From Deltaproteobacteria bacterium (GTDB lineage Bacteria > Desulfobacterota > Desulfobaccia > Desulfobaccales > 0-14-0-80-60-11): a DNA stretch of 55,178 bases. A program made the position numbers and the translations under genes. This document shows, piece by piece, positions 1 through 55,178 of this stretch; position 1 is the first letter of the stretch, and the number at the start of each line of letters is the position of its first letter. The notes beneath the pieces were generated by a model. That model was not told the DNA's origin. It saw nothing but the letters and a program-made list of their open reading frames with translations, and searched no databases. The DNA is taken from contig VGSW01000003.1 in assembly GCA_016874915.1 (NCBI GenBank), forward strand, positions 1 to 55,178. Reading direction: 5' to 3'.

Positions 1-2
1 GT

Positions 3-1754
3 AAAGTCGGCGGCAAGCTTTTGGGGGTCAACCTGCTGTCCCTGGTGGCGGCCCTGGTGGGGCTGCTCCTGGTGATGCAATATCTGGCTACCAGGCAGAT
101 TCTGGAGTGGCACGGCGAACGGGTGGAACTGACGGCTCGCCTGGTGCTGGCGGAATACCTGGGCAAAATCCAGCGGGTGGCCCAGGCCGCCAGCCTGCTG
201 GCGGACAACCCCAGCTACGCCGAACTCCTGGCCGCGGGGGACGCCGACAGTCTGCGCCGCCTCGCCCTTCCCATGATGAAGGCCACCGGCCTCCATGTTC
301 TCACCATCACCGACCGAAAGGGAATAATCCTGGCCCGGGCCCACGACCCCGAAGCTATCGGGGTGAACATTTCCAGCAATCCCCTGGTGCGGGCGGCGCT
401 CAAGGGCAAAGACGCGGTGCGCATGACCCAATGGAAGGATTCCATCGTGCTCAGCGCCTCCACCCCCATTTTTTCCGAGGACAAGGTGGTGGGGGTGATC
501 CTCACCGGCCTCCTGGTGGACCGGGGCTTTGTGGAATCCCTGTCCCGGCCTGGGGCCGAAGTGGCCCTCTTCTTTGCCAACCGCCTAGTGGTCAATTCTT
601 TCAAGAATCTCACGGAAACCGCGTTGAACGAAATTCGGCGGAGCAAAGAGCTGGCCGCAGCCGGCTCCCCCCCGCCGACCCGGGTCCAGAGCCTGAAACT
701 GGGCGACCAGGACTATACCCTGTTCTACCTGCCCCTGGAGGAAGAAGACGTCAAGCCCTGGGAAAACCTCATCGTGGTGGGGGTGAACCGCAAGGAAATG
801 GACGCCACCCTGCGCGGCTTAAAACTGGTGATCTTCGGGGTGGGGGGCGCCGCGGCCTTCCTGGGGGCGATTCTCAGCTTCTCGCTCTCCCTGGGCATGC
901 GCCGCCAGATCTCTTCCCTGGCCGAGGGCACCCGGCAGGTGACCCAGGAGGCCGCCTTGGCAGGGGACATCCCGGTGACCTCCCGGGACGAACTGGGGGA
1001 GCTGGCCGAGTCCTTCAACGCCATGACCCGGGCCCTAAGGGAGAAAACCCGGCTCCTCCAGGAAGAGCGCGACCGGGTGGCGGCCAACGCCGATTTTCTC
1101 TCCATGATCGTCCATGACATCAAGGCGCCCTTGACCGGGGTGCGCCTCACCATCGAAGCCCTCCAGGATGAAACCCTGCCCCCGGAGATTCATCAGAAGC
1201 TCCAGGCCATCATCCGGCGCAGCGAGACCCTGCTGCTGCATCTGCACAACGTCCTCGATCTGAGCCGGCTGGAATCGGGACGCCTGGTCCTGAAGCCCGA
1301 GGCCGTGCCTCCCAGGTTCATCGTGCAGCGGACCCTGCACCACTTCAGCGCCCTGGCTCAGCAGCAGGGAGTGAACCTGACCGCCGACGCCGAATCCGAT
1401 CTCCCTCCCATTATGGTGGATGAGCCGTCCTTGGACCGGGTGCTGTCCAACCTCCTGGCCAACGCCCTGGCGGCCACGCCTGCGGGGGGTGAAATCCGGG
1501 TGGCGGCCCACTTACTGCCCCCCGGCGACGGCCAGGGGGTGGAAATCACCGTGGCGGACACCGGCTGCGGTCTCAACCCTGAGCTCAGGGAACATCTCTT
1601 TGAAAAATATCTCTTCAATCGGGAAAAGACGGGGAGCTCGGGCCTGGGCCTTTACATCTGCAAAACCCTGGTGGAGGCCAACCACGGCCGTATTTGGGTG
1701 GAAAGCGACCCGGGCCGGGGAACCATCTTCCACCTGGGTTTTCCGGTTGGGTAG
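3..1754 (+). CDS. Membrane sensor histidine kinase (Cache-like periplasmic domain, HAMP, HisKA, HATPase); 5' end probably outside the window
   Basis: Two TM segments, HAMP (SRDELGELAESFNAMT), H-box (IVHDIKAPL), N-box (NLLANAL), G boxes (DTGCG, GLGL). The frame is open from base 3. Confidence 0.9.
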   Translation, partial: KVGGKLLGVNLLSLVAALVGLLLVMQYLATRQILEWHGERVELTARLVLAEYLGKIQRVAQAASLLADNPSYAELLAAGDADSLRRLALPMMKATGLHVLTITDRKGIILARAHDPEAIGVNISSNPLVRAALKGKDAVRMTQWKDSIVLSASTPIFSEDKVVGVILTGLLVDRGFVESLSRPGAEVALFFANRLVVNSFKNLTETALNEIRRSKELAAAGSPPPTRVQSLKLGDQDYTLFYLPLEEEDVKPWENLIVVGVNRKEMDATLRGLKLVIFGVGGAAAFLGAILSFSLSLGMRRQISSLAEGTRQVTQEAALAGDIPVTSRDELGELAESFNAMTRALREKTRLLQEERDRVAANADFLSMIVHDIKAPLTGVRLTIEALQDETLPPEIHQKLQAIIRRSETLLLHLHNVLDLSRLESGRLVLKPEAVPPRFIVQRTLHHFSALAQQQGVNLTADAESDLPPIMVDEPSLDRVLSNLLANALAATPAGGEIRVAAHLLPPGDGQGVEITVADTGCGLNPELREHLFEKYLFNREKTGSSGLGLYICKTLVEANHGRIWVESDPGRGTIFHLGFPVG

Positions 1755-1784
1755 CTTTCAGCTATCAGCAGTCAGCGGTCAGCT
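1753..1784. repeat. Heptamer tandem repeat (CAGCnnT-type), with an inverted partner at 2099-2116
   Basis: agctttc-agctatc-agcagtc-agcggtc-agct versus agctgaa-agctgac-agct. Confidence 0.75.
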
Positions 1785-2127
1785 ATTTTTTATCTGCACG
1801 ATTCCCATGGGCTTTTTGGCTTACATCAAACGCTTTTTACTATACATAACGACTTAAATAATTGCACATCGTCAGATAACGGTGGGAAGGGGAAATAGAC
1901 CTATGTTCTCCAAAGATTGAGAAATTCCCTCCCCCGGCGAGGGGGGAGGATTAGGGTGGGGGTGGCGTCGTCTTGGCATTTAAAGGGATGGCAAGTTGCC
2001 ACCATCCCCCTCTCACCTCGCAGGGAGGGGGAGTTTGCCATTACGAGGCCTACTCTCCATTAGGTTAACGAAACAATAATTGACGCTACGTATAAAATAG
2101 CTGAAAGCTGACAGCTAAAATTAAGAA

Positions 2128-2499
2128 ATGAAGCCAAGCGTTCTGGTCATCGACGACGACCCCTTTACCCGGGAAGCCCTGGCGGCCATCCTGGTGCGGG
2201 CTGGCTACCAGGTGGACTCTCTGGCCGGCGCCGGTTGGGAAGGGGAGGCGGAATCCTTTTCCCAGCTTTATCAGGTGGCGGTGGTGGACTTTCACCTCCC
2301 CACCGTTAACGGCCTGGAGTTGGCCCGGCGCCTTAAAGCCTGCCAGCCGGAGTGCCGCATCATCATGATTTCCTCGGAACTTCCCCGGCTGCCGGAAAGC
2401 GCCGCTTCGGTGGTGGTGGACCGCTTTCTGGCCAAGCCCTTCTCCAAAGACGTTATCCTGGAGGCCATCGCCCTGCTTTGCCCCCCCCAGGCGCCTTGA
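2128..2499 (+). CDS. Single-domain response regulator (receiver)
   Basis: LVIDDD, phosphoacceptor VVDFHLP, NGLEL, IIMIS, FLAKPF. Confidence 0.9.
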   Translation: MKPSVLVIDDDPFTREALAAILVRAGYQVDSLAGAGWEGEAESFSQLYQVAVVDFHLPTVNGLELARRLKACQPECRIIMISSELPRLPESAASVVVDRFLAKPFSKDVILEAIALLCPPQAP

Positions 2500-3956
2500 T
2501 CCAACCCCTTCTGGACCCGGCCCGGGCCGCGGACTTGCTGTCCTGGGTCTTGGATTACGTCCGCCGGGAAGCGATGTTCGCCGCCGGTGACCGGGTTCTG
2601 GCCGCGGTATCCGGCGGGCCGGACTCCGTGGCCCTCCTCCATCTCCTATACCGTCTCCGGGCTGACCTGCAAATAGCCCTGGGAGTGGCCCATTTCGACC
2701 ATGGCCTCCGGGGGGAGGAGTCCCTGGAGGAGGGGCGGTTTGTGGCCGGCCTGGCCCGGAGCCTGGACTTGCCATACTTTTCGGGGCAGGGGCTGGTACG
2801 GGAAATGGCCCAACGGGAAAAGCTCTCTCTCCAGATGGCGGCCCGGCAGCTGCGCTTGGATTTTCTTAAAGAAACCTGCCGGAGCCAGGGATTTACTAAA
2901 CTGGCGTTGGGCCACACCGCGGACGACCAGGTGGAGCTCTTTTTCCTGCGCCTGCTCCGGGGCGCGGGGCCGGAAGGCCTGAAAGGCATGTGGCCCGCCA
3001 CTGCTGAGGGCCTGGTGCGCCCCTTGCTGGCCGTGGGCAAGGAAGCGGTGCGATTCTGGCTGGAGCAGGAAGGCCTCCCTTACCGAGAGGACCCCAGCAA
3101 CTTGAACCGCCGATTTCTCCGCAGCCGGGTGCGCCTGGACCTGGTGCCGGAGCTGGAGCGCTCTTACAACCCCCGCCTGAAAGAGGCGGTGTGGCGCACC
3201 CAGGCCCTGCTGCAGGAAGAGGAGCGCTTCCTGTCCCAAGAAACCGCGCGGCTCTTAAACGAGGTGGGCCGGGACCGGGGACCGGATTTCCATTCTTTAA
3301 ACCTGCCAGGCTTGTGGAAATTAGATGAGCTCTTCCAAAAAAGGCTGCTCCGGGAGGCCGTGGGGAAAATTTTGGGCGACCGGGCCTTGACCGCCGCCCA
3401 GGTGGAGAGCCTCCTGGACCTGGCCCGGGGGGAAAAAAGCGGCGGCGTCACCGCCCTGGGGGACTGCCGGGTGGCCCGGGCGGGTTCTGAGCTCCACGTG
3501 TTCCGGCGCCTGCCGCCTCCATCCGGCGTAATTACCCTGTTGCCGCCCTCCGGGGTGGTGGAGGCCCCTGACGGCTGGAGCTGGGAAATCCGGGAAGGCG
3601 CAGGCCGCCCGGAGGTTTCCCAAGCTCCACCCCCTAACGTGGCCTGGATTGACGGGGAAAAAGTCACCCCACCCTTGCAGGCCCGTTATTTCCGTCCAGG
3701 AGACCGTTTCTGGCCCGCCGGCGCGCTTGGCGCCAAAAAGCTTCAGGACTTCCTGGTGAACCAGAAAATTCCCCGATGGCTGCGGCTTTATGTCCCCTTA
3801 GTGGCCGACGCCCGCCAGATCCTCTGGGTGGCGGGCCTGCGGGTGGCCGAACCGGTTAAACCCACCCCGGCCAGCCGCCGCGTCCTACAACTCCAACTAT
3901 CTCCCCACACCCCCCCCACCCGGCGTCTTTGGGAAATGCTTTTGGCTTGCCGGTAG
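2496..3956 (+). CDS. tilS: tRNA(Ile)-lysidine synthetase
   Basis: PP-loop AVSGGPDS, HFDHGLR, LGHTADDQVE, EDPSN, C-terminal KKLQDFLVNQKIP. TTG start at 2496 overlaps the upstream TGA. Confidence 0.95.
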   Translation: MIQPLLDPARAADLLSWVLDYVRREAMFAAGDRVLAAVSGGPDSVALLHLLYRLRADLQIALGVAHFDHGLRGEESLEEGRFVAGLARSLDLPYFSGQGLVREMAQREKLSLQMAARQLRLDFLKETCRSQGFTKLALGHTADDQVELFFLRLLRGAGPEGLKGMWPATAEGLVRPLLAVGKEAVRFWLEQEGLPYREDPSNLNRRFLRSRVRLDLVPELERSYNPRLKEAVWRTQALLQEEERFLSQETARLLNEVGRDRGPDFHSLNLPGLWKLDELFQKRLLREAVGKILGDRALTAAQVESLLDLARGEKSGGVTALGDCRVARAGSELHVFRRLPPPSGVITLLPPSGVVEAPDGWSWEIREGAGRPEVSQAPPPNVAWIDGEKVTPPLQARYFRPGDRFWPAGALGAKKLQDFLVNQKIPRWLRLYVPLVADARQILWVAGLRVAEPVKPTPASRRVLQLQLSPHTPPTRRLWEMLLACR

Positions 3957-4098
3957 GGCAGAATTTGAGGGGAGGGCCGGGGGACACTTTAGTTGTCAGT
4001 TGCCAGTTCCCAGTTCCTAGTAAAAAGATGTCAGTATGAGCCCCAGCTTGCTGCCCACTAATAAATCCCTCCCCTCAAACTCCCCTACCCGCCCCCTG

Positions 4099-4155
4099 GT
4101 AGGGGCGTGATTTATCACGCCCGCTGGAGTCGGGCGCAATAAATTGCGCCCATAC
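4099..4155. repeat. REP/REPIN-like pair of palindromes (GTAG family)
   Basis: GTAG-GGGCGTGATTTATCACGCCC followed by the inverted GGGCGCAATAAATTGCGCCC-ATAC. Confidence 0.7.
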
Positions 4156-4334
4156 ATGGGATTGGGGATGGGGGTTTGGGGGAAGGGGCAAGGGCGGGCG
4201 CCCTTGGCCCCTTCCCCCAAATAAACCGGGCCGGGATGGGGGTTGCCCATTCCGGCCCGGTGGTGGCGGCCTCGAACGGAGGTAAGCCCGGGGCCGTTTA
4301 TTTGGTATGGGAGATTTGCTGGCAGTTTATCGTC

Positions 4335-4658
4335 TTACTTCTTGTCCTCCTTGGGCTTTTCCGGGGTGGTTACCGGCTTCTTGTCGTCCTTTTTAGACTT
4401 CTTGGAGTCCTTCTTGTCGGTCTTCTTGGACTTGTCCTGGTCTCCGGGTTTTACCTCGGTTTTGCCCTTGACATCCGCGGGTTTGGTTTCTTCCTTGGTC
4501 ACCGGTTTGACTTCCTTGGAAGCCTGAGGCTGGGCCCCGGGGGTTTCCATCTTTACTTCCGGTTTGCCGGTTTCTTTGGTGGCGGTTTGAGCCATTCCCG
4601 GGCCGGCCAGACTCAGGGCAAAGGCAATGGCAGTCAAAGTGATGATAAATTTTTTCAT
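4335..4658 (-). CDS. Small exported Lys/Glu-rich low-complexity protein
   Basis: Signal peptide MKKFIITLTAIAFALSLAGPGMA, AAGGAG RBS, disordered K/E/D/P-rich mature part. Confidence 0.85.
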   Translation of the reverse strand: MKKFIITLTAIAFALSLAGPGMAQTATKETGKPEVKMETPGAQPQASKEVKPVTKEETKPADVKGKTEVKPGDQDKSKKTDKKDSKKSKKDDKKPVTTPEKPKEDKK

Positions 4659-4717
4659 GGTGTTTCGTTTCTCCTTGATTAGGTCATGGTCGCCAAGGGC
4701 GACTTAATCTCCTTATA

Positions 4718-4734
4718 TGCATATGTCTTGCCAG
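4718..4734 (-). promoter_or_regulatory. Sigma54 (-24/-12) promoter
   Basis: The minus strand reads CTGGCAAGACATATGCA (GG-N10-GC), about 60 bp upstream of the 4658 start. Confidence 0.7.
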
Positions 4735-4963
4735 ATTCAAAATGGTCGGAAAAAATTATAAGTGCCATGAAATATTAGATAAATACAAACAATAATCTTC
4801 TTCCGGGATTTTCGGTCACCTCCCTGAAAACGGGAAAATCTCAATTTGAGAGAGAGGATTTATAGGGGCTTTTTCCTTATCAAATTGAGAATGGGCCGCC
4901 GTGGCCGGCGGCCCATTCAAGATAAATCCGGGGCTCAGGGAAGGCTGAAAAGAAAAGTTTTTC

Positions 4964-6139
4964 TTATTGAGAATTTCGCTGATTCAAATAGATCTTCAAT
5001 CTTCGCAGGGCTTCCTCAATATTTTCCAGGGAGTTGGCGTAAGAAAACCTGAGGAACCCTTCGCCGCCGGGGCCGAAGTCGATGCCCGGAGTCACCCCCA
5101 CCCCGGCCTTTTCCAAAATGTCGAAGGCCAGGCCGTAGGAGTCCAGGGACAGGTGCCGGGCATTGACGAACACGTAAAACGCGCCGGTGGGGGGGAAGGG
5201 GATGCGGAAGCCCAGCTCCTGCAAGCCTTCCAACAAAAACCGGCGCCGTTTATTATAAACGGCCCGCATCTTCTCCACCTCCGGGCCGGCCTGGGTCAGC
5301 GCCGCGATCCCGGCCCGCTGCACGAAGGGGTTGGCGGAGATGAAGAAGTTCTGCATGAGCTTCTGGAGGGGCCGGACGAAGTCCAGGGGCGCGATGAGGT
5401 ATCCCAGGCGCCAGCCGGTCATGGCGTAGAGCTTGGAAAAACCGTTGATGACAAAGGCCCGGTCGGTGAACCCCAGGATGGAGTGCTCTTTGCCCTCATA
5501 GACCAGGCCATGGTAAATCTCGTCAGAGACGATGTACGGGCCCAACTCCGCCAACTTCGCCAGCCGCGAGGCCGGTAGCAAAGTGCCCGTGGGGTTGGCC
5601 GGCGAATTGATGATAATGGCCTTGGTGCGCCCGTGGATGTATGGCCCCAACTCCTCGGGGCGGAACTGGAAGCCGTCTTCTTCGGATACCGGGACATAGC
5701 GGGGGTGGGCGTCCACCAGCTTGATGAAGTTGGGATAACAGGCGTAGTGGGGGTCGGTGAGGAGGACCTCATCTCCGGGGTTGAGCAGCCCGGCGAAAAT
5801 CAGGATCATGGCCGGGGAGGTGCCGGAGGTGACGATGAACTGCTCCGGCTTTACCCAGGCGCCGTACTTCTCCAAATAGTGCTGGCTTAAGTGCTCCCGC
5901 AACTCCAGCAGTCCCTGGGAGTGGGTGTACGAGGTTTCCCCCGCGGTCATGGCCCGGATGGCCGCGTCTTTCACCGCCTGGGGGGTGTCGAAGTCCGGCT
6001 CCCCGATCTCCAGGTGGATGATGGACTCCCCTTGCCTTTCCAATTCCTGGGCCCGCTCCAGGATGTCCATGACCAGGAAGGGAGTGATTTCCTGGGCCCG
6101 ACGGGAGATGGCAGTATTAAAGCTCTCCTTTGATTTCAT
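4964..6139 (-). CDS. PLP-dependent class I/II aminotransferase (aspartate aminotransferase-like)
   Basis: IGEPDFDTP, NSPANPTG, SDEIY, FSKLYAMTGWRLG. Confidence 0.93.
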   Translation of the reverse strand: MKSKESFNTAISRRAQEITPFLVMDILERAQELERQGESIIHLEIGEPDFDTPQAVKDAAIRAMTAGETSYTHSQGLLELREHLSQHYLEKYGAWVKPEQFIVTSGTSPAMILIFAGLLNPGDEVLLTDPHYACYPNFIKLVDAHPRYVPVSEEDGFQFRPEELGPYIHGRTKAIIINSPANPTGTLLPASRLAKLAELGPYIVSDEIYHGLVYEGKEHSILGFTDRAFVINGFSKLYAMTGWRLGYLIAPLDFVRPLQKLMQNFFISANPFVQRAGIAALTQAGPEVEKMRAVYNKRRRFLLEGLQELGFRIPFPPTGAFYVFVNARHLSLDSYGLAFDILEKAGVGVTPGIDFGPGGEGFLRFSYANSLENIEEALRRLKIYLNQRNSQ

Positions 6140-6401
6140 AAATCCGTAAAATACCAGGAGGTTAGGCGGAAAGCAAGAATTATTAAGATGTTCAAAGCCT
6201 TAAACTTTTTCTTGAAAACTCGAGAGAGAGTTTCAGCTAATAATTGAAACCAGAGGTAACCATGAAAAAATTTACCTGGATTAATGCCCCCATTAAATAA
6301 TGGGCGTAAAAACCTGAATAAAACTCTTAACCTTTTTCTAGAACCTCACCCTTAACGCGTTCACTGTAATCTATTTCTCCCTTGCAGATGGCCGCCGGCC
6401 A

Positions 6402-6431
6402 TTGACAAGCGCCCACTTCCCCTGATATATT
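6402..6431 (+). promoter_or_regulatory. Sigma70-type promoter of the tRNA
   Basis: TTGACA (6402-6407) and extended -10 TGaTATATT ending at 6431, 10 bp before the tRNA. Confidence 0.65.
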
Positions 6432-6441
6432 TTAACGTTGT

Positions 6442-6518
6442 CGGGACGTGGCGCAGCCTGGTAGCGCACCTGAATGGGGTTCAGGGGGTCGGAGGTTCAA
6501 ATCCTCTCGTCCCGACCA
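6442..6518 (+). tRNA. tRNA-Pro (GGG)
   Basis: Acceptor stem CGGGACG/CGTCCCG plus ACCA, D-arm GCGCAGCCTGGTAGCGC, anticodon stem CCTGA/TCAGG with loop ATGGGGT, T-loop GGTTCAAATCC. Confidence 0.97.
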
Positions 6519-6540
6519 GGAATTAGTCAGGTATTACAAG

Positions 6541-6574
6541 AGGTTGGCAGACGTGAGGCTGTCAGCCTTTTTTT
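6541..6574 (+). terminator. Intrinsic terminator after the tRNA
   Basis: AGGTTGGCAG...CTGTCAGCCT hairpin followed by a T run. Confidence 0.7.
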
Positions 6575-6713
6575 GGTGGAGATTTTCGTGGTTTTTGCGC
6601 CCCTGGCCTTTGGACAAATGGTCTGAGTCGCATTATTCAATATATAATTAATGCCAGGCGGGTTCCCCGACTGAAAAACTGAGAACCGGCTTTATAAAGG
6701 AGGCTCAACTTAC

Positions 6714-7085
6714 ATGCACGAGTACGGTTTGGTGCAAGAGGTGGTGTTGCTGCTGCTCAAAAAGCTTCAAGAAGGGGTGTGCCCGGAAGCCGGGAATATG
6801 GAAGTGGTCTTAAGAGTGGGGGGATTCGCGGTGCATTCCGTCGCGGCTACCCGGCAGGCTTACGAGGTGCTCACCAAAGACACTCCCCTGGAGTCCTCCA
6901 GGTTGACCCTGACCATCTCGCCGGTGACCTTGAACTGCCCCGGCTGCGGCTACCAAGAGACCCTGGGGGATGATCAGGTGGATCCCCACGACCCCCTGCC
7001 CCTGGCGGAATGCCCCCGGTGCGGCCAGGTGGGCCCGGTCCATGGAGGCCGGGGGGTGGAATCTTTGGAACTGGTATGTGATTAA
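6714..7085 (+). CDS. hypA: Hydrogenase/urease nickel metallochaperone HypA
   Basis: N-terminal MHE, two CxxC (CPGC, CPRC), C-terminal GGRG-V-SLEL, AGGAGG RBS. Confidence 0.85.
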   Translation: MHEYGLVQEVVLLLLKKLQEGVCPEAGNMEVVLRVGGFAVHSVAATRQAYEVLTKDTPLESSRLTLTISPVTLNCPGCGYQETLGDDQVDPHDPLPLAECPRCGQVGPVHGGRGVESLELVCD

Positions 7086-7126
7086 ACAGAGTTTTTGGAG
7101 CCTGCTTCGAAAAGTCGTTGTTTGGG

Positions 7127-7182
7127 AGGGGACCAAGGGCGCCCGCCCTTGCCCCCTCCTCCAAACCCTCTCCCCCAATCCC
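7127..7182. repeat. GC-rich intergenic repeat, inverted copy of 4159-4217; related purine/pyrimidine-tract elements at about 1925-2035, 3960-4090, 7246-7308 and 49525-49562
   Basis: ccaagggcgcccgcccttgcccc(c/t)tcc..caaaccc..tcccccaatccc occurs in opposite orientations at 7.1 kb and 4.2 kb. Confidence 0.7.
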
Positions 7183-7490
7183 TAAAGGGAGATAATCAGG
7201 CTGAGGAAGTCGGGGCCTGCGCCCCGACTTCCTCAGCCTCCTTAAAGGGTTGGGAGGGGGGCTTGGGGGGAGGGCAGGGAGCGTTGCTCCCTGGCCCTCC
7301 TCCCAAAATATCTCTTCAAGAAGCCTCCAACTTCTTCAGACGCCCGGATCGAGGCCGCCTCTCCTTGACTGGCCCTCCCCGGTGATTATCCTTAACCCAA
7401 CATGCAAGAACCAAACGCGCCCGCCGAAAACTGAAAACTCACCCCCCGATCTTTTCTTACCCCTCCCAGGCGGGTTAACAGGAGAAAACC

Positions 7491-9089
7491 ATGTTCCAGG
7501 AAACCGTGGTGGCCCGGGTCACCGACCTGAAAGACGGCGAGATGAAAGAGGTGGAGGTGGACGGCGCCAAGGTGCTGCTGGTGCGCTTGAAGGGACGATT
7601 TTTTGCCATCGGCGGGGAGTGCAGCCACTACGGCGGGCCGTTGGCGGAAGGCGCGCTTTCCGGCTCCCGGGTGGTCTGTCCCTGGCATCAGGCCACCTTC
7701 AACGTTCAAACCGGAGAAGTGCTGGAGCCGCCGGCCCTGGATGACCTGGCCCGTTTTGAAGTCAGGGTGGAAGGGGACCAGGTCATCGTCCGGACGCCGG
7801 ACACCGGAGCGGGGCCTCATCCTCCCCAAATGTGCCGGTGCGATAGCCGGGCCGATGGACGGACCCTGGTTATCCTGGGCGCGGGCGCGGCGGGCAACGT
7901 TGCGGCCCAAACCCTGCGGCAGGACGACTTCAAAGGCAAGGTGGTCATGATTACCCAGGAGATGCGCCTGCCTTACGACCGTCCCAATTTGAGCAAGGGC
8001 TACCTGGCCGGGCTGGCGCCCCCCGACTCCCTGCCCCTCCGGTCGGAAGATTTTTTCCGCCAGATTGAGGTGGAGGTGCTTCTGGGGCGCCGGGTGGTAC
8101 AGGTGAATCACGGTTCCCGGGAGATTATTTTCCATGACGGGGCGCGGTTGAATTATGATGGGCTGCTCCTGGCCACCGGGAGCATCCCCCGCCGCCTGGC
8201 GGCCCCGGGGGCGGACCTGGAAAACGTCTTCACCCTGCGCAGCGCCGATGACGCCGACGCCATCATGGCTGCCGCGCCGGCCGGCGCCCAGGCCGTGGTG
8301 GTGGGAGGATCCTTTATCGGCATGGAAGTGGCCGCCAGCCTTACCAAAAGGGGCCTTCAGGTTGCCGTGACCGCGCCTGGGGCCACCCCCTTCGCCCGGA
8401 CCCTGGGGCCGGAAATCGGCGGCGTCTTTCAAAAACTCCATGAAGAAAACGGCGTAGCTTTTCATCTGGGGGCGCGGGTGGACAAACTGGAGGGCCGGGG
8501 TCGGGTGGAGCAGGTGCACCTGAGCACCGGCGTGACCCTGCCCGCGGACCTGGTGGTGGTGGGCATCGAGGTGCGGCCCGCCACCGATTTCCTCAAAGGA
8601 GTGGACGTGAACGCCGACGGCAGCGTCTCCGTGGATGAATGCCTCAAGGTGGCGGAAGGTCTCTACGCCGCGGGAGACATCGCCCGGTTTCCCGACTGGC
8701 GCACCGGGGAAGCCATGCGCATCGAACACTGGCGTCTGGCCCAGCAGCACGGCCGGGTGGCCGCCCATAACATGGCGGGAAAGCCCGTGGCCTTCCGGGG
8801 CGTGCCCTTTTTCTGGACAGAGCACTTCGACCTGAATCTTCAGTACGTGGGTTTCGCCGCGGCCTGGGATGACCTGATCATTCACGGCGATCTGGCGGCC
8901 CGGAATTTTCTGGCCTTTTACGTGCGAGAGGGCCGGGTGCTGGCCGCGGCCGGCATCAACCAGGACCGGAAGCTGGCGGCCATTGCTGAGCTCATGCGCC
9001 AGGAGGCCCTGCCCCGGCTGGAGGAATTGGCCGCGGGGCCTCTGGATTTTTCAGAGCTTTTAGGGAGATTGCCCCAACTCGAAGCTTAA
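7491..9089 (+). CDS. Rieske [2Fe-2S] plus FAD/NAD(P)H oxidoreductase (AIF-like / ferredoxin reductase fusion)
   Basis: CSHYG...CPWH Rieske motif, GAGAAG, YDRPNLSK, LATGS, GGSFIGME, AAGD, VPFFW. Confidence 0.92.
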   Translation: MFQETVVARVTDLKDGEMKEVEVDGAKVLLVRLKGRFFAIGGECSHYGGPLAEGALSGSRVVCPWHQATFNVQTGEVLEPPALDDLARFEVRVEGDQVIVRTPDTGAGPHPPQMCRCDSRADGRTLVILGAGAAGNVAAQTLRQDDFKGKVVMITQEMRLPYDRPNLSKGYLAGLAPPDSLPLRSEDFFRQIEVEVLLGRRVVQVNHGSREIIFHDGARLNYDGLLLATGSIPRRLAAPGADLENVFTLRSADDADAIMAAAPAGAQAVVVGGSFIGMEVAASLTKRGLQVAVTAPGATPFARTLGPEIGGVFQKLHEENGVAFHLGARVDKLEGRGRVEQVHLSTGVTLPADLVVVGIEVRPATDFLKGVDVNADGSVSVDECLKVAEGLYAAGDIARFPDWRTGEAMRIEHWRLAQQHGRVAAHNMAGKPVAFRGVPFFWTEHFDLNLQYVGFAAAWDDLIIHGDLAARNFLAFYVREGRVLAAAGINQDRKLAAIAELMRQEALPRLEELAAGPLDFSELLGRLPQLEA

Positions 9090-9140
9090 TCTATTTTCCC
9101 CAAACAATTCCGGCTTTTCCTGAGCTGAATTTGCTCCCTG

Positions 9141-9176
9141 AGGGGGGAGGACCTGTGGTTCTTCCCCCTTTGGTTT
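9141..9176 (+). terminator. Intrinsic terminator
   Basis: AGGGGGGAGGACC-TGT-GGTTCTTCCCCCT hairpin with a T-rich tail. Confidence 0.6.
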
Positions 9177-9777
9177 CCCTGTGACAACGATCGCTCAGTT
9201 TTATCCTTGGCGATCAAAAAAGTAACCCACTGTTAAACTTGATAAAATAATTTCGCATTCAGGCTAAACCGGAAGGGGTTTAGCCCTTAAGTAAAACAGG
9301 TTCGGGTTTCTCCTTACCTTCCCCACCTCTTCTCGCCCCTGGATCTCAGGCCTTTCTCCCGAGGAAATCAGAAATTTAGAGGAGAGAATTGGGAGTTCCC
9401 CGATTTACGAGGGGTGACCCCTTACACATAATTGTTGCCAATTTAAGGTTAGTTAAAGCAACTTAAAGACTATTTAAGCCATAAGCTAAAAAATCAATAA
9501 TCAAAATAACTTAGTTAATTGCCTTTTGATATTGCTGTTTAAAAATGGACAAAATTGCATAAATGTTAAAAAAGGTGAACGTTCCCTGCCCATTCTCCTG
9601 GGCCGGCTGGAAAAACCTCTTAGAGGGGAATCGGCATTGGGGCAAAGCGAATAAGCCAATTATTTTAGTAAGTTTCGGCTTATGCGCCTCGTTCCAAATA
9701 TTTTGACAACTCGTTTTTCAAACAACCGGTAAGACTGGAAAAGGGACCAATAGAAGGGTTTCTGGTTTCCCCGATAT

Positions 9778-9794
9778 TTGGCACAAGAAATGCT
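9778..9794 (+). promoter_or_regulatory. Sigma54 (-24/-12) promoter of the fibre-subunit operon
   Basis: TTGGCACAAGAAATGCT (GG-N10-GC), preceded by about 600 bp of AT-rich non-coding DNA. Confidence 0.75.
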
Positions 9795-9919
9795 AAAGTG
9801 AATCCGGAATCAGGCTATCACACAGATTTTATTAATTTTTTAAATTCTCTCTTGATATATAATATTTTGTTTATAAAATAAATGAAATAGATAACAAAAT
9901 GACAAGAAATGGGAGTGTA

Positions 9920-10420
9920 ATGAGGATTGGAACCCTGGCCCTGGCAGTTCTGACCCTAGGGCTGTTGGCCAGCGCGACCTGGGGGGCGCTGACGGAAACC
10001 GTGGTGGTGAATGTGGACGCGCTGGTGGCTTCCGCCGCCAATCTGACCATAGGAGCCACCACCATTAATTTTCCCGACGCCGATCCTGATACCACCCCGG
10101 TGGTGCCAGCCCAGCAGAACCCCGTGGTTGTCACTGCCAGCGCCCAGACCGGCAGCAAAAAGGTGGTCGACCTGTCCGTCATGGCCGCGGGAGATTTAAC
10201 CTCGGGGAGCAACACCATTCCCATCACCAATGTTTCCTGGATCGCCACGGGGAGCGGCTATCTGCCTGGCACCATGAGCAGAACCAGTCCTCAACCCGCC
10301 GGCAACTGGCAGGGGCATGGCACCAGGAACGGCACCTTTTCCTATTTCCTGGTCAACAGTTGGGCCTATAAGACGGGGAATTATACCGCCACCGCCACTT
10401 ATACCCTGACAGTGCCCTGA
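9920..10420 (+). CDS. Secreted pilin-like beta-sandwich subunit 1
   Basis: Signal peptide, N-terminal alternating strand (ETVVVNVDALV), C-terminal GNYTATATYTLTVP, paralog of 10533. Confidence 0.75.
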   Translation: MRIGTLALAVLTLGLLASATWGALTETVVVNVDALVASAANLTIGATTINFPDADPDTTPVVPAQQNPVVVTASAQTGSKKVVDLSVMAAGDLTSGSNTIPITNVSWIATGSGYLPGTMSRTSPQPAGNWQGHGTRNGTFSYFLVNSWAYKTGNYTATATYTLTVP

Positions 10421-10532
10421 GGCGGCGGCCCCATAAACAGATAAGGATAAGTAGCAAATACTGCTCAGCAGTTTGATGAAACAAACCAGCCCCCATGAAA
10501 TTGACTAAAACCATAAGGAGAGGAAACAAATC

Positions 10533-11030
10533 ATGAGGTTAAGGACCATCTTCTTGGCAGTCCTGGCTCTGACCCTGGTGGCCTCCGCCGCCTGGGCAGT
10601 GACCGCGACGCAAGACATTACCATCAGCACCAACATCGCTTCCCGGGCCAAAATCACCATGCCCACGACCACGGTGACCTTCCCCGACTCGGATCCGGAT
10701 ACCACTCCTTCGGTGAGCGCCACCCAAAACCCCCTGACCATTACCTGCGCGGCCCGCACCGGGGCCTCCAGCGCGGTCACCGTGACCGTAAAAGCTGCGG
10801 ATGATCTGAAGGACGGCGCCAAGTCCATCGGCATCAGCAACGTCGCCTGGACGGCCACGGGCGCGGGTTACATAGCCGGCACCATGAGCAAGAGCGCGGA
10901 CCAGAATGTGGGATCCTGGACCGGTTCCGGCAGCCGGGCCGGCACCCTGAGCTTCGCCCTGGCCAACAGTTGGGACTATGAGACCGGTAACTACAGCGCC
11001 ACGGCCACTTACACCCTGACCGTACCTTAA
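10533..11030 (+). CDS. Secreted pilin-like subunit 2 (probable major subunit)
   Basis: TAAGGAG RBS, signal peptide, QDITISTNI donor-like strand, C-terminal GNYSATATYTLTVP, followed by a terminator. Confidence 0.78.
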   Translation: MRLRTIFLAVLALTLVASAAWAVTATQDITISTNIASRAKITMPTTTVTFPDSDPDTTPSVSATQNPLTITCAARTGASSAVTVTVKAADDLKDGAKSIGISNVAWTATGAGYIAGTMSKSADQNVGSWTGSGSRAGTLSFALANSWDYETGNYSATATYTLTVP

Positions 11031-11090
11031 TAGACTTCCCCGGAGCGTTGGCCGCAGGGGGCGGGAGCTCGTCCCCGGCATAAATTTACC

Positions 11091-11125
11091 CAGGGGCGAT
11101 TGGCCAGGTCGCCCCTGACTTTTTT
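11091..11125 (+). terminator. Intrinsic terminator after subunit 2
   Basis: CAGGGGCGAT...GGTCGCCCCTG followed by ACTTTTTT. Confidence 0.8.
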
Positions 11126-11184
11126 ATCCGGCCCCGGTGGTTAATGTCCACTTTACAAATCCATAATTTTCTTGAATAATTGCA

Positions 11185-11703
11185 GTGGACAAGGTACCCC
11201 CTTATTTCTCCTCTTTCCGGAGTGGTGAAAAAATTTATTTTTGGCTTTTGAAAACTGAAGTGATAATAATTTTCTGGTTGCTAATCTTGGGTATGGTGAC
11301 CGCCAGTCCCGCTGTCGCTGCCAAGGTGGCGCCCCCGGGAGCAAAGCTGGTGATCAGTCCCCAATCCCTGATCTTCCAGGTGGGGACTCCCCCGGCGGTA
11401 GCCGTGGCGGAAGTCACGGTGCAGGTAATCTCTCCGGGACAGCAGCCCTGGCGGCTTACGGTCATGGCCTTGGGGGACTTGCAATCCGAGGAAGGAACCC
11501 GGATTCCCGTCAACCAGGTTACCTGGCGGGGCAGGCCGGGCGCAGTGTTCGTGGACGGCGCCTTGAGCGCCAACCACCCCCAGCTCCTGGCCCGGGGTCA
11601 GAGCTCCAAGGCGGGAGTGGTGCGCTTTTTCTTGAAAAACCGCTGGGAGCATGCCGAAGGCCGCTACAGCCAACGCCTGATCTTCAACCTGAGTTCCCCA
11701 TGA
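11185..11703 (+). CDS. Secreted pilin-like subunit 3 (true start probably about 11248-11260)
   Basis: Shares GDL...IPVNQVTW and GRYSQRLIFNLSSP with the paralogs; its stop overlaps the next start (ATGA). Confidence 0.7.
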   Translation: MDKVPPYFSSFRSGEKIYFWLLKTEVIIIFWLLILGMVTASPAVAAKVAPPGAKLVISPQSLIFQVGTPPAVAVAEVTVQVISPGQQPWRLTVMALGDLQSEEGTRIPVNQVTWRGRPGAVFVDGALSANHPQLLARGQSSKAGVVRFFLKNRWEHAEGRYSQRLIFNLSSP

Positions 11704-12503
11704 TAAAAAAATGGTTTTTCGCGCTGGGATTATTGGTGCTTTTAGGAATCTGGGAGGCGCAGCCCGCGGCCGCCCAGTTGAATCTCTTGGTCAGCCCCAT
11801 CCGGGTGGAACAGAAGCTCCAGCCGGGAAGCTCTGAAACCGACATCATCTCGGTGCGCAACGAAGGCGGCCGCCCGGTGCGGGTCAAGGTCTATCTGGAA
11901 GACTGGCAGATGGACGCCAAAGGCAGCCTCACTTATTTCCGTCCGGGACGGGTTCCCCAGTCCTGCGCCGCCTGGCTTCAATTGAACCCGGCTGATTTTC
12001 GGGTGGAAGCGGGTCAAACCAGGGAAGTGCGTTTCACCCTCACCGTGCCCCCCGGAGCCAAGACAGGCACTTACTGGGCCGCCATCATCTTCGAGGGCCT
12101 GCCCGTAGAAGAAAAAGTGACGGTGCAAAAAAGGATCGGCGTCCTGGGCCGCATTGGGGTGGTGCTTTACCAAACCGTGGGCAACCCGGAGGTCAAGGCC
12201 CAATTTCAGGACTTGCAGGTGGTGCCGGATAAGAAAGGGGTGACCTTCAAGATAGCCTTCACCAACCCGGGCCAGGGATTTGTCCGGGTCAAAAAGAGCT
12301 GGATCGCGGTGAAAAATTCCCAGGGCCAGGAGGTGGCCAAGCTGGAAATCCCCGATATTCCGGTGCTGCCCGGCGGCTCTCGGGACCTGGAATTGAAGCA
12401 CGAAAAGCCTTTGCCGCCGGGCAACTACCAGGTGGAGGCGGTGGTGGACCTGGGCCGCCGGGAACTCCAGGGGCGCAAAAAGCCCTTCACCGTGGGCCGC
12501 TGA
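11700..12503 (+). CDS. Periplasmic pilus chaperone-like protein (PapD/DUF916-like, two Ig-like domains)
   Basis: Signal peptide, VSPIRVE, VRNEG, W.QL.P..F.VEAGQTREVRFTLTVP, YWAAIIFE, second domain FTNPG...VLPGGSR. Confidence 0.75.
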   Translation: MIKKWFFALGLLVLLGIWEAQPAAAQLNLLVSPIRVEQKLQPGSSETDIISVRNEGGRPVRVKVYLEDWQMDAKGSLTYFRPGRVPQSCAAWLQLNPADFRVEAGQTREVRFTLTVPPGAKTGTYWAAIIFEGLPVEEKVTVQKRIGVLGRIGVVLYQTVGNPEVKAQFQDLQVVPDKKGVTFKIAFTNPGQGFVRVKKSWIAVKNSQGQEVAKLEIPDIPVLPGGSRDLELKHEKPLPPGNYQVEAVVDLGRRELQGRKKPFTVGR

Positions 12504-12540
12504 TCAGTAATCAGTGATCAGTAATCAGTGGCCAGTGGTT
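12502..12540. repeat. Heptamer tandem repeat (CAGTnnT), with an inverted partner at 12749-12770
   Basis: atcagta-atcagtg-atcagta-atcagtg-gccagtg versus actactggca-actgaccact. Confidence 0.7.
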
Positions 12541-12574
12541 GGAACTTATTATTCAAGTTTCGCACCCCCATCCC

Positions 12575-12690
12575 GGTGGGGCGGGCCTCCGTGCCCGCCT
12601 TCCGTTGGATGGCCGGAGATGGCCCCCCTTCCTGGCACGGCTTAATTTTCATTGTTCGTTGTGACCCTTAGGTCATGATAGTTCGTTCAG
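12575..12690 (+). repeat. About 116-bp direct repeat, copy 1
   Basis: GGTGGGGCGGGCCTCCGTGCCCGCCT ... TTAATTTTCATTGTTCGTTGTGACCCTTAGGTCATGATAGTTCG, nearly identical at 15358-15473. Confidence 0.85.
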
Positions 12691-12940
12691 AATGACCTAC
12701 AGGGAGAAGTTAAGGTTTTGAAATAGCTTCTAATATTCTGGTTTTCCTTGACTACTGGCAACTGACCACTTCCCGGTTTCTCTTGCCTCTTCATCCGAAC
12801 CTCTTTCAATAATTTTCTTGCCCCCTCTTTTACCCCAAATTTTGTCTAACCTTTTCAAAGAGTTATGCTAAAATACAAAAGTTAAAATCAGGGATAGAAA
12901 TATAACCTATTAAAAATACTCTATTTTTCCAGCCTGGCTA

Positions 12941-15199
12941 ATGATTCACGTCCATCCTCCCCGGAGGAGTTCCAGGGCTTCGGGCTCAGGGTGGTGCTAT
13001 CTTCTCTGGCTGGCGCTCTTGACCTTCTGGTTCAGCTCCCTCCCGGCCTGGGCCATTCCTGAGGGCGGCGGCCGGGTAGGCGGGTCTTTCTATTCCCTGC
13101 AGTTCCGGACGCTGGGTCAGCAGTTCTCTTTGAGTGAAGCCTACGGCTTCCTGGACCTTTTCCAGAACATCCCCAATTATGGCCTGGTGGAAGGCAGGGT
13201 GGCCTTCTCCAAGCTCCAGGAACCCGCGGGGTCGAACGACCCTACCGGTTGGCGCCAGGCTTACGGCCGCCTCAGCCTGAAAAATTACCGCTGGGGCCGG
13301 GGAGTCCTGGCCCTGGCCGCAGGGGACGACGCCTTCAATCTCACCGAATTCCCGGTGAAATTCACCAGCTTCTTCTACCCTCTGGTCTATTACCGGGGAT
13401 TAGGCATCCAATACGCGCATCCCTGGTTCCAGGTTTACCTTTTGGGAGGCGAAGTGACCCGGTCCCGGGGACTGGCGGGGGAGACGTTCCTGGGTCTGGG
13501 GGAAAGCCTTTACGGAGTCATGGCCCGCTTTCAGCCTTATGAGCGGCTGCTCCTGGAGACCAATTTTTACCTCACCCGGAATGAAAAGGATTTCACCGGC
13601 AATCTGGTCACCAAAGACAACCAAGTCTACCGGTTGGCTGGTCAGTGGCGGGTTTGGTCCCAGCTTTATTCCACCGGAGAATTCATGCAGAGCTTCTCGG
13701 CGGGCCCCCAATCCCAAAAAGAGCGGGACCTGGCGTACCGCGCCGGTGGCATGTGGAAGGGCGACCGCCTGCGCCTGGAGACCAATTACCGTTATTTCGG
13801 GCCCCGGTTTCACTTAATCAACGAAATCTTCCAGCCCGATCAAGCCGTCAAGGGATACTATGTGGCCGGGGAAGCCAAGCCCTGGCCCTTCCTCTCAGCC
13901 TTCGGCAGCCTCGATACGGCCCGGAATTTTGCTGTGGATCCCGGCCAGAGCATCACCCAAACCGAAACCCGTTCCCTGGGACTGGGGTTTTACCGCGCCC
14001 CCTGGCCGTCCTCATATGTCCGCTATAATGAGAGCAACCTGATCACCCGGAGTGATTTTCCCGTGGCGGTGCGGGGGCGGACCCGAAGTCTGTACAGCGA
14101 AACCATGAAAAAATTCGGGTTCATTGATGCGTATGCCCGTTATGAAAGGTTCCAGTTTTCAGACCAGATCAATCCAGGCCGCAGTTACCGCAAGGAAGCC
14201 CCTGTTTTGGGGGTCAGGGCCTTTCATAAGAAATTCTTGTGGTACGTGGAAGGGGAATATGACCGCTTTTCTCCCCCCAGCGCCGGCCAGGGCTTTGATG
14301 GCCTGTACCTGAAGGTGGGGGGAAACTATTTTGCCAGCCCTGATTGGAGTGTTTACGGGGAAGTGAGTTACCGTCCCTCCAGCCGCCGTTATGGCGGGCA
14401 ATTGGGGGTATATTGGAACCTGCCTTACGGCTTCCGGATCCGGGCCTTTGGCCGGATAGAAAAAGGCACCACCGGGACCGGCGACTTCATCAATAATTTT
14501 TATACCAATCAGATCACCCTGGAAATCATCAAAGTCCTGTCCTGGGGCAAAAAAGTCGAAGTGGCGGGATTAAAGCCGGGCCAGGAATGGCTGGGGTCAG
14601 GAAGCATTGAAGGTTGGGTGTTCAATGATGTAAACGCCAACCAGTCCCTGGACTCGGGAGAGCAAGGAGTGGAAAACGTTAGAATCAAGCTGGAGGACGG
14701 CAGCACCACGGTTACAGACCGGAAAGGCTATTACCAGTTTCCCGCGGTGGCTGCCGGGAAGCACGTGGTTACCCTGGACTCCCGAAAGATTCCCGCGGCC
14801 TTCACTTTTGAAGGCGCGGAAACCCTGGCGGTGGAGGTGAAGCGCCGGGCCACCGCCCGGGCGGACTTCCCCTTTGTCCGGGGGGCCAGCATCCGAGGAC
14901 GGGTGGTGGAAGACGTCAAGGGCGCGGGTAAGCCGCCGCCGGACGCCAAAGGGGTTCCTGACGTGCTGTTGGTGCTGAAGCCGGGGGACCTGAACACTTA
15001 TACGGACAGCGAAGGGGATTTCGCCTTTGAAGGGGTGGTGCCCAAGGAATATGAACTCAGCATCCTGGCCGAAACCTTGCCGGAAGACACCCAAGTCACC
15101 ACCCTGCCGGCCATCAAGGTGACCCTGACTCCAGGAGGCCAGGCTCACGGCCTCATCTTCGGGATCCACCGCCGGGAGCGGCCGATTATCTTCAAATAA
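12941..15199 (+). CDS. Outer-membrane beta-barrel (usher-like) with two C-terminal SdrD-B/carboxypeptidase-regulatory-like domains
   Basis: Signal peptide, about 500 aa of aromatic-rich amphipathic strands, then GSIEGWVFNDVNANQSLDSGEQGV..TTVTDRKGYYQF and a second GASIRGRV..TYTDSEGDFAF repeat. Confidence 0.7.
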   Translation: MIHVHPPRRSSRASGSGWCYLLWLALLTFWFSSLPAWAIPEGGGRVGGSFYSLQFRTLGQQFSLSEAYGFLDLFQNIPNYGLVEGRVAFSKLQEPAGSNDPTGWRQAYGRLSLKNYRWGRGVLALAAGDDAFNLTEFPVKFTSFFYPLVYYRGLGIQYAHPWFQVYLLGGEVTRSRGLAGETFLGLGESLYGVMARFQPYERLLLETNFYLTRNEKDFTGNLVTKDNQVYRLAGQWRVWSQLYSTGEFMQSFSAGPQSQKERDLAYRAGGMWKGDRLRLETNYRYFGPRFHLINEIFQPDQAVKGYYVAGEAKPWPFLSAFGSLDTARNFAVDPGQSITQTETRSLGLGFYRAPWPSSYVRYNESNLITRSDFPVAVRGRTRSLYSETMKKFGFIDAYARYERFQFSDQINPGRSYRKEAPVLGVRAFHKKFLWYVEGEYDRFSPPSAGQGFDGLYLKVGGNYFASPDWSVYGEVSYRPSSRRYGGQLGVYWNLPYGFRIRAFGRIEKGTTGTGDFINNFYTNQITLEIIKVLSWGKKVEVAGLKPGQEWLGSGSIEGWVFNDVNANQSLDSGEQGVENVRIKLEDGSTTVTDRKGYYQFPAVAAGKHVVTLDSRKIPAAFTFEGAETLAVEVKRRATARADFPFVRGASIRGRVVEDVKGAGKPPPDAKGVPDVLLVLKPGDLNTYTDSEGDFAFEGVVPKEYELSILAETLPEDTQVTTLPAIKVTLTPGGQAHGLIFGIHRRERPIIFK

Positions 15200-15357
15200 T
15201 TCCCCACCAAGACACCGGATTTGCAGGGAGCGCACTGCGCAGCAAAATGAGGCTGCTGCAAAAGTGCGCCAAGTGGGATTAGCTGGTTAATTTTTGTCAG
15301 TCTGGGCCACCCTCGGGGGCGAAGAATCGAGACCTTTCGCTTTATATGAAAATACCT

Positions 15358-15473
15358 GGTGGGGCGGGCCTCCGTGCCCGCCTGCCGGTGGGTGGCAGTG
15401 GATGGTGGCCCCACCTTTCAAGGTTTAATTTTCATTGTTCGTTGTGACCCTTAGATCATGATAGTTCGCTCAG
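15358..15473 (+). repeat. About 116-bp direct repeat, copy 2
   Basis: Matches 12575-12690 at both ends, with a diverged middle. Confidence 0.85.
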
Positions 15474-15643
15474 GGTGACAATTCGGGATTATTACAGTAA
15501 TTGCAACAGTCTTATAATTAATTCTCCCCACCCCGACGCCAGGAGCACCAAGGCGAAGCCCCGAGCAATTTGATTTGAGAGGCCCAGTCTCAAAAATGTT
15601 TTCCCGGCAACGTCTTGGTGTTCCTGGTCTCCGGGTGGAGGAC

Positions 15644-16144
15644 TCAAGGTGACGCCAGGGTCAGGGTGACGCTGGCCCCATAGTCGCCGGGAATAAGATT
15701 ACCCTGGTTTTTCAGAACAAAGCTGACTTGCCCCTGGTATACTCCGCTCCGGTTCCAACGGCCCATGGACTGTTGGCCGTTGCGGCTTAAAGACCCGCTT
15801 CTCCAGCCCTCGCCTTGAGAGGTCCAGTCCACCTGTTCCAGGGGGATGCGGCCGGAGGGGCCTTCCAGGTCCCGGGCGGCGCCGATGGACAGGACCAGGG
15901 GCTGGCCCCCGCTGATCCGGCCCCGGGCCGTAATTTGGACCGGCCCTTCCTGGGACGGGATGACCGGCTGGTCTTCGCTCCCCACCAAGGTGAGGTGGGA
16001 GTGGGAAAGGCTTAGGGAAACCCGGGGAAGGATGCGAGCCGTCAGGTGAAGGTTTTTCTGGGCTTCCGCCCCCAGAACCGGCGTCCCGGGCAGAAGCAGG
16101 CCTGCGAACAGAAAGGCCCGTAACCCGCTTAGTTTCTTCCGCAT
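15644..16144 (-). CDS. Secreted pilin-like subunit 4 (riboswitch-controlled)
   Basis: GGAGG RBS, signal peptide, QKNLHLTARI strand, DL..IPLEQVDW, C-terminal GDYGASVTLTLASP. Confidence 0.75.
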   Translation of the reverse strand: MRKKLSGLRAFLFAGLLLPGTPVLGAEAQKNLHLTARILPRVSLSLSHSHLTLVGSEDQPVIPSQEGPVQITARGRISGGQPLVLSIGAARDLEGPSGRIPLEQVDWTSQGEGWRSGSLSRNGQQSMGRWNRSGVYQGQVSFVLKNQGNLIPGDYGASVTLTLASP

Positions 16145-16202
16145 GACAACCTCCTGGGAAGTCTTGGGGTGCCGCGAAACTAAAGGTTTATGGGCCCCAG
16201 AC

Positions 16203-16284
16203 TTCGGCAGCCCGGCTGTCTTGCCTTTTCAGCAAGACCCGTGGCTTTGCGTCCCGTCCTCACGAACGGTTTGCCTTTTCGGTC
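16203..16284 (-). ncRNA. c-di-GMP-I (GEMM) riboswitch
   Basis: The minus strand reads GGCAAACCGTTC-GTGA-GGACGGGACGCAAAGCCACGGGTCTTGC...GCAAGACAGCCGGGCTGCCGAA, about 60 nt upstream of the 16144 start. Confidence 0.92.
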
Positions 16285-16795
16285 ACAGTAAATGCTTTAC
16301 CCTCTTATCGGCGAATCCTTCCAGGGAATAAATTTTTTCCTAGTTCTTCGAAATAATTTTCGTTGTCAGATTTGAGTGTATAGAGAATAGGGCCAGGGGG
16401 CGCCTCTCTTGACGCTTTGATATACAGCGCAATGATTCTTTCTTTGCAAAAGTCTCAAGTTCTGGTCTCCGTGCAAAAACCCTGGTGAGAAAATCCCTTT
16501 GGTCACGCCGAGATCCAAGATGATTTTTTATATAAACTGAAATTAGGCAGGGTTTTGTATCCTCAACTAGAATAAATTAGATAATCTATATTACTTTTGG
16601 CTGGCGCGCTAAATATTAGCTAAAATAGTTTTAAATAAAAAAATATTTAAATTAAAATAGTATAAAAATGATAAATTGCGAATTTCATCACATTGACAAA
16701 AAATTATTCAATTTTATTTTAATATTTAAACCTGGAAGTTGTCAGGACCACATTCTTTTGAGATAATCATTTAGACAAGAACCACTCCAAAGGAG

Positions 16796-19700
16796 ATGAG
16801 TATGAAACCGGCAGAGGAAATCAAGACCCTGCGCCAGCAATTGCCTGCCTGGGAAAAAGATGCCTCCGACCTGGACGCCCTGCGCCAGCAGCTTCCTTAT
16901 CACAAGCTGCGCCGGGTGAAGAAGGGTAAGGTCCTCCCCATTGATTGGCAGACGGAATGGGAACGCTTCGACGCCCGGGAACTCTTTAATTTCGACCTGG
17001 CCTCCATTCCGGAAAAAATGCTGGAGAGTATGCGAAAACGCCAGGAAGTCCTGATGGACGGCAACCAGGCGGCCCTGTCGGTACTCACCCGGGTGGTGGA
17101 CGGCCTCTGCGGCTACCCCATCACCCCCTCCACTCCCATCGCCGAAGGCTTCGCCCGGGCCGCGGCCAACGGGCAGAAGAACCTCTTCGGCCACGAGCTT
17201 ATGTATTTCCAGCCCTCAGATGAACTGTCCGCCATCGCCGCGGTGGAAGCCATGGCCGCCCAAGGGGGGCGCTACGCCGACAACACTTCGTCCCAGGGCC
17301 TGCTGCTGAAGACCAAGAACCTGTTCTCCGTGGCCGGCAAGCGTCTCCCCGTGATCATGACCGTCATGGCCCGGGAAGTCAACAAAGGCTCCCTGAGCAT
17401 CCACTGCGGCCATACTGACTTCTACGGGGTGCGCAGCGCCGGCTGGGCCCAACTGATGGCCGCGGACAACCAGGAGCTGCACGACCTCCTGGCCATCGCC
17501 TTCAAAGTGGCGGAACTGCGCCAGGTGATGCTGCCAGTGATGGCCATCGGCGACGGCTTCATCAAGAGCCATGCCATTGAGAATATTAGGGAGTTGTCCA
17601 ACGACTTTTTGGAATACTTCGTGGGCCTCCCCAACCGCTTCTACCAGCCCGACTTCGAGCACGGCGTCCTCACCGGCACTTTCACCGACATGGACCTGAC
17701 CATGGAAGGCCAGGTGGCCCAGGATACGGCCTACCGCTTTTTCAAACGGGGCTTCGTGGCGGCCATGTACGTGATGAACAAGGTCCTGGGCACCAATCTC
17801 AAGGTGGTGGAGTGTTACCGCACCGAGGACGCGGACATGGTCATCGTCATCATGGGCTCCGCCGCCGGGGTGGTGAAAGACGTGGTGGACTACTACCGGG
17901 ATGTGAAGGGCTACCGCATCGGGGTGGTGCGGCCCGTCCTCTTCAACCCGCCCTGCTACGAGGAGCTGGCCTTCGGCATGCGCAACGCCAAGGTCATCAG
18001 CGTCTTGGAGCGCAGCGCCCGGGCCCACAACCAGCTTCTCATGTACGACGTGCAGGCGGCCCTGCAGATTTCATTCCGGGCCATGCGGGAAGGGAAAAAA
18101 GAGCACCGCCTCTATGGCCGGGAAATCATGCCCACCCTGCTCCACGGAGTTTACGGCCTGGGCAGCAAGGATTTTAACAAGTATGACGCGGCCGCGGTGG
18201 TGGAGAACATGGTGGCCTGTCTGGAGGGCAAGCGGGGATTCCTGAGGGATTCTTACTCGGGCATCGAAGGCCCCTTGTCCTTGCAGCCAGCCGCCCTTCC
18301 CGGCTACCTGGAGCGGGAGCTGAGCATGACCTTCATCGGGGTGGGCGCCGAAGGGGTGAAAACCGCCTTGGAAAGCGCCGCCCTGGTCTATGCCGAAGAC
18401 ACCGGCCCCAGCCACATCTACGTGCAGACCGGGGCCCGTTACGGTGCGGCCCGCAAGGGCGCCCCGGTCTTCATGAACCTGCGCCTCAGCTCCCAGCCCA
18501 TCCGCAACAGCTCGGAGCTCACGGAGCGGGACGTCCTGGCCTTCTTCAATGAAAAATTCATGAAGGGCCAGATCCTGAAAGAATACGTGGGCGGCCTGAA
18601 AAAACACGGGCTGCTGGTCATCAACACCGACAGAAGCCCGGAAGAGGTGGTGGCCGAATTTCCTGAGCAGATTCAGTCCCTTATCAAGTACCGCCAGATC
18701 AAGGTCCAGACGTTGGACGGCACCCGGGCGGCCCTGCAGCACCTGAACCGCAACCTCCCCGGCGCACCCATCATCGGCCTCATCAATAAAGAGATGGGGA
18801 TTCTCACCGAGAAGCAGTTTGAGCAGAAGTTTAAGAAAACCCTGGAGAAAATACTGGGCACCAAAAAGAAAGAAATGCTGGAGTCCAACATCGCCTTGCT
18901 GCGTTTCGGCGCCGAGCGGGCCAGCGGCTCCCCCGCGGAGCGGGCCAAGGCGGCCCTGATCCTGGAGCGGGGCGGGCCTACCTATGTCCGGCACCAGCCC
19001 GAGAACTTCGGCCAGGGGCGCCGGGCCGCGGGGCTGCGGGTGCACCTGTCGGACAAGGACGAACTGGGCACCATCAAGCCCGTGCCCCTGTTCGAAGACT
19101 ACCAGGAGACTTTCCGCCAGGAAATGGTGCAGCCCATCCTGGAGGGCCAGAAGGTCTCCTGGGACCGGTTCTTGCCGGTGGTCCCCGCGGCCACCAGCCG
19201 TTACCGGGACATGAGCCACGTCGCCACCTCGCTGCCGGTCTATGACCCGGAAAAGTGCATCGCCTGCGGCATCTGCACCGCGTCGTGTCCCGATTCGGCA
19301 CTGCACTCCACCATCACTTACCGGCCCATCAGCGCCACGGCGGAGCGCTATTTCAAGGTCTTCAAGAAACCGCCCAAGGGGGTTCCCTGGAACCGCTTTG
19401 CCTTGAACCTCTGCGCCGACCCCAGCGCCTGCAAGGGCTGCGGCGTCTGCGCCCAGGTCTGCCCCACCGACGCGCTTCGCATGGTGTCCAAGGATGAACT
19501 GCGGCCCGAGGACTTTCTCCCCCAGGCCTACCGAGATTGGGACCACACCACGGAGCTGGCCCCCTTCGTGGATCAGCTGGCCCTGAATCACCAGGTGCTC
19601 TTCGTTTTCTCCAAGCTCTATCCCGGCAAGCACACCTTGTGTCCGGGGTGCGGCGAGGGAGTCATCAACCTGCTCACCTTCTTCGCGGCGGAGTCCCTGC

Positions 19701-20731
19701 GGAACCACCCCCAGGGCATCGCCACCTTTTACCAGGGCATCAAAATCCTGTCGGAGCGCAACCAGCGGGCCATCGAGCACATGCTGGACCACGGGTTCAA
19801 CATTTACACCATCAACGCCACGGGCTGCGATCAGGTCTCCGAGCTGGTCAACCCCTTCAACACCCGCATCTACCCCTCGGGCCACTACGGCTTCGGCACC
19901 GCCTCCGCCGCGGCCCTGGGCGCCAAGTTCGCCCTGGACCAGGCCGTCCAGAACCGTTACAGCGACGTTCTCACCAAGATCATCGTCTTCGCCGGGGACG
20001 GCGCCATTTACGATATCGGCAACGGCCCCTTCAACTACGCCCTGGGCGAGAACTTCGACATCACCTGGGTGATCTACAACAACGAAGCCTATATGAACAC
20101 CGGGGTGCAGAAGTCCGGGGCCACCCGCTTCGGCTGCGACCGCTCCACTTCGCCCATCGGCAAGAAATACGCGGGGAAAACCACCCTGCACCGCCGGATC
20201 ATCAGTCAGGCCATGGCCATCTCCCACGTATACGCGGCCAAGCTTTCCATCGACAACCCCTTTTACGCCATCCGCATCCTGAAGGAAGCCATCGCCTACA
20301 ACGGCCCCTCCATGGTGGAGTTCTTCTCCCCCTGCCCCCAGGGCCACGTGACCCACGACTGGGCCGGCCCCCTCATTTCCCGCATGTTGGTGGAGGCCCG
20401 CAAGTGGCAGGCGGCGGTGCGGCGGCCCTTCCAACGCATCGACATTACCGGCAACCCCAGCCCCGAACTCATCTACCCCGACAAAGGCAAGTCCTTCAAG
20501 CAGGGCATCAAGCGGGACGCGGCCAGCTTCTACGACGTGGTGAGCATGCTGGGCCAGTACAACCAGCACTTGAAGACCGTGAAAAGCGGCGACATCCCGG
20601 AAATCGTCCGCATCAACGAAACCGTGAGCCTGTTCCGCTGGCTCCGGAACCAGCACCTGGGCGGCTACCGGGACTCCATGCCCTCGGAAGAAGAAGTGGC
20701 CAAGATCGTGGAGGAGCGCTACCGGCTGTAA
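16796..20731 (+). CDS. Single-chain 2-oxoacid (pyruvate-type):ferredoxin oxidoreductase, alpha-gamma-delta-beta fusion
   Basis: GYPITPST, YGLGSKDF, YGAARKG, 2x[4Fe-4S] (CIACGICTASCP, CKGCGVCAQVCP), CPGCGE, TPP motif GDGAIYDIG...NNEAYMNTG, SPCP. Confidence 0.9.
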   Translation: MSMKPAEEIKTLRQQLPAWEKDASDLDALRQQLPYHKLRRVKKGKVLPIDWQTEWERFDARELFNFDLASIPEKMLESMRKRQEVLMDGNQAALSVLTRVVDGLCGYPITPSTPIAEGFARAAANGQKNLFGHELMYFQPSDELSAIAAVEAMAAQGGRYADNTSSQGLLLKTKNLFSVAGKRLPVIMTVMAREVNKGSLSIHCGHTDFYGVRSAGWAQLMAADNQELHDLLAIAFKVAELRQVMLPVMAIGDGFIKSHAIENIRELSNDFLEYFVGLPNRFYQPDFEHGVLTGTFTDMDLTMEGQVAQDTAYRFFKRGFVAAMYVMNKVLGTNLKVVECYRTEDADMVIVIMGSAAGVVKDVVDYYRDVKGYRIGVVRPVLFNPPCYEELAFGMRNAKVISVLERSARAHNQLLMYDVQAALQISFRAMREGKKEHRLYGREIMPTLLHGVYGLGSKDFNKYDAAAVVENMVACLEGKRGFLRDSYSGIEGPLSLQPAALPGYLERELSMTFIGVGAEGVKTALESAALVYAEDTGPSHIYVQTGARYGAARKGAPVFMNLRLSSQPIRNSSELTERDVLAFFNEKFMKGQILKEYVGGLKKHGLLVINTDRSPEEVVAEFPEQIQSLIKYRQIKVQTLDGTRAALQHLNRNLPGAPIIGLINKEMGILTEKQFEQKFKKTLEKILGTKKKEMLESNIALLRFGAERASGSPAERAKAALILERGGPTYVRHQPENFGQGRRAAGLRVHLSDKDELGTIKPVPLFEDYQETFRQEMVQPILEGQKVSWDRFLPVVPAATSRYRDMSHVATSLPVYDPEKCIACGICTASCPDSALHSTITYRPISATAERYFKVFKKPPKGVPWNRFALNLCADPSACKGCGVCAQVCPTDALRMVSKDELRPEDFLPQAYRDWDHTTELAPFVDQLALNHQVLFVFSKLYPGKHTLCPGCGEGVINLLTFFAAESLRNHPQGIATFYQGIKILSERNQRAIEHMLDHGFNIYTINATGCDQVSELVNPFNTRIYPSGHYGFGTASAAALGAKFALDQAVQNRYSDVLTKIIVFAGDGAIYDIGNGPFNYALGENFDITWVIYNNEAYMNTGVQKSGATRFGCDRSTSPIGKKYAGKTTLHRRIISQAMAISHVYAAKLSIDNPFYAIRILKEAIAYNGPSMVEFFSPCPQGHVTHDWAGPLISRMLVEARKWQAAVRRPFQRIDITGNPSPELIYPDKGKSFKQGIKRDAASFYDVVSMLGQYNQHLKTVKSGDIPEIVRINETVSLFRWLRNQHLGGYRDSMPSEEEVAKIVEERYRL

Positions 20732-20736
20732 AAAGA

Positions 20737-20889
20737 CAGTTTTCGGTTTTCGGTCTTCGGTTTTCGGTTAATGCAAGGGCGCACCGCGCACTAATACTTG
20801 ATTCCCTTTCAAATGCACCAAATACAATTTGTAACTTATTGGTATTTCAGGTTTTCCTAACCGAAAACCGGAAACCGAAAACCGAAAAC
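20737..20889. repeat. Inverted pair of CGGTTTT heptamer arrays (20737-20769 and 20859-20889)
   Basis: cagtttt-cggtttt-cggtctt-cggtttt-cggtt ... aaccgaa-aaccgga-aaccgaa-aaccgaa-aac. Confidence 0.85.
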
Positions 20890-20919
20890 GGTATAAGTAG
20901 GCACACGGATCACCAAAAT

Positions 20920-20957
20920 TGGGGAGGCGGGCATTGCCCGCCTCCCCAGATTTTTTT
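20920..20957 (+). terminator. Intrinsic terminator, probably bidirectional
   Basis: TGGGGAGGCGGGCA-T-TGCCCGCCTCCCCA followed by GATTTTTTT. Confidence 0.75.
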
Positions 20958-21079
20958 ACATAACAGCATATATGCGGATTATTAAAACATATTAAGATAC
21001 TTATACCCCTATCAAATTCTTGATATATAGCAGTGAGCAACATTCTCTCAGAAGGCGCTCTGAGTACACTTGCCGAAAC

Positions 21080-22369
21080 TTACTCCCCATCTTTTGGCAG
21101 AGCAAAATAAAAGGTCGCCCCTTCACCGGCTTTTCCTTCAGCCCAGACGCGGCCGCCGTGGCGCTCGATAATGCGCTTGACTATGGCCAGGCCGACGCCG
21201 GTGCCTTCGTATTCCTGGCCCCCGTGCAGGCGTTGAAAGACGCCGTACAGCTGGTGGGCATAACGCTCATCAAAGCCGATGCCGTTGTCCATGACGTAGT
21301 AGATGGTTTCGTTTTCCCCATCCTTACCGCCTACTTCAATGACCGCGGTTTTTCTCGGCTTGGTGTATTTGATGGCGTTGGCCAGTAAATTAAGGATAAC
21401 CTGGTAAAGCAAGGCGTTATCGCCCAAACCCGGGGGCAGGTCACCCAACGTTAACTGCAAGTCCCTTTCCGGCGCCTGAGACCGGAGTTCCTCGAAAACC
21501 TGCTTGGTCATGGCGGTCAGATTGACGACGGATTTCATTATCTGCAGCCGCCCCAGGCGGGAAAGGGCGAGCAGGTCGTCGATGAGATGATGCATAATTT
21601 TGGTATTGTCGCAGATGACTTTGAGCAGCCTGAGACCTTCGGCATCGAGTTTGTCAGTGTGGTCGTCGATCAATATCCTGGAGAACCCTTCGATGGCCCG
21701 GACCGGGGCCTTGAGGTCGTGGGAGACGGAGTAAGAAAAGGACTCCATCTCCCGGTTGGCGGCCTCCAATTCGGCGGTGCGCTCTCTCACCCGTTGCTCC
21801 AGTTCTTCATTGAGCTTACGGATTTTCGCCTCGGCCTGGCGGAGATCGGTGATATCTACGATGGTGAGCAAAATAAGCTCAGTTGCCTCATCCCGACTGA
21901 TGGGACAGGCGTTGAGCAACATGGCCCGCAACCCGATGCCGGGGAAGTCCTGTTCCACCAGGAAATTATGGAATGAGGCACCCTGGGAGGCGACCTCGCC
22001 CAGCCTTTTCCTGAGTTCCGGAATTTCCCATTGGCCGTTTCCCAGCTCGTAGAGGAGCCTGCCCTCGGTTTCTTGGGGGGAAACCTGAAATGTCTCGTAG
22101 AAAAAAGGGTTGGCCATCTTGACTTTGAGGTCCCGGTCCAGCAATACTATGGACTCCCTCATGGCCTCTACGACGGTTTGGGCGTAATGCCGGGAGTTTT
22201 CAAGATGTATCAGGCTTCTCTTTAGTTCATCAATATCCACCAGGGCAATCACTGCCCCCTCAATTTTGTTCTCTAAGGTCTGATAAGGCCGGATCTGCAG
22301 GGAATACCAATGGCCCTCCCGGTCCTGATCTATTTCATCTTTCGGTATCGCTGATTGATAGATGAGCAA
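21080..22369 (-). pseudogene. 5'-truncated PAS-PAS-HisKA-HATPase kinase (C-terminal part of a CheB/CheR-type fusion)
   Basis: Begins mid-PAS (DREGHWYSLQIRPY..IEGAVIALVDI); intact FSYSVSHDLKAP, NLLANAIKY, DNGIGF, GTGVGL; no RBS. Confidence 0.7.
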
Positions 22370-22898
22370 TAAACTTGACCTATACTTGTCAGCAACACAA
22401 AGCTCCTATGCCCATAGTGATGCGTTGATTAACGTCATTATCGGGCCGGCAGGGGAAGGCAAGACTTATGCCTCGGTAGGGGCGATGATTATTAGCGCGC
22501 AGCGTAACAAGAGGCCGGTGCTTTGGGCTATTATTCGCGATACCCATACTAACATAAAGAGATCCACGGTCCGTTCCATTAATAAAATCTTCAGAAAGAC
22601 CTCTTCCCTGGTTTCCTGGCGGGACGATTACCGGCAACTCACCATTCATTGCAACCCCAAGGTGGAGGTCGATCTTTTCGGGATAGACGATCCCGGGACG
22701 CTGAACCGGCTGCAAGGGACGGAGTACGACGGCATCTGGCTGGAGGAACCCGCGGCGATGCTGGAGCGGGCCAACAGCGGCCTTTCGGAAGAGGTGTTCA
22801 ACGACGCCCTGCTACGCTGCGTCCGGGCCCAGGCGGAACATTCCCGGCTCTCGGGTTGTGCCATTGCACTTTCGGGTGAGATGCTTAGTTTTTGGTAA
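22362..22898 (+). pseudogene. Phage terminase large subunit, N-terminal ATPase fragment
   Basis: Walker A IIGPAGEGKT, WAIIRDT..NIKRST, FGIDD...[13 protein letters not shown] (Walker B); ends before the nuclease domain. Confidence 0.7.
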
Positions 22899-22914
22899 AA
22901 CTCCCCAAGGTTCG

Positions 22915-25500
22915 ATGATGAAATCTCGCGATTCGGACAGAGTTCAAGATCCGGTGTGCGGCATGCAGGTCAAACCTGACAGCCCCCATCGCACCGTCTT
23001 CCAAGGCCGTGCGTATGCCTTCTGCAGCCCCCATTGCCTTGACCGGTTCCAGAAGGAGCCGGAACGCTACCTTGGCGTGGGAGGCTCCGAGGAACCTGAA
23101 GTTGCGGCCCCGAAAGAGCAGCCGGAGACCCCCACAGAGTACCTGACCTGCCCCCTGCACTCCGAAGTAATGGAGCCGGCGCCCACCTGTCCCAAATGCG
23201 GGATGTTTTTGGAGAGGCCGACAGAGCCACAGTTGGAGGAGAAAAAGCCCGCTAAAGCGCCTGAGGTCCCAGGCGCTTATTACACCTGCCCCATGGACCC
23301 CGAAATTCGGGAGTCTCAGCCCGGTTCCTGCCCCAAGTGCGGCATGGCTTTGGAGACGGCCGCCCCGCCCGCTCCCTTGACGCGCACCGAATGGACCTGC
23401 CCCATGCACCCGGAAATCGTCAGCGATGCGCCGGGGAACTGTCCCAAGTGCGGCATGGCGCTGGAGCCTCGCACCGTGGCCTTGGAAGAGGAAGAGAACC
23501 CGGAGCTTCGAGACATGCGGCGGCGGTTCTGGGTGGCCCTGGCTCTCACCCTCCCCGTGGTCATTATCGCCATGGGCCACCTTATCCCCGGCCATCCCCT
23601 GGAGAAACTGGCCTCCCTTGAGGCATTGGGGTGGCTGGAGCTGGCCCTGGCGACACCGGCGGTATTGTGGGGCGGCTGGCCCTTCTTCGTTCGGGGCGTC
23701 CAATCGGTGATCAATCGTAGCCTGAACATGTTCACCCTCATCGGGCTGGGGGTGGCGGTGGCTTATGTCTATAGCGTCATCGCCCAGGCCTTTCCCGGCA
23801 TCTTCCCTGCCTCCTTTCGCGGGCCGGAAGGGAGAGTGGGGGTATATTTCGAGGCCGCGGCGGTCATCGTCACCCTGGTGCTCCTGGGCCAGGTGCTGGA
23901 GTTGAAGGCCCGGGGGCAGACCAGCGCCGCCATCAAAGCCCTGTTAGGGCTCGCCCCCAAGACTGCCTGCCGACTCCGGGAAGATGGGACCGAGGAAGAC
24001 ACACCCTTAGAACAGGTCCAGGTGGGTGACCGCCTCAGGGTGCGGCCCGGCGAAAAGGTGCCGGTGGACGGCATAGTCCTGGAAGGCAAGAGCGCGGTGG
24101 ACGAATCCATGGTCACCGGGGAGCCTATCCCGGTGGAGAAGGAGCCGGGCAGCCGGGTGATCGGGGCCACGGTGAACGGCACCGGGTCCCTGGTGATGCG
24201 GGCCGAGCGGGTGGGGGCGGAAACGCTCCTGGCCCAGATCGTCCGGATGGTGGCCGAGGCCCAACGTAGCCGGGCCCCCATCCAGAAACTGGCCGATGTG
24301 GTGGCGGCCTACTTCGTCCCCGCCGTGGTAGTGATCGCAGTTCTCACCTTCATTATCTGGACCCTGGTGGGGCCGGAGCCGCGGCTGGCCCACGCCCTGA
24401 TCAATGCCGTGGCCGTGCTCATCATCGCCTGCCCCTGCGCCCTGGGGCTGGCCACCCCCATGTCCATCATGGTGGCCACCGGCAAGGGCGCCACTGTGGG
24501 CGTCCTGTTCAAAAACGCCGAGGCCATCGAGGTCATGCGCCGGGTGGACACCCTGGTGGTGGATAAAACCGGCACCCTTACCGAGGGCAAACCCAAGCTG
24601 GTGACGGTCAGATCGGCCAACGGCCTGGATGAAGCGACCTTGCTCCGCCTGGCGGCCAGCCTGGAGCGGGGGAGCGAACATCCCTTGGCTGGGGCCATCG
24701 TCAAGGGAGCCCAGGAACGGGGCACTGATCTGGTCGAGGCGAAATCCTTCGAATACCTCACCGGCAAAGGGGTTACGGGGCAGGTGGACGGACGCCGGGT
24801 GGCTTTAGGAAATCGCCGCTTGCTGGAAGAGTTGGGAATCGATGCCGGGAAGTTATCCGCCCAGGCGGACGCCCTGCGGAAAGAGGGCCAGACCGTGATG
24901 CTGGTGGCCGTGGAAGGCCGGGCCGTCGGTTTGGTAGGGGTGGCGGACCCCATCAAGGAGACCACCCCGGCGGCCATTCAGCGGCTCCACGAAGAGGGCC
25001 TCCGCATCGTCATGCTCACCGGGGACAACCGCACCACCGCGGAGGCCGTGGCCCACAGACTGGACCTGGATGAAGTGATCCCGGAAGTCCTCCCGGACCA
25101 GAAGGCCGAAAAAGTCAAGGAATTGCAGAGAGAAGGCCGCTTCGTGGCCATGGCCGGCGACGGCATCAACGACGCCCCGGCCCTGGCCCAAGCCCAGGTG
25201 GGCGTCGCCATGGGCACCGGCACGGACGTGGCCATGGAGAGCGCCGGGGTGACCCTGGTCAAGGGTGATCTCCGGGGCATCGTCCGGGCCCGGCGGCTGA
25301 GCCGCGCCACCATGCGGAACATCAAGCAAAACCTGTTTTTTGCTTTTATCTATAACGCTCTGGGTATTCCCATTGCGGCAGGCATCCTCTACCCCCATTT
25401 CGGCATTTTGCTGAGTCCCATCATCGCGGCCGCGGCTATGAGCTTCAGTTCCATATCGGTGGTGGGCAACGCGCTCCGGCTGCGGAGATTATCCCTGTAA
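22915..25500 (+). CDS. copA: Cu+/Ag+-exporting P1B-1 ATPase with YHS and three heavy-metal-binding domains
   Basis: DPVCGM...FCS..C (YHS), three TCP(M/L)(H/D)..E...CPKCGM units, [29 protein letters not shown]. Confidence 0.93.
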
Positions 25501-25594
25501 ACCGGCAACGCGGTTGGTTCTTGCGGCAGAACTTGCATGATGCAAGTTTGTCCTTGATTTCACTTGGGAAAAAACACGGACTCCATCGGATTAT

Positions 25595-26026
25595 ATGAAA
25601 TACATCGCCATAATCAGGATAATGTTCCTCCCCGGGTTTCTGTTGAATTTTGTTTGGGAGAGTCTGCAATCGAGTTTATATAATTACCATTTCAATGAGT
25701 TGATTGAATTTATTGTAGTACATGTAAGAGCTTCCTTAGGTGATGTCGTTATTATACTGATAATATATTTTTTAGGCAGTTTTATTTATAGAGATTCAAG
25801 CTGGTTCATTTATCTGAATAAATCAAAAATATTTTATACCATCATATCAGGATTTCTTATCGGCCTAGCGATTGAGAAATTCTGTCTTCAAAGCGGCAGA
25901 TGGTCTTATAGTCAGGCGATGCCGATAATTCCTCTCATAAAAGTAGGATTGAGTCCGATTTTACAGATGACAACACTGCCGTTGGTAACTTTGACAATAG
26001 CTAAACGATTATTGAAATCTCGTTAA
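25595..26026 (+). CDS. Hypothetical membrane protein (AT-rich)
   Basis: About four TM segments; LNFVWE...GD...E...W.Y...MP...VGLSPILQ pattern. Confidence 0.7.
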   Translation: MKYIAIIRIMFLPGFLLNFVWESLQSSLYNYHFNELIEFIVVHVRASLGDVVIILIIYFLGSFIYRDSSWFIYLNKSKIFYTIISGFLIGLAIEKFCLQSGRWSYSQAMPIIPLIKVGLSPILQMTTLPLVTLTIAKRLLKSR

Positions 26027-26071
26027 GTGGGTAATGAGTTGCGAATAAGCTTTTGATACGGGAGAAGCCAA

Positions 26072-26647
26072 ATGGTATGGCCGGCAAAATTCCTGGCAGG
26101 TGGAGGTCTTATTCTACTTATTCTCTCCTTCCCTATGCCGATACAAGCGGCCATCGTCGAATATGAACTCACCATCGCCCTACAGGAGGTCAACATCACG
26201 GGCAAGCCGACTTGGGGCATGACTATCAATGGAGGTATTCCAGGTCCGACCTTGCGCTTTAAAGAAGGCGATACCGCCCGTATCCGCGTTCATAACCGCA
26301 TGAAGGAGGACACCTCCATTCACTGGCATGGGGTACTCGTTCCGCCAAATATGGATGGCGTTCCTTACGTGAGCTTTCCCCCCATTGAGCCGGGCGCCAC
26401 CTTTACCTATGAATTTCCCATCCGCCAAACCGGAACTTACTGGTATCACTCCCACACCAGGCTGCAGGAGCAACGCGGCCATAAAGGGGACATCGTCATC
26501 GAGCCCGTGGGAAGTACACGCCGGCGTGACTTACCTGATATCGAAAAATACTTCACTAATCGGGCAATGGCACTCCGATTATGGATGGGGTGGCGGGCTG
26601 CGAATCCGGTTTTGATCCAGATAATTCCTAACCCTCACAAACCCTGA
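26072..26647 (+). pseudogene. Truncated multicopper oxidase (cupredoxin domain 1 only)
   Basis: Signal peptide, INGGIPGPTL, SIHWHG, DGVP, GTYWYHSH; homology stops near IVIEP and the C-terminal copper ligands are absent. Confidence 0.8.
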
Positions 26648-26722
26648 TTTCTTGCTGATAAAACATATGTATCTGAAAAAAATGGGACTTCGGCTTTTGC
26701 GACGCTGGGAGGCACAACAATC

Positions 26723-27787
26723 ATGATTATTGACCCTATTTGTAAAATAGAAGTCAAAGAAGATGAAGCCCTAAAAGCCGAATGTGACGGCTTGATTTAC
26801 TATTTTTGCTCGGAAGGTTGCCGGGATAAATTCCTCAAAGAGCGAACCTTCGCCCGCACCGCCTACGACCTGATCATCATCGGCGGCGGGCCCGCGGGCC
26901 TGACCGCGGCGGTCTATGCCGCCACCTTGAAGATGGAGGCCCTGCTGGTGGCCAAGGACCTGGGCGGGCAGGCGGTGGACAGCACCAAGATCGAAAATTA
27001 CCTGGGCTTCGATTTCATCACCGGTCCGGAGCTCATCGACAAATTCAAGCACCACCTCTTTGATTCCCACTATATTGACCACCTGATGAGCGAAGTGGAA
27101 AAGATTGAACCCGATGACGGCGGGTTTAAGGTCACCACTTCGGAGTTAACCACCTACACCGCCAAGACCCTCATCATCGCCACCGGCATGACCCGGAGGC
27201 GGCTTGGAGTTCCCGGAGAAGAGAAGTTCCTGAGGAAAGGCATCTTTTACGGCAACGTCCAGGAGCTTTCCTTCGTAGAGGGGGAAGACGCGGCGGTCAT
27301 CGGCGGGGGCAACTCGGCCCTCCAGGTCGTGGAGAACCTGCACACGGTGGCCCGGAATATCCACCTTATTTCCACCTCGGAACTGACCGCGGACCCGGCG
27401 GTGGTGGAACGGGTCGGTTGTCTTGCAAATTTGCATACTTATCTTGGCTATAAGGTTCTCGAATTCACCGGCGACCGGACCCTGGGCGGAGTCACCATCA
27501 GGAAAAAGGCCGGGGCCGAAACCCTGAGCCTGCCGGTAAAGGGCGCGTTCATCGCCGTGGGCCTGGAACCCAACTCCTCCCTGGCGGCCCCGCTGGTGCA
27601 ACTCAATGAGCGGCGGGAGATCATGATCCACCCAGACTGCTCCACTTTTCACCCGGGGATTTTCGCCGCGGGAGACGTGACCGATGCCTTCGGCAAGAGG
27701 ATCATCATCGCCTCGGGGGAAGGGGCCAAGGCCGCTCTGGCGGCCAGGCAATATCTGTTGAACCTGCGGAAAGCGGTGTGCGCTTAG
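26723..27787 (+). CDS. YHS domain plus thioredoxin-reductase-fold flavoprotein lacking the CxxC
   Basis: DPIC...YYFCSEGC, GGGPAGLTAA, IENYLG, IIATG, GGGNSA, FAAGDV; GIFYGNVQE stands in place of GVSYCxxCD. Confidence 0.85.
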   Translation: MIIDPICKIEVKEDEALKAECDGLIYYFCSEGCRDKFLKERTFARTAYDLIIIGGGPAGLTAAVYAATLKMEALLVAKDLGGQAVDSTKIENYLGFDFITGPELIDKFKHHLFDSHYIDHLMSEVEKIEPDDGGFKVTTSELTTYTAKTLIIATGMTRRRLGVPGEEKFLRKGIFYGNVQELSFVEGEDAAVIGGGNSALQVVENLHTVARNIHLISTSELTADPAVVERVGCLANLHTYLGYKVLEFTGDRTLGGVTIRKKAGAETLSLPVKGAFIAVGLEPNSSLAAPLVQLNERREIMIHPDCSTFHPGIFAAGDVTDAFGKRIIIASGEGAKAALAARQYLLNLRKAVCA

Positions 27788-27826
27788 CCCTATCAGTTTT
27801 CCATGTATAGTCTCTTGGGAAAAATT

Positions 27827-27994
27827 ATGAAATATCAGCGGTTCATCGGCCTGGCACTACTTATCATCATCTGCTTAATGGGTTGCGCCGCGCCGGGTCC
27901 GTGCCTGACCAGAGGCGGGCGAGGCCAGGGGTTTCGCTGTCAGGAAGCTCCACCGAAACTGCCGCCTATGGCGACTCCCAAGCTTTATCAATAA
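27827..27994 (+). CDS. Small putative lipoprotein
   Basis: MKYQRFIGLALLIIICLMGC lipobox-like signal. Confidence 0.4.
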   Translation: MKYQRFIGLALLIIICLMGCAAPGPCLTRGGRGQGFRCQEAPPKLPPMATPKLYQ

Positions 27995-28150
27995 TCCTTA
28001 AGAACACCCCGTAATAAATATTGAGACGCCTGGCGGGAAAGCCCTTGATTTCGGGGGGGGGGATACTATTTTGTCAATATATATCGCTGCATAAGGGAAG
28101 GGACAAGTTACTCCCTGCCTCTCAAATGCCATGAACGGAGGTTTTGGACT

Positions 28151-28573
28151 ATGAAACAAAGGTTAATGATTGCGATTCTGGCAGGGGCCTTGAGTCTGGG
28201 TTACGGATCAGTGGCGGCCCAGGAGCACCCCGGCGGGATGCGCGGGGGCGGCGCCGGCCAGCAGATGATGGGTCAGGGCCAACAAGAGCATCCCTCCGGA
28301 CAACACATGATGGGTCCTGGGATGATGCACAACATGGGCACGATGTCCGACATGATGCGGGACATGCACCAGATGATGGGCTCGCAGCGGATGACCCCGG
28401 AGCAGCACCAGCAGATGATGCAGATGATGAACCGGATGGGGCAGATGATGCAAGAAATGCAGGGTCCCCAGGCGGCCCAAATGGAGCCCCAGCATACCCG
28501 GCAATTGCAAGAGATGCAGCGGCAGCTTAAGAATCTGAAGGGCCAAGCGCAGAAGCAGGAGCACAAGCATTAA
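28151..28573 (+). CDS. Exported Met/His/Gln-rich helical protein (putative Cu/Ag binder)
   Basis: GGAGG RBS, signal peptide, very Met-rich, ends EHKH; paralog at 42641. Confidence 0.8.
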   Translation: MKQRLMIAILAGALSLGYGSVAAQEHPGGMRGGGAGQQMMGQGQQEHPSGQHMMGPGMMHNMGTMSDMMRDMHQMMGSQRMTPEQHQQMMQMMNRMGQMMQEMQGPQAAQMEPQHTRQLQEMQRQLKNLKGQAQKQEHKH

Positions 28574-28600
28574 CCTGGGATAGCCCGGAAGGAGGTCCCT

Positions 28601-28759
28601 ATGTGGAGAAGAATCGTGTTCTTTCTGTGGATCGTCCTGTTAAGCGCCCAGGCAATCACTTCCTGTGCCGAAAGGCCGAGGCCGGGACCACGGGATTTGA
28701 TGGAAGAACGATACCAGGAACAAGAACTTCGAAGAGTAATCCTACAGCAAAGTGGATAA
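28601..28759 (+). CDS. 52-aa lipoprotein (not in the ORF track)
   Basis: AGGAGG RBS; MWRRIVFFLWIVLLSAQAITSCAERPRPGPRDLMEERYQEQELRRVILQQSG; degenerate copy at 33730. Confidence 0.65.
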   Translation: MWRRIVFFLWIVLLSAQAITSCAERPRPGPRDLMEERYQEQELRRVILQQSG

Positions 28760-29103
28760 ACGGCTCGCAGCCTTCCCCCGACCAGGCGTTCTTCGTCTGC
28801 GGGATGACCAAAAGTTACGGTTTTGCCAGGGGCCAATGAAAAGAACTTGAGATTTCGCTGTCTTGGTTCGGGGGGCGAGATTCATGAAAGAGGATGAACC
28901 GGGTTAGCCGGAAAATAGAGAACATCATGCGTCGGGGAGCGATCCTTCTAATTTTTCTGATGGCGAAGCGTCTTCTCACGGACGGGGCTCTCCCAGACAA
29001 CCGGCGGTTCGAATACGCCGGAGGCGGCGGCTCTCAAGATGGGCATCGGCCTCCATGAGAACAGCCGAACACAATAAATGAACGATCCAGGAGGAAATTA
29101 CCC

Positions 29104-29505
29104 ATGGAAAAAAGACCAGCATCGCTTCTACTTATCATTCTTGTTGGGGTTATCGGAATCAGCCTGCTTGGCTGTGCAGGAAGACCGACCGTCACGGCTC
29201 CAGCCAAGACCCTGCCTGAAATGCTCAGGGAGGCAGGTTTCAAGGTGTATGCTGCGGATACGCCCCAAGAAATGGCCTATCTTCAAACCTGCCCAAGAGA
29301 TACGCTAATGATTCATGAGCGGCCGGGCGCCAGGTGTTACGCATTTTCAGATCCGACTTCGAAGTCCATGTACATCGGGGATGAAGCGGCGTACCGGCGC
29401 TTTAGTGACCTCTTGGAACAGAGAGAGCAAAAGATCATGGAACAGAGGATAGAAAATGATCCGCAGTTTTGGCTTCTCTGGAGAACCCGTTGGGGAGGTG
29501 GTTAA
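29104..29505 (+). CDS. Hypothetical lipoprotein
   Basis: GGAGG RBS, lipobox LLGC. Confidence 0.75.
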   Translation: MEKRPASLLLIILVGVIGISLLGCAGRPTVTAPAKTLPEMLREAGFKVYAADTPQEMAYLQTCPRDTLMIHERPGARCYAFSDPTSKSMYIGDEAAYRRFSDLLEQREQKIMEQRIENDPQFWLLWRTRWGGG

Positions 29506-29647
29506 TGTTTGCCGAAAAACCGACTGACAACTCCAGGGGATGAAAACGCAACTGGCAGAAATCAAAGCCCGGTTGGAGAGCCAAAGAAAATGACCGATTG
29601 ATTTCGGGCGCCGAATTCTCTTGCGATTCCGAAAGGGGGAAGGGATC

Positions 29648-32428
29648 ATGCCCGTTCCTGATGAAGCTCAAACAGCAGCGGCAGAACGGCCATATTATAC
29701 GCTGCCTTCTGAGCAAGTGTTGTCGATCTTCGACACCGGCCCCGCCGGCCTGAGCGCCGTCGAGGCCCGGGAGCGCCTGGACAAATATGGTCCCAACGAG
29801 CTCACCCCGCCGAAAAAAATCTCTCCCTGGGTCATCTTTTTCCGGCAGTTCCAGAACCTCCTCATCCTTATCCTGATCGCGGCCACCGGCATCTCCTTCT
29901 TCCTGGGGGAACACCTGGACGCCTACGTCATCCTGGTGATCATCCTGGCCTGCACTATCCTGGGGTTCGTCCAGGAGTACCGGGCCGAGCAGGCGGCCGC
30001 GGCTCTTCAGAAACTGGCGGCACCCGAGGCTACGGTACTCCGGGAGGGTCTGGAACAGATCATTCCCGCCCGGGAGGTGGTCCCCGGTGATGTGCTGGTC
30101 TTGCATACCGGCGATAAGGTGGCCGCCGACGGCCGCTTGCTGGAAGCCATCAACCTCAAGAACGACGAATCCCTCCTCACCGGGGAATCTACCTCGGTCA
30201 GCAAAGCAACGGACCCGCTCCCCCAGCCACCCGTGCCGGTGGCCGATCAGAAAAACATGGTCTTCGGCGGCACGGTCGTTACCTACGGCCGGGGCCGGGC
30301 GGTGGTGACGGCCACCGCTATGGACACCGAGTTTGGCGGCATCGCCCGCATGCTGGGGGAGGTGGTTCAGGAGAAGACCCCCCTGGAGGCCCGCATGGCC
30401 TCCATCGGCCTGGTCTTGAGCATCCTGTGCCTGTCGGTGAGCGCGGGCGCCATAGTTTTCGGCGTCATCCGCGGCCATAACTGGCTGCAAATGCTCATCT
30501 GGGGCATCAGCCTGGCGGTGGCCGCGGTGCCGGAAGCGCTGCCCGCCGTGGTAACCGGAGCCCTGGCCATCGGCACCACCCGCATGGCTCGCCGCAAGGC
30601 CATCGTCAAACGCCTGCCGGCCGTGGAAACCATGGGTTGCACCACGGTGATCTGCACCGATAAGACCGGCACCCTCACGAAAAATGAAATGACCGTGCGC
30701 CGGCTTTTCCTGGATAACCGGGAGCTTGCGGTGAGCGGCCTGGGATATGAGCCCGAAGGCGGCTTTTTCATAGAAGGGAGCGAAATTGCCCCGGGGGATG
30801 ACCCGGTCCTGCAGGAAGCCAGCCGCATTGCCATGCTGTGCAACGACGCCGTCTTAACGGAAACGGTGGAGGGGGCCTGGACCATCCAGGGCGACCCCAC
30901 CGAGGGGGCCCTGGTGGTGCTGGGCCGTAAAGCCGGACTCCATGAAGCGGTGTTGGCCCGGGATTACCCCCGGGGGGCGGAAATTCCCTTCGACTCGGAA
31001 CGGAAGCGCATGACCACCTTTCATCAAGGTCCAGACGGCATCCTGGCCTGCGTCAAGGGAGCACCAGAAAGCCTGCTGGTCCGCTGCACCCGTATGTTGT
31101 CCGGTTTTGGCGAGAGGCCCTGCGAGAAGCCCTTGAGTGAGGGAAATCGCCAGGTAATTATGGAAGAAGCCGCGCACATGGCCGGGGAGGCATTGAGGGT
31201 CCTGGGACTGGCTTACCGTAGATTGGAATCGATCCCGGGGTCGCCTTCCGAAGAGATGGAGACGGATTTGGTATGGCTGGGGCTGGTGGGAATGATGGAC
31301 CCGCCCCGTTCCGAGGCCAAAGAAGCCGTGAGCAAATGCCATCAGGCGGGCATCCGGGTGATCATGGTCACCGGGGATCATCCGGACACCGCCCTGGCCA
31401 TTGCCCGGGAACTCGGGCTGGTCCCTCCGGGGCAGGCAAAAGCCGCGGTGCTGACCGGGGCCGACCTGTCCCGCTTGAGCGACGAAGAATTATCCATGGT
31501 TTTACCCCAAGCGCCGGTGTTTGCCCGGGTGGCCCCGGAGCACAAGCTGCGTCTGGTAAACCTCCTGAAGGGCCAGGGGGAAATAGTGGCCATGACCGGA
31601 GACGGGGTTAACGACGCCCCGGCCTTAAAAAGGGCGGATATCGGGGTGGCCATGGGGATTACCGGCACCGAGGTCACCAAGGAGACCGCGGACATGATCC
31701 TGGCGGACGACAATTTCGCCACCCTGGTGGCCGCGGTGGAGGAAGGCCGAGCCATCTTCGACAACATCAAAAAATACCTTATCTTTTTGCTAAGTGCCAA
31801 CCTGGCCGAGATCACGGTGCTCACCGGCACCTTCTTCCTGGGGATGCCCCTGCCCCTGGTGGCCCTGCAGATCCTCTGGGTGAACCTCACCACCGACGGC
31901 CTTCCCGCCCTGGCCCTGGGAGTGGACCCCAAGGCCCCGGATATCATGGCGCGGCCTCCACGCCCGCCGGAAGAAGGGGTATTCACCAGATCGGTGATCG
32001 CCCTGATGGTGGTGATCACCGCCTATCTCACCGTGGGCCTGATTCCGCTCTTCCACCACTATTACCACGGCTACCTGGCGGTGATGGGGGACCCGGAGCT
32101 ATCCCTCACCCGGGCCCAGACCATGGTCTTCGTGACCCTGGTGCTGGCCGAACTGGTGATTGCCTTCAATTGCCGCTCGGAATATCACTCCCTGTTTACT
32201 GTAGGAGTTCTCGCCAACCGTTTTCTGCTCCTCGCCACCCTCATCTCCCTGGGCATGGTGGTGGTGGTGGTCCAGTGGCCTCCCCTGGCTCGCCTCTTCC
32301 ACGCCGTGCCCCTGGGCTGGAAAGAATGGCTCTTCGCCGCGTTCCTGGCTTTTCTGCTCCTCCCGGTGGTGGAAGTGACCAAGTGGCTGATCCGGCAGGG
32401 GGCCAGGCGCATGGCCGTAGGATCATAA
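29648..32428 (+). CDS. Cation-transporting P2A-type (Ca2+-like) ATPase
   Basis: YGPNEL, LTGES, VPEALP, CTDKTGT, GDPTE, FDSERKRM, KGAPE, TGDGVND, QILWVNLTTD. Confidence 0.93.
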   Translation: MPVPDEAQTAAAERPYYTLPSEQVLSIFDTGPAGLSAVEARERLDKYGPNELTPPKKISPWVIFFRQFQNLLILILIAATGISFFLGEHLDAYVILVIILACTILGFVQEYRAEQAAAALQKLAAPEATVLREGLEQIIPAREVVPGDVLVLHTGDKVAADGRLLEAINLKNDESLLTGESTSVSKATDPLPQPPVPVADQKNMVFGGTVVTYGRGRAVVTATAMDTEFGGIARMLGEVVQEKTPLEARMASIGLVLSILCLSVSAGAIVFGVIRGHNWLQMLIWGISLAVAAVPEALPAVVTGALAIGTTRMARRKAIVKRLPAVETMGCTTVICTDKTGTLTKNEMTVRRLFLDNRELAVSGLGYEPEGGFFIEGSEIAPGDDPVLQEASRIAMLCNDAVLTETVEGAWTIQGDPTEGALVVLGRKAGLHEAVLARDYPRGAEIPFDSERKRMTTFHQGPDGILACVKGAPESLLVRCTRMLSGFGERPCEKPLSEGNRQVIMEEAAHMAGEALRVLGLAYRRLESIPGSPSEEMETDLVWLGLVGMMDPPRSEAKEAVSKCHQAGIRVIMVTGDHPDTALAIARELGLVPPGQAKAAVLTGADLSRLSDEELSMVLPQAPVFARVAPEHKLRLVNLLKGQGEIVAMTGDGVNDAPALKRADIGVAMGITGTEVTKETADMILADDNFATLVAAVEEGRAIFDNIKKYLIFLLSANLAEITVLTGTFFLGMPLPLVALQILWVNLTTDGLPALALGVDPKAPDIMARPPRPPEEGVFTRSVIALMVVITAYLTVGLIPLFHHYYHGYLAVMGDPELSLTRAQTMVFVTLVLAELVIAFNCRSEYHSLFTVGVLANRFLLLATLISLGMVVVVVQWPPLARLFHAVPLGWKEWLFAAFLAFLLLPVVEVTKWLIRQGARRMAVGS

Positions 32429-32501
32429 AAGCAAGGGGTGCTGTCAGCAAAAAGCCCTGGAGCGATTTCAAAATGTTTATGCCGCATAATTAGGAGGCTT
32501 T

Positions 32502-32822
32502 ATGTTATCTAAGAAGATACTGTTTATAATTATTGCAATAATGTCGCTATTGATTGGGTGTTATACTTCAAGAGAGGGTTATGTAAGCGCACATCCTGAA
32601 TTAAATCCAAAAATTAAAGAAGCGATCTTAAAAGGAGAAGTTCTTGAAGGCATGACAGAGGAAGAAGTAAAAGCAAGTCGGGGAACTCCTGCTCAAATTG
32701 TCAAAGGTACTGAAGGAGAGTTCTATTATGTGTATATGAGACCCGGCGGCAGGTTGACTCACTCGCATGATGTTGTTGTATTCGATAAAAACGGGAGAGT
32801 AATTAGTTCCGGGCCAAGATGA
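32502..32822 (+). CDS. Small lipoprotein (SmpA/OmlA-like GMTxEEV motif), AT-rich
   Basis: Lipobox LIGC, GMTEEEVKASRGTP, VVFDKNGRV. Confidence 0.7.
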   Translation: MLSKKILFIIIAIMSLLIGCYTSREGYVSAHPELNPKIKEAILKGEVLEGMTEEEVKASRGTPAQIVKGTEGEFYYVYMRPGGRLTHSHDVVVFDKNGRVISSGPR

Positions 32823-32974
32823 TGAGTTTTTTTCATTATAATGGCTGATCCGAAAGTTGCCAGGTGCATAGCTATAAGCTCTTATGAGAGAAGGGAATTT
32901 TAGAGCATATTTACCTGGATGAGAGAGATTCCCAGGTCTCTGAATTCAACATAATGAAAAGGAGGGCAGGAAAG

Positions 32975-33295
32975 ATGAAGCGGAAGTTGTTGGTCGGAGT
33001 GTTGGTTGTAGTGGTTGGGGTGTTGTTTGCCGTTTCCGGGGCTATGGCCGCCAAATTGATTTGCATTTCCCATCAGGACATCAAGGGAGAGATGTCGGTA
33101 AACAAATGCCTGGAAAAAGGGATGGAATTCGCGGTCATCGATGCCAATGGATTTGTCCGTGTCCTGACGCCTCGGGAAATCGAGTTGACTAAAAAGATCA
33201 ACCCCAAAGCCTTTGAAATCCCGGGATATGGCTTGAAACACCTCCGTGTTGCCCCGGAAATCCCGCCCCTCCCTGTTCATCCAGAGATTCAATAA
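32975..33295 (+). CDS. Hypothetical exported protein
   Basis: GGAGG upstream, signal peptide ending AMA, two Cys. Confidence 0.7.
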   Translation: MKRKLLVGVLVVVVGVLFAVSGAMAAKLICISHQDIKGEMSVNKCLEKGMEFAVIDANGFVRVLTPREIELTKKINPKAFEIPGYGLKHLRVAPEIPPLPVHPEIQ

Positions 33296-33377
33296 GTCGA
33301 AAGTTACGGGTTTGCCAATGGGGGGAGCCAGGAGGACAATCAAATTTTCTAAATACCAAGCAAAGCAAGGAGACGCA

Positions 33378-33584
33378 ATGGCAATAAGAATTCCCAAGGT
33401 TGACGCAGACTGCTGCCTGGCCTGCGGCAACTGTGAGGCGGTATGCCCGGAAGTCTTCCGCCTCAACGAGGCCTTGGGCTACTCGGAAGTGATTAACCCC
33501 CGAGGCGCTTCGGAGGAGCGGATTCAGGACGCCATGGACCAGTGTCCGGCCCAGTGCATAGATTGGGAGGAAGGGGAATCCTGA
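33378..33584 (+). CDS. Monocluster ferredoxin
   Basis: CLACGNCEAVCPEVF...CPAQCI, AAGGAG RBS. Confidence 0.9.
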   Translation: MAIRIPKVDADCCLACGNCEAVCPEVFRLNEALGYSEVINPRGASEERIQDAMDQCPAQCIDWEEGES

Positions 33585-33729
33585 AGTGGCAAAACTATAT
33601 CTGCCCGGTTTGGCAACACTCCAGCTCCTGGAGCGATTGCGCCGGTAATCATAAGGAAGTGCAAAATTTTGCCATGAGGTTACTTCGAGAGCGGGCGCTA
33701 TACCGGCGCAGCGGTTAAAGGAGGTCCCT

Positions 33730-33888
33730 ATGTGGAGAAGGATCGTATTCTTACTGTTGAATCGGCCTGTTAACCGCCGGGACGGTTATTTCCTGTGCGG
33801 AAAGACCTGGACCACGAGATTTGATGGAAGAACGATCTGATATGAACAACAACGACTTCAAAAAGTAATCCAGCAGCAAAGCGGATAA
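33730..33888 (+). pseudogene. Frameshifted copy of the 28601 lipoprotein
   Basis: Same GGAGGTCCCTATGTGGAGAAG start; two frameshifts relative to 28601-28759. Confidence 0.7.
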
Positions 33889-34030
33889 CCAAGGTGTGGG
33901 ATTTATCCGCAGTTTCGCTTTGGAAGCGGAGATAATGGCGAGCAAAGCCGGAGGTAATAAGACTGGAAAAGCATTAAAAATGCCTTTACTATGAGGTCAA
34001 AGCTAAATTAATTCGCCGGGGGGAAAGGGG

Positions 34031-35356
34031 ATGGAGTGCAAGCGGCGTGCTTCCGGAGTGGCATTGCTTTTTTTACTCGGCTTGTTTGGGGTCTTAAGTC
34101 CGGTGCATTCGCTTTGGGCTCAGAGCAACGCGAACCTGCCGGCTGATTTACAATCCCTGATTGCCGAAGCCCTGAAGGCGAACCCGGAGATCAGGCAAAT
34201 GGCCGAGCTCAGGAATGCCTCCCGAGAGACCATCCGCTCCGCCGGGGCCCTGGACGACCCCGAAATCTCCTTCACCTTGAAAGATATTCCCACGGACACT
34301 TGGGGCTTCAACCGGGAGAGCATGACTCAGAAAATGCTCGAGGCGTCTCAAAAGCTCCCCCTTCCCGGCAAAAGGCGCCTGCGGTCGGAAGCTGCCGCCG
34401 AGCAGAACCGGTCGGATGATTTCTCCTACAAGGACAAGGTCAACGAAATCAGGGCCAAGATGGGGATGGCCTATTGGGGATTGTCATTGGCCCATGTCGC
34501 TTTCGATATCACCGAAAAAAACAAAAACCTCTGGGAACAAACGGTCAAAGTGACGGAAACCAGGTACCGCGTGGGCCAGGGGATGCAGGCCGACGTAATT
34601 CAGGCCCAGGTGGAACTGGGCAACTACCTGGATCGCCTGTTGCAATGGCGGCAGCGCCAGGAGTCCTTCAGGGCGGATATAAACGCCTTGCGTTCCCAGC
34701 CCCCAAATGCACCCGTCGTCCAGCCGCAACCCTTGAGGCCCCGTCCTTTCCCGATCAAATTAGAGCATCTGCTGGCTATGGCCGAAGCCCGTCCCCAACT
34801 CCAGGCCCTGAAAGCCCTGGTGGCCAAACAGGAGAAAATGGTGGACCTGGCCAGAAAAGATTACTATCCGGATGCCAAAATATCCTTAGCCTACGGCCTT
34901 CGGGACACCCTGGCTCCCCCCGTAAATCAGAAACAGGCGGATATGTTCACCTCCTCGGTTATGTTCAATGTCCCTATTTGGTGGGAGTCCAAGATTAAAC
35001 CTCGCATCAGGGAAGAACAGGCCCGGACCGGCGCGGCCCGGGAAGCCCATCAATCCGCCTGGAATCAACTGAGCGCAATGATTAAGGATCGATATGCCAA
35101 ATTGCAGCGCCTGGCTCAACAGATAAATCTGTACGATCATGACATTGTCCCCCAGGCCAGGCAGGCGGTGGAGTCCTCTCTGGCCTCCTACCAAGTGGGG
35201 GCCCTGGCTTTCGCCCAACTCTATCAGAACCAGATCGCGGTTTATAATGCCGAACTGATGCTCCAGGAATACTTGCGGGATTTCGAAGAGAACTGGGCCG
35301 AATTGGAATGGCTGGTGGGGGAAGAGTTGCCTCGCCGGCCGGAGGTAAGGAAATGA
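34031..35356 (+). CDS. TolC/CusC-family outer membrane efflux protein
   Basis: EALKANPEI, SQKLPLPGKRRL, YRVG, DYYPD, YQVG; heads the RND operon. Confidence 0.88.
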   Translation: MECKRRASGVALLFLLGLFGVLSPVHSLWAQSNANLPADLQSLIAEALKANPEIRQMAELRNASRETIRSAGALDDPEISFTLKDIPTDTWGFNRESMTQKMLEASQKLPLPGKRRLRSEAAAEQNRSDDFSYKDKVNEIRAKMGMAYWGLSLAHVAFDITEKNKNLWEQTVKVTETRYRVGQGMQADVIQAQVELGNYLDRLLQWRQRQESFRADINALRSQPPNAPVVQPQPLRPRPFPIKLEHLLAMAEARPQLQALKALVAKQEKMVDLARKDYYPDAKISLAYGLRDTLAPPVNQKQADMFTSSVMFNVPIWWESKIKPRIREEQARTGAAREAHQSAWNQLSAMIKDRYAKLQRLAQQINLYDHDIVPQARQAVESSLASYQVGALAFAQLYQNQIAVYNAELMLQEYLRDFEENWAELEWLVGEELPRRPEVRK

Positions 35357-36696
35357 ACGTCCGCCGCTTTTTGCCAGGTTTGGTTCTAGGCCTGATCATC
35401 TTGCTGATCGCCGGAGGCCTTGTCTACTGGCGGGGTTACCGCCTGATGCAGCACGCCGCCGCCCCCGGTCCTCCGGCTCCGGCTCCTGAAGCCAAGGAGG
35501 GCCGGAAAATCAAGTATTGGGTCTCCCCCATGGATCCCAAAATTATCTCGGATAAGCCAGGCAAAGACCCTATGGGCATGGATTTCAAGCCGGTTTATGA
35601 AGAGGTGGGACCAGCCATGGCGCCCGGTACCATCGCGGTGGACCCCAACACCCTCCAGTCCATCGGGGTCCGCACCGCCAAGGTGGAAGTTCGCCCCCTG
35701 TCCCGGGTAATCCGGGCGGTGGGCAAAGTGGTATATGACGAGCGCCAGCTTTCCGTGGTCAACACCAAGGTGGACGGCTGGGTAACCCGCCTCTTTATCA
35801 AGATCACCGGAGAGCCGGTGCGCAAGGGGCAGAAGCTCGTCAGCATCTATAGCCGGGAGCTGGTGCCGGCCCAACGGGAGTATTTACTCGCTTTGAGAAA
35901 TCTCAAAACCGTGGGCAAGAGTTCGTTTCCGGAAATGGCTGAAGGGGCCCGTCGCCTGGCGGAGGCTTCTCGCGTGCGCCTGGAGTATTTCGACATCACA
36001 CCTTCCCAGATCGCCGAACTGGAGAAAACCGGCCAAGTGAAGAAGGAACTCACCTTAACTTCGCCAGTACACGGCATTGTCACCGAGCGGATGGTGACCG
36101 AGGGCCAGTTCGTCATGGCCGGCATGACCCTGCTGAAGGTGGCGGACCTCTCCACTGTCTGGGTGGAGGCGGATATTTATCAATATGAGCTTCCCTGGGT
36201 GGAGGTGGGTCAGCGGGCCGAGATGACCTTGAATTATATTCCGGGAGAAACGTTTCACGGCACCATCGAATATCTTTACCCCTATCTAAAGGGGATGACC
36301 CGCACCGCCAAAGTGCGCCTGAAATTCCCCAATCCCCGGATCAAGTTCAAACCGGAGATGTTCGCCCAGGTGGAGATCAAGTCCCCTCTGAAGCCTATGG
36401 TGGTCGCGGTGCCCACGGAGGCCGTGCTGGACACCGGGGAAAAGCAGCATGTCTTCGTGGCCTTGGGACAGGGCCGGTTCCAGCCCCGGGAAGTGAAGCT
36501 GGGAGTCCAGGGAACTGATCGGCTGGTGCAGGTACTCTCCGGACTAAAAGAGGGCGAAGAAGTGGTCACGTCGGCCCATTTCCTGCTGGATTCGGAATCC
36601 CGCTTCCGGGAGGCCGCGGCCAAATTCCTGGGAGCCCAAGAGCCGGGAAAGGAGGGGGCGCCACCGGCGGCGCCCCCGGCGCACTTGAAGCACTAA
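35353..36696 (+). CDS. cusB: CusB-family periplasmic adaptor
   Basis: YWVSPMDP..PGKDPMGMD, SPVHG, ADLSTVWVEA, KPEMF, FLLDSES. Confidence 0.88.
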   Translation: MNVRRFLPGLVLGLIILLIAGGLVYWRGYRLMQHAAAPGPPAPAPEAKEGRKIKYWVSPMDPKIISDKPGKDPMGMDFKPVYEEVGPAMAPGTIAVDPNTLQSIGVRTAKVEVRPLSRVIRAVGKVVYDERQLSVVNTKVDGWVTRLFIKITGEPVRKGQKLVSIYSRELVPAQREYLLALRNLKTVGKSSFPEMAEGARRLAEASRVRLEYFDITPSQIAELEKTGQVKKELTLTSPVHGIVTERMVTEGQFVMAGMTLLKVADLSTVWVEADIYQYELPWVEVGQRAEMTLNYIPGETFHGTIEYLYPYLKGMTRTAKVRLKFPNPRIKFKPEMFAQVEIKSPLKPMVVAVPTEAVLDTGEKQHVFVALGQGRFQPREVKLGVQGTDRLVQVLSGLKEGEEVVTSAHFLLDSESRFREAAAKFLGAQEPGKEGAPPAAPPAHLKH

Positions 36697-36745
36697 GATT
36701 TGACAGCCTTGTCCTATTCTCTAAATGACGCAATAAGGTACCGCC

Positions 36746-39700
36746 ATGATTGAAAAACTTATCGAGGCCTGCGTTCGCAATCGCTTTTTGGTCATACTCG
36801 TCTGGCTCCTGATCGCCGCCTGGGGGATTTATACCACCTATAACATGCCCATCGACGCCATTCCCGACATTTCCGACGTCCAGGTCATCATCCTCACTGA
36901 GTACCCCGGCCAGGCCCCCGAGGTGGTGGAGGCCCAGGTAACCTATCCCCTGACCACCACCATGCTGGCCGTACCCAACCGGAAGGTGGTGCGGGGTTTT
37001 TCCCAGTTCGGCTTTTCCATGGTGTACATCATCTTCGAGGACGGGACCGACATCTACTGGGCCCGTTCCCGGGTCCTGGAATACCTGAACTACATCCGAG
37101 AAAAACTGCCTCCCGGCGTAAGTCCCGCCCTGGGGCCGGACGCCACCGGCGTGGGCTGGGTCTATGAATACACCCTGGAAGATACCACCGGCCGCCACGA
37201 TCTCAGCCAGCTCCGCAGCATCCAGGACTGGTTTTTGCGGTATCAAATACAGTCGCTGGAGGGGGTGGCCGAGGTCGCCAGCGTGGGCGGGTTTGTCAAG
37301 CAGTACCAGGTGAAGGTGGACCCTAACACCCTGGCTGCTTACAACATTCCTCTTTCAAAAGTGCGGACGGCCATCCAGATGTCCAACCAGGACGAGGGGG
37401 GCCGGTCCATCGAGAAGGCCGAAACCGAATACATCGTGGTGGGCCGGGGTTATATCAAGACCGTAGCCGACGTGGAAAACATCGTGGTGGGCACCGACGG
37501 CGAAGGGACTCCCATCCTGATTAAAGATATTGGGGCAGTGGAGCTCGGACCTGAACTGCGGCGGGGCGTGGCGGAGGCCAACGGCACCGGCGAAGTGGTG
37601 GGCGCCATCGTGGTCATGCGCTTCGGGCAAAATGCCCGGGCGGTCATTGACCGGGTGAAGGCGAAGTTGGCCGAGCTTCAAAAGAGTCTGCCTCCGGGGG
37701 TGCGCATCGTCACCGCCTATGACCGTGCCTCTCTCATTCAAAAATGCATCGATACCCTGAAGGAAGCGCTTACCGAAGAAACCATCATCGTGGGCCTGGT
37801 CTGCCTGGTTTTTCTGATGCACCTCAGGAGCGCCCTGGTGGCCATCATCAGCCTGCCCCTGGCGGTTCTGGTGTCTTTTATTCTCCAGTATCAATTCAAT
37901 ATCACCGCCAATCTTTTAAGTTTATCCGGAATCGCCCTGGCCCTGGGAGACATCACCGACGCCGCGGTGGTCATGGTGGAAAACGCCCACAAGCGCCTGG
38001 AAAAGGCCGCTCCCGGTGAAGAACGGGAATCCCTGGTCCTGGAGGCCGCCAAGGAGGTGGGTCCCTCCCTCTTCTTCTCCCTCCTGGTCATCACGGTGTC
38101 TTTTTTGCCCATCTTCGCCCTGACCGGGGAGAGCGGCAGGCTTTTCAAGCCCCTGGCCTACACCAAGACTTTTGCCATGGCCGGCGCCTCCATCCTGGCC
38201 GTTACCCTCACCCCGATTCTGATGGTCTTTCTGATCAAAGGGAAAATCCCTTCCGAGGCCCGAAACCCGGTAAACCGCTTTACCATGTTCCTTTACCGGC
38301 CGTTTTTGCGCCTGACCCTGCACTTCCCCAAAGCGTCCATCCTGGCGGCGGCCCTGATCCTGGCGGCCACTGTTTATCCCGCCCTGAAGCTGGGAAGCGA
38401 GTTCATGCCGCCCCTGGATGAGGGCGACCTGCTTTACATGCCCACCACCATGCCGGGCATTTCCATCACCGAAGCCAAGACCCTCCTGCAACAAACCGAC
38501 CGGATTCTGCGCACCTTTCCGGAAGTGGAATACGTCTTCGGTAAGGCGGGCCGGGCCGAGACCGCCACCGACCCGGCGCCTTTGAGCATGATTGAAACCA
38601 TCATCCGCCTCAAAGACCGCAAGGACTGGCGCCCGGGATATGACACCCCGCGCCTGATCCAGGAGATGGACGCGGCCATCAAGTTTCCCGGGGTGGCCAA
38701 CGCCTTCGTCTTTCCCATCCGCACCCGCATCGACATGCTGTCCACCGGCATCAAGACCCCGGTGGGGCTGAAAATTTTGGGACCCGATCTCAATGTCCTT
38801 AACCGTCTGGCGGAGGAAGCCGAGCCCATATTTAAAGAAGTCCCGAACACGGTCAGCGTCTTCTCCCAGCGGGTCACCGGCGGCTACTACCTGAACTTTG
38901 ACATTAACCGAAAGGAGGCCGCCCGGTACGGCCTCACCGTGGGTGACATTCAAGAAGTCATCGCCACCGCCCTGGGAGGCCGGAAAATTACCCAAACCGT
39001 GGAGGGGCTGGAGCGCTATCCCGTGAACCTCCGATATTTTCAGGACTACCGGCTGGATTTGCCGGAATTGCGCCGCATCCTCATACCCACCATGAACGGG
39101 GCCCAGATACCCATGGAGCAGGTGGCCGATATCCGGATCCAGATGGGCCCCCCGGAAATCACCAGCGAGGACGCCCGCCTGGCCGCCTGGATTTTCGTGG
39201 ATATCCGGGACATCGACGTGGGCAGTTACGTGCAAAAAGCGAAAGAGGCCATCCAGACCAAGTTGAAGCTGCCCCCGGGGTACACCCTGATCTGGAGCGG
39301 CCAGTTCGAATATATGGAGGAAGCCCGCAAAAGACTGCAAGTAGTGATTCCCGTCACCCTGGTCCTGGTCGTCATCCTGGTTTACCTGAATACCGGTTCG
39401 GTGAAGGAAACAGGGTTCATCCTCTTCACCTTGCCCTTTTCCTTTGTGAGCGCCATCTGGGGGCTATATTTATTGAAATACAATCTAAGCGTGGCGGTAA
39501 TGGTGGGATTTATCGCCCTGGGGGGCTTGGCCGCGGAAACGGGGGCCATCATGCTCTTGTTCCTGAACCTGTCATATGAGGAGGCCCAAAAAACCCGCCG
39601 GACCATGACCTGGGAGGACTTGCGGGAGTCGGTGATGAACGGGGCGGTGCTGCGCCTGCGCCCCCTGCTCATGACCGCCCTGGCCAACCTGTTCGGGTTG

Positions 39701-39856
39701 CTGCCCATCATGTGGAGCACCGGGGTGGGGGCCGAGGTGGCCAAGCGCATCGCCGCCCCCCTGGTAATCGGGGTAATCAGCGCCCTGGTTCTGGTTCTGT
39801 TTATTTACCCGTCCATTTATCTCTTGTGGAAGTGGCACGCGGAGGTGAAACGCTGA
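36746..39856 (+). CDS. cusA: CusA heavy-metal RND transporter
   Basis: DAIPDISDVQV, WARSRVLEYL, GPDATGVGWV, GSEFMPPLDEGDLLYMP, DPAPLSMIET, RIDMLSTG. Confidence 0.93.
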   Translation: MIEKLIEACVRNRFLVILVWLLIAAWGIYTTYNMPIDAIPDISDVQVIILTEYPGQAPEVVEAQVTYPLTTTMLAVPNRKVVRGFSQFGFSMVYIIFEDGTDIYWARSRVLEYLNYIREKLPPGVSPALGPDATGVGWVYEYTLEDTTGRHDLSQLRSIQDWFLRYQIQSLEGVAEVASVGGFVKQYQVKVDPNTLAAYNIPLSKVRTAIQMSNQDEGGRSIEKAETEYIVVGRGYIKTVADVENIVVGTDGEGTPILIKDIGAVELGPELRRGVAEANGTGEVVGAIVVMRFGQNARAVIDRVKAKLAELQKSLPPGVRIVTAYDRASLIQKCIDTLKEALTEETIIVGLVCLVFLMHLRSALVAIISLPLAVLVSFILQYQFNITANLLSLSGIALALGDITDAAVVMVENAHKRLEKAAPGEERESLVLEAAKEVGPSLFFSLLVITVSFLPIFALTGESGRLFKPLAYTKTFAMAGASILAVTLTPILMVFLIKGKIPSEARNPVNRFTMFLYRPFLRLTLHFPKASILAAALILAATVYPALKLGSEFMPPLDEGDLLYMPTTMPGISITEAKTLLQQTDRILRTFPEVEYVFGKAGRAETATDPAPLSMIETIIRLKDRKDWRPGYDTPRLIQEMDAAIKFPGVANAFVFPIRTRIDMLSTGIKTPVGLKILGPDLNVLNRLAEEAEPIFKEVPNTVSVFSQRVTGGYYLNFDINRKEAARYGLTVGDIQEVIATALGGRKITQTVEGLERYPVNLRYFQDYRLDLPELRRILIPTMNGAQIPMEQVADIRIQMGPPEITSEDARLAAWIFVDIRDIDVGSYVQKAKEAIQTKLKLPPGYTLIWSGQFEYMEEARKRLQVVIPVTLVLVVILVYLNTGSVKETGFILFTLPFSFVSAIWGLYLLKYNLSVAVMVGFIALGGLAAETGAIMLLFLNLSYEEAQKTRRTMTWEDLRESVMNGAVLRLRPLLMTALANLFGLLPIMWSTGVGAEVAKRIAAPLVIGVISALVLVLFIYPSIYLLWKWHAEVKR

Positions 39857-39947
39857 TTGGAGATGAGGAAGAGAAACAACGGCAATATTGTCCCGTGTTG
39901 TTCGGAAACCATCAAGCTGGAATTTTTATTTTCGGGGAGGACTGAAA

Positions 39948-40283
39948 GTGAGGACCATTGCTTCAAAGGCTCTGATCTTTTTCCTGGGTCTCACCTTTTT
40001 CTGGGGCGTCGCAGTTCAAGGAGCTTTCGGTAGTGGGCAGAATCTTTATAAGGACAAGTGCGCGATTTGCCACGGGATAAACGGAGATGGAAAGGGACCA
40101 GGCGCCGGCTCTTTCACCCCCCGGCCCACCGATTTCACCACGCCCAGGTTCTGGGAAGGCAACTATGAAAGAAACATCGCCAATTCCATTAAAAAGGGCT
40201 TTCGGGAAATGCCTGCCATTCCCATGAGCGACGCGGAAATCAAAGCTGTTGTCGACTACATGGTCAAATCATTCAAGAAATGA
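39948..40283 (+). CDS. Small periplasmic monoheme cytochrome c
   Basis: GGAGG RBS and GTG start, signal peptide, CAICHG, distal MPA. Confidence 0.85.
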   Translation: MRTIASKALIFFLGLTFFWGVAVQGAFGSGQNLYKDKCAICHGINGDGKGPGAGSFTPRPTDFTTPRFWEGNYERNIANSIKKGFREMPAIPMSDAEIKAVVDYMVKSFKK

Positions 40284-40361
40284 CAAAAAGCCCCGTTGTT
40301 TGGCAGGGACAAGGAAAAGCTTTTTCCTCAGCTCGGTAGGTCTTTTAGTATGGAGGAGAAA

Positions 40362-41708
40362 ATGTCCAGACGGGGATTAGGAACCGCGGTCATAGTCCTG
40401 GGTCTGGCTGGTATGGCGCTCTTACTGGCTTCAACCAAGGCCCGGGCGGTGCCCAGTTTCGGCCGCCAGTCGGGGATGGGCTGCAACGCCTGCCACACCG
40501 TTTTCCCGGAATTGACCCCCTTCGGCCGCGCCTTCAAGTTGACCGGATACGTTTTTAGCAAAAAGACTGAACCCTACGAATTCCCTCCACCCGTCTCCGC
40601 CGGGGGCATCGTTTCTTTCACCAATACCGGAAAGGCGCAGCCTCCTGGGGTGGCCCCCTTCGAATCCCGGGGCAACGACAACGTGAACGTCCCCCAGGTG
40701 ATCAACGCTTATTATGCCGGAAAGCTCTTCTCCAGAGTCGGCACCTTCTTTCAGGGCACCTATGACGGGGTAAGCGAAAAATTCTTGGTGGATCACGTGG
40801 ACATCCGCTATGCCAACTATGCCAGAATCGGCAGGGGCAGCCTGATTTACGGCTTAACCATTAATAATAACCCCACAGTCCAGGATGTCTGGAACAGCAC
40901 CCCGGGATTCAGTTTCCCCTATGTCTCCTCCAGCGTTGTCCCCGAGCCCATCGCGGCCCCGAAAATCCTCGACGCTCTGGCGCTGCAGGTTGGCGGTCTG
41001 GGCCTTTACGGCTTCTGGAACAACCTCCTATATACCGAAGTGGCCCTGTACCGCACCTCCCGGAACGGGCCGACCCAATGGTTGGGCGCGGGCACCCAGA
41101 TCGAAAATCTGGCGGATGGGGTCATCCCTTACTGGCGGGTGGCCTTGCAACGCACCTGGAAACAGCACTCATTTTCTCTGGGGACTTACGGCCTGGTGGC
41201 CCGCATCTTCCCCGAGGGCCAGACCCGGGGGCTAAGCGACCGGTTTACGGATATCGGCGTGGATGCCCAATACCAATACATCGGCAGCAAGCACATCTTC
41301 ACCGCCCAGGCCACCTGGATTCACGAGGACCAGAACCGGGACGGCAGTTTCGCCCGGGGAGAAGCGGCCAGGCGGTCCGGAAGCCTGGACACCTTTAAGA
41401 TAAACGGCAATTACTATTACCGGAGCCGGTTCGGCACGGTGGGCGGAACCCTGGCGTTCTTTTCCACCACGGGAAGCAGAGACCCGGAACTTTATGCCCC
41501 GGAACCGGCGGAAGGCAGCCGCACAGGACGTCCGGATACCAACGGGTTCATCATCGAGGCCAATTATTTGCCCTGGAATTACAGCAAAATTTCCGTCCAG
41601 TACACCATCTTCACCAAGTTCAACGGCGCTCGCACCAACTATGACGGCTTGGGCAGGAAGGCCTCCGATAATAATACCCTCTTCTTGAACGTATGGCTTA
41701 TCTTTTAA
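40362..41708 (+). CDS. Cyc2-like fused monoheme cytochrome-porin
   Basis: Signal peptide, then AVPSFGRQSGMGCNACHTVFPELTPFGRAFKLTGY, a beta-barrel body and a terminal aromatic residue (VWLIF). Confidence 0.85.
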   Translation: MSRRGLGTAVIVLGLAGMALLLASTKARAVPSFGRQSGMGCNACHTVFPELTPFGRAFKLTGYVFSKKTEPYEFPPPVSAGGIVSFTNTGKAQPPGVAPFESRGNDNVNVPQVINAYYAGKLFSRVGTFFQGTYDGVSEKFLVDHVDIRYANYARIGRGSLIYGLTINNNPTVQDVWNSTPGFSFPYVSSSVVPEPIAAPKILDALALQVGGLGLYGFWNNLLYTEVALYRTSRNGPTQWLGAGTQIENLADGVIPYWRVALQRTWKQHSFSLGTYGLVARIFPEGQTRGLSDRFTDIGVDAQYQYIGSKHIFTAQATWIHEDQNRDGSFARGEAARRSGSLDTFKINGNYYYRSRFGTVGGTLAFFSTTGSRDPELYAPEPAEGSRTGRPDTNGFIIEANYLPWNYSKISVQYTIFTKFNGARTNYDGLGRKASDNNTLFLNVWLIF

Positions 41709-41781
41709 GAAGCGAGGGCTGCTTCGGCTTTAAGGACGCACCGGCTTTACGCATGTCGCCGAACTTCAGCAGAGGTCGGGA

Positions 41782-42501
41782 ATGTTCGATTTCTTTTATA
41801 ATTTTCTCCAAAAAATCGGCTATACCCATCCGCCTCATGCGCCCCTGACCCACATGCCCAACGGCCTGGTGGTGGGAGCATTCCTTTTGGGTCTCATCGC
41901 CCTCCTGGTCAGGCGATCCAACCTGGCAATGTCGGCCCGCCATTGTCTGGTGCTCGCCCTTATTTTTCTATTCCCCACGGTATTGCTGGGCTATATGGAT
42001 TGGCAGCGCTTTTTCGCCGGAGCCTGGCTGTTTCCCATCAAGATTAAAATTGCCTTGTCCGGGGTGCTGCTCGTCCTGTTGGCCATTGGCGTCGCTTTAG
42101 AATATCTGGAGGTGTTAGGACCGAAGTCCAGGCTTCCAATTTATAGCTTTTGTGCCCTTACGGTCATCGCGTTGGGGTATTATGGCGGTCAACTAGTTCT
42201 TGGCGGCAAGTGTCCGGAGCCGCCTCCGGAGCTTTCGGGAGGCGCAAAGTTTTACGAGACCTACTGCGGTGGCTGTCATCCCAATGGAGGAAATATCTTT
42301 AACCCCAAATTGCCGGTGAGAGGGGCCCCCCAGCTTAAGGATTTTGATATTTTTCTTACCTTTAATCGCCATCCCCAACGGCCTGACGGCTCACCTGGAG
42401 TCATGCCCGCCTTTCCGCCGGAAAAACTCTCCGATCAGCAGATGCTGGAACTTTATCATTACATTTTCCATGCCTTTGTAATGACGGAAAGAAAAGAATG
42501 A
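41782..42501 (+). CDS. Inner-membrane DUF2231-like protein fused to a monoheme cytochrome c
   Basis: HPPHAPLTHMP, four TM segments, GYYGGQLV, then CGGCH...MPAF. Confidence 0.82.
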   Translation: MFDFFYNFLQKIGYTHPPHAPLTHMPNGLVVGAFLLGLIALLVRRSNLAMSARHCLVLALIFLFPTVLLGYMDWQRFFAGAWLFPIKIKIALSGVLLVLLAIGVALEYLEVLGPKSRLPIYSFCALTVIALGYYGGQLVLGGKCPEPPPELSGGAKFYETYCGGCHPNGGNIFNPKLPVRGAPQLKDFDIFLTFNRHPQRPDGSPGVMPAFPPEKLSDQQMLELYHYIFHAFVMTERKE

Positions 42502-42640
42502 CCAGGCATACAGCCTGACCGATTGATGACCGCCGGCCAGTGGTTATATTTAAAGAAACATTGGATTTTCAAATGATTCGGTCAGATTGTCTAGGTTAAT
42601 CCTTATGAGAATGGTTAAATTGCCACAGGAGGGAATCCAA

Positions 42641-43042
42641 ATGCGGGGGCTTATTATTTTCGCGATTATGGCTTTGGTCATGGCGCCGGGGATGCCAAGA
42701 GAAGGTTCAGGCCAGCACATGCACCCAGGCACCCACGTTGCCGGCCAGATGGTGCACAGCATGGGCATGATGTCCGAAATAATGAAGGATATAAATCAGA
42801 TGACGAGCGAAGGACGGATGACCCCTGAACAGCAGCGAGAGATCTCCGACATGATGAACCAAATGGGTAAAATGATGCGGCAAATGACCACCCCTCAGCC
42901 TAGACAGATGGAAGAGGAGCAGCATCGCCAGCTTACAAAGATGCAGAAGCGCGTCAAGGCCATGAAAAAACAAGTGGAAAAGCAAAAGAAAAGGCCGGCT
43001 CAGCCGGGGCCGAAGCCGCAGCCGGAGGAGCATAAGCACTAG
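42641..43042 (+). CDS. Exported Met/His-rich helical protein, paralog of 28151
   Basis: GGAGG RBS, signal peptide, MTPEQQ...MMNQMGKMMRQM, ends EHKH. Confidence 0.8.
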   Translation: MRGLIIFAIMALVMAPGMPREGSGQHMHPGTHVAGQMVHSMGMMSEIMKDINQMTSEGRMTPEQQREISDMMNQMGKMMRQMTTPQPRQMEEEQHRQLTKMQKRVKAMKKQVEKQKKRPAQPGPKPQPEEHKH

Positions 43043-43096
43043 AAAAGACCCCCGGTGAATTGACCATGCCGGATTTAATTGCATAAGGAACCTTTT

Positions 43097-43711
43097 ATGC
43101 AGAAAAGCAAGATAATCTGGTTCACCCTGGGCGGGATGTTACTGGGCTACCTCCTTATCCATCCCTTTGCCATGTTGGCCAACACCCTTGGCCCCCGCTT
43201 GCCTCACTTTCCCATGGAATTCCCCTTCTGGGGCCACCATCTGCGAATCTCCTTCGGTCCGGAGATGCTGACCATGGGCATGGCCTTTGCCTTTATGGGC
43301 GGGGTGGCGGGCTTCTCCCTGGGGATTTGGTACCTCCAGAAAGAGCGGCTGACTGCGGAGAGGCTGGAATCCCAGCGACGCCGGGTAGCCCTGGAGACTT
43401 TGCAGGAATTGATGGTCACCCTGGCGCATCACGTACGGAACGCCAATGTGGTGATCGGCGGCTTCAGCGGCCGCCTCATCAAGCAAGCCCCCGATCCGAA
43501 AGCCCAACGCCAGCTGGAAATGATCCAGCAAGCCTCCCGGGAAATCGACGCGGTGATCGCCTCCCTGCAAAGTTTGACGGAAATCGAGCATACCCGGTAT
43601 ATCGGCGCCTGGGAAACGAAGATGATCGACTTGAAAAAAGAGCTGGAAGTCAGGCTGAAAGCTGCGGAAGAGATAAAAGAAACCTTGGATGGAAGCGATG
43701 AACGGCATTGA
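43097..43711 (+). CDS. Two-TM protein with a HisKA-like dimerisation domain and no ATPase domain
   Basis: TM1 ..IHPFAM, TM2, H-box-like VTLAHHVRNANVVIGGF. Confidence 0.7.
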   Translation: MQKSKIIWFTLGGMLLGYLLIHPFAMLANTLGPRLPHFPMEFPFWGHHLRISFGPEMLTMGMAFAFMGGVAGFSLGIWYLQKERLTAERLESQRRRVALETLQELMVTLAHHVRNANVVIGGFSGRLIKQAPDPKAQRQLEMIQQASREIDAVIASLQSLTEIEHTRYIGAWETKMIDLKKELEVRLKAAEEIKETLDGSDERH

Positions 43712-44792
43712 AAAACCGTGGGGCCCTGAACTTCCTGACTCGGATTCACCGGAACGCCAGCGCCTGGATCTACCCAGGCCGCCATCTACCCCCAGGTTTT
43801 ATCCCGTCCTGGGATTGCTCCTCGGAGCGGCGGCCAGCATATTTATAGGCCATCCCTTGGCCATGGTAGCCCTTAATATTCAGGAATACATTAACAACCA
43901 GTCTCCCCTGGAACTAACTCACCGGATTTTACACAGTTACTCGATCCGGATGTGGCCTATGATTTCCCTGTATTTCCTTTCCGGGGCCGTTTTCGGGGCA
44001 GGCTTCGGCAAAATTTATCAAAAGTTGGTGGAAAACCGTCTCCACATCGAGCACCTCTACCAGGAATTCGAATTGCAGGTGGCGAGCCTCAGGCATCATT
44101 ATAAAAATATGACCATTGGCATCCAGGGATTTTCTCAACGCATCAAACGGAAGGTGACCGATCTCACCAGAGATGTAAATCAATGCCATGGACAAGAGTG
44201 CCCCATAGATAATTGCTTTTGTCGGAATCTCCCTGCCTTGGAACGGGATGTGAACACCATGGTGGACACCACCCAACGCCTCAATGAAACCTTGGAAAAG
44301 GAGCTAATATTATTAAAAGTGTTGACTGGCAGCACTTTGGTTCCCCAGCCTCGGGATTTTTATCCCGTTCTTGCGGGGGCTATACAAGATCTGCTGGGGT
44401 TACGTTTTCGAGATAAATTGATTGAGGTTGAGATTAACGGCAAGCCTTATGCCAAGTTCAGCGGCTCTTTAATTTTTAACTTCGATTTGGCGACCATGCA
44501 GGTGATCGTGGAAAATATCTTGAGCAACGCCATGAAGTTTGGAGACCAGGTTCGAGTGGTAACGAAGGAAGTTAATAATAGAGTGGCGATCTCCATCATG
44601 GATAACGGTCCCGGCTTTGAAGTGAGCGAACTGAAAAAACAACTGCTTTCCCTGCGGGAGCGCCGGGAAGCGAAAAGCACCAAGCTGGGATTGAAAGTCA
44701 GCCTTCACCTTCTGGAGAAATGCGGCGGCGCTCTGTACGTCTGGAGTAAACCGGGGATCGGCTCGGCCTTTACCCTGGAGTTTCCCAAATAG
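43689..44792 (+). CDS. Atypical membrane sensor histidine kinase
   Basis: TM1 ..GHPLAM, ASLRHHYKN, ENILSNAMKF, DNGPGF, degenerate G2 (STKLGL), SKPGIGSAF. Confidence 0.8.
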   Translation: MEAMNGIEKPWGPELPDSDSPERQRLDLPRPPSTPRFYPVLGLLLGAAASIFIGHPLAMVALNIQEYINNQSPLELTHRILHSYSIRMWPMISLYFLSGAVFGAGFGKIYQKLVENRLHIEHLYQEFELQVASLRHHYKNMTIGIQGFSQRIKRKVTDLTRDVNQCHGQECPIDNCFCRNLPALERDVNTMVDTTQRLNETLEKELILLKVLTGSTLVPQPRDFYPVLAGAIQDLLGLRFRDKLIEVEINGKPYAKFSGSLIFNFDLATMQVIVENILSNAMKFGDQVRVVTKEVNNRVAISIMDNGPGFEVSELKKQLLSLRERREAKSTKLGLKVSLHLLEKCGGALYVWSKPGIGSAFTLEFPK

Positions 44793-44852
44793 CTTGGGCC
44801 GCCGTTTAACCGATAGACGGTAATGATTCATTATGAAAAAGGAGGATAAATC

Positions 44853-45002
44853 ATGAAGAAAATGGCGATTATCGTAGTGGCGATGGTGTTTGTCCTAACC
44901 TCCGGTATGGCCCTGGCCCAGCAGAAAGGCCCCGGCCAGGCCAAAGAGCACGAGAAGCACCATCCGGCCCAGCAAGGCCAACAGCCTCAGCAGCCTATCT
45001 AA
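44853..45002 (+). CDS. 49-aa exported His-rich peptide (not in the ORF track)
   Basis: AAGGAGG RBS; MKKMAIIVVAMVFVLTSGMALA-QQKGPGQAKEHEKHHPAQQGQQPQQPI. Confidence 0.75.
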   Translation: MKKMAIIVVAMVFVLTSGMALAQQKGPGQAKEHEKHHPAQQGQQPQQPI

Positions 45003-45396
45003 CTACAGGAGTCCTGGGGATGGTGGCCGAGGCCCTTTTCAGACTTTCTTTAATCCCTCAGGCACATCGCCGCATAAGAGAGTTTCAGGTTGCCCCTTGC
45101 AGCACCAACATCTTTTTCAGGTTATAGCAGATCCCCTTCAGCTTGTTTTCCCAGCATCTGCGACCTCCATCCTCTATCTTTAATCGCAGATTAGCATGTT
45201 ATTTCAATATGTTAAAGTAATATTTTCGCTATATTAAAACTATTTTTCAAAGGACTTTCGCAGAGGTCTCAAGTTCATATAAATGCGCATAAACTGTCGG
45301 TAGAAGTTAAAATAGGAGCTAAGGCAATAATCGATAAAGCATTTTTGATTGTGGGAGCCGAGTTTGCCGCATAATCTTAGATAATTCTAAGTAAAA

Positions 45397-45666
45397 ATGT
45401 CTTCACGAGTAAACTTCCGTTTGCTATTGGTGGTGCTTTTCATTGGCCTTACTTCGGTGACTGCCTTTGCTGAACCTGTCCGCGAAGTTGCAGATCCGGT
45501 AAAACCCCCGCAAAATCGGATTGCCACAACCGACACACCGCTTGGAGTCAGCGCCAACCCGGGTGCAAGCGACGCAACGCCGGGAACCGGCATGGTGGGA
45601 CGAGTGATCCAAGAGTGGCTCGGGGCCGGAAAAGACACCGGAGTGGCGAGCTCGGCCAATGAATAG
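45397..45666 (+). pseudogene. 5' fragment of an exported protein (possibly OprB-type porin)
   Basis: Signal peptide ending AFA; runs head-on into a truncated minus-strand gene near 45645. Confidence 0.4.
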
Positions 45667-45893
45667 CCGATCTCCCGGTCCGTGCCCTTAAGCACCAGGT
45701 AACGAACTTGGGGGTATTGGGGGTATTTGTCGGGCGACTTGGGGATGAGCATCTGGTCCTTGACTAGGGCCGATTTCCCAGGAGCCTTGAGGGCTTTGGG
45801 TTTTTCCGCGGCCAGGGCCGCCGTGGGACACATGGCCAACATCCCGATGGCGGCCGTGGCCTTGACAAATTCTCGTCTAGTCAGTTCATTCAT
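45645..45893 (-). pseudogene. 5' fragment of a Tat-exported protein (C45 peptidase-like N-terminus)
   Basis: AAGGAG RBS, TRREFVK Tat motif, VRYLVLKGTDREIGYSLAELA, then loss of plausible sequence. Confidence 0.55.
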
Positions 45894-46259
45894 ACCATCT
45901 CCTTTAATGGTTAAGGCACGATAGGATCTTTTTATTGATAAGTTAAATTGAAAAGAGGAAGCTTTGTTGAGAAAGTCGAGATTTAATTAAATCGGCTTAA
46001 AGTCCAAGGCTCAACGTCAAGGAAAAAACTGTCCGTCAAAGCGGTTCTTGACTTTTAACTCATTGTAATATCTGGCATTCAGGCCGATGGCAAAGGGCGC
46101 AATCAACAACCAGGTGCTGATGGCGGTCACCACCTTGAAGCGGGGCCGGGTGCCGGCTACGCTCCAGCCGCAGAGGAGGCCGGGGAACTCCGCTCCCCCC
46201 TTAAAAATTTTTTAAGGCACGGGGGGCGAAACTTCAATTACAGGTTTTTCACGGTTATC

Positions 46260-46937
46260 CTATCTATCTTCGCGATTATGGACCAGAGCACCGTAAACAT
46301 AGGTCTCCCGGATAGCCCGGTCGTCCGACAGCATCATCTGGACAAACAGCTTGTCGCGCAGAGTCTTGGTGAACTGCATCCTGAACTCCAAGAACGGAGT
46401 ACTTTTTAGGTCCATGATGATGAAATCGGCTTCTTTGCCCACTTCAAAGTTACCGATCTTATCCTCCAGGGACAGCGCTCTTGCTCCTCCCAGGGTAACC
46501 AAGTAAAAGGCTTCAAAGGGGGAAAGTGAATAACCCTGGAGTTGCGCCATTTTATATGCCTCATCCATGGCCCGCACCATGGAAAAGGTATTGCCGGCGC
46601 CCAGGTCAGTTCCCAGGGCAGCTTTCACATTATATTCTTTGGCTTTGGCAAACTTGAACAGCCCGCTGCCCAGAAAAAAGTTGGAGGGGGGACAGGGACA
46701 CAAAACCGCGCCGGTTTCCTTAACTCTGATAAAATCTTCATCGTCCAGGTGCAGAGAATGCCCCAGCAGCGTTTTTTCCCCCACCAAGCCATAGTAATCG
46801 TAAACATCCAAGTAGCTCTTCCTCTCCGGGAACAGTTCCCGCACCCAAGCTATCTCATGCAAGTTTTCGCAGAGGTGGGTCTGCAAATACACGCCGGGGT
46901 ATTCTTTGAGGAGACGGGAGGCGGCCTGGAGGTCTGC
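46260..46937 (-). pseudogene. guaD: Guanine deaminase, C-terminal half only
   Basis: QTHLCEN..EIAWVRELFP, YLDVYD, CPPSNFFLGSGLF, GTDLGAG, GNFEVGKEADF, DDRAI; N-terminal HxH half missing. Confidence 0.8.
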
Positions 46938-47254
46938 TTAAAGGGAAGGACGTCTGACCAGGCGTCCCAATTGAGCAATGAGACAAAACTCGATAAAAGA
47001 TTCCCGGTGCAAGAGGTTAAGACATATCCGCACCAGGTTCATTAAAATATCGATGGATGCCCAGCCAATAATGAGCCAACCGAAAAATGTTACCAGGCAT
47101 GGTGATATTCTATACCATGCCGGACCGCCAAGGTCCCAAAAAGATATTTGAAGGTACAAAAAGGAATCCCAATGATGAGGGCCAGGAATATGGAGGTATG
47201 AAAAAGATTTAACTCAGCTTTCCCGGTGTTGTCCTTCAAAGGTTGCTTCTCCAT
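46938..47254 (-). pseudogene. Frameshifted, truncated membrane protein
   Basis: MEKQ...IGIPFCTFKYLFG continues in another frame as GWLIIGWASIDILMNL and abuts the guaD fragment. Confidence 0.5.
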
Positions 47255-47822
47255 GTTCGCCCCGTTCGCCTGAGATTTCATCATAAAGCAGTTCCTTCTT
47301 ACCATGCTACTGTACTTATACTTCTCCCACTGGAAGTGGAACATTTTGATAAGCACGGATTAAACCGAAATTATGTGGCAACCTTAGCTGTCCAAAAGGA
47401 ATAATTGGAACCTGTTTTCCGGCTTTAACAATTAAAAATGATTCTGTTCTCGAAGGCAACCATTCTTACGGTTAGCAGGAAACCATAATATGTTATGAAA
47501 ATCAAGAGTTTTATAGATTGCTTCCAGACCAAACCACCAACAGACAAGACATTATTACCCTTAAGGTCTAAGAACCCCAGGACAGCATCGCCTGGCAAGG
47601 GTGAACCAGTGTAAAGCGGCGGCTACATGCACATACCACCTCCGGGCATGATAAGAAACCCTGGGCTTCCACCTCCGGCGAATTGATCTTGCTTTGATGA
47701 AAGCTAAGCAAGCATAGCGGATCACTTGCCACTATGTGTAATTTGTAAGAAGTTGCGATATCATGCGTATAATCTGCTGACGCTGTTTTTGGCCTTTCGT
47801 CTTTGCGTCTTGGCGTGGGAAA

Positions 47823-49226
47823 TTATATTTTCCCTCGGGGCATCAGGTTGACCAGAAAATTAACCGCCGCCACTCCCGCGGCTACGGCGAAGGCGCTCTG
47901 AAACGCCGAAAGCTCCAGGCACACCCCCGGGGCCAGGCAGATCTCACCTAAATTAAGCCAGGCAAAAACCGTCACCATCAGGGTGATTCCCAAAAGCGCC
48001 CCCAGGTTTTTCAGCACCGCGTTGGTGCCGGCCGCCACCCCCAGCAGAGAAGGGTTAATGCCCCGCAGCACCTCGTTCAGGTTGGGGGCCTGAAACAGGC
48101 CGAATCCCAGACCGATGAGCGCCAAGCGGGCTGCCAGGCCCGGAGTGGTGGCTTCGGGGCCGGTAAATATTAGGGAGCCCAGGCCCAGGGCGACAATGGC
48201 GGTGCCGGTTCGCAAAATCGTCATATTCCCAAACCGGTCGGCCAAGTATCCCCCCACCGGGGCCACCAGACCGTTGGTGAGGCTCAACGCGGCCAGCATC
48301 AGCCCGGTGTGGCCGGGGGAATAGTGATAGCCCTGCTCCAGGAAAAAGGGGAGGAGAAAGAAGACCCCCATCACCGCGCTGAAGTTCAGAACCACCGCCA
48401 GGGACCCCAGGATAAAGGGCCGGGTGCGCCACAGGTCGGGGTGCAGCAGGGGGGCCGGGTGGCGGCGTTCCAAAAAGATTAGAAAAACAAATAATCCCAA
48501 GGCCAGGGCCATTTTGCCCCAATTGCCGCCGTCCAGGCTCCCCGCGGCCTTCAGACCGCTCAGCCCCAGGATCAGGAATCCTAGGCTTCCCGCCAGCGCC
48601 AGTCCGCCCCAGAGGTCAAAGGCCCGGCGGTCCCAGGGGCCGGGGGCCGGCAGCCGTCTTAAGGACCTGCCCCCAAGACCCAGGGCCAGGGTGCAGATGG
48701 GGATATTGATAAAAAAGATATAAGGCCAGCCCAGATACGCGGTGATCAGGCCCCCCAGGGGCGCGCCCACGCTGATGCCGGTGGCGAACGCAGTGGAAAA
48801 CAGTCCCAACGCCAGGCCCCGCTCCCCTTCGCCGTAAACCGAGGCGATGAGCTTGGGGGCCAGGCCCAGCATCAATGACGCCCCCAGGCCCTGGAGGGCC
48901 CGGGCCGCCACCATCCAGGCCAGGCCGGTGCTAAAGCCGCACAGGGCCGAGGCCCCGGTGAATACCACCAGGCCCAGGAGATAAACCTTCCCCGGCGGCA
49001 GCAGGTCCCCCAGCCGGCCGCTGGTCAAAAGAAACGAGGCGTTCAATAGGAGATAAATCTGAATGACCCAGGAAACCTGGCCCAGGGTGGCATGAAAGTC
49101 CTGGGAAATCTGGGGGAGCGCCACGTTGACGATGCTGGTGTCCAGGGTGGCCATGAAGGCCCCCAGGCAGGACGTAAATAAGATCAACCGGCGGTGAGGA
49201 TGGGCAGGGGAAGCAGCTTGGGGCAT
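47823..49226 (-). CDS. MFS efflux transporter, DHA2 (EmrB/QacA) type
   Basis: LDTSIVNVALP, GRLGD, ARALQGLG, GAPLGG, WPYIFFINIP, about 14 TM. Confidence 0.92.
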   Translation of the reverse strand: MPQAASPAHPHRRLILFTSCLGAFMATLDTSIVNVALPQISQDFHATLGQVSWVIQIYLLLNASFLLTSGRLGDLLPPGKVYLLGLVVFTGASALCGFSTGLAWMVAARALQGLGASLMLGLAPKLIASVYGEGERGLALGLFSTAFATGISVGAPLGGLITAYLGWPYIFFINIPICTLALGLGGRSLRRLPAPGPWDRRAFDLWGGLALAGSLGFLILGLSGLKAAGSLDGGNWGKMALALGLFVFLIFLERRHPAPLLHPDLWRTRPFILGSLAVVLNFSAVMGVFFLLPFFLEQGYHYSPGHTGLMLAALSLTNGLVAPVGGYLADRFGNMTILRTGTAIVALGLGSLIFTGPEATTPGLAARLALIGLGFGLFQAPNLNEVLRGINPSLLGVAAGTNAVLKNLGALLGITLMVTVFAWLNLGEICLAPGVCLELSAFQSAFAVAAGVAAVNFLVNLMPRGKI

Positions 49227-49589
49227 ATAGAAGAATCCCGGCTAAACTCGTGAGCAATTAAGAACCGGTATTTAGAAATAGCAGATTTAGCCTTCTTTTG
49301 GCAAAGCCTTTCTCCTTTGAGCCAACCCGGACCTGGGGCTTACGGTATTTTCGCCGGAGCTAGTTCTAGTTCATTGACAAACGGATTTTTTCATGGTCAT
49401 AAAATTGCAGACCCCGGCCTCTGGGAGGCCGGCCGATTTAAATAACCGGATAAAGTATCTCACAAAAATTGGAAGAGGCGCTCGGGGTAGGGTAGGCCGT
49501 GGGATAAGCATCTCACCTGATCGACCCCGGCCCTCCCTCCCAACCCTCTCCCCCACCCCATAAAGGGGCGATTTATAGGAGAAGAGACC

Positions 49590-50082
49590 ATGGGCAGAGT
49601 GGTGGTCAACCCTAAAGAAGCCAAAGCGCAGTTGGAACAGTTGACCGGAAATTTCCTGAAAAAACTGGAGGGTAGAAAGAAGCCCGACGAAGAGGTCATT
49701 AGAGAAGACCTTAAGAAGGCGGTGGCCACCCCCGCTCCCAAGGCCGATACTTACATGGAACGGCTGCTCAAGTATATCCCCACGGAGGTTGGTGGGGTTA
49801 TACCTCACCCTTTATGGGATGATGGGGGCGGTGCCTAAAAGCCAGAAGAAGGTGCTTCTCTGGATTATCTTCGGCGTCGGGTTGGTGGGAACGCCATTTT
49901 ATTTGCGCCTTGCCGCCTCCGTAACCAAAAAGATGCAACTGCTCATCTCCACCGTGGCCTTTGCTGTCTGGGTGCTGGCCACGGGCGGCGGCCCCTTTGC
50001 AGGTTTTCCCTGGTACCATGAAGTTTACGGTTCCATGGCTTTGATTATGTTTACCTTTCTGGCCCCGATGTATAAAGGCTGA
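49590..50082 (+). pseudogene. Four-TM hypothetical protein split by a +1 frameshift near 49790
   Basis: YMERLLKYIPTEV continues as VGLYLTLYG in another frame (gag gtt ggt ggg has one extra T). Confidence 0.65.
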
Positions 50083-50210
50083 GTTGAGGGAAGCCGCCAG
50101 CAATCCACAGCCGGAAAAGCAGGCAAGAAAGGCAAGGAAGTACATAACAAAAGTCCATATGTCAGGAAAAACTCGACAAATAGAGAAAAATTTATTAAAC
50201 ATATAAGGCT

Positions 50211-50486
50211 ATGGCTGATTCGGATGGCTCTACGGTCCAGGTTTTAGCCAAACCCGCCCCTTCCCCCGAAGAGCTCCTTCTGGGAGGAGCTAAAAAGGAG
50301 AAGGAGCGACGCCTGGGCCAGTGGCATGCCACGGCCATTTGCGGCAACGACATCACCTCCTCCTGCCTTTACGTTTCCGGCATCGCCATTGTTTATGCCC
50401 ATGCCCTGGCCCCCCTGGCCTTGCTGCTGGCGGCCGGGGTGCTCTATCTCTACTGTTTTCTGTTTTCCGTTTTCTGTTTTCTGTAA
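50211..50486 (+). pseudogene. N-terminal fragment of an APC amino-acid permease
   Basis: LGQWHATAICGNDITSSCLYVSG; ends in a CTGTTTT heptamer array (50453-50483). Confidence 0.75.
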
Positions 50487-50509
50487 TGCTTTAACCTGGG
50501 AGAAAATCC

Positions 50510-51217
50510 ATGCACGAACACGCCTCGGCCCGGCGGGCCATTGACACCATGATCCGGAGCGGCGACCTGGAAGGCCTGCTCCGGGAAGCGGAAGCCCTCC
50601 ATGGGCACCGCTGCCCCATGCTGGCCCTGGGGGTCAAGGCCGGCCAGTACGCCCTGACCCAGCTCTTCCCGGAAGGGGAAGTGCACGGGGTAACGGCCAT
50701 CATCGAGGCCCTCAACTGCTTTGCTGACGGCATCCAGGTGGTCACCGGCTGCACCCTGGGAAACGGCGGCCTCATGGTCAAGGACCTGGGCAAGACCGCG
50801 GTGACCGTGGCCCGGCCTGACGGCGCGGCCCTGCGCCTGCTGGTGCGCCCCGATTTCCGGGAGCGCCTCTTTTTCAAGTATCCCACGGTTCGCCCGCTGT
50901 TTGAAAAAGTGGTACTCCAGGGGACCGCGGACCATGAAGAGCGGCACCGCTTCGAACACATGTGGTCCGCCATGGCCCGCCGGGAGCTTGATACCCCCCT
51001 GGAGGAGCAGTTTCTCATTAAAAGCCTGAAGATCAAGGCGCCCCATGCCCATGGCCGCCCCTCCGGGGTGGTGTGCAGCCAGTGCGGCGAAGGGGTGGCG
51101 GAGTCTCGTATCCGGGTTAAGGACGGCCAGCCCTTCTGCCTGGCCTGCGCCGGAGAGAGTTTTTTTCTCCTTACCGGCGAGGGAATAACCAGCGCCCCGG
51201 GCATGGAGCTGGTATGA
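50510..51217 (+). CDS. FmdE-family protein with a C-terminal C4 zinc finger
   Basis: HGHRCPMLALG, CFADGIQVVTGCTLGNG, DLGK, CSQCGE...CLAC. Confidence 0.9.
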   Translation: MHEHASARRAIDTMIRSGDLEGLLREAEALHGHRCPMLALGVKAGQYALTQLFPEGEVHGVTAIIEALNCFADGIQVVTGCTLGNGGLMVKDLGKTAVTVARPDGAALRLLVRPDFRERLFFKYPTVRPLFEKVVLQGTADHEERHRFEHMWSAMARRELDTPLEEQFLIKSLKIKAPHAHGRPSGVVCSQCGEGVAESRIRVKDGQPFCLACAGESFFLLTGEGITSAPGMELV

Positions 51218-51687
51218 TTTTTTCTGCTTTAAGGCTTTTCCTGGCCGGACTGGCCGGAGGCCTGGCCTTGAACCTGCTGATGTTGTTTACTTTTAGGCTG
51301 CTGGGATTCGGCTGGCAGGGTGGCGGGGTTCTGCTCAATCCCTCCCTGCAAAGCCCCAAGCTCATTGCGGTGTGGACCCAACTGGAGCCGCTGCCCCTGG
51401 TGGTGTCCCAGCCGGCGCCCATTATTATCGGGCTGTTCGGCTTTACCCTGGGCCACGCTTACCTTTACCAATGGCTGGCGCCGGGCTGGCCGGCGGGAAT
51501 TGCGGCCCGGGGCCTGCGGCTGGGAGGGCTGATCTTTTTTCTTTCCTTTCTCTTCTGGGAATTTTTCACTCCCTTTAATCAATTCGGGGAGCCGCTGCTG
51601 CTCATCGGGCTACAGTTGATCTTTTGGGCGGTAATAGCCGCGGGAGAAGGCCTGGCCATCGCCGCGGTGATGGAAAAAGTTAAATAA
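51214..51687 (+). CDS. Hypothetical membrane protein
   Basis: Four TM segments, QSPKLIAVWT..EPLP, WEFFTPFNQFGEP; start overlaps the fmdE stop. Confidence 0.75.
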   Translation: MIFSALRLFLAGLAGGLALNLLMLFTFRLLGFGWQGGGVLLNPSLQSPKLIAVWTQLEPLPLVVSQPAPIIIGLFGFTLGHAYLYQWLAPGWPAGIAARGLRLGGLIFFLSFLFWEFFTPFNQFGEPLLLIGLQLIFWAVIAAGEGLAIAAVMEKVK

Positions 51688-51720
51688 TTAATCGTGGGAT
51701 TACTATATAAGGAGAACTGA

Positions 51721-52332
51721 ATGTTTCCACACCAAGTGTTGCTGGTCTGGCCGCGGGGACTGCGGCGCGTATGGCTTTTGGGCCTCTCTCTGGTTTTGTT
51801 GCTCTCGGCCCCGGCCCTGGCCGCGGAGTTCAGCGCGGTGATCTTCGAGCGCTTCCAGGGCAAGGAAGCCCAGAGCAAGACTTATATCAAAGGGGATAAA
51901 GTTTATCGGGAATTTCCCACGGGCGACGGCAAGACTATCGTCATCCTGCGGCCGGACAAGAAGGTCATCTGGATGGTCATGCCGGACCGAAAGATGTACA
52001 TGGAGATGCCTTACACGGATGAGATGGTGAAAGACCTGAAAGTCGCCGCCAAGGACGTGGCCACCGAGAAGCACCTGGGCACGGAAACGGTGAACGGCTA
52101 CCTCACGGACAAGTATGAAACTTCCGTAAAAGACAACGGCGGACAAATGAAACATTTAATGTGGGTGTCTAAGAAACTGGGGATGCCCATCAAGATGGTC
52201 AGCCCCGACGGTTCCTTTTTCCTGGAGTACCGGGACATCAAGGAAGGCGGGGTGCCGGACAGGGTGTTTGAGCCCCCGGCGGGCTTTGAGAAAATGGCCA
52301 TGCCCGGGGGTATGATGCCCCCATTGAAATAA
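51721..52332 (+). CDS. Exported DUF4412-like protein
   Basis: Signal peptide, AEFSA, I.RPDKK, YMEM, GTETVNGY..KY, FEPPAGF. Confidence 0.8.
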   Translation: MFPHQVLLVWPRGLRRVWLLGLSLVLLLSAPALAAEFSAVIFERFQGKEAQSKTYIKGDKVYREFPTGDGKTIVILRPDKKVIWMVMPDRKMYMEMPYTDEMVKDLKVAAKDVATEKHLGTETVNGYLTDKYETSVKDNGGQMKHLMWVSKKLGMPIKMVSPDGSFFLEYRDIKEGGVPDRVFEPPAGFEKMAMPGGMMPPLK

Positions 52333-52399
52333 GGGCCGGTATTTAGGGAAGGAGTCGCCCGATTCGGCGCCGGTCCAGCCTGCAATTCGGGAGGTGCTT

Positions 52400-52999
52400 A
52401 TGCTGCCCAAACTCAAAAAGCCGGGATGGCTGTTGCTGCCACTGCTGCTAATGCTATCCGGGAGCGCTGCGGCCGCGGAGTTCACCGCCCAGATGATCAT
52501 CCAGGACGGCGATAAGACCATGCCGGCGAAGATCTTCGTCCAAAACGGCAAGATGCGCCAGGAGTTTATGGACGCCGAGGGACGGACCGTCACCATCGTC
52601 CGTCCGGACAAAAAAGCCGTTTATGTGGTCATGCCCCTGGACCGGACTTACATGGAGATGCCTTTGCGGGCCAAATTGCCCGGGCAGTTCATTCAGATTC
52701 CCCCCGACGCGGTCACTAAGCGCCTGGTGGGGACGGAAACCGTGAACGGATACGTGGCCGAAAAGTATGAAGTCACGGTCCGAGGCGGTGAAGCGGGAGT
52801 GACCCGCCAGACCGTCTGGGTTTCCCAAAAGTTGGGGGTGCCCATAAAAATGGTCTGCAAGGACCGGAACCTTTGCGTAGAATACAAGAACATCAAGGAA
52901 GGTGGGATCACCGCGCTCCTCTTCGACCCCCCCAAAGGTTACCAAAAAACCCCCACGCCCCTGGGGTTTACCACTACCCTGAAAGAGGAAATTGAGTGA
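52400..52999 (+). CDS. Exported DUF4412-like protein (tandem paralog)
   Basis: AEFTA, IVRPDKK, YMEM, GTETVNGY..KY, FDPPKGY. Confidence 0.8.
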   Translation: MLPKLKKPGWLLLPLLLMLSGSAAAAEFTAQMIIQDGDKTMPAKIFVQNGKMRQEFMDAEGRTVTIVRPDKKAVYVVMPLDRTYMEMPLRAKLPGQFIQIPPDAVTKRLVGTETVNGYVAEKYEVTVRGGEAGVTRQTVWVSQKLGVPIKMVCKDRNLCVEYKNIKEGGITALLFDPPKGYQKTPTPLGFTTTLKEEIE

Positions 53000-53325
53000 A
53001 AGACCGGGGGAAGGGGCTGGGAGTAAAACCGGCGTCCGGTCCGGGTGAACCAGCCCCTCTCCCCCGCTTTGTTTATTTCTTTACCCCACAGCACTATGGC
53101 CCAGAAGCAGGAATGGAAGATTTCAATTTAACTTCGATAAAATTTTTGGCATAATATTTACGTAGAAGGCGTTCCTCAGTCTTTTCCTGGCCTGATCCAC
53201 GGTTAGCGCGTTAAACCGGTTATAAGTTGCCGGAAATCTTCTTAATTTATACTGGCGGCATCGGTTTTTTTCCCACCGGCCCAAGAAACCTTCAGCTTAA
53301 CCCCCAGCCATTTTAGGAGCCAGCC

Positions 53326-54961
53326 ATGCATAGAATGAAGTCGTTTTTTAGTTTGTTAATGGCTTGCTGTCTGGGCCTGACCCTGCAACTGGCCGGTCCG
53401 GGACCGGCTGGGGCTGGCATGGAAGACGCGGCCATCTTTTATGTATGACGAATTGGCCAAGCACGGCGAGTGGATTGACTTTGAAGACTACGGGCCGGTG
53501 TGGCGGCCCTCCGGAGTCACGGAGAACTGGCGCCCTTATCTGGACGGCCGCTGGGCGCCCACGGACCAGGGGTACGTGTTTGAGACCAAGGAGCCTTGGG
53601 GGGTGGGCCACTTACCACTTCGGCAACTGGATGCCCACGGACGCCTTGGGATGGGTCTGGGTGCCGGGCCATACCTGGTATCCCAACACCGTGGAGTGGC
53701 GGACTAGCAAAGACTACGTGGGCTGGGCACCCATACCCCCGCCCAATTACACGCCGCCTCCGGGTTACAAGCCCGAGGGCTATTCCCCCCGAAAGCCCGT
53801 GGCAGAGCAATTGGCGCCCCCGGCCTATCTCTTTGCCAGTTCGGACAAGTTCCTTCAGGGTTTGGGGCAGCCTTACAATCCCAGCATTCTTATCTGAACA
53901 GCGGCGCCATGGCGCCCCCCACTTACGTGCCGGTGCTCTATCCCGTCACCCAACCGGTGCCCGCCTATGCCGCGCCCACTTACTACCCCGGCCTTCTGGG
54001 TCTGGCGGCGGGGATCGGCTTGGCTTATGCCCTGGGTCCGCCGGTATCTTATGTCTCCTCGGTTTCAGGAGTTCCCGCGGTGACCATTAATAACACCATC
54101 AGCGGCAATTCCATCAATTTTGGCAACATTAACGGGGTGTTGCCCCCGGCCCCGGTGGTAAATCAGCCCAACCTCCAGCCGGTGCTGCCCCCGAACTTGG
54201 TCCAACAGCAACCCTTTCCCAACCCGCAGCTTCTTCCCGCGGTCCAGCCGCCCAATCTGGCCAACCCCAATGTTGCGCCCCTTGCTCCCATGCAGCCTTT
54301 GTCGGCTAAAATTCCCAAGGCCCCTGCGGTGGCGCCTCTTTCTCCTGCCAAAGGCGTTGTAGCCGCCGCGCTGCCGGCTTCGGCCATCAAGCCTCTGAGC
54401 CCGGCCATGCAGAAGCAGATCAACAAGCTTCCCGCCAGCAAGCAGATCAAGCCGGTGGCGCCTCTGGCCAAGGCCCCGGCCGCTCCGCTCAAGCCGGCGG
54501 CACCCATACAGCCGGCAGTAAAGGCGCCAGCGAAGCCGCCGGCCCCGCCCAAAGCCCCCGTGGTGAAGCCGCCTGCGCCCCCCAAGCCCCCGGCCCCACC
54601 CCCGGCGCCCCCCAAGCCCCTGGCGCCGCCCAAGGCGCCCTTGAAAGCCCCGGCCAAGGCGCCGCCGGAGCCCTCCAAGCCGGCCCTGAAGGCCCCCCCT
54701 GCCAAGGCCCAGGAATTGCAGGAAAAGCGGGAGAAGCTCCTTCAAGAGCGCCAGCAGCAGCTCCAAGAACGCAAACAACAGCTTCAGGAGCGCAAACAGC
54801 AGCTCCAGGAACGCAAACAGCAGCAGTTGAAGGAACGCCAGGAAAAGGCTAAAGGGGCCAAGGCGCCCCAAGCCAAAGCCAAACCCCAGCCCAAAGGCCC
54901 CAAGCCCAAGCCTAAAGGCCCGGTAAAGAAAGGCGGCCCCGAGCCCCACCTCAAGAAGTAG
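53326..54961 (+). pseudogene. Exported DUF6600-like protein with Pro/Ala/Lys-rich tail and QERKQQL repeats; three frameshifts
   Basis: AGGAG RBS and signal peptide; FYDELAKHGEW, WRPY..GRW, PWGWATYHFGNW, GWVWVPG, GWAP spread over four reading segments. Confidence 0.75.
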
Positions 54962-55178
54962 CAAATTGAGGGGTAAATCGGTGGGGGGAAAATTTAACCG
55001 GAAAGGACCCCAAGGCCACAAAAAAACATTAATTGGCGTGCTGGCGGGTCCGGTAATGACCCTTTAATGGTTGATAAATAATTTCGTAGACATTAATTCT
55101 CGCAGCGACCAGACATGACCTGACAAGCCGGCCGCCATGGCTGGTGTTCTGGATTGCCACCTTCTTGGGGTACTGTTG

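Follow-up and report, generated by a model that had tools for sequence, protein, structure and literature searches.

The window, that is, the whole stretch of 55,178 nucleotides from a Desulfobaccales genome that was analyzed here, carries at positions 9899-16144 six open reading frames, all present on checking, which encode four small secreted paralogues, a chaperone and a barrel protein; a hydrophobic, signal-peptide-like segment, as read from the sequences, opens each of the six. On the forward strand, the pilin-like subunit 1 (9899-10420; 173 aa, with a signal peptide and, as a putative donor strand, an N-terminal extension of 14-16 aa; called from the open reading frame, the paralogue alignment and a family HMM score of 220 bits) is followed by the pilin-like subunit 2 (10533-11030; 165 aa), which was the one modelled, and by the pilin-like subunit 3 (11185-11703; 172 aa counted from the first GTG). 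The stop of subunit 3 overlaps by four bases the start of a two-domain, PapD-like periplasmic chaperone (11700-12503, forward; 267 aa). A 437-base spacer (12504-12940), which opens with a short tandem repeat of 7/14 bases and near 12836-12880 holds a block that is kept in the closest related locus, leads to the gene of the outer-membrane barrel protein (12941-15199, forward; 752 aa). The latter consists of a signal peptide (residues 1-38, 12941-13054; read from the sequence, with a helix at residues 17-33 in the model), an usher-like outer-membrane beta-barrel (residues 39-545, 13055-14575) with an invariant G128-D129 motif, and two C-terminal beta-sandwich domains (approximately residues 550-660 and 665-748, 14588-15184). 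Subunit 4, pilin-like, with a putative donor strand and forming a distinct orthologous class, lies on the reverse strand (15644-16144; 166 aa), and a fifth, orphan paralogue sits on another contig of the same genome.

A sigma-70-like promoter match (9852-9879, forward) immediately precedes subunit 1. It agrees with 10 of 12 consensus positions, and should be read as a consensus match only, 16 such sites having been found in the region vs. 3.9 expected. Subunit 2 is followed by an intrinsic-terminator-like hairpin (11091-11117, forward; 11 pairs, seven of them G-C, with a T-run) which, positioned after the genes of subunits 1 and 2 (the candidate major subunits), would presumably reduce the number of transcripts that run on into the genes of the chaperone and the usher. 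The leader of subunit 4 holds a c-di-GMP-I-GGC riboswitch aptamer (RF03167; 16202-16284, reverse), with the covariance model aligned over positions 1-80 of 80 at 73.4 bits vs. a gathering score of 59 (E 2.1e-16 for the region) and the ligand being predicted. This aptamer takes up the last 83 bases of the region treated in a preliminary description of this DNA, which did not mention it. None of the 18 related loci has a c-di-GMP-I-GGC riboswitch at the gathering threshold.

The pilin-like subunits

The preliminary description had noted four paralogous secreted proteins with shared motifs, and the mature proteins (~140 aa) indeed align over their full length, the other three sharing 54, 30, and 29% identity with subunit 1, with 18 invariant columns that include a D-L ... 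I ... V-x-W block and a terminal G-x-Y ... L-x-x-P. Since 156 of 589 candidates proved to be database relatives of subunit 2 at E<=1e-3, and the motifs vary little or not at all across an alignment of 56 family sequences, the likeness among the subunits is not due to chance. Remote homology of the subunits to SCPU pilins, together with the pilin fold common to both, follows from a profile comparison with 10 SCPU pilins (hhalign 95.7%, E 8.6e-9, 135 columns) and from the model of subunit 2 (AF2 pLDDT 92.9). In the Foldseek comparison that had been proposed in the preliminary description, chaperone-usher pilins ranked on top for this model and Caf1 complexes were among the matches, the best solved structures being those of CfaB, the CfaE pilin domain, FimF/G/A, and PapA/K/E (i.e., of CFA/I, type 1 Fim and P pili). 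At the sequence level, no pilin family matched the window's four subunits in the Pfam scan; for the 56 family sequences at E<=1, neither SCPU (PF05229) nor WxL (PF13731) was among the best 25 of 26 families, with DUF4402 (E 0.55) being the single sign of a chaperone-usher pilin family there. PDB sequence searches were empty, that is, they revealed no sequence-level similarity to classical or alternative chaperone-usher pili.

An extension of 14-16 residues with alternating hydrophobic residues is found in subunits 1, 2, and 4 and is missing from subunit 3, which is short by about nine residues between its signal peptide and first strand. The observation that subunit 3 lacks the putative donor strand stands, and extends to its class: in 15 of the 18 other subunit-bearing loci, the gene immediately before that of the chaperone encodes a donor-strand-less subunit, making it probable that this subunit is the tip or initiator. 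In two of the remaining three loci (L022 and L023), and only there, a tandem two-pilin-domain protein occupies this position, with a short linker and a donor-strand-like segment between the domains. The subunit 4 class recurs downstream of the barrel gene in related loci and is a candidate adaptor or terminator. The locus encodes four differentiated classes; all four subunits are single domains and, as previously described, there is no two-domain tip adhesin in the locus.

The chaperone and the barrel protein

By profile comparison, the chaperone is homologous to PapD-like chaperones across both of its domains, with its family (37 sequences) aligning to four PapD_N-positive chaperones of true archaic loci over 195 columns (hhalign 99.4%, E 1e-21). 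PapD_N (PF00345) itself has no match on the window's chaperone or in its own genome (98.5% complete), and is absent among the best 25 of 46 families for the 37 family members; two members pass its threshold of 23 bits, namely the chaperone of the most distant locus, L025 (25.7 bits; family HMM E 2.9e-33), and that of L033 (25.2 bits). The NCBIfam "fimbria/pilus chaperone" family is matched by 13 of the 37 members, while the NCBIfam fimbrial chaperone match of the window's protein (E 2.9e-6) is below cut-off, and JGI names homologues "P pilus assembly chaperone PapD". Further, the more distant chaperones of the family adjoin true PF00577 ushers, SCPU pilins, and PapD_N chaperones. Chaperones of chaperone-usher systems have two conserved basic cleft residues that hold the subunit's C-terminus. 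In the family, R151 is invariant and R35 nearly so; both align with K/R of canonical chaperones and fall within the predicted interface strands.

Modelling of the chaperone-subunit complex, also suggested in the preliminary description, gave an ipSAE of 0.77 (runs of 0.77, 0.74, and 0.78) vs. 0.00 for the best of three controls. Among complexes of solved structure, 58 of 80 come up to the mark of the chaperone-subunit complex, and among mismatched pairs, 2 of 110 do. The three runs had at least 88% of contacts in common and a partner pLDDT of at least 86. Contact pairs 146-156 to 153-163 run parallel, placing a chaperone strand beside the subunit's last strand as in donor-strand complementation. 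The predicted G1-like donor strand comprises chaperone residues 142-153, the N-terminal strand comprises residues 26-35, and the N-terminal extension of the subunit (23-35) lies outside the interface. [quoted passage not shown]

The barrel protein is connected to ushers through intermediate sequences: in hhalign comparisons, the entire protein matches the intermediates at 99.9% (E 2.4e-32), and these in turn match canonical ushers at 98.1% (E 9.8e-14). Without the C-terminal domains, the direct comparison of the barrel core with canonical ushers is not significant (0.7%, E 0.082), and the two steps via the intermediates reach a moderate 88.9% (core to intermediates) and 91.7% (intermediates to ushers); a G-D motif is invariant at the aligned positions in all three alignments. 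The two SdrD-B-like repeats previously noted at the C-terminus were recovered as two SdrD_B/CarboxypepD_reg stretches (SdrD_B E 2.1e-15) and are kept in all ten barrel relatives scanned. They match the C-terminal domains of PF00577-positive ushers (hhalign 95.6%, E 1.2e-8, 171 columns), which suggests that the two sandwiches are periplasmic counterparts of usher CTD1/CTD2. Relatives of the barrel carry OmpA or LysM behind these sandwiches, and canonical ushers of the same phylum likewise combine a C-terminal sandwich with OmpA/SPOR additions.

The model of the barrel has intermediate quality (pLDDT 71, pTM 0.48; residues 1-200 poor) and contains about 26 strand elements, arranged as approximately 6-8 strands, a poorly modelled segment (residues 95-200, with short strands), and 18 confident strands. 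Ushers such as PapC and FimD have a topology of six strands, a plug, and 18 strands, which the predicted strand count fits; a plug domain is not recognisable in the barrel. Foldseek ranks FimD/PapC first for the barrel (TM ~0.2), and VIA-align places porins and AlgE on top, with no usher among the best 50 matches listed. No Usher (PF00577) match was found on the barrel protein or in its own genome, vs. 88-102 bits for four ushers of the same phylum. The absence of an N-terminal periplasmic usher domain, part of the preliminary description, was borne out as well: the signal peptide ends around residue 38, the first long strand begins at residue 42, and a comparison with the first 150 residues of canonical ushers gave no similarity (probability 0.2%).

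The chaperone gene is directly followed by the barrel gene in 19 of 19 related loci, spanning at least three phylum-level groups, and subunit genes are present in 18 of these loci. The family was seen in Thermodesulfobacteriota as well as Acidobacteriota, and there are hints of chaperone relatives in Bacteroidota, Deinococcota, and Vulcanimicrobiota. The chaperone family was found in 15 of 301 genomes (a sample of the phylum), with relatives reaching other phyla, and barrel relatives are rare, with 42 representative clusters out of 1.84 billion matching at E<=1e-3.

A probable divergent chaperone-usher branch and its alternatives

Because remote homology links each of the three components to archaic (sigma) chaperone-usher parts of the same phylum, the system represents a divergent, Pfam-blind branch of a known pathway and not a new pilus class, and the "uncharacterised pilus class" of the preliminary description was not supported. 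More specifically, we favor, with a probability of roughly three in four, the hypothesis that the locus represents an archaic (sigma-type) chaperone-usher system that has diverged strongly and most likely builds a thin, non-covalent fibre by donor-strand exchange. Archaic systems include Csu of Acinetobacter baumannii, CupE of Pseudomonas aeruginosa, and SCPU-type loci. The parts of the locus fall below the SCPU, PapD_N, and Usher thresholds; for none of the six proteins does a pilin, PapD_N or Usher model score at its curated cut-off and, with neither PF00345 nor PF00577 in the genome, the earlier view of a chaperone-usher-like fibre system beyond the canonical HMMs held. The subunits lack the invariant C48 and C79 cysteine pair of the SCPU pilins compared, and end in T-L-T-x-P rather than in an aromatic residue. 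The barrel, unlike archaic ushers, begins three residues after the signal peptide; the ushers of classical and alternative pili have N-terminal and plug domains. Finally, a single-domain subunit without donor strand takes the place of the CsuE-type two-domain tip adhesin.

Alternatively, albeit with low probability, the locus may be of the same lineage as the Gram-positive WxL/DUF916 donor-strand-exchange pili and represent their diderm version or forerunner, supplemented with a pore in the outer membrane. According to the preliminary description, which placed the system between the two pathways, Gram-positive WxL proteins end in YxxxxxWxLxxxP; the terminal motif of the subunits resembles this. 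The part of this intermediacy that stood, a weak link, concerns the chaperone and the language-model neighbourhood. DUF916 (PF06030) is found below threshold in 27 of 37 chaperone-family members at E<=1 (best E 6.7e-6), a family for which PapD_N is missing among the best 25 of 46 families, and its match on the window's chaperone covers nearly the whole domain (residues 39-132; profile 22-120 of 121). In addition, the nearest named language-model cluster of subunit 2 is WxL (0.94, 177 shared features), before SCPU (0.92), and related clusters carry WxLIP_HBD or WxLIP_PGBD on 11-14% of their members; such neighbours, however, are leads only. The part that did not stand concerns the WxL family itself, which had no HMM match here (not among the best 25 of 26 families for the 56 subunit sequences at E<=1). 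Similarly, the DUF916 match of the window's chaperone is below threshold (18.3 vs. 27.3 bits), and DUF3324 (PF11797) is not among the best 25 of 46 families for the chaperone family. In the available portion of an October 2026 preprint, WxL pili are described as using donor-strand exchange, as being confined to Bacillota, and as having chaperones disjoint from the PF00345 chaperones (bioRxiv 10.64898/2026.10.17.759780). According to the same portion, the Elr system of Enterococcus faecalis resembles the locus in its two-domain chaperone with a donor strand at residues 141-152 (vs. 142-153 predicted here, in a protein with DUF916-like N-domain matches) and in that Elr-type loci occur with or without a tip adhesin (bioRxiv 10.64898/2026.10.17.759780). 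Elr is, however, described there as a monoderm system, with its chaperone anchored by a C-terminal membrane helix, its fibre anchored by sortase and an LPxTG subunit, and no outer-membrane pore (bioRxiv 10.64898/2026.10.17.759780), whereas the locus has a pore and a soluble chaperone that carries a signal peptide. As read from the sequences, this chaperone ends in a charged, non-hydrophobic tail and lacks a C-terminal membrane helix, and LPxTG occurs in no subunit. The significant profile-profile links to SCPU pilins and PapD_N chaperones (the sets compared) also argue for the archaic chaperone-usher affiliation.

It is very unlikely that the 752-aa protein is a porin or polymer exporter merely neighbouring the chaperone, with the small proteins being periplasmic or surface Ig-like proteins and no fibre being secreted. 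The missing Usher HMM match, the non-significant direct comparison of the barrel alone, and the lack of an N-terminal domain and a recognisable plug would be expected under this scenario; the strict chaperone-barrel gene order in all 19 loci, the match of the C-terminal domains to those of ushers, the habit of C-terminal additions shared with same-phylum ushers, the fitting strand count of the model, and the rarity and constant architecture of the barrel family all speak against it. We see hardly any chance that the same chaperone and pore assemble a polymer of the capsule or matrix type, comparable to the Caf1/F1 antigen or to matrix fibres without a tip, instead of discrete adhesive pili. 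Consistent with a polymer are the missing two-domain adhesin, the single small domain of every subunit, the Caf1 complexes among the Foldseek matches, and the matrix option raised for tip-less WxL loci in the available text on Elr (bioRxiv 10.64898/2026.10.17.759780); however, the conservation of a dedicated donor-strand-less class (15 of 18 loci) suggests that the distal end is a defined one, and there are four differentiated subunit classes, not one. The TLP-1a/b fibrils recovered from pond water by CryoSeek have, in the part of the report available, ~236-aa protomers that receive a strand from protomer n+4 and form a tubule (PMC11494351); identity to these is 12%, with evidence for kinship not extending beyond the fold.

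Proposed assembly and implications

Under the favored archaic chaperone-usher hypothesis, we infer an assembly route for the predicted fibre from homology, synteny and structure predictions. [quoted passage not shown] Without such an extension, subunit 3 could only be the first, distal unit. Subunits 1 and 2 would then be added basally, the N-terminal extension of each filling the groove of the unit before it, and the fibre would exit through the 752-aa barrel, whose two C-terminal sandwiches are predicted to be periplasmic like usher CTD1/CTD2. With the N-terminal docking domain missing, these C-terminal domains probably take over the recruitment of chaperone-subunit complexes. Subunit 4 may be a conditionally made adaptor or terminator, with the c-di-GMP-type riboswitch tying the make-up or length of the fibre to the sessile state.

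It is also conceivable, although we hold this only tentatively and consider it rather doubtful, that the Pfam-blind family represents a separate, widespread diderm clade of donor-strand exchange, bridging archaic chaperone-usher and WxL/DUF916 pili, with a minimal usher that lacks the N-terminal docking domain and perhaps the plug, and that recruits and gates by a mechanism undescribed for any usher. In the textbook assembly cycle, the usher's N-terminal domain receives every chaperone-subunit complex. An usher without this domain conflicts with that cycle and would provide a natural test of the minimal needs for usher function. Further, censuses of chaperone-usher systems that are defined by PapD_N or Usher models would miss the whole family, and diderm chaperones that score against both DUF916 and fimbrial chaperone models are an obvious place to seek a common origin. 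Finally, the fibres may matter in the aggregation of anaerobic sulfate reducers and syntrophs.

Gene arrangement, regulation and related loci

The preliminary description of window positions 9778-16284 proposed a surface fibre system built from four paralogous secreted subunits with shared motifs, a chaperone and an outer-membrane barrel, and all six genes were found in that range. Three small genes follow one another on the forward strand, encoding subunit 1 (9899-10420), subunit 2 (10533-11030) and subunit 3 (11185-11703), and the start of the gene for the 267-aa chaperone (11700-12503, forward) overlaps the subunit 3 gene by 4 bases. The gene for the 752-aa barrel protein (12941-15199, forward) comes after a 437-base spacer, and subunit 4 is encoded on the reverse strand (15644-16144). 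A signal-peptide-like segment opens six of the six proteins. In the paralogue alignment, the other three subunits share 54, 30 and 29% identity with subunit 1, and the 18 invariant columns include both motifs noticed previously, namely the terminal G-x-Y...L-x-x-P and the D-L...I...V-x-W block. A fifth, orphan paralogue of the subunit 4 class lies on contig C67 of the same genome (locus L039, 6682-7320, forward) and lacks a neighbouring chaperone, barrel or riboswitch, and a tRNA gene (6442-6515, forward) lies upstream of the locus in the window.

A promoter-like site lies upstream of subunit 1, and subunit 2 is followed by a strong terminator-like hairpin. The leader of subunit 4 carries a complete c-di-GMP-I-GGC riboswitch aptamer (RF03167; 16202-16284, reverse; 73.4 bits vs. 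a threshold of 59). We dropped the riboswitch as a conserved part of the system because none of the 18 related loci, nor the vicinity of the orphan paralogue, has one at the gathering threshold; its absence from the related loci points to a lineage-specific regulatory addition. Immediately downstream of the riboswitch region, the opposite strand carries a 1311-aa ORF (16796-20731, forward). In the closest related locus (L007), the place that corresponds to the window riboswitch, beside the subunit 4 orthologue, is occupied by a Group II intron D1-D4 fragment (12397-12498, reverse; 82.2 bits). The chaperone-barrel spacer starts with a tandem repeat (12501-12536; unit ATCAGTA, 7/14-base, about 4 copies) and contains a block of ~45 bases (12836-12880) that is kept in L007, the rest of the spacer showing no conservation against that locus; the block or the repeat may be an RNA element or a promoter internal to the locus. 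Eight DNA runs with the label lake water metagenome contain at least half of the sampled words of the sequence, and no RNA run was listed among the sequencing runs containing these words.

Pfam and NCBIfam gave no match to any of the four subunits, and pilin families were absent among the 25 families listed of the 26 matched by 56 members of the subunit family, with the sole exception of DUF4402 (E 0.55). Since this exception concerns one of the 56 sequences, the UniRef name 'DUF4402 domain-containing protein' carried by one subunit relative was dropped. For the chaperone, Pfam returned sub-threshold matches only, to fn3_5, NPCBM_assoc and DUF916 (18.3 bits vs. a cut-off of 27.3), and the NCBIfam model 'fimbria/pilus chaperone' scored far under its cut-off (E 2.9e-6), while in the barrel protein Pfam recognized only SdrD_B/CarboxypepD_reg, within the last 200 residues. 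The PapD_N and Usher models have zero matches in the whole genome (98.5% complete). Sequence searches of the PDB returned nothing significant with a profile of the four paralogues (best E 0.46), a 37-sequence chaperone profile (best E 0.21), the chaperone, the barrel or the 56-sequence subunit profile.

The chaperone family comprises 73 database relatives, several of which one source names 'P pilus assembly chaperone PapD'. Through this family we fetched 19 loci from Desulfobaccales, Syntrophobacteraceae, Desulfarculales, Geobacter and Thermoanaerobaculum genomes; a barrel-family gene lies directly 3' of the chaperone gene in 19/19, so that the chaperone-then-barrel arrangement is kept throughout this survey, and subunit genes are present in 18. 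In L022, the reading frames of the barrel and subunit genes are broken at several points. Even the most distant of the chaperones, that of L025, is a family member (E 2.9e-33), and it also scores above the PapD_N threshold (25.7 vs. 23 bits). At E<=1e-5, the family occurs in 15 of 301 sampled genomes of the phylum, the source genome of the window counted in, and 13 places fetched among the matches of this sample form a graded series. Four weak chaperone matches belong to textbook archaic loci, with Usher (88-102 bits, 4/4), PapD_N (4/4) and SCPU pilins (10/10 scanned), and five intermediate chaperone matches adjoin outer-membrane proteins of 920-1060 aa with CarboxypepD_reg ends and without an Usher match (hereafter, intermediates). 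Such proteins beside chaperone relatives in L026, L027, L032, L033 and L036 measure 922-1059 aa and have no PF00577 match; in some of them N-terminal Ig-like (NPCBM_assoc/FixG_C-like) regions replace the usher N-terminal domain, and the one in L036 adds a PKD domain.

Homology of the chaperone, the subunits and the pore

Profile-profile comparison with canonical loci (i.e., those with PF00577 Usher, PF00345 PapD_N and PF05229 SCPU matches) matched the chaperone family to canonical chaperones over both domains (99.4%, E 1e-21) and the barrel family to canonical ushers over its C-terminal two domains only (95.6%, E 1.2e-8). The homology of the chaperone and of these C-terminal domains to chaperone-usher parts is secure. 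The subunit family matched SCPU pilins over 135 columns (95.7%, E 8.6e-9), and the subunits are probably homologous to chaperone-usher pilins. For the rest of the barrel, a direct comparison between its core and canonical usher barrels fell short of significance (0.7%, E 0.082; same with mact 0.05). The barrel family matched the intermediates (99.9%, E 2.4e-32) and the intermediates matched canonical ushers (98.1%, E 9.8e-14), the values being 88.9% and 91.7%, respectively, with the C-terminal domains removed, and the three usher-like sets share an invariant G-D motif whose positions align. Judged on these profiles, the barrel core is plausibly, not securely, homologous to the usher barrel.

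The structural model of the barrel is of middling quality (pLDDT 71, pTM 0.48), and Foldseek ranked FimD and PapC at the top (E 1e-18 to 1e-9) with TM of only about 0.2, so that by fold an usher barrel is no more than a candidate. VIA-align instead returned porins, AlgE, TonB-dependent receptors and others, with no usher among the 50 matches listed; given the poor modelling of the first 200 residues, this outcome is still compatible with an usher fold. Ushers are laid out as 6 strands, a plug and 18 strands, and the model, with 6-8 strands, a poorly modelled short-strand stretch (residues 95-200) and 18 confident strands, would fit this layout, but no plug is recognisable in it. What the barrel does lack, as the preliminary description had noted, is the N-terminal periplasmic usher domain: between the signal peptide, which extends to about residue 38, and the first long strand, beginning at 42, there is no room for it, and profile comparison found no resemblance to this domain in the barrel family or the intermediates (0.2% each). 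At the other end, some relatives of the barrel carry OmpA or LysM behind the two C-terminal sandwich domains, and canonical ushers of the phylum carry OmpA or SPOR, additions that place the barrel C-terminus in the periplasm. Examples of the latter are a canonical PF00577 usher with an extra C-terminal peptidoglycan-binding OmpA (L030, 5015-8014, reverse) and another with three C-terminal peptidoglycan-binding SPOR repeats (L031, 8749-12288, forward).

Subunit fold, chaperone complex and candidate tip

Subunit 2, folded with 56 relatives, gave a model of high confidence (pLDDT 92.9), whose best solved Foldseek matches are chaperone-usher pilins (CfaB, FimF/G, the PapG pilin domain, CS17, Caf1 and CsuA/B), with probabilities near 1 and TM of only 0.35-0.5. 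Such pilins also make up 38 of the 50 rows listed by VIA-align, another six being other strand-donation fibres (TLP-1a/b, archaeal cannulae, thread) and six glycosidase domains. The predicted complex of the chaperone with subunit 2 scored 0.77 (runs 0.77, 0.74 and 0.78), the best of three controls scoring 0.00. Of 80 solved complexes, 58 attained this mark, as did 2 of 110 mismatched pairs. At least 88% of contacts are common to the runs, with partner pLDDT of at least 86. In this prediction, chaperone residues 142-153 run along the last strand of subunit 2 in parallel register (146 with 156, up to 153 with 163), residues 26-35 pair with its first strand, and subunit 2 residues 23-35 stay outside the interface. 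The predicted geometry is that of donor-strand complementation; since such complexes have already been solved, the pass shows likeness rather than proof of binding. Chaperone residues R35 and R151 are conserved and align with basic residues of canonical chaperones.

Comparison across loci separates the subunits into classes. A 'rod-like' class, with two or more genes, has an extension of 14-16 residues in which hydrophobic residues alternate, and a further class, subunit 4 in the window, is encoded downstream of the barrel. In the class encoded immediately before the chaperone, found in 15 of the 18 other loci and represented here by subunit 3, no more than 2-6 residues separate the mature N-terminus from the first strand. 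Only the distal end is available to a subunit that has no donor strand, and subunit 3, earlier suggested to cap the fibre, is likely the tip or initiator on this sequence feature. Two of the three loci without this class encode, directly upstream of the chaperone, two pilin-like domains in a single chain (L022, 7215-7916, forward; L023, 1-735, forward), with a short linker plus a donor-strand-like segment between them. These chains resemble a two-domain tip or a natural counterpart of engineered self-complemented subunits, and would fit antiparallel strand insertion beside the C-terminal strand.

Relation to WxL pili and to the archaic pathway

Alternatively, the system might belong with, or lie between chaperone-usher pili and, the WxL/DUF916 fibres, as the preliminary description proposed for the subunit ends and the chaperone. 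An October 2026 preprint on the Elr pilus of Enterococcus faecalis (bioRxiv 10.64898/2026.10.17.759780) reports that WxL proteins of Enterococcus use donor-strand exchange to build pili, with a DUF916/DUF3324 chaperone anchored in the membrane, that the system is confined to Bacillota, and that its chaperones are disjoint from PF00345 chaperones; it includes a CLANS map of 1,896 chaperones. Several observations point to a link: sub-threshold DUF916 matches occur in 27 of the 37 chaperone relatives, 11-14% of the members of related Atlas clusters carry WxLIP domains, and among named Atlas clusters those closest to subunit 2 are WxL (0.94) and SCPU (0.92). However, WxL is not among the 25 families listed of the 26 matched by the subunits, the LPxTG motif is absent and the window chaperone, unlike that of the Elr system, has no membrane anchor. 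The chaperone occupies sequence space between PapD-like and DUF916-like proteins, and membership in the WxL system is unlikely.

No published description of the family was found in the chaperone-usher, SCPU, donor-strand, DUF4402 and WxL literature, covered mainly at the level of abstracts. In conclusion, we regard the locus as a genuine and conserved variant of the archaic chaperone-usher pathway that had not been described in this literature, differing from that pathway in an usher without the N-terminal domain and in the replacement of the two-domain adhesin by a single-domain subunit without a donor strand.

Follow-up and report, generated by a model that had tools for sequence, protein, structure and literature searches.

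Organization of the locus

The window, by which we mean the whole stretch of DNA analysed (55,178 nucleotides), carries a metal island in which genes of a heavy-metal efflux system are followed by three genes for haem proteins. The relevant features, all on the + strand, are listed below.

22858..25500, +: copA-type Cu P1B ATPase of the same metal island (E1-E2_ATPase, two HMBD, YHS; TIGR01511 617 bits, cut-off 397)
34031..35356, +: cusC-type outer-membrane factor (Pfam OEP, E 2e-36)
35308..36696, +: cusB-type periplasmic adaptor (HlyD_D23, E 3.7e-80; weak HMBD match)
36746..39856, +: cusA/czcA-type heavy-metal RND pump (TIGR00914 1202 bits, cut-off 701)
39948..40283 (ORF opens at 39888), +: periplasmic monohaem cytochrome c (CAICH; Cytochrome_CBB3, E 7.5e-13)
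40362..41708 (ORF opens at 40296), +: Cyc2-like fused cytochrome-porin (single CNACH, predicted 16-strand barrel)
41782..42501, +: inner-membrane DUF2231 four-helix domain with a monohaem cytochrome c (DUF2231, Cytochrome_CBB3, CGGCH)
42587..43042, +: Met/His/Gln-rich, secreted-looking protein (from Met19: 133 aa, 21 Met, 7 His)
43079..43711, +: membrane protein with a histidine-kinase dimerisation-like region (weak AtoS/PhoR matches)
43689..44792, +: sensor histidine kinase (HATPase_c, E 9e-14)

The CusA/CzcA-type RND pump, the adaptor, and the outer-membrane factor appear to share one operon, the composition by which CusCBA is recognized, with the adaptor scoring 187.5 bits against the CusB model NF007303, under its cut-off of 390. 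The genome encodes two cusA-type genes, and the cusC gene has orthologues in four same-family genomes (57–71% identity) and at the paralogous locus G000:C20 (69%). The sole multicopper-oxidase gene of the island is a 191-aa fragment with one Cu-oxidase_3 domain.

An initial annotation of this DNA had described a trio of haem proteins directly 3' of cusA, and the three ORFs indeed follow cusA on its strand. It had further assigned one haem protein to each envelope compartment, which agrees with the predicted locations in the outer membrane, the periplasm, and the inner membrane. Contigs from three runs span the junction between cusA and the cytochrome gene. As one of these, X7 (piece 39542–40571), carries no flag marking it as a potential origin of the window, misassembly does not account for the adjacency. 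The cytochrome gene likely starts at the GTG at 39948, which lies 6 nt past GGGGAGGA and is preceded by GGAGG. The 91-nt gap between cusA and this gene contains no terminator-like site on the + strand, which makes co-expression of the trio with the upstream pump plausible.

Comparison with the second cusCBA of the genome (G000:C20) revealed that the latter is followed directly by genes resembling those at 43079 (63% identity) and 43689 (47% identity to the sensor kinase), with no cassette between. In the window these sensor genes lie behind the three haem-protein genes, so the cassette looks inserted between cusCBA and its sensor genes. The same arrangement recurs without cus at locus L034, where the trio is followed by the Met-rich gene (59% identity) and by the same two sensor genes (81% and 72% identity). 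A Pfam search with the Met/His/Gln-rich protein returned no match.

The barrel protein is a homologue of Cyc2

The database gene call of the barrel protein (P0001) comprises 448 aa from Met23, at position 40362. Its N-terminal sequence reads AVPSFGRQSGMGCNACHTVFPELTPFGRAFKLTGY, exactly as quoted in the initial annotation, and neither Pfam nor NCBIfam gave a match. In the numbering of the 448-aa call, its single CNACH lies at residue 41, preceded by PSFGRQS and followed by PEL; upstream, a predicted hydrophobic helix (residues 3–23) and then A-R-A form what looks like a signal peptide. The AF2 model (pLDDT 94.4) contains 16 strands by DSSP. Its closest structure is OprP (2o4v; Z 22.1, rmsd 3.4, 321 residues aligned), tied with Omp-Pst1, and Foldseek retrieved 16-strand general porins at E values of about 1e-8. 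The modelled barrel and the length of 448 aa thus agree with the definition of Cyc2, which asks for 365 aa or more and a 16-strand porin resembling OprO/OprP.

Homologues of the barrel protein fall into 3268 representative clusters at E<=1e-3. In the accessible text of the family survey, the Cyc2 motif is defined as AXPXFAR[Q/K][T/Y] before CXXCH, and PXFAR[QK][TY] served as the screen (PMC8406198). The literal PXFAR[QK][TY], three residues before the Cys, is present in 155 of 254 homologues with a single N-terminal CXXCH. The window protein instead has AVPSFGRQS, where G replaces A and S stands in place of T/Y, a variant that it alone carries among the 254 relatives; it fails this screen and, on the procedure given in that text, would therefore have dropped out of the published tree (PMC8406198). 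The second motif, PXL at +4 after CXXCH, occurs in 216 of the 254 and in the window protein as CNACH-TVF-PEL. Relatives with AVPSFARQT (P0003, P0005, and P0006) share 62–64% identity with it over 91–96% of the query (E 1e-186 to 1e-194). Hence the proposed Cyc2 signature stands as kinship, by homology, barrel fold, and PXL motif, but not as a literal match, since the PSFGRQS of the protein misses the screen. Judged by its sequence, the barrel protein is a homologue of the Cyc2 family.

The DUF2231-cytochrome c protein

The third protein of the trio matches DUF2231 (PF09990) at 24.3–25.4 bits, just below the cut-off of 26.4, whereas the DUF2231 protein of locus L111 and the G000:C287 paralogue score above it. 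Its cytochrome part matches Cytochrome_CBB3 (E 3.2e-7) and contains CGGCH. All 17 aligned homologues share an H-P-x-H...H motif, and H16, H19, H24, C55, D73, W74, and K89 are invariant in the alignment. The AF2 model (pLDDT 79.5) consists of four long helices followed by a cytochrome c domain; the topology was judged by eye with the positive-inside rule. Foldseek on this model found nothing at E<=0.001. The weak rows (E 0.17–1.3) were CcmC, STEAP, bd oxidase, and b561, and VIA-align gave Z <=11.0 on designed four-helix bundles and CcmF, below the meaningful level for helical bundles; neither result supports a fold assignment. A second DUF2231 protein of the genome is a fusion of Flavin_Reduct, Cyt-b5, and DUF2231.

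DUF2231 is a domain without known function.

Survey of the phylum revealed DUF2231-cytochrome c genes beside another kind of conduit. In genome G394, such a gene lies directly 3' of a decahaem MtrA-like gene and an MtrB_PioB porin gene (E 1e-93) on the same strand, and in G372 it adjoins a decahaem MtrA-like/MtrB_PioB pair. Because the gene also accompanies MtrA/MtrB-type conduits, the DUF2231-cytochrome c protein is probably an undescribed inner-membrane terminus of outer-membrane electron conduits. Ten full-length DUF2231-cytochrome c genes in the phylum stand without a Cyc2-like neighbour, so the pairing with the barrel protein is not obligatory.

Conservation and distribution of the cassette

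In a quick IQ-TREE tree of the barrel proteins, the window falls into a clade of 32 rows (SH-aLRT 99); L105 and L106 form long branches, and the tree is confined to proteins of 380 aa or longer (L006, L009, L010, L026, L075, L082, L095, and similar ones are shorter). The neighbourhood counts leave aside L011 and L012 (24% identity), and the metagenome scan was run with the 41-sequence alignment A2. Among the 31 other loci of the clade, a cytochrome c homologue adjoins the barrel gene in 24, a DUF2231-cytochrome c homologue in 19, and both in 16. The trio is thus a conserved cassette, in keeping with the earlier proposal of a relay set. The DUF2231-cytochrome c gene is missing beside the barrel gene in the remaining 12, some of which have ample flank (L024, L037, L047, L049, L053, and L057).

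Elsewhere in the family, a gene for a dihaem c4-type cytochrome lies directly 3' of the barrel gene at 23 loci, as in cyc2-cyc1, and Rieske/cytochrome b genes adjoin the barrel gene at 6. A recurrent "258-aa" neighbour (cluster 4, 13 loci) proved to be an artefact, an ORF that overlies the dihaem cytochrome gene in antisense.

Only 11 of 401 genomes of the phylum match the barrel protein at E<=1e-10, and besides this genome only G124 and G260 encode an intact, full-length close homologue. In G373, a genome of the same family, the barrel copy is interrupted by stops and a frame break. This scattered occurrence, together with the broken copy, suggests that the cassette is mobile. The same two observations, together with the highly variable flanking genes and the tendency of islands to gather unrelated cargo, would also fit a chance neighbourhood, in which the cassette reached the metal island through lateral transfer, is functionally unconnected with cusCBA, and may be poorly expressed or decaying. 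We consider this unlikely: the three reading frames are intact, tightly spaced, and on one strand, the cassette stands exactly between the pump and its usual sensors, and pumps recur near the family in several clades.

Association with copper pumps

The initial annotation had regarded the trio as an appendage of cusCBA, and as a general statement this did not hold. In the 32-row clade, a CusA-type pump is nearby only in the window and a copper P-type ATPase only at L047, and the nearest relatives, L034 and L002, have neither. Four same-family genomes have an orthologous cusCBA with no trio beside it. In the wider family, the 87 other loci comprise 624,870 bp of flank. Seven of them, distributed over four or more separate clades, have either a CusA-type pump (L058, L111, and L062) or a P1B pump (L005, L047, L077, and L078) nearby, against 0.67 expected in the same length at the pump density of this genome. 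With each clade treated as a single event, P(X>=4) amounts to 0.005 at this density and rises to 0.14 if the density is tripled. The enrichment is suggestive, not decisive. The expected co-occurrence with cusA/copA was therefore borne out in part: it is supported by the family-wide loci and by the placement between pump and sensors, but extends to only two of the 32 loci in the window's own clade, the window included. The copper link is real at this locus and is not the rule among relatives.

These observations bear on whether the cassette is a dedicated Cu/Ag redox accessory of CusCBA within the cus regulon, which would oxidize Cu(I) without O2 or reduce Cu(II) to exportable Cu(I). For such a role speak the copper island itself (copA, the multicopper-oxidase fragment, and cusCBA), the terminator-less gap after cusA, the Met/His-rich protein behind the trio here and at L034, the sensor genes common to the second cusCBA, and the excess of pumps over expectation. 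In the four-row clade of L005, L111, L058, and L060, a pump is present at all three loci with enough upstream flank; at L111, a DUF2231 protein with a His-rich tail lies directly 3' of cusA, and the barrel proteins of L042, L043, L051, and L082 contain HMxxH-type Met/His-rich loops. The barrel protein of the window, however, has no Met/His-rich segment, and the rarity of pumps in its clade, the solitary cusCBA of the four same-family genomes, and the weaker enrichment by clade events argue against the role. N-type ATPase operons, H+ P-type ATPases, PPK2, and Rieske/cytochrome b genes are equally frequent neighbours of the family. Moreover, Cu(I) oxidation requires a high-potential sink, and no oxidase was found. 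We judge a dedicated accessory of this kind to be improbable. Of the two readings in the initial annotation, O2-independent redox detoxification of exported Cu/Ag would correspond to this accessory, and nothing in the analysis pointed to the other, a haem-gated metal channel.

Redox equipment of the host and the iron-oxidation reading

The host is a bacterium of the sulfate-reducer type, and its description as an apparent anaerobe agrees with its genome (98.5% complete): searches recovered DsrA but neither COX1 nor cytochrome bd nor cytochrome b, and PFOR is encoded in the window. NarG and NapA gave no match over the cut-off, and NrfA is the only high-potential periplasmic sink found. No COX1 was found in G401, the genome of L002, either, whereas four of the five other trio-bearing genomes encode COX1-family oxidases.

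The canonical role of Cyc2 would be oxidation of dissolved Fe(II) at the outer membrane, either to gain energy or to hold the oxidation products outside the cell, with electrons passing to cytochrome c and a terminal reductase. All biochemically tested family members named in the accessible parts of three papers oxidize Fe(II) (PMC8406198; PMC7029218; PMC13741234), and the available text of another describes Cyc2 expression in DsrAB-bearing Desulfobacterota-related MAGs (PMC13594681). The strongly conserved haem-region motifs, the cyc2-cyc1-like pairs, the adjoining Rieske/cytochrome b genes, and the oxidases of the other trio-bearing genomes point the same way. This genome and G401, in contrast, lack a detectable COX1; here the list of missing enzymes extends to cytochrome bd, cytochrome b, NarG, and NapA, with NrfA alone present, and no carbon-fixation or lithotrophy genes lie nearby. 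For the window, we hold the canonical role to be distinctly unlikely.

Proposed function

On balance, we favour reading the three genes as a laterally mobile Cyc2-type electron-transfer cassette, for which we infer the relay, the substrate, and the direction. This reading builds on the observed architecture, homology, conservation of the trio, and local insertion. In the proposed relay, the outer-membrane 16-strand porin would bear one c-haem on its N-terminal segment, the soluble monohaem cytochrome c would bridge the periplasm between both membranes, and the four-helix DUF2231 protein would sit in the inner membrane and carry a further cytochrome c domain on the periplasmic side. Once inside the barrel, a dissolved redox-active metal ion would exchange one electron with the barrel haem, the soluble cytochrome would shuttle the electron to or from the membrane-anchored cytochrome, and the DUF2231 domain would link electron flow to the membrane or the cytoplasm. 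Because the cassette separates cusCBA from the sensor genes usually found behind it, the cassette and the Met/His-rich gene are probably co-expressed with the copper pump.

As for direction, we tentatively put forward outward flow, from the membrane through cytochrome c to the barrel haem, where Fe(III) or Cu(II) species would be reduced. Inward flow, oxidizing Fe(II) or Cu(I), seems doubtful; NrfA could act as its sink. Both guesses derive from the absence of oxidases and from the domain fusions. A bolder version, which we regard as speculative and quite unlikely, is a haem-based, oxygen-independent copper redox module in the cus regulon that replaces the multicopper oxidases of aerobes, with the DUF2231-cytochrome c protein as an unrecognized inner-membrane terminus common to Cyc2-type and MtrAB-type conduits.

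Genes for cyc2 are widely used markers of microbial iron oxidation. The present analysis points to a large, mostly unnamed branch of the Cyc2 family in DsrA-carrying bacteria, some without an oxygen reductase, in which the porin-cytochrome moves as a three-gene cassette with an inner-membrane partner not found mentioned in the literature searched. If the DUF2231-cytochrome c protein is the membrane end of such conduits, one gap in the Cyc2 pathway could be put to the test. The recurrent minority placement near copper pumps advises caution against taking every cyc2 match as iron lithotrophy, and the trio provides a specific candidate for redox processing of metals in the absence of oxygen.

Comparison with known systems

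Among the top matches listed, the literature contained no link of Cyc2 to cus/copA or DUF2231 and no system with this combination, in line with the earlier claim that none is described. The closest counterparts are the Cyc2 iron oxidases (A. ferrooxidans Cyc2, Mariprofundus Cyc2PV-1, and Leptospirillum Cyt572), which share with the window protein a signal-peptide-like N-terminus, a single N-terminal CXXCH, PXL at +4, a length of about 450 aa, and a predicted 16-strand barrel nearest OprP, following the family definition in the accessible text of PMC8406198. The window differs from them in its motif (AVPSFGRQS, not AXPXFAR[QK][TY]), in a host without an oxygen reductase, and in its partners, a monohaem cytochrome c and a DUF2231-cytochrome c protein rather than Cyc1, rusticyanin, or cox.

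The rus operon has the order cyc2-cyc1, as given in the available text of PMC10654088. Like it, the cassette pairs a barrel gene with a periplasmic c-type cytochrome, and the dihaem c4-type gene stands directly downstream at the 23 family loci. Unlike it, the cytochrome in the window's clade is monohaem and encoded upstream of the barrel gene, no cupredoxin or cox genes follow in the window, and the cassette includes an inner-membrane haem protein.

In the MtoAB/PioAB/MtrAB conduits, the inner-membrane quinol-linked cytochrome is CymA/MtoC. The trio resembles these systems in its predicted layout, with a conduit in the outer membrane, a carrier in the periplasm, and a terminus in the inner membrane, and the DUF2231-cytochrome c gene itself follows (G394) or adjoins (G372) such pairs. 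It contains, however, neither a decahaem protein nor an MtrB_PioB porin: each cassette protein has one CXXCH, and in the window the haem is fused to the porin, a 448-aa protein without a Pfam match.

CusCFBA is accompanied by periplasmic Cu(I) oxidases of the multicopper type (CueO/PcoA). The window likewise has a copper pump beside a periplasmic redox component and a Met-rich protein. Its only multicopper-oxidase gene is the 191-aa, single-domain fragment, and the redox component would instead be haem-based and span the envelope.

A cytochrome–porin cassette behind cusCBA

Analysis of the window revealed a trio of genes on the + strand, 3' of cusCBA. The genes of the region are as follows:

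34031–35356: cusC, upstream of the trio
35308–36696: cusB, upstream of the trio
36746–39856: cusA (TIGR00914, 1202 bits; cut-off 701)
ORF from 39888, likely start GTG 39948 (+): small cytochrome c gene, behind GGGGAGGA
ORF opening at 40296, start 40362 (+): barrel gene, 448 aa, N-terminal CXXCH
41782–42501 (+): DUF2231-cytochrome c gene, with a DUF2231-type membrane domain and a monohaem cytochrome c domain (CGGCH)
42587–43042 (+): Met/His/Gln-rich protein gene
43079–43711 (+): membrane protein gene (orf43079)
43689–44792 (+): sensor histidine kinase gene

The small cytochrome belongs to the class-I monohaem cytochromes c and carries the motif CAICH (Cytochrome_CBB3, E 7.5e-13). The DUF2231 score of the third product is 24.3 bits, slightly below the 26.4 cut-off. 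The barrel protein matched nothing in Pfam or NCBIfam, and its N-terminal region, AVPSFGRQSGMGCNACHTVFPELTPFGRAFKLTGY, is the one quoted in the initial annotation. The cusA/cytochrome junction is spanned by contigs of three runs, one of which is unflagged as a possible source, so the adjacency is real. In the 91 nt that follow cusA, the + strand shows neither a terminator-like nor a promoter-like site. The ORFs, domain matches and bridging contigs confirm the observation of the trio behind cusA. Separately, at 43185, inside orf43079, one base of the window is missing from contigs of sequencing runs X1 and X2, possibly an assembly or strain indel.

The barrel protein is Cyc2-like

An AlphaFold2 model of the barrel protein, computed from a 102-sequence alignment (pLDDT 94.4), consists of a short helical haem segment followed by 16 strands. 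Structurally it comes closest to OprP, a phosphate porin (2o4v; Z 22.1, rmsd 3.4, 321 residues aligned), with Omp-Pst1 tied. Foldseek matches were 16-strand general porins, and the nearest Pfam-bearing ESM Atlas clusters carry Porin_O_P. Cyc2 has been defined by a signal peptide and one CXXCH, with AXPXFAR[Q/K][T/Y] upstream and PXL downstream of it, in a protein of at least 365 aa with a 16-strand OprO/OprP-like porin (Keffer et al. 2021, PMC8406198). A single N-terminal CXXCH is present in 254 of 270 retrieved homologues; 155 of these 254 carry the literal PXFAR[QK][TY], invariably three residues before Cys, and 216 carry PXL at +4. The window protein has PSFGRQS, the sole instance among the 254, and fails the literal screen, which relatives 62–64% identical to it pass. 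The published screen would have dropped this protein; because it is homologous to the family yet a variant failing that screen, we call it Cyc2-like. The family is large (of 8000 candidates scored, 5661 matched at E<=1e-3; 3268 representative clusters) and almost wholly unnamed, the names met being "hypothetical protein" or "cytochrome C" in Robiginitomaculum, Steroidobacteraceae, Rhizomicrobium and Nitrospirae MAGs.

Periplasmic cytochromes are regular partners of the barrel gene

We compared 87 other loci (624,870 bp of flank; 11 genomic and 80 metagenomic, some partial, some duplicated). In a tree of 81 full-length barrel proteins, built by quick maximum likelihood, the window fell in a 32-row clade (SH-aLRT 99), with loci L034 and L002 as nearest relatives. 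In the 31 other clade loci, two of them nearly without flank, genes up to 2.5 kb away from the barrel gene included a small-cytochrome homologue in 24, a DUF2231-cytochrome c in 19 and both in 16. These comparisons demonstrate the architecture of the cassette and its conservation. Outside this clade, a dihaem c4-type cytochrome lies directly 3' of the barrel gene in 23 loci, and in L058 and L060 the barrel gene is followed by a monohaem protein of another kind, anchored in the membrane, and by a cytochrome c of 98 aa. Since periplasmic c-type cytochromes recur beside the barrel gene across clades, they are regular partners, and this neighbourhood provides the main support for its putative electron-transfer role.

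Other neighbours are as frequent as copper pumps: N-type ATPase operons (AtpR in L047, L049 and L053), H+ P-type ATPases, PPK2, STAS proteins and Rieske/cytochrome b (L004, L008/L026, L010, L024 and L085; L040 by clustering only). ATP synthase genes adjoin the cassette in L006, L007 and L034. The ATP synthase (N-ATPase type), PPK2 and STAS genes of these six ATPase-bearing loci indicate a recurrent ion-homeostasis island context.

The link to cusCBA is local

The initial annotation described the conduit as appended to cusCBA, which does not hold as a general rule. Within the 32-row clade, a CusA-type pump lies nearby only in the window and a copper P1B ATPase only in L047; the cassette is mostly not tied to cusCBA there. 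In L034 an ATP synthase gamma gene stands upstream of the trio in the place of cus; L002 carries housekeeping genes. Conversely, four same-family genomes carry orthologous cusCBA without the trio (CusA 68–71% identical). Behind the second cusCBA of the window's genome, on contig C20, come a small lipoprotein-like ORF, then an orf43079 homologue (63%) and a kinase homologue (47%); L034, without cus, has the trio, the Met-rich gene (L034:3275–3703, 59% identity), orf43079 (81%) and the kinase (72%). By gene content, the window resembles a C20-type cus locus and an L034-type cassette locus merged into one. The C20 locus (L125 2972–12465, minus strand; CusA 70% identical), whose small ORF is Tyr/Pro/His-rich, also holds a further membrane protein with an orf43079-type N-terminal domain and a receiver-domain-like ORF nearby.

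Across the whole family, pumps flank 7 of the 87 other loci, spread over at least four separate clades; other neighbours are equally frequent, and in the window's clade only two of the 32 rows have a pump. The seven comprise CusA/CzcA-type pumps above the TIGR00914 cut-off (L058, L111, L062), copper P1B ATPases above the TIGR01511 cut-off (L047, L077) and partial P1B genes (L078, L005). With such pumps at the density of the window's genome (four per 3.73 Mb), the expectation is 0.67 (P(X>=7) = 7e-6). Treating each clade as one event, four in all, raises P to 0.005, and a threefold density raises it further to 0.14. The enrichment is suggestive, not decisive.

In the window, the pump is separated from its usual sensors by the cassette and the Met/His/Gln-rich protein gene. 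Counted from Met19, this protein of 133 aa contains 21 Met and 7 His; it has no family match, and its composition is presumably like that of periplasmic Cu(I)/Ag(I) binders. Metal-binding features are scattered among relatives: an HMxxH-type loop in the barrel proteins of L042, L043, L051 and L082, a sub-branch inside the window's clade, and a His-rich DUF2231 tail in L111. The loop is a Met/His-rich insertion, EHMQEHMxMDGE..., at about residues 290–330, and the window's own protein lacks it. In L111 (3341–7158), the cusA stop overlaps the start of a 228-aa DUF2231 protein bearing the tail at its C-terminus, with a Cyc2-like gene 2.7 kb beyond. The pump enrichment, the position between pump and sensors and these features keep a copper link alive; a dedicated copper role is possible but unproven. 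Elsewhere in the window, a multicopper-oxidase gene (26072–26647, +) is reduced to 191 aa with one Cu-oxidase_3 domain (E 3e-39). It is flanked by copA and by a pyridine-nucleotide disulfide oxidoreductase fused to YHS (26723–27787), and is probably a remnant left by truncation in a host that has no oxidase.

DUF2231 as a putative membrane redox module

The DUF2231-cytochrome c model (pLDDT 79.5) has four long helices, then the cytochrome domain. H16, H19, H24, C55, D73, W74 and K89 are invariant in 17 homologues, and by the positive-inside rule, applied by eye, the cytochrome domain would face the periplasm, as would the His-rich N-terminus. An alignment search matched 74 of 401 phylum genomes at E<=1e-8, about eleven of them with full-length fusions as judged from the match list; ten full-length genes have no Cyc2-like gene within about 6–7 kb. 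In genome G394 three genes follow one another on a single strand (L127:3696–7480): one for a decahaem MtrA-like cytochrome, one for an MtrB_PioB porin (E 1e-93) and, directly 3' of these, the DUF2231-cytochrome c gene. In G372 it adjoins an MtrA-like/MtrB_PioB-type pair and a small cytochrome c, arranged divergently (L135), and in G312 a qNOR-like gene lies 3' of it. The window's genome encodes just one further DUF2231 protein, a Flavin_Reduct, Cyt-b5 and DUF2231 fusion (contig C287, L119:517–1905; 462 aa; flavin reductase-like and cytochrome b5-like). The fusions and the MtrA/MtrB- and Cyc2-type neighbours show DUF2231 linked time and again with redox domains and with outer-membrane electron conduits of two unrelated kinds, and suggest a membrane redox module.

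Host genome and direction of electron flow

The window's genome (98.5% complete, 5.15% contamination) holds one copy of the barrel gene. No COX1, cytochrome bd or cytochrome b was found in it, and neither NarG nor NapA scored above cut-off. It encodes DsrA (548 bits) and NrfA (491 bits), and a PFOR gene lies inside the window. Relatives of the locus come from Thermodesulfobacteriota or "delta proteobacterium" MAGs; all five other trio-bearing genomes have DsrA and four have COX1-family genes, COX1 being absent from G401, which has the second-closest homologue. Across the 401 phylum genomes, 11 match the barrel protein at E<=1e-10, and only G124 and G260, besides the window's genome, hold an intact full-length close homologue. 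In G373, of the same family as the window's genome, the copy (L008 = L026) is broken by a frame break and in-frame stops (one TGA, two TAG), with a cytochrome c upstream and Rieske/cytochrome b downstream, and is probably decaying.

The cassette could act as a relay that passes single electrons between the inner membrane and a metal ion dissolved inside the barrel. Cyc2 members tested oxidise Fe(II), and for Cyc2PV-1 the midpoint potential is 208 ± 20 mV (PMC8406198, PMC13741234). Anoxic Cu(I) oxidation would need an electron sink, and the sole candidate found is nitrite via NrfA. Because no oxygen or nitrate reductase was found in the host genome, no high-potential periplasmic enzyme but NrfA turned up there, and DUF2231 also occurs in fusions with cytoplasmic reductase-type domains, we lean slightly, with nothing decisive, towards outward flow, in which Fe(III) or Cu(II) species would be reduced, over inward oxidation.

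Comparison with known Cyc2 systems

Overall, the earlier interpretation is partly supported: the Cyc2-like cassette and its haem partners stand, while a general cusCBA tie does not and the copper role is unproven. The cassette is Cyc2-like, includes an inner-membrane partner that is undescribed, and represents a local insertion within a cus locus. No paper in the literature search listings linked Cyc2 to cus/copA or DUF2231, and DUF2231 was mentioned in a single, unrelated paper among those searched; Cyc2 expression is reported in DsrAB-bearing Desulfobacterota-related MAGs from Cu/Ni tailings (PMC13594681). The window's barrel protein resembles Cyc2 in its single N-terminal CXXCH, PXL, 16-strand OprP-like porin and 448-aa length, but differs in having PSFGRQS in place of PXFAR[QK][TY]. 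The cyc2-cyc1 order of the rus operon (PMC10654088) is the same as that of the barrel gene and dihaem c4-type cytochrome in the 23 family loci.
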